From Alkalilimnicola ehrlichii MLHE-1 (GTDB lineage Bacteria; Pseudomonadota; Gammaproteobacteria; Nitrococcales; Halorhodospiraceae): 32,000 nucleotides of DNA. Within the stretch, counting starts at the first letter, position 1; every line of letters begins with the position of its first letter. The notes beneath the pieces are model-generated. The model did not search any database and was not told the origin of the DNA. It saw only the letters and a program-made list of their open reading frames with translations. The DNA is taken from the NCBI RefSeq assembly GCF_000014785.1, contig NC_008340.1, positions 3,210,001-3,242,000 on the forward strand, written 5' to 3'. This document shows, in pieces, positions 1-32,000 of the stretch. The position numbers and the translations under genes were made by a program.

Positions 1-424
1 CGGGCAGCAGGGCCGGCAGCACCCCGCGCACCGCACCGCCCGCGCCAATGACCAGCACCCGCCGTCCCTGCAGCGCGGCACCGTGGTTCACGGTCAGATC
101 CCGCACCAGACCGGTGCCGTCGGTGTTGTCCCCCACCAGCCGGCCGGCCTCCGCCAGCAGGGTGTTCACTGCCCCGGCCCGCTCGGCACGGGGCGCGCGC
201 CGGTCGACCAGGACCCAAGCCTGCTCCTTGAAGGGGACGGTGATGTTCAGCCCCTTCCCGCCGCTGGCGAAGAAGGCGCGCACCGCCGGCTCGAAGCCCT
301 CCAGCGGCACCCGCATCCGCTCGTAGGCGATGGCCTGGCCGGTCTGCTCGGCGAACATCCGGTGGATCTCGGGCGACTTGCTGTGCTCGATGGGGTTGCC
401 CATCACGGCATAACGGTCCGTCAT
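1..424 (-). CDS. aroE: Shikimate dehydrogenase, N-terminal part; the C-terminus runs off the left window edge
   Basis: Absent from the ORF track because it is open at the edge. Reverse-strand translation from the ATG at 424-422 reads [29 protein letters not shown]...[16 protein letters not shown]...GAVNTL...[13 protein letters not shown]...[14 protein letters not shown]. It is collinear with E. coli AroE (GNPIxHSKSP, NVTVPFK, NTDG, GAGGA Rossmann loop). Confidence 0.85.
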
Positions 425-509
425 AACCACTCCCGGGCTGGCATAGTTGCGCCAGGGATTGTAACCGGACCGCGGCCGCGATGCGCCAGTGGCCAGGACA
501 GGCCCCGGG

Positions 510-1766
510 TCAGCCGCCAAAGGCCAGCATCAGCAGATAGAAGAAGAAGACCGCCAGGATGCCGCCCGCCGGCAGGGTCACCAGCCAGGACATGAACACA
601 CCACCCACCACGCGCAGGTTCAGCGCCGCAATACCGCGGGCGAGGCCGATACCGAGCACCGCGCCCACCAGGGTCTGGGTGGTGGAGATGGGCAGGCCGA
701 AACCGGAGGCGAAGACCACCGTGCCGGCGGTGGCCAGACCGCAGGCGAAGCCCCGGCTGGGGGTGAGCTGGGTGATATTGCTGCCCACCGTGGCGATCAC
801 GTGGTGGCCCAGCATAAACAGGCCGGCGACGATGCCACCACCGCCCAGCAGCAGGATCCACAGGGGCAGCTCGGCCTGGGCCGTTACGTCGCCATCACTG
901 GTCACCACACTGACCACCGCCGCCACCGGCCCGATGGCGTTGGCGACATCGTTGGAGCCGTGGGCGAAGGCCATGGCACAGGCCACCACCACCATCAGCA
1001 CACCGAAGACCCGCTCCACCGAGGCGAAGTGGAAATCCCGATCGGCGCTGGGGTCGACCCCGATGCGCGCCACCAAGCCCTTGCCCACCAGCCACAGTGC
1101 CACGGCGAAGAACAGTGAGTAGCCATAGCTCTGCGCCTCGCTGATCTCCAGCCCCAGATGACCCAGGCCCTTGAGCAGGGTGACCGAGGCGATGACAAAG
1201 CCCGTCAGGCCGATGTAGACCGGCACCCAGACGCGGGCCGCGCGGAGCGGATCGGGGGTGTCAAAGACCAGGTACTGGACACTGCGGAAGAGCAGGAAAC
1301 TGGCGATACCCGCCAGCACCGGCGACACCACCCAACTCGCCACCACGGTGCCCACCACCCCCCACTGCACGGCGCTCCAGCCGACAGCGGCGATGGCGAA
1401 ACCGACCAGCGCGCCGATGATCGAGTGGGTGGTGGAGACCGGCCAGCCCTTCTTCGAGGCCACCAGCAGCCAGGTACCGGCGGCCGCCAGGGCCGCCAGC
1501 ATGCCGAAGACCAGCACCTCCGGCGAGTCCTCCATCAGGCCGGCGTCGACAATGCCGCTGCGCACCGTGGCGGTGACTTCACCCCCGGCCAGGACGGCCC
1601 CCGCGAACTCGAAGATCGCCGCCACCACCACCGCCTGGCGGATAGTGAGCACCTTCGAGCCCACGGAGGGCGCCATGGCGTTGGCCACATCGTTCGCCCC
1701 GATGCCCCAGGCCATGAACAGCCCGAAGGCGGCGGCCAACACCAGGTATACGACACCGTATTCCAT
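510..1766 (-). CDS. pit: Inorganic phosphate transporter, PiT family
   Basis: 418-aa polytopic membrane protein. It carries the duplicated PiT signature GANDVANAM (N-terminal) and [11 protein letters not shown] (C-terminal half). It lies immediately downstream of its usual DUF47 partner. Confidence 0.9.
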
Positions 1767-1783
1767 GCGTGGCTGGCGCTCCC

Positions 1784-2458
1784 TCAGCGGGCCATCAGGA
1801 TTTGCAGTCGGCTTCCGGTCTGCTGGGCCCGGTCCGCCAGGGTCCCCACCCGTTCGATCAGTTGGTAGAGGAACATGACATCGACGGGGGGGATGCGTGG
1901 CTCCAGCTTCTGCAGCAGGCTGCGCAGCTGGACCTGCATACGGTCGGTGTCATGCTCGATGGCGTCCAGCTTGTCGAGCATTTCCTGCACCACCTCCACC
2001 TCGGCGCCGCGGAAACCGGTCTCCACCAGCTCGTCCAGCTGGTCCACGGTGTTCTTGGCCTGGCGGGAGGCATCGATGGCGCGGTTGAGAAAATCCATGA
2101 AGGGATCGACCAGCGGCTCCGGGAGCTGCATTTTGCGACCCAGCACCAGGCCGGCGATGTCCTTGGCCTTGTTGGCGATGCGGTCCTGGGCACGCAGCAG
2201 TTCGAGGAAGTCGGCTCGGTCGAAAGGCATGAACATGCTGTGGGGCAGTTTGTTGCGCAGTTCCTTCTTAAGGGCGTCGGCCTCGCGTTCAAGGTCGGTG
2301 ACCCGCTGCTGGGCCGTGGCCACGGCGTTGTAGTCGCCCTCGGAGACCGCCTTGAAAAGGGGCACCAGCGCCTCGGCACAATCCAGCACCTTGGCCATAT
2401 GGTGCTGCAGGGGGCTGACAGGCGAGCGCCCAAAGATGGATGAGAAGTAGCTTTTCAT
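1784..2458 (-). CDS. DUF47 / TIGR00153-family PhoU-like protein (PiT-associated phosphate transport regulator)
   Basis: 224-aa all-helical protein starting MKSYFSSIFGRSPVSPLQHHMAKV, with the EREADALK motif typical of the DUF47 family. It sits 18 nt upstream of the PiT gene on the same strand, which is the conserved pairing. Confidence 0.8.
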   Translation of the reverse strand: MKSYFSSIFGRSPVSPLQHHMAKVLDCAEALVPLFKAVSEGDYNAVATAQQRVTDLEREADALKKELRNKLPHSMFMPFDRADFLELLRAQDRIANKAKDIAGLVLGRKMQLPEPLVDPFMDFLNRAIDASRQAKNTVDQLDELVETGFRGAEVEVVQEMLDKLDAIEHDTDRMQVQLRSLLQKLEPRIPPVDVMFLYQLIERVGTLADRAQQTGSRLQILMAR

Positions 2459-2543
2459 GGGCCCGGATTCCGGGTGTCTGCCGGGCCTTGAATACTACAG
2501 CAGGGGAAAGCGCTTGATAAAGTAGAGCTTGGGCTGATCGCCG

Positions 2544-3745
<1,202 letters not shown>

Positions 3746-3909
3746 GGGTCAACTCCTGTTCATCTTCAGTCGCTATTCTCCCACAAGCCCCCCCTGTGGC
3801 TGAAGTCATCCATTCGGATGGCGCGGCGGTAAACCGCGCTCTCAAGTACTTTTTTCGCCGACCGAATCCCGCTACGTTGTGGCGGAATGGTTAACCAGGA
3901 GCCCCGCTG

Positions 3910-4896
3910 ATGACACCTCCCACCCGCGTACTCAACTGGATGGCCCTATTCATTGTGGCGGTGGGCGCCGTCTGTGCGCTGCTCTGGGTCCCGTTGCTGG
4001 ATGCCTTGCTCGCCAACCCGGTGTTCAACGGCATGATCCTGATGGCCCTCTTGGTGGGGTTGGCCATCAACGTGCGCCAAGTGGTCATCCTGGCCCCCGA
4101 GGCCCGCTGGGTGGACGGCATGCGTCAGGGCTATTCGGACCAGGGTCCGGGCCCGCGCGCCAGCCCGTTGCAGGCCCTGCGCCACACCATGAGCCGGCGC
4201 GGGGAGCGGCCACGGCTCTCCACGCTGGCTGCGCGCACCCTGCTGGACGGCGTGCGTGGCCGCCTGGACGACAGCCGCGACCTCTCCCGCTACTTCATCG
4301 GGCTGCTGATCTTTCTCGGTCTGCTGGGCACCTTCTGGGGCCTGCTCGACACCCTGGGGGCCATCGGCTCGGTACTCGCCGGGCTGTCGCCGGAGGGCCA
4401 GGAGGCGGCGTCCCTGTTTGCCGCGCTGCGCGATGGTCTGCAGGAGCCGCTTGCCGGCATGGGCACCGCCTTCAGCTCCTCGCTGTTCGGGCTCGGCGGC
4501 GCCCTGGTGCTCGGCTTTGTCGACCTGCAGACCGGCCACGCCCAGAACCGCTTCTACAACGAGTTGGAGGAGTGGCTCTCCGGCTACGTCAGCACCGGTG
4601 GCACGGTGGCCGACGGCGAGCAGGCAGTCCCGGCCTACATCGAGGCCCTGCTGGAGCAGACCGCCGACAGCCTGGACAAGCTGCAGCGGACCATGCAACG
4701 CGCTGAGGACCAGCGCCACGGCCACGTCGATGAGACGCTCATGCACCACCTGCGCAACATGGACACCTGCCTGATGCGGCTGCTGGAGGACATGCCCACC
4801 CACCGCACCCAACTGACCGATGAGCTGCGCAGCGAGATCCGGCTGCTGGCTCGCACCCTGGCCGGCAGCCGCGGGGCCGGAGGCCGCGATGCTTGA
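3910..4896 (+). CDS. MotA/TolQ/ExbB-family proton-channel protein with a roughly 110-aa C-terminal helical tail
   Basis: 328 aa. An AGGAG Shine-Dalgarno sits 8 nt upstream of the ATG. There are four hydrophobic helices (about residues 10-30, 38-60, 127-150, 183-205). The last two read LLGTFWGLLDTLGAIG and GMGTAFSSSLFGLGGALVLGF, like the MotA_ExbB channel core. Residues about 216-328 are charged and helical. Confidence 0.75.
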   Translation: MTPPTRVLNWMALFIVAVGAVCALLWVPLLDALLANPVFNGMILMALLVGLAINVRQVVILAPEARWVDGMRQGYSDQGPGPRASPLQALRHTMSRRGERPRLSTLAARTLLDGVRGRLDDSRDLSRYFIGLLIFLGLLGTFWGLLDTLGAIGSVLAGLSPEGQEAASLFAALRDGLQEPLAGMGTAFSSSLFGLGGALVLGFVDLQTGHAQNRFYNELEEWLSGYVSTGGTVADGEQAVPAYIEALLEQTADSLDKLQRTMQRAEDQRHGHVDETLMHHLRNMDTCLMRLLEDMPTHRTQLTDELRSEIRLLARTLAGSRGAGGRDA

Positions 4897-5977
4897 GGAC
4901 ACCCGCCGCCGACGCCGGGGGCTGAACATCTGGCCGGGCTACGTGGACGCCCTGGCCACCCTGCTGCTGCTGTTCGTCTTCGTGCTGTCGCTGTTCATGG
5001 TGGCCCAGTACGTCCTCAGCGACGCCCTGTCCGGGCGCGAGGCGGCGTTGGCACGGCTGCAGGCCGATATCGACGCCCTCACCGAGATCATCGCCCTGGA
5101 ACGGGAGGAGCGTGCCGGGGTGGAGGAGGAGCTGGCCGAGCTGGAGGCCCGGCTGGTCGCCACCCTCGCCGAGCGCGATCAGGCACGCGCCCGGGTCAGC
5201 ACCCTGGAGGCACAGCAGGCCGCCCTCGAGGACAGTCTGGCCGATCAGGAGGAGGCCCTGGACGAGGCGGCGGCGCGCCGCGCGGAGCTTCGGGACCGGC
5301 TGGCCGGCCGCGAGGCGGACCTGGCCCGCGAGCGCGCCCTCACCGACGAACAGGCCGCCCGCATCGACCGGCTGCACCGGCAGATCATCGCCCTGAGAGA
5401 GCAGCTCACCGCCCTGTCCGAGGCACTCGACCTCAGCGAGGCCACCGCCGCGGCCCAGCGCGCCGAGATCCGCGATCTCGGCCAGCGCCTCAATCTGGCG
5501 CTGGCGGAGCGGGTGCAGGAACTGGCCCGCTATCGCTCGGAGTTCTTTGGTCGGCTGCGCGAGGTACTGGGTGATCACCCGGACATCCGGATTGAGGGCG
5601 ACCGCTTTCTGTTCCAGTCCGAGCTGCTGTTCGCTACCGCCTCGGCGGATCTCGGTGGCGAGGGCCGGGAGCAGCTCGAGGGGCTGGCCACCACCCTGCA
5701 CGAATTGCGCGGGCGCATCCCGGACGACCTGGACTGGGTCCTGCAAGTGGAGGGCCACACCGATCGCCGCCCCATCCGCACCGCCGAGTTCCCGTCCAAC
5801 TGGGAGCTCTCCACCGCCCGCGCCCAGACCATCGTGCGCTACCTGATGGACCAGGGCATCCCGCCGGAACGGCTGGCCGCCGCCGGCTTCGCCGAATACC
5901 ATCCGGTGGACGACCGCGACACCCCGGAGGCCTGGGCCCGCAACCGGCGCATCGAACTGCGATTGACCAACCGCTAG
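4889..5977 (+). CDS. MotB-like / OmpA-family peptidoglycan-binding protein with a long coiled-coil linker
   Basis: I prefer the ATG at 4889 (MLEDTRRRRRGLNIWPGYVDALATLLLLFVF) over the track start at 4820. It overlaps the upstream stop by 8 nt (ATGCTTGA), and the 23 extra residues are Ala/Pro/Trp junk. The protein has a basic N-terminus, one TM helix with Asp20, and about 175 residues of A/E/R/L-rich heptad-like sequence. The C-terminal OmpA-like domain reads NWELSTARAQTIVRYL...RNRRIELRL. Confidence 0.8.
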   Translation: MLEDTRRRRRGLNIWPGYVDALATLLLLFVFVLSLFMVAQYVLSDALSGREAALARLQADIDALTEIIALEREERAGVEEELAELEARLVATLAERDQARARVSTLEAQQAALEDSLADQEEALDEAAARRAELRDRLAGREADLARERALTDEQAARIDRLHRQIIALREQLTALSEALDLSEATAAAQRAEIRDLGQRLNLALAERVQELARYRSEFFGRLREVLGDHPDIRIEGDRFLFQSELLFATASADLGGEGREQLEGLATTLHELRGRIPDDLDWVLQVEGHTDRRPIRTAEFPSNWELSTARAQTIVRYLMDQGIPPERLAAAGFAEYHPVDDRDTPEAWARNRRIELRLTNR

Positions 5978-6025
5978 CGGCCGGACGATGGGTGCCGGGG
6001 CGGCCCACGGGACTTGGAGGAAGGC

Positions 6026-6541
6026 ATGGCATCATCCCCACCCACGGTATTCTTCGCCCACGGCAAGGAATCCGGCCCCTGGGGCCGCAAGATCACCGCC
6101 CTGGCGGAGGTGGCCCGCGCCGCCGGCTTCCAGGTGGAAAGCCCCGACTACAGCCACACCCATGACCCCGATGAGCGGGTGCGCCAGCTACTGGCACTGG
6201 CACCGCAGGCGCGGTCCCGGCCGCTGGTGCTGGTCGGCTCCAGCATGGGCGGTTATGTCTCGGCCGTGGCCGCCGCCACCATCCCCGTGGACGGGCTGTT
6301 CCTGCTGGCCCCCGCCCTCTACCTGCCGGGCTACCCGGCGCAGCCCCACTGCCAGGCCCGGCAGATGACCGTGGTCCACGGCTGGAATGACGACATCGTG
6401 CCGGTGGACAACGGCATTCGGCTGGCACGGGAACACCGGGCCCGGCTGCATGTGCTGAATGCCGGGCACGATCTCAACGAGACCATCCCCTGGCTCTGCG
6501 CCTGTTTCGACCGCTTTCTCGGTGAGGTCCAGGCCCGATAA
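6026..6541 (+). CDS. Small alpha/beta-fold hydrolase (esterase-like)
   Basis: The ATG at 6026 is preceded by GGAGGAAGG; the track start at 6014 is TTG. 171 aa with the nucleophile elbow GSSMGG, then WNDDIVP (Asp) and NAGHDL (His), a spacing consistent with a Ser-Asp-His triad. Confidence 0.65.
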   Translation: MASSPPTVFFAHGKESGPWGRKITALAEVARAAGFQVESPDYSHTHDPDERVRQLLALAPQARSRPLVLVGSSMGGYVSAVAAATIPVDGLFLLAPALYLPGYPAQPHCQARQMTVVHGWNDDIVPVDNGIRLAREHRARLHVLNAGHDLNETIPWLCACFDRFLGEVQAR

Positions 6542-6547
6542 CGCAAA

Positions 6548-6570
6548 CGGCCCGCCATGATGACGGGCCG
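6548..6570. terminator. GC hairpin between the convergent hydrolase and prk genes (possible bidirectional terminator, no U-tract)
   Basis: CGGCCCG (6548-6554) pairs with CGGGCCG (6564-6570): a 7-bp stem with a 9-nt loop. It lies in the 55-bp gap between two convergent stop codons. Confidence 0.3.
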
Positions 6571-6596
6571 CCTGCCATGACCTGCCAGCGCCACAA

Positions 6597-7475
6597 TCAG
6601 GTCAGGCGGGTGCGTCGCTCCACCAGATCGTGGATGATGGGGGTGAGGATCAGCTCCATGGCGAACCCCATCTTGCCCCCCGGCACCACGATGGTGTTGC
6701 GCCGAGACATGAAGGAGTCCTTGATCATGTTCAGCAGGTAGGGGAAGTCGATCCCGAACTTCTCCGGCTTGCGGAAGCGGATCACCACGAAACTCTCATC
6801 GTGCGTGGGGATATCCCGCGCGATGAAGGGGTTGGAGGTGTCCACCGTGGGCACGCGCTGGAAGTTGATGTCGGTGCGCGAGAACTGCGGCGTCAGGCAG
6901 GTGACATAGTCCTCCATCCGGCGCAGGATGGTGTCCACGGTCTTCTCCGCCGCGTAGCCCCGCTCCGCCTGGTCGCGGTGGATCTTCTGGATCCACTCGA
7001 GGTTGACGATAGGCACCACCCCGATCAGCAAGTCCACCCACCGGGCCACATCCACCTCCTCGGTGACGACCCCGCCGTGCAGCCCCTCGTAGAAGAGCAG
7101 ATCGGTACCCGATTCCACCCGCTCCCAGGCGGTGAACTCGCCCGGGGCCACCCCGCGGTGCTCGGCCTCCTCGTCATTGTGCACATAGTAGCGCCGCTCA
7201 CAGCTGCCGGTCTCCGAGTACTCGCGGAAGGTGGACTCGAGCTTGTCGAACAGGTTCGCTTCCGGGCCAAAATGGCTGAGATTGCGCCCATCTTCGTTGG
7301 CCTGCTTGATCGCCTGCTTCATCTCCTGCCGGTTATACCGGTGAAAACTGTCACCCTCGACGATGCAGGGTGCCACATGCTCACGATGGAAGATGTGCTC
7401 GAACGCATCCTTGACAGTACTGGTCCCCGCTCCCGAGGACCCGGTCACGGCGATGATGGGATATTTTCTGGACAT
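6597..7475 (-). CDS. cbbP: Phosphoribulokinase
   Basis: 292 aa. The N-terminus MSRKYPIIAVTGSSGAGTSTVKDAFEHIFHRE is the bacterial PRK P-loop region. A GGAGGAG Shine-Dalgarno precedes the ATG. Confidence 0.93.
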   Translation of the reverse strand: MSRKYPIIAVTGSSGAGTSTVKDAFEHIFHREHVAPCIVEGDSFHRYNRQEMKQAIKQANEDGRNLSHFGPEANLFDKLESTFREYSETGSCERRYYVHNDEEAEHRGVAPGEFTAWERVESGTDLLFYEGLHGGVVTEEVDVARWVDLLIGVVPIVNLEWIQKIHRDQAERGYAAEKTVDTILRRMEDYVTCLTPQFSRTDINFQRVPTVDTSNPFIARDIPTHDESFVVIRFRKPEKFGIDFPYLLNMIKDSFMSRRNTIVVPGGKMGFAMELILTPIIHDLVERRTRLT

Positions 7476-7536
7476 GCTTGACTCCTCCTGACGCCGGGGC
7501 GCGCCGCCTCTACGGAACGGTCACACCCGGTCTGGT

Positions 7537-8229
7537 TTATGAGGCGGTGGGCCCGGGCCGCTCGGCCTGGGCCAGTTCCGCCCGCATGCTTTCGATGGTT
7601 TTCCGGTAATCGTCCGTCCCGAAGATCGCTGAGCCGGCCACGAAGGTATCGGCCCCCGCCTCGGCCACCGCGCGGATGTTGTCCACCTTCACCCCGCCAT
7701 CCACCTCCAGGCGGATGTCCCGGCCCGAGGCATCAATCAGTGCCCGCGCCTCGCGCAGTTTGTCCAGGGTGCCCGGGATAAACTTCTGCCCGCCAAAGCC
7801 CGGGTTCACCGACATCAGCAGCACCATATCCACCTTCTCCATCACGTATTTCAGGACATCGAGCGGCGTGGCCGGGTTGAACACCAGTCCGGCCTTGCAG
7901 CCGCAATCGCGCACCAGTTGCAGACTACGGTCGACATGCTCGCTGGCCTCCGGGTGGAACGTGATGTAATTAGCACCCGCCTCGGCAAAATCGGGGATGA
8001 TCCGGTCCACCGGCTTGATCATCAGGTGGACGTCGATGGGCGCGGTCACCCCGTGCTTGCGCAGCGCTTCGCAGACCAGCGGCCCGATGGTGAGGTTGGG
8101 GACATAATGATTGTCCATGACATCGAAATGCACCATGTCGGCCCCGGCGGACAGGACGTTATCCACCTCCTCCCCCAGGCGGGCAAAATCGGCGGACAGA
8201 ATGGACGGTGCGATCTTATAATCAGTCAT
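7537..8229 (-). CDS. rpe: Ribulose-phosphate 3-epimerase
   Basis: The track ORF extends to 8409. Conserved Rpe sequence begins at [22 protein letters not shown] (ATG at 8229-8227, preceded by GAGGAGAG). It also contains [14 protein letters not shown] and [13 protein letters not shown]. 230 aa. Confidence 0.92.
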
Positions 8230-8504
8230 GGCTCTCTCCTCATGCTTCCGGGTCGCGAATACCGGCGCGGCCCCGGAATCGGTTGGCCCGATTATGCGGA
8301 CAGCGGCGCGCCGGGATTCAATTAAGGATTGGTTATCATAACGATAAAGGGCCCTCCCGGGAGACCCCGGAGACCTTCCCGGGGACGGGTAAAAAAACCT
8401 TTCTATCAATAGCTTGGCCGGCCGCGGCAGACCTGCCGGCTGGAGGCATTATCGCAGCCCCCAGCGGAAGCCGGGTGCGGCAATTGGTCCCGGGGTGGCG
8501 CCGC

Positions 8505-9434
8505 TCAGGCGCTGCTATCGGTGGGCTGCTGGGGCAACTGCCAGTGGTCCTCGGCCTCTTCCAGGACGAAACGGCGGAACTCCGCGGCCACCGGCGAGAG
8601 GCGCTTGCCCGCCCGATGCACCACGTACCACTGGCGCTGGATCGGGAATCCGACCACGTCCAGGATCGCCAGGCAGCCGAGACTCAACTCCATGGCCAGG
8701 GTGTGTTGCGAGACCAGACCCAGGCCCAGCCCGGCCTGCACCGCCTGCTTCAGGGCCTCGTTGCTGCTCATCTCCATCTCGGACTGCAGCTGCACCCCCT
8801 GGCGGGCGAAGAACCGCTCCATGGCCACCCGCGTACCAGAGCCGCGCTCACGCACCACGAAAAGTTCGTTTTGCAAGCGCTCGGGCGGGATGTCGTGCTC
8901 CCGGGTCAAGGGATGGTCGGGATTGGCGATGACCACCAGGGGGTTGGCCATGAAGGCATCCGCCACCAGCTCCTGCCCCTCCGGCGGCTGCCCCATGATC
9001 ACCACGTCACGCTCATTCTCCATGAGCAGGCGCAACAGCCCCTCGCGGTTGGTGACATCCAGGCTGAAACTGACCCCGGGATTGCGACGGGAGAAGGCCG
9101 CCAACAGATGGGTGGCGAAGTAGTTCGCCGTGGTAGCCACGGCCACGCCCAGGCGCCCCCGGTTCAGCCCCTGCAGCTCCTCCATCACCAGTTGCGCCTC
9201 GCGCAGCTCGCGCATGATCCGCCGGGCGAAGCCCACCAACTCACGGCCGGCCTCGGTGAGATAGATGCGCTTGCCCAACTGTTCGAACAGCGGCAGCCCG
9301 ACTTGGCTTTCCAACTGTTTGATTTGCATGGAGACGGCCGGCTGGGTGAGGAACAGCTCCTCACTGGCCCGGGTGAAACTCAGGTGCCGGGCCACCGATT
9401 CGAAGACGCGCAGCTGTCGAAGTGTGACGTTCAT
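8505..9434 (-). CDS. cbbR: LysR-type transcriptional regulator of the cbb operon
   Basis: 309 aa. The N-terminal wHTH reads [42 protein letters not shown]. It is divergently transcribed 143 bp from cbbL, the canonical CbbR arrangement. Confidence 0.9.
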
Positions 9435-9577
9435 GGGGTCAATTTATAAGACTTTCCTTATGCCCTCAATCAGAAGGATTGAGTTTTCTTTTGGTTTGCC
9501 CGGGTTATCCTGCCATGGACGCGGGAAAACGGGATCGCCCGGACCGCAACCGCAAGAACCCTGGAGGAGAACCGGCA
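9435..9577. promoter_or_regulatory. Divergent cbbR/cbbL control region with two inverted repeats (candidate CbbR sites)
   Basis: AT-rich relative to its surroundings. It contains ATAAG-N6-CTTAT at 9446-9461 and TCAATC-N5-GATTGA at 9466-9482. The cbbL Shine-Dalgarno GGAGGAGA is at 9563-9570. Promoter hexamers could not be assigned confidently. Confidence 0.55.
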
Positions 9578-10999
9578 ATGTCCAGCAAAAGCTATTCAGC
9601 AGGCGTCAAAGATTATCGCGATACCTATTGGGAGCCCGACTACCAGGTCAAGGACAGTGACTTCCTGGCCTGTTTCAAGGTCGTGCCGCAGGCCGGCGTG
9701 CCCCGTGAGGAGGCCGCCGCCGCCGTGGCCGCCGAGTCCTCCACCGGCACCTGGACCACCGTGTGGACGGACCTGCTGACGGACCTGGATTATTACAAGG
9801 GCCGTGCCTACAAGATCGAGGACGTGCCCGGCGACGACGAAGCCTTCTACGCCTTTATTGCCTACCCCATCGACCTGTTCGAAGAGAGCTCGGTGGTCAA
9901 TGTCTTCACCTCCCTGGTGGGCAACGTCTTCGGCTTCAAGGCCGTGCGCAGCCTGCGCCTGGAGGACGTGCGCATCCCGCTGGCCTATGTGATGACCTGC
10001 AACGGCCCGCCCCACGGCATCCAGGTGGAGCGGGACAAGATGGACAAGTACGGCCGCGGCCTGCTCGGCTGCACCATCAAGCCCAAGCTCGGTCTGTCCG
10101 CCAAGAACTATGGCCGTGCGGTCTACGAGTGCCTGCGCGGTGGCCTGGACTTCACCAAGGACGACGAAAACGTCAACTCCCAGCCCTTCATGCGCTGGCG
10201 CGACCGCTTCCTGTTCGTCCAGGAGGCCACCGAGAAGGCGCAGCAGGAGACCGGCGAGCGCAAGGGCCACTACCTGAACGTCACCGCCCCCTCGCCTGAG
10301 GAGATGTACGAGCGCGCGGAGTTCGCCAAGGAGATCGGTGCCCCGATCATCATGCACGACTTCCTCACCGGCGGCTTCTGCGCCAACACCGGCCTCGCCC
10401 GCTGGTGCCGCAAGAACGGCATGCTGCTGCACATCCACCGCGCCATGCACGCGGTGATGGACCGCAACCCGCGCCACGGCATCCACTTCCGGGTCCTGGC
10501 CAAGGCCCTGCGCCTGAGCGGCGGCGACCACCTGCACACCGGCACCGTGGTGGGCAAGCTGGAGGGCGACCGCGCCGCCACCGAGGGCTGGATCGACCTG
10601 CTGCGTGAACGCTTTATCCCCGAGGACCGGGCCCGCGGCATCTTCTTCGATCAGGACTGGGGCGCCATGCCCGGCGTCTTCGCGGTGGCCTCCGGTGGTA
10701 TCCACGTCTGGCACATGCCGGCGCTGGTCTCCATCTTCGGCGACGATGCCGTCTTCCAGTTCGGCGGCGGCACCCTGGGCCACCCTTGGGGCAACGCGGC
10801 CGGCGCCGCGGCCAACCGGGTGGCGCTCGAGGCCTGCGTCAAGGCGCGCAACGAGGGCCGCAACTTGGAGCGGGAAGGCAAGGAGATCCTGCAGGCCGCT
10901 GCCCAGCACAGCCCCGAGCTGAAGATCGCCATGGAGACCTGGAAGGAGATCAAGTTCGAATTCGAGACGGTGGACAAGCTGGACACGACGCACCGCTAA
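9578..10999 (+). CDS. cbbL: RuBisCO large subunit, form IA
   Basis: The start is taken at the ATG at 9578 ([22 protein letters not shown]); the track start at 9479 is TTG with a non-conserved extension. 473 aa. It contains [28 protein letters not shown] and the carbamylation-site region. The N-terminus matches form IA (green-type) enzymes. Confidence 0.97.
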
Positions 11000-11054
11000 G
11001 CCGCCGATACCCAACAGTACGCAAACAGCGACCGATTACTTGGAGGAGAACCCC

Positions 11055-11411
11055 ATGAGTCAGGTTCAAGACTATCCGTCCAGCCTCTCCGATCCGACCA
11101 GCCGCAAGCTGGGTACCTTTTCGTACCTGCCGCCGATGACCGATGACGAACTGCGCCGGCAGGTGGAGTACATTATCGAGAAGGGCTGGAACCCGGCCAT
11201 TGAGCACAGCGAGCCGGAGAACGCGCACATGTACTTCTGGTATATGTGGAAGCTGCCGATGTTCGGCGAAACCGACGTGGACCGGGTGCTGGCGGAGGCC
11301 GAGGCGTGCCACAAGGCGCACCCCAACAACCATGTCCGCCTGATCGGCTACGACAACTACGCCCAGTCCCAGGGCGCCGCCATGACCGTTTACCGCGCCA
11401 CGCCGCGGTAA
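11055..11411 (+). CDS. cbbS: RuBisCO small subunit, form IA
   Basis: The start is at the ATG at 11055 ([28 protein letters not shown]), behind the same TGGAGGAGAACC context as cbbL. 118 aa with [12 protein letters not shown] and VRLIGYDN. Confidence 0.95.
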
Positions 11412-11420
11412 ACGGTCATG
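11381..11420 (+). promoter_or_regulatory. Perfect 17-bp stem-loop straddling the cbbS stop codon (mRNA stability, processing or partial terminator element)
   Basis: CATGACCGTTTACCGCG (11381-11397) pairs with CGCGGTAAACGGTCATG (11404-11420), with the 6-nt loop CCACGC. The TAA stop (11409-11411) lies inside the 3-prime arm. No U-tract follows. Confidence 0.7.
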
Positions 11421-11577
11421 CCCTGCGGGTCCCTCAGGCCCTCCCCCTGGAGCGGAACGCCCGGCTGACCGTCGGCGCATTGCCCCACGGGGAGGGCCCG
11501 GGACCTGCACCAGGCGCGGGGGCCCACCCCGCCCTGTCCCTCCCCGCCACGCCGGCCTGAAGAACGGGTAGACCGCC

Positions 11578-12384
11578 ATGACCGATACCGATCAATACGC
11601 CGTCAAGCAAGAACCCTATTACCGCCCGGTGGGCGACGAGACCGAGTTGTTCGAGGCGGCGCACGCCGCGCGGATGCCGGTCATGCTCAAGGGCCCCACC
11701 GGTTGCGGTAAGTCACGGTTCGTCTCCTGGATGGCCTGGCGGCTGCAGCGGCCGCTGGTCACCGTGGCCTGCAACGAGGACATGACCGCCGCCGATCTGG
11801 TGGGCCGTTACCTGCTGGATGCCGACGGCACCCGCTGGCAGGACGGGCCGCTGACCCTGGCCGCCCGCATTGGCGCCATCTGCTACCTGGACGAGGTGGT
11901 GGAGGCCCGTCAGGACACCACGGTGGTGATCCACCCGCTCACCGACCATCGGCGGGTGCTGCCCCTGGAGAAGAAGGGCGAGCTGGTGGAGGCCCATCCG
12001 GACTTCCATCTCGTCATCTCCTACAACCCGGGCTATCAGAACCTGATGAAGGACCTGAAGCCCTCCACCAAACAACGCTTCGGTGCCCTGCACTTCGATT
12101 TCCCGGAGGCGGAGACCGAGGCGGAGATCCTGGTGCACGAAGCGGGGGTGGACCGGACCACCGCCGAGCGCCTGGTGCAGGTGGGCCAGCGCGGACGCAA
12201 CCTCAAGGGCCACGGCCTGGACGAGGGCATCTCCACCCGGCTGCTGGTCTACGCCGGCCAACTCATCGCCCGCGGCATCGCCCCCGGGGCTGCCTGCCGC
12301 ATGGCGCTGGTGCACCCGATCACCGACGATCCCGACCTGCGGGATACCCTGGAAGCGGCGGTGGACACGCACTTTCCGGACTGA
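11578..12384 (+). CDS. cbbQ: CbbQ, MoxR-class AAA+ ATPase subunit of the RuBisCO activase
   Basis: 268 aa with Walker A GPTGCGKS and Walker [11 protein letters not shown]. It lies directly downstream of cbbLS, as in cbbQ-associated form IA operons. Confidence 0.93.
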
Positions 12385-12506
12385 GGAGCAGGGATGCCGG
12401 CACTGGAAGAGACATCGGCCCCTGTTGGGGCGGTGCCGGCGAATCCCACGGGTGCTGAAAGGTGCAGGTCTATGTCGGCTGGTCCTTCGGTAACCCTTGT
12501 ACAGGC

Positions 12507-12624
12507 GCCCTTTGGGGCGGGAGGTTGCGGTCATGGGTACGCTGCAAGTACGTCCCTGTAAGCTCGTAGCCGGCCATCCATGGCCGGCTACGCCCCATGA
12601 CCGCAACCTCCCGCCCCAAAGGGC
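12507..12624. repeat. 118-bp nested palindromic element (31-bp perfect terminal inverted repeats plus an inner 13-bp perfect hairpin)
   Basis: The left arm GCCCTTTGGGGCGGGAGGTTGCGGTCATGGG (12507-12537) is the exact reverse complement of 12594-12624. The inner hairpin is CGTAGCCGGCCAT-CC-ATGGCCGGCTACG at 12565-12592. It lies in the cbbQ-cbbO spacer. No flanking direct repeat was seen. Confidence 0.85.
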
Positions 12625-12867
12625 TAGCCATGCCCCGACCCCGATCACGACTCCGGCGCAATCGGGTGTCCAATGGGTCATTGTTAACTGCCCGGACAAT
12701 CCGCGGATTAATCCGCAAAGCGGGTTCAACGGTCTGCTCTCCCTGCGCGTTGAGGTGCAGGCTAGGGCACCGGAGATCGCTACCACCCAGTTACGGATTA
12801 GGGCCGGCGCCGTGGAATGGCACGCGGTCTCTGCCGGGCCCAACCCACCCAGCCCCAGGAGGCCGTC

Positions 12868-15198
12868 ATGAACGCCGAAATCCAAGCCTTGGCGGATGAA
12901 CTGCGCGGCACCCACCGCGAGGTGGCCGAGGTGCTCGACGCCTGCCTCGCCGAAGCAACCCGGGTGATGTCCGCCGACACCCAGGCCCGTTATCTGGAGG
13001 CCGCCCTGGCCCTGAACCGCCTGGGCCGCGGCCACGAGATCGTCATCACTTGGCTCGAGGCCATGCCCCCGGTGGCGCGCGAGGCCGGCGAGGCCATCGT
13101 CCCCGACACCGCCAGCGCCGCGCTCAAACTGGCCTCCATGGTCAGCGGCGAAGTCGTCGGCCTACTCTTCGACAGCCTGCCCACCGCCGCCCGACGGCTG
13201 GGCGACGACGACCTGCTGCGCCAATACCTGGCCCTGATCCACCAACTCTCCGGCCGCGCCCCGCGCGCCCTGCGCCCGCTGTTCACCCACCTCGACCAGC
13301 TGCTGGCCGTGCTCACCCTCAGCGGTCTTCGCCGCTGGGCACTCTGGGGCGTGCAGGCCTACGCCCGGGACTACGACCGCCTGGCCGCCTACTTCGCGCT
13401 GGAATCGGCCGACAGTCAGCAGGTCCTGCAACAGGAGCGCCGCGGCGTGCTCTTCGTGGACGTCCAGCGCCGGCTGGGCTTCTATTTGCGCGCCCTTTGG
13501 GGCCGCGACTTCTTCCTGCGCCCCAACGCCGCCGAACCGGGCAGCCCCGAGGCCCGCCCCTTCATCGAGGCTGGCACCCTGCACCTGCCCGACGCCATGG
13601 ACGATGTGGGCAGTGTCCGCGGCCTGGAGGTCTACCGCGCCCAGTGCGCCCACGCCGCCGCCCACATCGGCTTCGGCGAGGGCGCGCCGATGCAGGCCGA
13701 GGCGCTGAGCCCCGCCCAGCGTTACCTGATGGCCCTGATCGAAGATGCCCGGGTAGAGGCCCTAAGCGTGGCCACCTTTCCCGGCCTCTTCCCCCTCTGG
13801 CGCCGGCTGCTCAGCGAGGCCCCCCGCGCCGAGGACCCCACCCTGGCGCTGCTCCAGCGGCTCGCCCTCGCGCTGCTCGACCCCCAGTGGCAGGACGACC
13901 ACCCGGTTGTAGCGCAACTGGCCGGCCGCTTCCACCAGCGCATCCAGGCCGGCGACCACGGCTGGGAGCTGTCCGCGGAGCTCGGCCTCGACCTCATTGG
14001 CCACCTTCAGGACGCCGGCCCGCTGCCGCCCCTGAGCCGCCTGGAAACCCTGCCGCTGGCCTACCGCGACGACAACCGCTACCTCTGGGCCGAGCCGGAG
14101 GAGGCCGAACTGGCGCGGCAGGCGCCCGCCAAGGAGGCCCAGGTACGGCGCCGGCCTAGCGTCATCGAGATGGTCAATGAACTGGACTGCGAGCTGGCCG
14201 GGGACGATGCCCAGGAGATCTGGATCCTCGACACCGAGTTCTACCGCGACGGCGATCCGGAGGGGGTCAGTATCAATGAGCTGGAGGGCAAGCCCGCCAC
14301 CAGTCCCCCCTTCCATTACCAGGAGTGGGACTACAAGGCGCAACTGCACCGGCCCGACTGGGTCACGCTTATGGAACGCCGCCAGCCGGCCGGTGACCCG
14401 GACGACCTCAAGGCAATCATGGACGAATACCGCCCCGTGGCCCGACGGCTGCAGCGGGTGATCGACAGCCTGATCCCCCAGGGGCTGGTGCGCGAGCGCC
14501 GGCAGGAGGATGGCGACGAGATCGACCTGGACGCCGCCATCCGCGCCCGCATCGACCAGAAAACCGGCCACACGCCCGACCACCGGGTGAGCATCCGCTA
14601 CCACCGCCAGGAGCGGGACCTGGCGGTCCTGCTGCTGCTCGACCTGTCGGAATCGGCCAATGACACCCTGCCCGGCTCCGACCGCCCGCTCATCCAGCTC
14701 ACCCGCGAGGCCACCACGCTGCTGGCCTGGGCGGCCGACAGCATCGGCGACCCCTTCGCCGTGCACGGATTCGCCTCGGAGACCCGGCACGATGTCCACT
14801 ACCACCGCTTCAAGGACTTCGACCAGCCCTGGGACGATGCCGCCCAAGCTCGGGTGGCGGGTCTGGAGGCGGGGCTCTCCACCCGCATGGGTGCGGCATT
14901 ACGTCACGCCGGGCACTATATGACCCGCCGCCCGGAGCGCCACCGACTGATCCTGCTGCTCTCTGACGGTGCCCCCTCCGACATCGACGCGCCGGACCCG
15001 CAGTACCTGCGCCAGGACACCCGCAAGGCGGTGGAGGCGCTCCAGGCCCGTGGCGTTCACGCCCACTGCCTGACCCTGGACCCGGGCGCGGATCAGTACG
15101 TCCAGCAGCTCTTCGGCCCCCGCGGCTATACCGTGCTGGACCACCCCCAGCGGCTGCCTGAGAAGCTGCCCACCCTGTTCGCCAGCCTCACCCGCTGA
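12868..15198 (+). CDS. cbbO: CbbO, von Willebrand factor A domain subunit of the RuBisCO activase
   Basis: The start is at the ATG at 12868 (MNAEIQALADELRG), preceded by AGGAGG. 776 aa. The C-terminal VWA domain has the MIDAS motif LLLLDLSESAN and a later LILLLSDGAPSD. The size and the position after cbbQ fit CbbO. Confidence 0.9.
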   Translation: MNAEIQALADELRGTHREVAEVLDACLAEATRVMSADTQARYLEAALALNRLGRGHEIVITWLEAMPPVAREAGEAIVPDTASAALKLASMVSGEVVGLLFDSLPTAARRLGDDDLLRQYLALIHQLSGRAPRALRPLFTHLDQLLAVLTLSGLRRWALWGVQAYARDYDRLAAYFALESADSQQVLQQERRGVLFVDVQRRLGFYLRALWGRDFFLRPNAAEPGSPEARPFIEAGTLHLPDAMDDVGSVRGLEVYRAQCAHAAAHIGFGEGAPMQAEALSPAQRYLMALIEDARVEALSVATFPGLFPLWRRLLSEAPRAEDPTLALLQRLALALLDPQWQDDHPVVAQLAGRFHQRIQAGDHGWELSAELGLDLIGHLQDAGPLPPLSRLETLPLAYRDDNRYLWAEPEEAELARQAPAKEAQVRRRPSVIEMVNELDCELAGDDAQEIWILDTEFYRDGDPEGVSINELEGKPATSPPFHYQEWDYKAQLHRPDWVTLMERRQPAGDPDDLKAIMDEYRPVARRLQRVIDSLIPQGLVRERRQEDGDEIDLDAAIRARIDQKTGHTPDHRVSIRYHRQERDLAVLLLLDLSESANDTLPGSDRPLIQLTREATTLLAWAADSIGDPFAVHGFASETRHDVHYHRFKDFDQPWDDAAQARVAGLEAGLSTRMGAALRHAGHYMTRRPERHRLILLLSDGAPSDIDAPDPQYLRQDTRKAVEALQARGVHAHCLTLDPGADQYVQQLFGPRGYTVLDHPQRLPEKLPTLFASLTR

Positions 15199-15221
15199 CC
15201 CGCCTTACTCCACCAGCGACC

Positions 15222-15253
15222 GCGGCCGGCCGGGTGCCAACCCGCCCGGCCGC
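15222..15253 (+). terminator. GC-rich hairpin 24 nt after the cbbO stop
   Basis: GCGGCCGGCCGGGT-GCCA-ACCCGCCCGGCCGC forms a 14-position stem with one mismatch. No U-tract follows. Confidence 0.4.
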
Positions 15254-15280
15254 GACAATGCTGCACCTGCACGCCCTAGA

Positions 15281-15317
15281 AAGGCTTATGCTTTCATCAG
15301 CAAGCCTTAATTTCCTT
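15281..15317 (+). terminator. AT-richer hairpin with a T-rich tail upstream of gap (attenuator or weak intrinsic terminator)
   Basis: AAGGCTT(AT)GC-TTTCATCA-GCAAGCCTT (15281-15308) is followed by AATTTCCTT. It shares the word GGCTTATGC and the AATTT tail with a second copy after gap. Confidence 0.4.
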
Positions 15318-15416
15318 CAGCGTGTTGGTTTTGTCAGCATGACGACCAACCACAACACCCGTGCGGCGGTCGCCGCCACGGCGAAACAGAAACCATAAGC
15401 CAGGGGGAAGACAACA

Positions 15417-16427
15417 ATGGCGATCAAAGTTGCAATCAACGGTTACGGGCGCATTGGCCGCAACGTGCTCCGCGCCCTTTACGAAGCCGGCCGCACGGAC
15501 GAGATCCAGGTGGTGGCCATCAACGACCTGGGCAACGCCGAGACCAATGCCCACCTCACCCGCTTCGACAGCGTTCACGGCCGCTTCAACGGCGAGGTGC
15601 AGGTGGAGGGCGACAGCATGATCGTCAATGGTGACCGGGTGCGGGTGCTCGCGGAGCGGGATCCGGCCCGGCTGCCCTGGGGCGAGCTGGGCGTGGACCT
15701 GGTGATGGAGTGCACCGGGCTGTTCACCACCCGGGAGAAGGCCAGCGCCCACCTGCAGGCCGGCGCCAAGAAGGTGCTGATTTCCGCCCCCGGCGGTAAG
15801 GACGTGGACAACACCGTGGTCTTCGGCGTCAACCACGACACCCTCACGCCCGAGCACACCGTGGTCTCCAACGCCTCCTGCACCACCAACTGCCTGGCCC
15901 CGCTGGTCAAGCCGCTGCACGAGGCTATCGGTGTGGAGCGTGGCCTGATGACCACCATTCACGCCTACACCAACGACCAGGTCCTCAACGACGTCCACCA
16001 TAAGGACCTGCGCCGGGCCCGTTCCGCCACCATGAGCCAGATCCCGACCAGCACCGGCGCCGCCGCTGCCGTCGGCCTGGTACTGCCGGAGCTGAACGGC
16101 AAGCTGGACGGCTATGCGATCCGCGTGCCCACGGTGAACGTCTCCATCGTGGACCTGACCTTCACCGCCGCCCGCGAGACCTCGGTGGAGGAGATCAACC
16201 AGATCGTGCGTGGTGCCGCCGAGGGGCCGCTGAAGGGCATCCTCGCCTACAACGACGCCCCGCTGGTCTCCATCGACTTCAACCACGACCCGGCCTCCAG
16301 CACCTACGATGCCAGCCTGACCAAGGTCAACGGCAACCTGGTGAAGGTCACGGCCTGGTACGACAACGAGTGGGGCTTCTCCAACCGCATGCTGGATACC
16401 GCCCTGGCCATGGCCCAGGCCGGCTGA
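15417..16427 (+). CDS. gap: Glyceraldehyde-3-phosphate dehydrogenase (type I)
   Basis: 336 aa with [20 protein letters not shown] (NAD-binding), the catalytic [12 protein letters not shown], and [11 protein letters not shown]. Confidence 0.95.
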
Positions 16428-16442
16428 CACCACGCTGACCGT

Positions 16443-16507
16443 TGGCAAAGGCGGGCTTATGCCATCCATAAAAAGGCCTGAATTTTCATGGCCACCCGCC
16501 TTTGCCA
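16443..16507 (+). terminator. Long-loop hairpin 16 nt after the gap stop
   Basis: TGGCAAAGGCGGG (16443-16455) pairs with CCCGCCTTTGCCA (16495-16507): a 13-bp perfect stem. The 39-nt loop contains TTATG-N5-CATAA (16457-16471). Confidence 0.5.
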
Positions 16508-16753
16508 CTATGTATGCAACACGAAAGGCGAACCGATTACACGAATCGCCGAAGACCGGCCAGACCCCGCCAAGAGGGTCGCCGGCTGAACAAGCAGGAG
16601 GAGAGCCGAGCATGACCCAACCGCCATGCCCGCAGTCTTTCCTGGCGCAACAGTGGCTTTTCCGCTTCGCGCGCCACCTCAATGAACAGCACTCGGCCCG
16701 TGCAGACCGCCCGTCGGAGCGGCCACGGTCCGTTGCTCACCGAGTCGGGTGAC

Positions 16754-16810
16754 GGGCTTCTTTCCCTCGTGAAGCCCTTTCCGGCGGGGTTGACAGCCCG
16801 CCGGTTTCTT
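16754..16810 (+). terminator. Tandem hairpins, the second with a T-rich tail, in the gap-tkt spacer
   Basis: GGGCTTC (16754-16760) pairs with GAAGCCC (16771-16777). Then CCGGCGGG (16781-16788) pairs with CCCGCCGG (16797-16804), followed by TTTCTT (16805-16810). Confidence 0.5.
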
Positions 16811-16908
16811 ACACCAGACGGCATGGCGTCTGCGCCAGCCGTCGCCACATGACCGACGGGGCGCGCCAACCGCGTGCGCCCCGTCCCCAGCCCAGGGAGA
16901 TCACCCTC

Positions 16909-18906
16909 ATGCCCACACGCCGAGATCTGGCCAACGCCATCCGAGCCCTGTCCATGGACGCGGTCCAGCGCGCCCATTCCGGTCACCCGGGCGCGCCCAT
17001 GGGCATGGCGGACATCGCCGAAGTGCTGTGGAACGACTATCTGCGCCACAACCCGGCCAACCCCCACTGGTGGGACCGGGACCGGTTTGTGCTCTCCAAC
17101 GGTCACGGCTCGATGCTGCTTTACAGCCTGCTGCACCTGTCGGGCTATGAGCTGGGCATTGACGATCTGAAGGCCTTCCGCCAACTGCACTCCAGGACCC
17201 CCGGTCACCCGGAGTACGGCTACACCGCGGGGGTGGAGACCACCACCGGGCCGCTGGGCCAGGGGCTGGCCAACGCGGTGGGGCTGGCGCTGGCCGAGCG
17301 CACCCTGGCCGCGCAGTTCAACCGCCCGGGCCACGAGCTGGTGGATCACTGGACCTACTGCTTCCTGGGCGATGGCTGTCTGATGGAGGGGGTGAGTCAC
17401 GAGGCCTGCTCGCTGGCCGGCACATGGAAGCTGGGCAAGCTGATCGGTTTCTACGACGACAACGGCATCTCCATTGACGGCAAGGTGGAGGGCTGGTTCA
17501 CCGACGATACGCCGGGCCGGTTTGAGGCTTACGGCTGGCATGTGGTGCGCGAGGTGGACGGGCACGATGCGGAGGCGATCAAGCGCGCCATTGATGAGGC
17601 GCGGGCGGTGACCGACCGGCCGAGCCTGATCTGCTGCAAGACGGTGATCGGCTTTGGCGCGCCCAACGTCTGTGGCACCCACGGGGTGCACGGTGCGCCG
17701 CTGGGCGATGAGGAGATCCAGGCCACGCGCGAGTTCCTGAAGTGGGAGCACGGGCCGTTTGAGATCCCGCGCGAGATCTACAGCGGGTGGGATGCGCGGG
17801 CGCGCGGCAAGCAGTTGGAGGCGGCCTGGCACGAGCGGCTGGCCGCTTACCGCAAGGCGCACCCGGAGATGGCGGCGGAGTTTGAGCGGCGGATGAAGGG
17901 CGAGCTGCCCGAGCGGTTTGCCCAGCACGCCGAGGAGGCGCTGGCCGAGGCGGTGGACGAGTCGGCCAAGGTGGCCACGCGCAAGGCCTCGGAGCAGGCG
18001 CTCAACCGGCTGGGGCCGTACCTGCCGGAGCTGCTCGGCGGCTCGGCGGACCTGTCCGGCTCCAACAACACCAAGTGGGAAGACTGCGCGGTGATCGGCG
18101 GGGCGAAGGCCGACGCCGATGGCAATTACCTCCACTACGGGGTGCGTGAGTTCGGCATGAGCGCCATTGCCAACGGGCTGGCGCTGCACGGCGGGTTCAT
18201 CCCCTACACCGGCACCTTTCTGGTGTTCTCCGATTACGCGCGCAACGCCATCCGCATGGCGGCGCTGATGGGCATCCAGCAGATCTTTGTCCACACCCAC
18301 GACTCTATCGGTCTGGGCGAGGATGGCCCGACCCACCAGCCGGTGGAGCATCTGGGGAGTCTGCGCATGATCCCGGGGCTGGATGTCTGGCGCCCGTGCG
18401 ATGCCATTGAGACCCAGGCGGCGTGGCAGGCGGCGCTGGAGCGCCGTGACGGGCCGAGTCTGCTGGCGCTCTCGCGCCAGGGGCTGGTGGCGCAGCAGCG
18501 CACCGACGAGCAGGTGGCGTTGATTCGGCGCGGCGGTTATGTGCTGGCCGAGCCCAAGCAGGGTGAGGCGGAGCTGATCCTGATGGCCACCGGCAGTGAG
18601 GTGGCGATCATGGTGGAGGCGGCCGAGCGGCTGGCCGACCGGGGCCGGCGGGTGCGGGTGGTGTCCATGCCCTGTCTGGAGGTGTTCCAGTCGCAGCCGG
18701 CCGACTACCGCGAGGCGGTGCTGCCGGCGGGGGTGCCGGTGATCGCCATGGAGGCGGCCCACCCGATGCCCTGGCAGGCGCTGCTGGGCGACCGCGGCCG
18801 GGTGATCGGCATCGACACCTTCGGCGAGTCGGCACCGGCACCGGCGCTCTACGAGCACTTCGGGCTGACCGTGGACGCCGTGGTCCAGGCCACGGAGACC
18901 CTGTAA
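16909..18906 (+). CDS. tkt: Transketolase
   Basis: The start is at the ATG at 16909 ([41 protein letters not shown]), nearly collinear with E. coli TktA from residue 1. AGGGAGA lies upstream. 665 aa. Confidence 0.96.
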
Positions 18907-19018
18907 CCCGCGGTTTCGGCACCCGATTCGGGCGCGGCTTGCGCGCCGGACGCCGTGACAGGACACTTACAGCTCCTGGAAATACCGGATCTGAATCAAC
19001 GGAGCACAAGGAGACACC

Positions 19019-20197
19019 ATGGCCGTCATTAAGATGACCGACCTCGACCTGAAGGGTAAGCGCGTCCTGATCCGCGAGGACCTCAATGTCCCCCTGAAGG
19101 AGGGCAAGGTCGCCGACGATACCCGCATCCGCGCCTCGCTGCCCACCATCCGTCACGCCCTGGAGTCGGGTGCCCGGGTGATGCTGCTCTCGCACCTAGG
19201 CCGCCCCAAGGAGGGCGAGCCCGACCCGGCCGCCTCGCTGCGGCCGGTCGCCGAGCACCTGGCCACACTGTTGGGTCAGGAGGTACCGCTGGCAGAGGAC
19301 TGGCTGGACGGCGTGGAGGTCGCCGAGGGCCAGGCGGTGCTGTGCGAGAACGTCCGCTTCAACGTCGGCGAAAAGGCCAACGACGAGGCCCTGGCGAAAC
19401 GGATGGCGGCCCTCTGCGACGTCTATGTCATGGATGCCTTCGGCACCGCCCACCGTGCCCAGGCCTCCACCCACGGCGTTGGGCAGTACGCCCCGGTGGC
19501 CTGCGCGGGCCCACTGCTGGCGGCCGAGCTCGAGGCCCTGGGCAAGGCGCTGGAGGCCCCGGCCCGGCCGATGACCGCCATCGTCGGCGGCTCCAAGGTC
19601 TCCACCAAGCTCGACGTGCTGGAGACCCTGTCCGAGAAGGTGGATCAGCTGATTGTCGGGGGCGGCATCGCCAACACCTTTATCGCCGCGGCCGGCCACC
19701 CGGTGGGCAAGTCCCTGTACGAGGCGGACCTGGTGGATAAGGCCCGCCAGCTGATGGACACCGCCCGTGCCAACGGCGGCGAGATCCCCGTCCCCACCGA
19801 TGTGGTGGTGGGCCGCGAGTTCAGCGCCGACACCCAGGCGGTGGTCAAGCGGGTGGACGAGGTGGACGACGAGGACATGATCTTCGACATCGGCCCCGAG
19901 ACCGCCCAGCGCTACGCCGGGATGATGCGCGAGGCGGGCACTATCGTCTGGAACGGCCCGGTGGGGGTGTTCGAATTCGATCAGTTCGGCGAGGGTACCC
20001 GCAAGCTGGGGGAGGCCATCGCCGAGAGCGACGGCTTCTCCATCGCCGGCGGCGGTGACACAGTGGCCGCGGTGGAAAAGTACGGGCTGGCCGACCGGAT
20101 CTCCTACATCTCCACCGGCGGCGGCGCCTTCCTGGAGTTCCTGGAGGGCAAGACCCTGCCGGCCGTGGCCATGCTTGAGGCCCGCGCCAGTGACTGA
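19019..20197 (+). CDS. pgk: Phosphoglycerate kinase
   Basis: 392 aa with [31 protein letters not shown] and GGGDT. An AAGGAGA Shine-Dalgarno is present. Confidence 0.96.
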
Positions 20198-20260
20198 GGC
20201 GCCCGCCATCACCTCCGTCAATCAGGCCCGGGCGACTGCCCCGGGCCGGGAGTAGCGACG

Positions 20261-21715
20261 ATGCCCCTGCCCCGCCGCACCAAGATCATCGCCACCCTCG
20301 GGCCAGCCTCCGACGGCCCGCAGATGGCCACCCGGCTGGTGAAGGCCGGGATCGACCTGGTCCGCATCAACTTCTCCCACGGCACGGTGGACGATCACCG
20401 CCGGCGGGTGGAGGCTGTCCGTCAGGCGGCCCGGGAGGCCGGCCGTGAGGTCGGGGTGCTGGCCGACCTGCAAGGTCCGAAGATCCGCATCGAGGGCTTC
20501 CGTAACGGCGCGGTGGACCTCGAGGAGGACGCACCATTCACCCTCGACACCGCTTTGGATAAGGATGCCGGTGACACGGAGCGCGTCGGGGTGGCCTATC
20601 CCCAGCTGGTCCGGGATGTGGAGCCGGGCGACGTCCTGCTTCTGGACGACGGCCGGGTACTGCTCAAGGTGGAGTCGGTCAGCGACACGGCCATCCACTG
20701 CCGGGTCGCCACCGGCGGCCGGTTGTCCAACCGCAAGGGGCTGAACCGCCTCGGCGGCGGCCTCTCCGCGGAGGCGCTGACCGACAAGGACGAGGCGGAT
20801 ATCCGTACCGCGGTGGAACTGGGGGCCGACTATCTGGCGGTCTCGTTCGTGCGCGAGGCGGCGGATGTGGAGCGGGCCCGTGAACTGCTGCAGGCCGCCG
20901 GTGGCAACGCCGGGATCATCGCCAAGATCGAGCGCGCCGAGGCGCTGGATTGCCAGACCGAGATCATCCAGGCTGCCGACGCCATCATGGTGGCCCGCGG
21001 CGACCTGGGCGTGGAGATCGGCGATGCCGCGCTGCCGCAGGTCCAGAAACAACTGATCCACCAGGCCCGCGACCTGAACCGGGTGGTGATCACGGCGACC
21101 CAGATGATGGAGTCCATGATCGAGAGCCCGCTGCCCACGCGCGCCGAGGTCTTCGACGTGGCCAACGCCGTCCTTGACGGCACCGATGCGGTGATGCTCT
21201 CGGCGGAGACCGCGGCCGGTGAATATCCCGACGCGGCGGTGGCGGCCATGGACCGGGTCTGCCGGGAGGCGGAGAAGAGCCGGGCCGCCACCGAGTCCGG
21301 CCACCGGTTGGAGTGCCGCTTCGGCAGCTCCGAGGAGGCGGTGGCCATGGCGGCCATGTACACCGCCAACCACCTGCCGGTGAAGGCGATCATCGCCCTC
21401 ACCGAATCGGGCACCACCGCACTCTGGATGTCCCGTATCCGCTCCGGCATCCCGATCTATGCCTTGACCCGGCACCCGGAGACCCAGGGCCGGGTCACCC
21501 TCTACCGCGGGGTCTACCCCATCGCCTTCGACCCGACCCAGGGCGATGCCGACAGCGTGCGCCAGCGCCTGGTCCAGACGCTGCGGGAGAAGCGGCTGGT
21601 GACGGAGGAGGACCACCTGGTGCTGACCTTCGGCAGTCGGATGGGGGTGGCCGGTGGCACCAACACCATGAAGGTGGTGAAGGTGGGTGACCTGTTGAAC
21701 GGCACGGGGCATTAG
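20261..21715 (+). CDS. pyk: Pyruvate kinase
   Basis: 484 aa with RRTKIIATLGPAS, RINFSHG, MVARGDLGVEI and ATQMMESM. Confidence 0.94.
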   Translation: MPLPRRTKIIATLGPASDGPQMATRLVKAGIDLVRINFSHGTVDDHRRRVEAVRQAAREAGREVGVLADLQGPKIRIEGFRNGAVDLEEDAPFTLDTALDKDAGDTERVGVAYPQLVRDVEPGDVLLLDDGRVLLKVESVSDTAIHCRVATGGRLSNRKGLNRLGGGLSAEALTDKDEADIRTAVELGADYLAVSFVREAADVERARELLQAAGGNAGIIAKIERAEALDCQTEIIQAADAIMVARGDLGVEIGDAALPQVQKQLIHQARDLNRVVITATQMMESMIESPLPTRAEVFDVANAVLDGTDAVMLSAETAAGEYPDAAVAAMDRVCREAEKSRAATESGHRLECRFGSSEEAVAMAAMYTANHLPVKAIIALTESGTTALWMSRIRSGIPIYALTRHPETQGRVTLYRGVYPIAFDPTQGDADSVRQRLVQTLREKRLVTEEDHLVLTFGSRMGVAGGTNTMKVVKVGDLLNGTGH

Positions 21716-21816
21716 GCAACGACGGAAACCTGGCCGGTCCCTTTTTTGGGGCCGGCGTGAAACCCGGTATCCCGGCCTGAGGTGCAGGCCGCTATTCTTG
21801 GTAACGGAGGAAAACC

Positions 21817-22881
21817 ATGGCGCTCATCACGCTGCGACAGTTGCTGGACCATGCCGCCGAGCACGGCTACGGCATGCCGGCATTCAACGCCAACAATATG
21901 GAGCAATTTCACGCCATCATGGAGGCGGCCCGGGAGACGGACAGCCCGGTGATCCTGCAGAGTTCCGCCGGGGCGCGTAAGTACGCCGGCGAGCCCTTTT
22001 TCCGCCACATGATGCATGCGGCGGTGGAGCAGTACCCGGATATCCCGCTGTGCATCCACCAGGACCATGGCGCTTCGCCGGCGGTGTGCCTGCGCTCGAT
22101 CCAGAGCGGCTTCACCTCGGTGATGATGGACGGCTCCCTGCGCGAGGACATGAAGACCCCCTCGGACTATGAGTACAACGCCCGGGTGACCCGTACGGTC
22201 TCGGAGATTGCCCATGCCGGCGGGGTCTCGGTGGAGGGCGAGCTGGGCTGTCTGGGCTCGTTGGAGACGGGCGAGGCCGGCGAGGAGGACGGCTCCGGTG
22301 CCGAAGGCAAGCTGTCCAAGGAGATGATGCTGACCGATCCGGAGGAGGCGGCGCAGTTCGTGCGCGAGACCCACGTGGATGCGTTGGCGATCGCGATCGG
22401 CACCAGCCACGGCGCGTACAAGTTCACCCGTCCGCCGACAGGGGATATTCTGGCGATTGAGCGGATCAAGGAGATCCATGCGCGCATCCCGGACACCCAC
22501 TTGGTGATGCACGGCTCTTCCTCGGTGCCGCAGGAGTGGTTGGAGATCATCAACCAGTTCGGCGGGGAGATGCCGGAGACCTATGGGGTGCCGGTGGAGG
22601 AGATCCAGGAGGGGATCCGCCACGGGGTGCGTAAGGTGAATGTGGACACGGATCTGCGTCTCGCCGCCACCGGTGCGGTGCGCCGGCATCTGGCGGAGAA
22701 CCCGTCCAACTTCGATCCGCGCAAGTTCCTGAAGGCGGCCACGGAAGCCATGAAGGACATCTGCAAGGCCCGCTACGAGGCTTTCGGCAGTGCCGGTCAG
22801 GCTTCCAAGATCAAGCCCATTGGTCTGATGGACATGGTGGAGCGCTACGCCAGCGGCGAGCTCGACCCGAAGGTGTCCTGA
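21817..22881 (+). CDS. fba: Class II fructose-1,6-bisphosphate aldolase, Calvin-cycle subtype
   Basis: 354 aa with [50 protein letters not shown] and [15 protein letters not shown] Shine-Dalgarno is present. Confidence 0.94.
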
Positions 22882-22925
22882 AGCAACACAGGTGACTCAA
22901 AGGGGTTGATCCCCTTCCTGTGTGG

Positions 22926-22960
22926 CCCCGGTCCGCTGCTTGGCGGGCCGGGGTTTTTTT
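22926..22960 (+). terminator. Strong rho-independent terminator ending the gap-tkt-pgk-pyk-fba unit
   Basis: CCCCGGTCCGC (22926-22936) pairs with GCGGGCCGGGG (22943-22953): 11 bp including one G-T position, with a 6-nt loop, followed by T7 (22954-22960). A second nested hairpin precedes it at 22886-22923 (ACACAGG...AAGGGG-TTGAT-CCCCTT-CCTGTGT). Confidence 0.85.
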
Positions 22961-23035
22961 GAAAGGCGGCGGGGCTTTAAGGCTTGCGGTGGGGTTGCCG
23001 CTGGGATAGCCCCAGCGCAGTGCCCCACCGGAAGT

Positions 23036-24445
23036 TTAGAAAGGCAGCGACAGCCCCGGCCGGATGCTCTCCAGCAGGGCGCGGAACGCCGCCTTGATCC
23101 GCTCCAGCGCGGCCTCGTCGTCGGCCTCGAAGCGCAGCACCAGGCTCGGCGTGGTGTTGGAGCTGCGGATCAGGCCCCAGCCGTCGGGGAACTCCACCCG
23201 CAGGCCGTCGATGGTGTGCAGTGTGGCATCGGTGAACCGCTCGCGGCCGGCCGCCAGCAGGCGCTCCATAAGCGGCGTCGGCTCCCCCTCCTCCAGGTTC
23301 ACCCGCAACTCCGGGGTGCTCACCGCGTCGGGCAGGGCGGCGAAGACCTCGGCGCTGCTGCCTGCCCGGCGGGCCAGGATCTCCAGCAGACGGGCGCCGG
23401 TGTAGAGGGCGTCGTCGAAGCCGTACCAGCGCTCCTCGAAGAAGATGTGGCCGCTCATCTCACCGGCCAGGGGTGCGCCCGTCTCCTTGAGCTTGGCCTT
23501 GATCAGCGAGTGCCCCGTTTTCCACATGCAGGGCTCGCCCCCCGCCTCGCGGATCACCCGGGCCAGATGCGCTGAGCACTTCACATCGAAGATCACCGGC
23601 TCACCGGGCCGGCGGGAGAGCACATCCTGAGCGTAGAGCATTAGCTGGCGGTCCGGCCAGATGATCCGGCCCTCGTTGTCCACCACCCCCAGGCGGTCAC
23701 CGTCGCCGTCAAAGGCCAGGCCGACGTCAGCGCCACCGGCCCGCACCCGGTCGATCAGCTCGGCGACATTCTTCGGCTCCGCCGGGTCCGGGTGGTGGTT
23801 GGGGAAGGACCCGTCCACCTCGCAGTAAAGCGCCTCCACCTCGCAACCCAGCGCCCGGAACAGCGCCGGGGCCACTGCCCCGGCGACGCCGTTGCCCGCA
23901 TCCAGGACCACCTTGAGCGGACGATCGGGCCGCACGTCACCGGTCACCCGCGCCAGATAGTCCGGGACGATGTCGTACGTCTCGCGGGTACCGGGGGCAT
24001 CAGCACGGGCGTAGTCACCCTCATGCACCCGCCGCCGCAGGTCCTGGATGTCGTCCCCGGAGAGGGTCCGGCCGCCGGCCATGATCTTCATGCCGTTATA
24101 CTCCGGCGGATTATGGCTGCCGGTGACCATCACCCCGGCGCCGGTGCCCAGGTGGTGGGTGGCGAAGTACATCAGCGGCGTGGGGACGCAGCCCAGGTCG
24201 ATGACGTCCCGCCCGACCTGTTGCAGCCCCTCGGTCAGGCCCGCCACCAGCTCCGGGCTGGAGTGACGGCCATCGCGGGCCACGATAACGCGCCGCTGGC
24301 CCTGGTCGGCGGCCTCGCTGCCGATGGCCCGGCCCAACAGCCGGGCCACGTCGGCATTGAAGCCCTGGGTGACGATGCCGCGGATGTCGTAGGTGCGGAA
24401 GATGCTGTCCGGCAGGCCCGGGGCCTGGTCCTTCTTCTCACTCAT
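23036..24445 (-). CDS. algC: Phosphomannomutase / phosphoglucomutase
   Basis: 469 aa alpha-D-phosphohexomutase with the active-site TGSHNPPEYNG, the metal loop FDGDGDR and the sugar loop GEMSGH. The coaBC-dut-algC order is conserved in gammaproteobacteria such as Pseudomonas. Confidence 0.9.
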   Translation of the reverse strand: MSEKKDQAPGLPDSIFRTYDIRGIVTQGFNADVARLLGRAIGSEAADQGQRRVIVARDGRHSSPELVAGLTEGLQQVGRDVIDLGCVPTPLMYFATHHLGTGAGVMVTGSHNPPEYNGMKIMAGGRTLSGDDIQDLRRRVHEGDYARADAPGTRETYDIVPDYLARVTGDVRPDRPLKVVLDAGNGVAGAVAPALFRALGCEVEALYCEVDGSFPNHHPDPAEPKNVAELIDRVRAGGADVGLAFDGDGDRLGVVDNEGRIIWPDRQLMLYAQDVLSRRPGEPVIFDVKCSAHLARVIREAGGEPCMWKTGHSLIKAKLKETGAPLAGEMSGHIFFEERWYGFDDALYTGARLLEILARRAGSSAEVFAALPDAVSTPELRVNLEEGEPTPLMERLLAAGRERFTDATLHTIDGLRVEFPDGWGLIRSSNTTPSLVLRFEADDEAALERIKAAFRALLESIRPGLSLPF

Positions 24446-24497
24446 GGTCCTTTCCGTCCTCTGGCTTGTTCGGTTATAACGCCTTCACAGGGCCCTG

Positions 24498-24693
24498 CCT
24501 TGCGGTTGTGGGGGGCGATCATCGGGCCGGCCTCCAGTTGCGCACCCCTTCGGGGTACCCTGCGCTACTCACAAAAAATCGGCGCGCGTGAACTCGCTTC
24601 GCTCAAACAGGCACGCGCTTCATCCGATTTTTTGCTGCGTTGCTCGGTGCGCAAAGTCGGCCGGCCCGGTGATCGCCCCCCACAACCGCAAGG
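24498..24693. repeat. 196-bp long imperfect palindrome (MITE/REP-like or structured RNA) between dut and algC
   Basis: The 35-bp arms 24498-24532 and 24659-24693 are complementary at 34/35 positions. Inner matching pairs are TTGCGCACC (24538-24546) with GGTGCGCAA (24646-24654), CAAAAAATCGG (24572-24582) with CCGATTTTTTG (24624-24634), and GCGCGTG (24584-24590) with CACGCGC (24612-24618). Confidence 0.85.
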
Positions 24694-24703
24694 CCGGATG
24701 AAG

Positions 24704-25162
24704 TCAGTGCCGGCCGGTATGGCCAAAGCCCCCCTCACCCCGGGTGCTAGGCGTGAACTCGTCCACCACCTGAAAGCGCGGCCGCAGCACCGGCACGAAG
24801 ACCAGCTGCGCCACCCGCTCGCCCGGATTGATCACGAAGGGCTCGATCCCCCGGTTCCAGCAGGAGATCAGGATCTGCCCCTGATAGTCGGAGTCGATCA
24901 GGCCCACCAGATTGCCCAGCACGATGCCGTGCTTGTGGCCCAGTCCGGAGCGGGGCAGTACGGTCGCGGCCATGCCGGCGTCCGCCATGTGCACCGCCAT
25001 GCCACTGGGCAGCAGTTCGGTCTGCCCCGGCGCCAGGGTCAGCGGGGCATCCAGGCAGGCGCGCAGGTCCACTCCGGCCGAGCCGTCGGTGGCGTACGCA
25101 GGCAGGGGCCATTCACTGCCCAGACGGGGATCGAGAATCTTCAGTTCCACGGGTTGCGGCAT
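24704..25162 (-). CDS. dut: dUTP diphosphatase
   Basis: 152 aa. [36 protein letters not shown] is collinear with E. coli Dut from its N-terminus. Confidence 0.95.
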
Positions 25163-26366
25163 GGTGATAGCGCTCGGTGATCAGGTTAATGAGTTGACGG
25201 GCCAATGCCGGCTTGTCGGCACGGGCCAGGCTGGTATGGCCGCCCCCGGGCCAGTAGACCTCCAGGGCGTTGTCGTCGGTATGAAACCCCCGGTCCGCCC
25301 CCACCCAGTTGGCGGCGATCATATCCAGCCCTTTGCGGGCCAGCTTGCCCCGGGCGTGGGCCTCCAGCGCGTCGGTCTCAGCAGCGAAGCCCACCGTGAA
25401 GGGACGGTACTGCTCTAGGGCCGCCACCTCGCGCAGGATATCGGGGTTGGGTACCAGACGCAGGGCCGTCTCGCTGTCGGTTTTTTTGATCTTGCTGCCG
25501 GCGCTCTGCTCCGGGCGGTAGTCGGCCACCGCCGCCGCGGCAATGAAGATATCGGCGCCGGCGACCCGATCCATGACCGCCCGGTGCATGTCCCGGGCAC
25601 TCTCCACGGCGACGGTCTCGACCCCATGCGGCGCCGGCAGCTCAGTGGGACCGCTGATCAAGAGCACCCGCGCCCCGGCATCGCGGGCGGCGGCGGCCAG
25701 GGCGTGCCCCATCTTCCCGGAGCTGTGGTTGGTGAGGTAACGGACCGGATCCAGGGCCTCGCGGGTCGGCCCGGAGGTGATCAGCACGGTCCGCCCGGAC
25801 AGGACGCCCGGGCCCGGCCCGGCGGCATCGCCCAGCAGGGCCTCGACCAGTTCCAAAGGCTCCAGCATGCGCCCGGCGCCGGTCTCGCCGCAGGCCTGGT
25901 CGCCCTCGCCCGGGCCCAGCAGGCGCACGCCCCGGGCAGTCAGGCGTTCACAATTGGCACGGGTGGCCGGCGCGCGCCACATCACTTGGTTCATGGCCGG
26001 GGCCACCGCAATGGGCGCCTCGGTGGCCAGGCACAGGGTGGTGAGCAGGTCATCGGCAAAACCGGAGGCGAGGCGGGCGAGAAAATTGGCGCTGGCCGGG
26101 GCCACCAGAATCTGGTCGGCCCAGCGGGCGAGTTCGATGTGGCCCATGGCCGCCTCGGCCTCGGCGTCCAGCAGCTCGGTGGCCACCCGGTGGCCGGAGA
26201 CCGCCTGCAGCGTGAGCGGGGTAACGAAGCCCTGGGCCCCCTCCGTCATCACCACGCGGACCTCGAGCCCGCGCTCGCGCAGCCGCCGCACCAGGTCCGG
26301 TGTCTTGTAGGCGGCGATACCGCCGGTCATGCCCACCACGATTCGCTGGATGGCTGACGTACTCAT
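25113..26366 (-). CDS. coaBC: Bifunctional phosphopantothenoylcysteine decarboxylase / phosphopantothenate-cysteine ligase
   Basis: 417 aa. The N-terminal flavoprotein domain reads [13 protein letters not shown] and PAMN. The C-terminal CoaB domain reads [25 protein letters not shown]. Confidence 0.94.
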
Positions 26367-26459
26367 GAGCTGGCCCGATTAATGATGTGCCGCAAGCTTA
26401 ACGTATATCACCACGGTCCGGCACGCTGACACCCCAGGGCCGGTGGCCGGCGCGGGCCG

Positions 26460-27845
26460 TTAGAAGACCCCCAGCGCATTGAGAAAGACCAGCACGATCG
26501 CCAGCGGCACGAGCCAGCGGATCAGGGTCAGCCAGGCACTGAACATCGGGTGACTGAGTTGCAGCTCCGCCTCCGCCACCCGGCGGGGCAGCACCCAGCC
26601 CACATAGAGCGCCACCAGCAACCCGCCCAGCGGCAGCATGATGGCGAAGGTGAGGAATTCCATCAGGTCCATGAACCCCATACCGGCGATGGAAAAGCCA
26701 CTCATCACGTTCAGCGACAGGGCCGAGAGGATGCCCATGGCCCAGGCGGCCAGGGCGACCACCGCCGCCGCCCGGCGCCGACTCCAGCCGCGGTTCTCCA
26801 CCAGGTAGGCAGTCGCCGGTTCCATGATGGAGATGGCGGAGGTCCAGGCGGCAAAGCTCAACAGGACGAAGAACAGGGTCCCGAACAGCGCGCCGGCCGG
26901 CATCTGGCCGAAACCGGCGGACAGAGTGATGAAAACCAGCCCCGCGCCGGAGTCGGGCTCCAGACCGACGGCGAAGACGATGGGGAAGACCGCGAGCCCG
27001 GCGATCAGGGCGATGGCGGTGTCCGCACCGGCGATGATCACCGAGTTCTGAGGGATGGACGAGCGCGACGACAAATAGGAGCCATAGACCATGATCGCCC
27101 CCATCCCCAGACTCAGGGTGAAGAAGGCCTGCCCCACCGCGCCCAGCATCAGCGCACCCAGCGACCCGGCCTCACCGCCGGCCAGCAGCTCACCCAGATC
27201 GGGCAAAAAGAGGTAGCGCATGGCCTCAGCAAAGGCCCCGGCGCCCATGCCGTAACCCACCAGGAGAATCAGCAGCAGGAAGAGCGCCGGCATGAGGAAG
27301 CGCACCGCCTTCTCCAGGCCGCTGCGCACGCCCCGCGAAACCACCGCAAAGCACAGGGCCATGAACACGCTGTGCCAGAGCACCAGCTCCAACGGTCGGT
27401 CCAACAGGCCCGCAAAGAGTTCACCGACCCGGTCGGCGCCGGCGTCGAGGAAGGCGCCGCCGGCAGTCATCGGCACGTAGGCCAACGACCAGCCGGCCAC
27501 GACGCTGTAGAAGGAGAGGATGATGAACCCCGCCAGTACCCCCATCCAGCCAAGCAAGACCCAGGCCCGCTGAGTACCGTACTCGCGGCAGAGGGTGCTC
27601 AGAGTATTGATAGGGCTCTGCCGACCGTGGCGGCCGAGCAGGATCTCCCCCATCATCACCGGGATACCGACGCCGAGCACGAATAACAGGTAGACCACCA
27701 CGAAGGCACCGCCACCGCTCTCCCCCACCACGTAGGGGAAACGCCAAATATTGCCCAGCCCCACGGCGGAGCCGGTGGCGGCGAGTATAAAGGCCCAGCG
27801 CGAGCCCCATTGTCCATGGATGGACGTGCGTTGACTGCGTGCCAT
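26460..27845 (-). CDS. Sodium-dependent transporter, neurotransmitter:sodium symporter (SNF/NSS) family
   Basis: 461-aa polytopic protein with the NSS signature WGSRWAFILAATGSAVGLGNIWRFPY near the N-terminus. Confidence 0.88.
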   Translation of the reverse strand: MARSQRTSIHGQWGSRWAFILAATGSAVGLGNIWRFPYVVGESGGGAFVVVYLLFVLGVGIPVMMGEILLGRHGRQSPINTLSTLCREYGTQRAWVLLGWMGVLAGFIILSFYSVVAGWSLAYVPMTAGGAFLDAGADRVGELFAGLLDRPLELVLWHSVFMALCFAVVSRGVRSGLEKAVRFLMPALFLLLILLVGYGMGAGAFAEAMRYLFLPDLGELLAGGEAGSLGALMLGAVGQAFFTLSLGMGAIMVYGSYLSSRSSIPQNSVIIAGADTAIALIAGLAVFPIVFAVGLEPDSGAGLVFITLSAGFGQMPAGALFGTLFFVLLSFAAWTSAISIMEPATAYLVENRGWSRRRAAAVVALAAWAMGILSALSLNVMSGFSIAGMGFMDLMEFLTFAIMLPLGGLLVALYVGWVLPRRVAEAELQLSHPMFSAWLTLIRWLVPLAIVLVFLNALGVF

Positions 27846-27903
27846 GATCCCCCCCAGGCCAGGGCAAGGCCCTCGGCCCGTTCCTTGTTGGCTGGTCCCC
27901 GCC

Positions 27904-28734
27904 TCAGCCGACCAGTTCTATCCCTTCGGGCAGACTGATGTCCATGGTGATCGGCAGGTGGTCCGACAACGGATAGTCCAGTACCCGCACATGCCCCACC
28001 TCCAGCGACGAGGACAGCAGGATATGGTCGATGTTGCGCTGTGGCTTCCAGGACGGGAAGGTGTGCAGGTCGTGCACCGGCTCCAGTAGCTCGGTGCGAT
28101 CGACCAGGGTGGTGAACTCCGGGCTGCGGGAGTGGCAGTTGAAGTCCCCCATCACGATCACATGCCGGTGCTCGTTGATCAGGTCGGCCAGGTAGGCGAG
28201 CTGGGTCGCGCGGGCCCGCCGCGACAGGGCCAGGTGCACGATGATGACATTCAGCGCCTCACCGGCGCCGCCGAAGCGCAGGTGCAACGCGCCCCGGCCC
28301 GGGACCCGGCCCGGCAGTGCATGCTCATCGATGGAGGCGGGGCGGTACCGGGTCAACAGCCCGTTGCTGTGCTGGGCCAGTCGGCCCAGGTTGCGATTGG
28401 TCTGGTAGTACCAGTAGGGGAAGGTGCCCCGGCGCGCCAGATACTCCACCTGATTGACATAGCCGGTCCGGAAGCTGCCCGCGTCCACCTCCTGCAGGCC
28501 CACCAGGTCATACTGATGGAGCATGTGGCCCATGCGGTCCAGGTTGCCCTCGCGGCTGGACGAGGGCCAGAAGTGCTGCCAGCCGCGGGTAACGTAGTGG
28601 TGGTAACGGCGGGTCTCCAGCCCGCTCTGGATGTTGTAGCTCATCACCCGCAGCTGGCGCGGCGGCTCCCGCTCGATAACCGGATCCAGGGCGGTGTAGG
28701 CGCCCTCGGGGGTACGATGGGCGAGTCCGATCAT
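27904..28734 (-). CDS. Endonuclease/exonuclease/phosphatase (EEP) family protein
   Basis: It contains VMSYNIQ, LQEVD, VMGDFN, DHILLS and the terminal SDHLPI catalytic-type motifs. I chose the start at the ATG at 28734 (MIGLAHR) because the longer track ORF (to 28797) would overlap dsbA by 56 nt. The start is uncertain. Confidence 0.75.
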   Translation of the reverse strand: MIGLAHRTPEGAYTALDPVIEREPPRQLRVMSYNIQSGLETRRYHHYVTRGWQHFWPSSSREGNLDRMGHMLHQYDLVGLQEVDAGSFRTGYVNQVEYLARRGTFPYWYYQTNRNLGRLAQHSNGLLTRYRPASIDEHALPGRVPGRGALHLRFGGAGEALNVIIVHLALSRRARATQLAYLADLINEHRHVIVMGDFNCHSRSPEFTTLVDRTELLEPVHDLHTFPSWKPQRNIDHILLSSSLEVGHVRVLDYPLSDHLPITMDISLPEGIELVG

Positions 28735-28741
28735 CGGCCCC

Positions 28742-29377
28742 CTACTCCGCCGCCCGCGCCGCTTCGCGCTCGCCCGCCAGGTACTCAATGGCCTCAATCA
28801 TCCGGGCCTGAGAGCCGGCCTGGCCGCCGGTGATCCGGTAGCGGCCGTCCACCGCCACCGTGGGCGTGCTGCGCACCTGGTAGTCCCGCGCCAGCGCCAT
28901 GGCCCGCCGGGTCCGGGTCTGAACCGCGCGGGAGTCCCACGCCTCGTCGAAGGCCTCGGGGCTCACCCCGCGCTCGGCAAAGAAGTCACGCACCTCGCCC
29001 TGACTGACCAGGGCGCGGCCCTGGTCGTGCAGCGCCACATAGATGTCGTCGTGCACCTCATCCACCACACCCAACGCCTGGGCGGTGAAATAGGCCCGCA
29101 CATGGGCCTGGTCCTGGGGGCGCAGGGGGATGGGCACCCGCACCAGGCTCACGTCCCTTTCGGTTTGCTGGTACCAGTCATGGAGGGGCCCGTTGAACCG
29201 ACGGCAAGCCGGGCAACTATAGGCGAAGAACTCGGTGACCTCGACCTGATCACCGCTGGTGGTCCGGCGCGGTTCGTCGAAGACGTGGTAGTCCCGGCCG
29301 GCTTCGAAGTCCGCCGCCAGCGCCGGCAGGGCCAGCAGGGCCAGGAACAGCGCGCTCAGCAGTCGCATCGGTTTCAT
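28742..29377 (-). CDS. dsbA: Periplasmic thiol:disulfide oxidoreductase, DsbA family (CPAC active site)
   Basis: 211 aa with the signal peptide MKPMRLLSALFLALLALPALA. The active site reads FFAYSCPACRRF, and the cis-Pro loop reads RSTPTVAVDG. It is collinear with E. coli DsbA. Confidence 0.85.
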   Translation of the reverse strand: MKPMRLLSALFLALLALPALAADFEAGRDYHVFDEPRRTTSGDQVEVTEFFAYSCPACRRFNGPLHDWYQQTERDVSLVRVPIPLRPQDQAHVRAYFTAQALGVVDEVHDDIYVALHDQGRALVSQGEVRDFFAERGVSPEAFDEAWDSRAVQTRTRRAMALARDYQVRSTPTVAVDGRYRITGGQAGSQARMIEAIEYLAGEREAARAAE

Positions 29378-29380
29378 GAT

Positions 29381-30568
29381 TTACAGCTCACCGTAGGAGT
29401 GCAACCCGGACAGGAAGATGTTCACCCCAAGGAAGCAGAAGGTGGTGACCAGCAGACCCAGCAGCGCCCACCAGGCCATCGGGGTGCCCCGCCAGCCCTT
29501 GGTGAAACGCATATGCAGCCAGGCGGCGTAATTGAGCCAGACAATCAGCGACCACGTCTCTTTCGGGTCCCAGCTCCAGTAGCCCCCCCACGCCTCCGCG
29601 GCCCAGAGGGCACCGAGGATGGTGGCGATGGTGAAGAAGGCGAAGCCCAGGGCGATGGACTTGTACATCAGGTCGTCCATCTGATCAAAGCCGGGCAGGC
29701 GTTTGGCCGCGCGGCTGTCGGGATGGGCACGCGCCCGGATCAGGTAGGCAACACCCACCATGGCGGCCACCCCGAAGGCCCCATAGGCGACGAAATTGGT
29801 GGGCACATGGATTTTCATCCACCAGCTCTGCAGCGCCGGCACCAGCGGCTCGATGTGATGCGCCTCCTGGCCAAAGTGGTACCAGAGCAGGAAGCCGATA
29901 CTGGCGGAGACCACCAGCATCACGAAGCCGCCCAGGGCGCCGGTCTGGTAGCGACGCTCGTAGTAGAGGTAGATCAGGGCCGTGGTGAAGGCCAGCAGCA
30001 CGAAGACCTCGTAGAGGTTGCTGACCGGGAAGTAGCCCATGCCCGGGCCGTGGAGGTAGGTCTCCCACCAGCGCACCAGCAGCCCCAGCAGGCCGGCGCC
30101 GGCCCCCAGCCAGGTAAAGGCGGTGGCCACCCGGCCGACAAAGGCCCGGTCGCCGCCGCGGCTGAAGGCCAGATCGGCAAAATAGAGGACCGTGGCGCCC
30201 AGGAAGAAGACGCACATCCACATGATGGCCGCCTGACTGGAGAGCAGGTAGTTGAGCAGGAAGCTCTCCTGCGCGGCGTTCAGATCAGGGTAGATATTGA
30301 CCGCCAGCACCGCCAGCGCGCCGACAATGAGCACGAAGGGCCGGGCCTGCTTCCAGTGCCAGCCCTGGGGGATCAGCCAGGCAACGGTGAGCGCGAGGAT
30401 GATCTCCTCGTAATAATTCATGTGCTCGGCGTACTGCAGGTAGGCAGCCAGCCCACCGCCGACACAGGCCAGTGCCCAGATCCAGTCGAAGGGGGTCAGA
30501 CTGCGCAGATAGGCCCCGCGCTCGTGTTGTTTCAGCTCGTCGGCCAGTTTCTCCCGGGTGGTGGACAT
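29381..30568 (-). CDS. ccsA: System II cytochrome c biogenesis protein CcsA/ResC (haem-handling WWD protein)
   Basis: 395-aa polytopic protein with the tryptophan-rich motif WGGYWSWDPKETWSLIVW and conserved His residues. Its ATG overlaps the upstream resB stop by 1 nt (TGATG). Confidence 0.9.
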   Translation of the reverse strand: MSTTREKLADELKQHERGAYLRSLTPFDWIWALACVGGGLAAYLQYAEHMNYYEEIILALTVAWLIPQGWHWKQARPFVLIVGALAVLAVNIYPDLNAAQESFLLNYLLSSQAAIMWMCVFFLGATVLYFADLAFSRGGDRAFVGRVATAFTWLGAGAGLLGLLVRWWETYLHGPGMGYFPVSNLYEVFVLLAFTTALIYLYYERRYQTGALGGFVMLVVSASIGFLLWYHFGQEAHHIEPLVPALQSWWMKIHVPTNFVAYGAFGVAAMVGVAYLIRARAHPDSRAAKRLPGFDQMDDLMYKSIALGFAFFTIATILGALWAAEAWGGYWSWDPKETWSLIVWLNYAAWLHMRFTKGWRGTPMAWWALLGLLVTTFCFLGVNIFLSGLHSYGEL

Positions 30569-32000
30569 CAGGTCTTACCCTCCTCGCTGCCCTCGGACGC
30601 CGCCAGTCTCAAGCGCAGGTCCAGTTCGTGCGCCAGCTTATCGAATTCCCGGCCAAAGGCCTTGGGGTCGCGCTGCCCCACCCCGGCCAGCAGGATGCGC
30701 GTCTGACCCTCACGCCCGTCCCGCGTCACCAGCGCCCAGACCCGCCGGTGGGGGATATAGAACATCAGGAACAGCCCCAGCACCAACATGGCACTCCCAA
30801 AATAGACGATCCCGGCACCGGGTGCCCGTCCGATCATCAGCCCTGTCGATTGGATCTGCTCAAACCCGGTAAGTTCCAGGAAGATCGGTGTGCCGTAGGC
30901 TGGGAGGGCCGACAGCGCCGCGAGGGCCTCCTCGTAGAAGAGCCGATCGTCCTCGCTCAATCCGCCCAGATCGCTGACCGATTGCACCCCCTGCTCTCGG
31001 GCCACGGCGTCATGATAGGCATTGGTCAGGGTCCGCTCCAACAGCATGTGGGAAAAGTCCCGGAGCAGCGCCTGCTGTTCCGGGTCGTTGGAGCCGGCCA
31101 TCACCCGGGCCTCTATCCCCTCGCTGACCGCCTCGAACCCCTCCTGCAGGAGCTGGCGAATCATCTGCTCAGCCGACATGGCCATCTGCCCGGCAAGCTG
31201 CCGCGCCTGCTCGCGCTCATCCACCATGCCCAGCTCCAGCAGCACATAGCGGGCGGCCGCGGTAGCGGCCTCCCGACGCGGCTCGGACTGGCGCAAATTG
31301 CCCAGGAAGGTCATGAAGCGGTCCAGGCCGCCGTCCGGCCCTGCCGGGATATGCAGGTAGCGGAACGGCTGATTGGCGGAGGGCCGCATGCCGCTGAGAT
31401 AGTAATGGCGCCCATCAATGGTGATGGGGAGCATGTAGTTCTCGAACTCCAGCGTCCGGCCGTCGCGGGTGCGTAAGGCGTAAGAGAAACTCGGCCCCAC
31501 GTTCCGCTGGCGCCGGCCTGACTCCTGCAGCTCGTCCGGCCGGACATTGGTCAGTTCAAAGTCGCGGAACTGCAGGGTGTACTCCTGCCCCGCGACCCCG
31601 ACCCGCGCCTCGGAGAAGACCCTCGCCTCGAGCTCCTCCGGGGCCTCGGAATCGCCCGCAAGGGGCCAGATCCGCAGATCCAGCCTGGAGCCGCCATCGC
31701 CGAAACTGGCTTGGTAGATGGAGTAACCGCGGTACTCCAGCGGCTCATTGACCCGGATGGTCTCATGGAAGGTCTTATCCCGCTCCGGGTCGATGATCTT
31801 CAGGTCGCTCTCATAGGAGCGCGGCTGCCCGCTCGGATAATGCTGGATTCGGAAGTCCTCCACCACGATGGTGAAGGGCAGCTCCTGCACCACGTAGCCG
31901 TCGCGCAGGGGCAGGAAGGTGACATTGGCGGCGCGGCCCTCGGGAATGCTGGTGGTGCCACGGAAGGAGCCCGGCCGCACCGGCAGTTTCTTGCTGTCGT
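30568..32000 (-). CDS. resB: System II cytochrome c biogenesis protein ResB/Ccs1 (CcsB), C-terminal part; the N-terminus lies beyond the right window edge
   Basis: The frame stays open upstream of the track GTG start at 31980, so the gene is truncated by the window. It has a large soluble domain followed by a C-terminal TM helix (IVYFGSAMLVLGLFLMFYI). It sits immediately upstream of ccsA, the standard ResB-ResC pairing. Confidence 0.8.
   Translation of the reverse strand, partial: DSKKLPVRPGSFRGTTSIPEGRAANVTFLPLRDGYVVQELPFTIVVEDFRIQHYPSGQPRSYESDLKIIDPERDKTFHETIRVNEPLEYRGYSIYQASFGDGGSRLDLRIWPLAGDSEAPEELEARVFSEARVGVAGQEYTLQFRDFELTNVRPDELQESGRRQRNVGPSFSYALRTRDGRTLEFENYMLPITIDGRHYYLSGMRPSANQPFRYLHIPAGPDGGLDRFMTFLGNLRQSEPRREAATAAARYVLLELGMVDEREQARQLAGQMAMSAEQMIRQLLQEGFEAVSEGIEARVMAGSNDPEQQALLRDFSHMLLERTLTNAYHDAVAREQGVQSVSDLGGLSEDDRLFYEEALAALSALPAYGTPIFLELTGFEQIQSTGLMIGRAPGAGIVYFGSAMLVLGLFLMFYIPHRRVWALVTRDGREGQTRILLAGVGQRDPKAFGREFDKLAHELDLRLRLAASEGSEEGKT

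Follow-up and report, generated by a model that had tools for sequence, protein, structure and literature searches.

RU-2 is the same element as YPAL, the Yersinia palindromic sequence (Delihas, PMC2759123), a MITE of 167-168 bp in Yersinia and Pectobacterium (Delihas 2007/2008, PMC2759123, PMC2229807; Cozzuto et al. 2008, PMC2267715). The inverted repeats of this element, which is about 168 bp long, are internal rather than terminal. Its target duplications measure 3-26 bp, its targets lie at or beside dyad symmetry, and both filled and empty sites occur between close strains (PMC2229807). The number of copies was given as about 100 in Y. pestis, with compensatory changes among them (PMC2267715), or as 60 (PMC2759123). 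YPAL is co-expressed with the genes upstream of it, and the stability of their transcripts may be affected (PMC2229807). One YPAL copy is listed in Rfam as the sRNA Ysr224 (RF02770). YPAL elements are reportedly also the subject of a 2006 paper by De Gregorio et al. in J Bacteriol.

Other described elements share features with the palindrome considered here, which we call E1. ERIC/IRU (RU-1) and the Correia/NEMIS MITEs are co-transcribed with their neighbours, and effects on the stability or processing of mRNA have been reported for them (PMC2229807, PMC3733652). Like E1, they are 100-170 bp in size and adopt a long hairpin fold. However, their terminal inverted repeats are conserved and their target duplications are TA, whereas the ends of the E1 family vary and its centre is conserved. 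We detected no sequence similarity between E1 and ERIC/IRU or Correia/NEMIS. REP/BIME and REPIN elements resemble E1 in having a GTAG...CTAC hairpin and a position downstream of genes (Di Nocera et al. 2013, PMC3733652), as well as in G-T/G-U pairs that suggest a single-strand folded form and in compensatory changes that preserve the hairpin. REPs are only 20-40 nt long, and REPINs consist of two inverted REPs around a variable spacer, whereas E1 has a single asymmetric centre.

E1 was found in the cbb operon of Alkalilimnicola ehrlichii, within the window (the whole 32-kb stretch of DNA that was analysed). Based on Pfam matches, the order in the window is cbbR (minus strand), cbbL, cbbS, cbbQ, the spacer, cbbO, a gap, tkt, pgk, pyk and fba. 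The features of the spacer and the genes on either side of it are as follows:

11578..12384, plus strand: cbbQ, AAA+ Rubisco activase subunit (Pfam AAA_5 and CbbQ_C, E about 1e-33 each)
12385..12867, plus strand: spacer between cbbQ and cbbO, 483 nt, intercistronic, non-coding, lineage-specific
12396..12440, plus strand: small hairpin, 8-bp stem GCCGGCAC/GTGCCGGC enclosing GGCCCC-TGTT-GGGGC (repeat search, fold)
12490..12506, plus strand: possible outer left flank of E1, UUGACAaaGcGCC, weakly aligned to the 5' end of the Rfam Ysr224/YPAL model (UUGUACAGGCGCC)
12507..12537, plus strand: left arm of E1 (helix P1, 5' strand), 31/31 complementary to 12594-12624
12538..12593, plus strand: conserved core of E1, comprising the junction ACGCUGCAA, hp1, a linker and hp2
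12549-12552 / 12557-12560, plus strand: hairpin hp1 of the E1 core, loop UCCC
12565-12577 / 12580-12592, plus strand: hairpin hp2 of the E1 core, 13 nt, 100% complementary, GTAG...CTAC, loop CC
12594..12624, plus strand: right arm of E1 (helix P1, 3' strand), found by repeat search and missing from the sister strain's locus L014
12625..12832, plus strand: non-coding stretch of ~208 nt with small dyads (e.g., AATCCGCGGATT at about 12701)
12857..12862, plus strand: Shine-Dalgarno sequence AGGAGG of cbbO, common to both A. ehrlichii strains
12868..15198, plus strand: cbbO, VWA-domain activase subunit (Pfam VWA_CoxE and VWA)

The start codon of cbbO is the ATG at 12868, 5 nt 3' of the AGGAGG. CbbO has 4913 homologues at E <= 1e-50, the closest being from A. 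ehrlichii. The CbbQ proteins of the window and of strain MLHE-1 are identical, and the CbbO of the window is also encoded by CP183314.1. A first-pass annotation of this DNA described a 483-bp spacer between cbbQ and cbbO without a credible ORF, and we confirmed these coordinates. The ORFs within the spacer have GC3 values of 0.55-0.70 (vs 0.88-0.90 in cbbQ and cbbO) and no Pfam match at E <= 1. The spacer folds at -262.5 kcal/mol (z = -6.6 vs shuffles). Its small hairpin at 12396-12440 sits in the left part, which is common to both A. ehrlichii strains (i.e., also present in L014). The 8-bp pairing of this hairpin, recognized earlier, joins 12396-12403 to 12433-12440, so that only the end coordinate given for it (12439) was off by one.

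E1 is a 118-nt palindrome (12507-12624) between cbbQ and cbbO. Its arms are 31 nt each, 100% complementary and separated by 56 nt. The perfect 31-bp arms and perfect inner 13-bp hairpin that had been attributed to a 118-bp element were reproduced by a repeat search. E1 begins 122 nt after the stop codon of cbbQ, beside the hairpin at 12396-12440, and is oriented in the sense of cbbQ and of the cbb operon. Alone, it folds at -98.6 kcal/mol (z = -14). The arm 31-mer occurs in two places only in the window, namely the arms themselves (0 expected by chance). A second large palindrome of the window (24494-24697) is unrelated to E1 and to its counterpart E2, described below.

An exact search with an arm 20-mer over the GTDB representative genomes gave no match in any related genome. 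Eight single matches in unrelated taxa among these representatives were judged to be due to chance; a match in Brevundimonas (L005) is located at an apparent gene start reading MTATSR. As the arm 20-mer has no other exact match in the GTDB representatives, E1 appears to be without a recent identical sibling. Logan contigs end exactly at the E1 arms, which fits a multi-copy repeat or a break of the k = 31 graph at an inverted 31-mer.

The same locus was identified in several relatives. In the sister strain CP184336 (locus L014), the cbbQ-cbbO spacer is 219 bp long and the hairpin is destroyed, yet CbbO is 99% identical. The two strains, which are about 97-98% identical at the DNA level, share 94-99% identity in the flanking DNA (96-99% over long gene-containing blocks). 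The L014 spacer retains the left part, the left arm of E1 (with one mismatch) and the first 14 nt of the E1 interior; these are followed by ~17 unmatched bases and then by the last ~35 nt before cbbO. Alignment and BLAST extents place the missing DNA at window positions 12552-12832. Five Alkalispirillum-like loci have a spacer of 39 bp (CbbO 86% identical), and that of Thiorhodospira sibirica is 20 bp. In one more distant lineage a methyltransferase gene is located between cbbQ and cbbO, and thus separation of the two genes is tolerated. The view that cbbQ and cbbO are usually adjacent is borne out by the relatives with 39-bp and 20-bp spacers, but not by the lineage with the intervening methyltransferase gene.

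Given that the spacers of relatives are short and that the hairpin of the sister strain is destroyed, we infer that the long spacer and its hairpin are recent, lineage-specific and unstable. The short L014 allele must derive from a complete element, because the left arm and 14 nt of the core are retained, and thus the insertion of E1 is likely to predate the split of the two strains. In the A. ehrlichii lineage, E1 would have entered the cbbQ-cbbO region along with other DNA, and this would postdate the split from the Alkalispirillum-like relatives with their 39-bp spacer. The 281-nt loss in CP184336 would have occurred later, by a rearrangement that removed the whole element from core position 15 onward, as well as ~208 nt downstream.

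A second copy, E2, was identified in the fba-pgm spacer of CP184336 (20079-20198 of locus L014) and is absent from the window strain. It is a 120-nt palindrome with perfect 34-nt arms and a 52-nt interior. Thus, the strains are polymorphic in both directions, with E1 complete in the window strain and truncated in CP184336, and E2 present only in CP184336. E1 and E2 are colinear over their full length (score 26 vs 9.2 +/- 1.5 in shuffles, with 0/500 as high), and also when the interiors are compared alone (score 16 vs 6.8 +/- 1.4 in shuffles). The interior common to both is asymmetric, consisting of ~27 nt and then a GTAG...CTAC hairpin that abuts the right arm. Over all Alkalilimnicola and Alkalispirillum loci examined, such GTAG...CTAC hairpins were found solely inside E1 and E2. 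The rest of the spacer (~365 nt) shows no significant similarity to E1, E2, the flanks of E2 or the flanks of other copies. The stretch at 12625-12832 in particular has no similarity to E1, E2 or their flanks, and no plasmid or phage match. No match was obtained when the whole spacer was compared to plasmids and phages by blastn, for which the core is too diverged.

The 21 interior positions common to E1 and E2 were used as a degenerate core pattern, ACGCNGNAANNNCNTCCCTGNNNGCTNGTAG. This pattern matches 49 metagenome contigs, with a chance expectation estimated at < 1, and has no match in viral contigs. The layout of the matches is GGAC-ACGCCGYAA-[hp1, loop TCCC]-GCT-[CGTAG...hp2, loop ATCCAT]-GTCC. 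The core of the family is 52-56 nt long, with the junction ACGCYGYAA, a 4-bp hairpin with a UCCC loop, and an hp2 of 10-13 bp that contains GTAG and has the loop AUCC(A/C)U. In all pattern matches there are arms of 26-34 nt, the sequences of which vary among copies but are complementary within each copy. L050 is the copy most closely related to E1, with 84% identity over 104 nt (arms included), and is on a contig judged to be from Stenotrophomonas based on a PBP1B that is 96% identical. The arms of E1 are homologous to those of L050 and L033 (84% over 104 nt).

Most family members carry 1-3 mismatches in their arms, and those of E1, being perfect, are slightly better. The arms of E1 and E2 are at the well-paired end of the family range, and each copy keeps its own stem paired. 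The perfect arms seem to reflect the upkeep of stems in the family (by recent copying and/or selection for a hairpin), not selection in the cbb operon. The idea that the arms are inverted copies of the target flank, suggested by the presence of the outer 12 nt of E2 in the "empty" allele, was rejected because the arms of E1 and E2 are colinear. It is also contradicted by the 84% identity of the E1 arms to those of the Stenotrophomonas copy.

The structure of the family was evaluated using a MAFFT alignment of 30 distinct copies, on which pairs were counted without fitting the alignment to any structure. A 52-nt core common to all copies forms a three-way junction. Standard pairs occupy 93.3% of cells (vs 71% in shuffles and 36-47% in slid controls), and the covariation score is 0.573 (vs 0.179 shuffled and 0.08-0.13 in slid controls). 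Changes on both sides were found over the 30 copies at 29 of 37 pairs, namely all 22 pairs of the arms and seven of the 15 pairs of the core, and covariation is seen in the arm columns, hp1 and hp2. Copies show little or no variation in the loops UCCC and AUCCAU.

Two of the core pairs (columns 37-42, which are A-U or G-U, and 52-75, which are U-G or U-A) are G-U in about half of the 30 copies (14 and 17), and these pair on the plus strand only. Because the G-U pairs work on that strand only, the folded form appears to be a single strand with the polarity of the pattern, either RNA or ssDNA. In E1, the strand with the polarity of the pattern is the sense strand of the cbb operon. On the opposite strand, GGA motifs in the loops resemble CsrA/RsmA sites, but these were set aside as the wobble pairs favour the other strand.

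A covariance model, R1, was built from the 30-copy alignment and contains no Yersinia sequence. It identified one copy in the 32-kb window (E1, 91.3 bits) and one in L014 (E2); no copy was reported at the truncated E1 of L014 or in the Alkalispirillum loci. The metagenome loci yielded 78 matches at E <= 0.001, 61 of them at >= 60 bits. After removal of duplicates, these 61 matches, the window, L014 and two plasmid copies constitute 62 distinct copies. Many copies occur in convergent pairs 250-320 nt apart. The 130 ORFs that adjoin 45 of the copies match 166 different Pfam families, none of them enriched, and include neither Y1_Tnp nor any other transposase. A gene ending <=150 nt upstream is co-oriented with the copy in 25 of 35 cases (p = 0.017), as judged from crude GC3-based gene calls.

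The relationship to YPAL emerged from comparisons with Rfam. No Rfam family matches the window at gathering thresholds. The Ysr224 model (RF02770), however, matches 12490-12596 on the plus strand at 34.9 bits (E about 1e-6), short of its gathering threshold of 70 bits, and it also matches eight of the 12 metagenome loci scanned (21-35 bits). The strongest Rfam matches by E-value were to generic miRNA-precursor models, which fit any long perfect hairpin on both strands and were discarded as uninformative. The Ysr224 consensus retrieves sequences that are 98% identical on Yersinia plasmids and 75-78% identical on plasmids of E. coli, Klebsiella, Citrobacter, Shigella and Pantoea. A Yersinia copy (L074, 4000-4167) is identical at 166 of 168 positions to RU-2/YPAL of Y. 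pestis CO92 as given by Delihas (PMC2759123, Table 1b). R1 matches this Yersinia copy over the full model (54.5 bits, E 7e-9) and an IncN plasmid copy at 43.4 bits. Further, the E1 core (12539-12593) aligns to RU-2 positions 52-105 with a score of 29 (vs 10.6 +/- 1.75 in shuffles, with 0/500 as high). Conservation of the core across Yersinia, Stenotrophomonas and Alkalilimnicola is about 80%. The homology of E1 to the family that includes YPAL is recognizable over 12515-12616 and at most over 12490-12624; the possible flank at 12490-12506 has no counterpart in the high-GC family members.

Beyond sequence, E1 has the same three-helix core within a long hairpin as YPAL. Members of both groups are intergenic, typically downstream of a co-oriented gene, and lack coding capacity, and both have filled vs empty or truncated sites between close strains, as seen for E1 and E2. 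There are also differences. E1 is 118 nt and its high-GC relatives are 104-130 nt, compared to 168 nt for YPAL, and the arms of E1 and these relatives are GC-rich, nearly perfect and unrelated in sequence to those of YPAL. The ends of YPAL (AGGTTATTGACAA ... TTGTCAGCAGTCT) are not recognizable at E1. The plasmid copies are flanked on both sides by a directly repeated terminator-like hairpin (20 nt in L074 and 19 nt in L073), and these duplications likewise are not recognizable at E1, where no target-site duplication is visible and for which there is no empty site among the loci compared. The host of E1 is a chemolithoautotroph of the Ectothiorhodospiraceae, whereas the published range of YPAL is Yersinia and Erwinia. 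No similarity of E1 to YPAL is detectable outside the 54-nt core, and it is in this core only that the two elements appear to be linked.

We conclude that E1 probably belongs to a family of miniature mobile elements that are non-autonomous and akin to the YPAL/RU-2 MITE of Yersinia. The proposal that the palindrome is mobile and recently inserted, one of two explanations that had been considered for the perfect arms, is upheld by the dispersed YPAL-related family, the strain polymorphism and the absence of the element from the nearest relatives. If so, the YPAL family extends well beyond Yersinia, to a new host clade. The part that is conserved in the family is a structured centre with covarying arms, and this narrows what a mobilising enzyme or RNA-binding partner must recognise.

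It is improbable, in our view, that E1 is instead a REPIN or REP doublet mobilised by a RAYT (a Y1/HUH tyrosine transposase), with the inner GTAG hairpin as the REP. The hp2 of E1 and E2 does read GTAG-stem-loop-stem-CTAC and is confined to these elements in the loci examined, the strand-specific G-T/G-U pairs suit an ssDNA intermediate as well as RNA, and Gammaproteobacteria, among them Stenotrophomonas and Thioalkalivibrio, commonly carry GTAG REP families (PMC3733652). However, the layout is reversed, as it is the centre of the E1 family that is conserved and asymmetric and the arms that vary. E1 contains one GTAG hairpin, not two inverted REPs, and GTAG is base-paired in the E1 family rather than serving as an unpaired tag. 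The 130 neighbouring ORFs include no Y1_Tnp or other transposase. In addition, variable target duplications are described for YPAL (PMC2229807), and Y1 transposases do not produce these.

The conservation of the core at about 80% across three genera while the arms change freely could also be expected of a functional RNA module, i.e., a trans-acting sRNA like Ysr224 or a protein-binding 3'-UTR element, with a core selected for a cellular role and a mobile appearance that is secondary. The (nearly) invariant loops UCCC and AUCCAU, the wobble pairs that work on one strand only, the tendency of copies to sit downstream of co-oriented genes and the listing of a Yersinia copy in Rfam as an sRNA are consistent with such a role. 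Yet a conserved core is equally expected of a transposase recognition site, and no known Rfam family reaches threshold. Presence/absence polymorphism between very close strains and the high copy number in Yersinia, about 100 (PMC2267715) or 60 (PMC2759123), also argue against this explanation, to which we assign little likelihood compared to a mobile element related to YPAL.

A broader interpretation is offered tentatively, and we consider it rather doubtful. YPAL may be the enterobacterial branch of a wider gammaproteobacterial superfamily defined by the strand-specific 52-nt three-way junction. The superfamily may span Stenotrophomonas, Alkalilimnicola, IncN and IncF plasmids and other lineages, with 37-71% GC, and its hallmark may be this deeply conserved junction and the invariant loops UCCC and AUCCAU, not conserved terminal repeats. 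Its core could be a functional RNA module (protein-binding or 3'-end-protecting, and tolerated or exploited by the host) or the folded single-strand recognition site of a transposase. If this were true, the two A. ehrlichii alleles (hairpin present or deleted) would constitute a ready-made test of whether an element of this kind retunes CbbQ:CbbO.

The first-pass annotation put forward a role in the operon itself, in which a locus-specific cis-regulatory RNA (an attenuator or processing site) evolved to keep cbbO below the level of cbbQ, in line with the reported CbbQ6:CbbO1 stoichiometry. In favour of this are the high stability of the hairpin (-98.6 kcal/mol), its position exactly between the two cistrons in the sense orientation, and its perfect 31-bp arms, which pair slightly better than is usual in the family (1-3 mismatches in most members). 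Nevertheless, members of the family adjoin unrelated housekeeping genes in many genomes, and fba-pgm in the sister strain. The hairpin is destroyed in CP184336 despite 99% identity of CbbO, the relatives have 20-39-bp spacers, and there is no U-tract terminator. Comparative sequence data thus largely refute this explanation, and we regard it as very improbable. Selection for a structure specific to this locus, the other explanation that had been considered for the perfect arms, is contradicted by the many unrelated intergenic regions in which the family is found, by the sister strain without the hairpin and by the short (20-39 bp) spacers of relatives. The annotation had itself listed occurrence in many unrelated intergenic regions of the genome as evidence against a device for a low cbbO:cbbQ ratio, and at the level of the family this is what we found. 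The cbbQ-cbbO spacer appears to be recent, strain-variable junk or mobile DNA, and not a conserved stoichiometry device.

An effect of the mobile element on the operon may nonetheless exist. We found no terminator-like site and no sigma-70-like promoter site in 12385-12867; the right arm of E1 is followed by UAGCCAUGCC, with no U-tract. Because the spacer has no terminator or promoter and cbbO keeps its own ribosome-binding site, cbbO is probably still transcribed from the cbb promoter through E1. E1 would then be co-transcribed with cbbLSQ, in the sense orientation that is usual for the family. By analogy, its RNA (-99 kcal/mol, with a 31-bp perfect duplex) would most likely be a barrier to 3'-to-5' exonucleases and/or a site for RNase III, and such a barrier or cleavage would stabilise the cbbLSQ segment of the transcript relative to cbbO. 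In the malE-malF region of E. coli, the mRNA upstream of an intercistronic REP is stabilised by it, an effect of the type suggested in the first-pass annotation, and the mRNA effects reported for YPAL, ERIC and REP elements provide the analogy for E1. An effect of E1 on the ratio of cbbQ to cbbO transcripts is plausible on these grounds, and it would be a by-product of a selfish insertion, not an adaptation. The two A. ehrlichii strains, which have near-identical cbbLSQO and differ in a -99 kcal/mol hairpin, represent a natural experiment. The direction of the by-product effect is the same as that proposed in the first-pass annotation.

The sister A. ehrlichii strain (CP184336; locus L014) carries a second YPAL-like copy, E2, in the spacer between fba and pgm. 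Its arms are perfect, 34 nt each, and it scores 104 bits against R1, a covariance model built from 30 aligned family copies without Yersinia sequence. The spacer of the sister strain contains about 110 nt of additional DNA besides E2; only 9 nt are present at this site in the window strain. The outer 12 nt of the E2 left arm were identified within a small hairpin in this "empty" allele, which points to one of two events: E2 inserted into a hairpin, or a deletion occurred and a stub stayed behind. Another indel between the two strains affects a gene for an abhydrolase-like protein (UPF0227/Abhydrolase_6; 171 aa, window ~5978-6541), which is mostly deleted in the sister strain (L014 3853-3964). 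Copies of YPAL itself were identified on two plasmids, and metagenome contigs also carry family copies, often as convergent pairs.

L014 20079-20198: E2, between fba and pgm (site at about window 23005-23015)
L074 3972-4192: YPAL copy with duplicated hairpins, Yersinia similis IncFII plasmid
L073 3982-4186: YPAL copy with duplicated hairpins, E. coli IncN plasmid
L046 9711-9806 (+) and 9975-10070 (-): convergent pair
L050 986-1081 (+) and 1304-1399 (-): convergent pair

Each plasmid copy has a directly duplicated terminator-like hairpin on both sides (AACCGCCATAAAGGCGGTTT, 20 nt, in L074; CAGGGGCAT..GCCCCTGA, 19 nt, in L073). These duplicates illustrate how YPAL is inserted at terminators. Its presence on IncFII and IncN plasmids shows that it travels on conjugative plasmids.

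Elements in the metagenome contigs (L024-L072; GC mostly 58-71%, with L050 identified as Stenotrophomonas) are frequently paired convergently (+ then -), with a spacing of 250-320 nt. This arrangement is consistent with two convergent genes that each have one copy on their 3' side. Several of the copies are adjoined by ordinary GTAG REPs (GGTAGGTGTCGACCTTGGTC...).

Logan contigs end or start within the cbbQ-cbbO spacer, as follows:

L001 end: window 12536
L012 start: window 12595
L002 end: about window 12514
L013 start: window 12673

In contigs of the same strain (k = 31), the breakpoints are exactly at the 31-nt arms of E1, the palindromic element of this spacer. In a second sample, SRR9436229, the breakpoints lie at other positions and there is one additional C where the left arm starts, a hint that the spacer may have yet another allele.

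A second large palindrome occupies the whole dut-pgm intergenic region:

window 24494-24697: palindrome with 39-nt arms, 95% complementary, separated by 126 nt

The predicted fold is -141.9 kcal/mol (z = -11.4), and a counterpart with minor differences is present in the sister strain (L014 21812-21988). Comparison with E1 and E2 revealed no similarity, and no match to plasmids was found. The palindrome is probably a member of another repeat family.

The first-pass annotation described cbbQ and cbbO as usually adjacent. This holds with exceptions, and the activase pair is not contiguous everywhere: in a metagenomic lineage with 60% identical CbbO (L076-L078), a gene for a 195-aa methyltransferase intervenes between the two, and a YceI gene separates cbbS from cbbQ.
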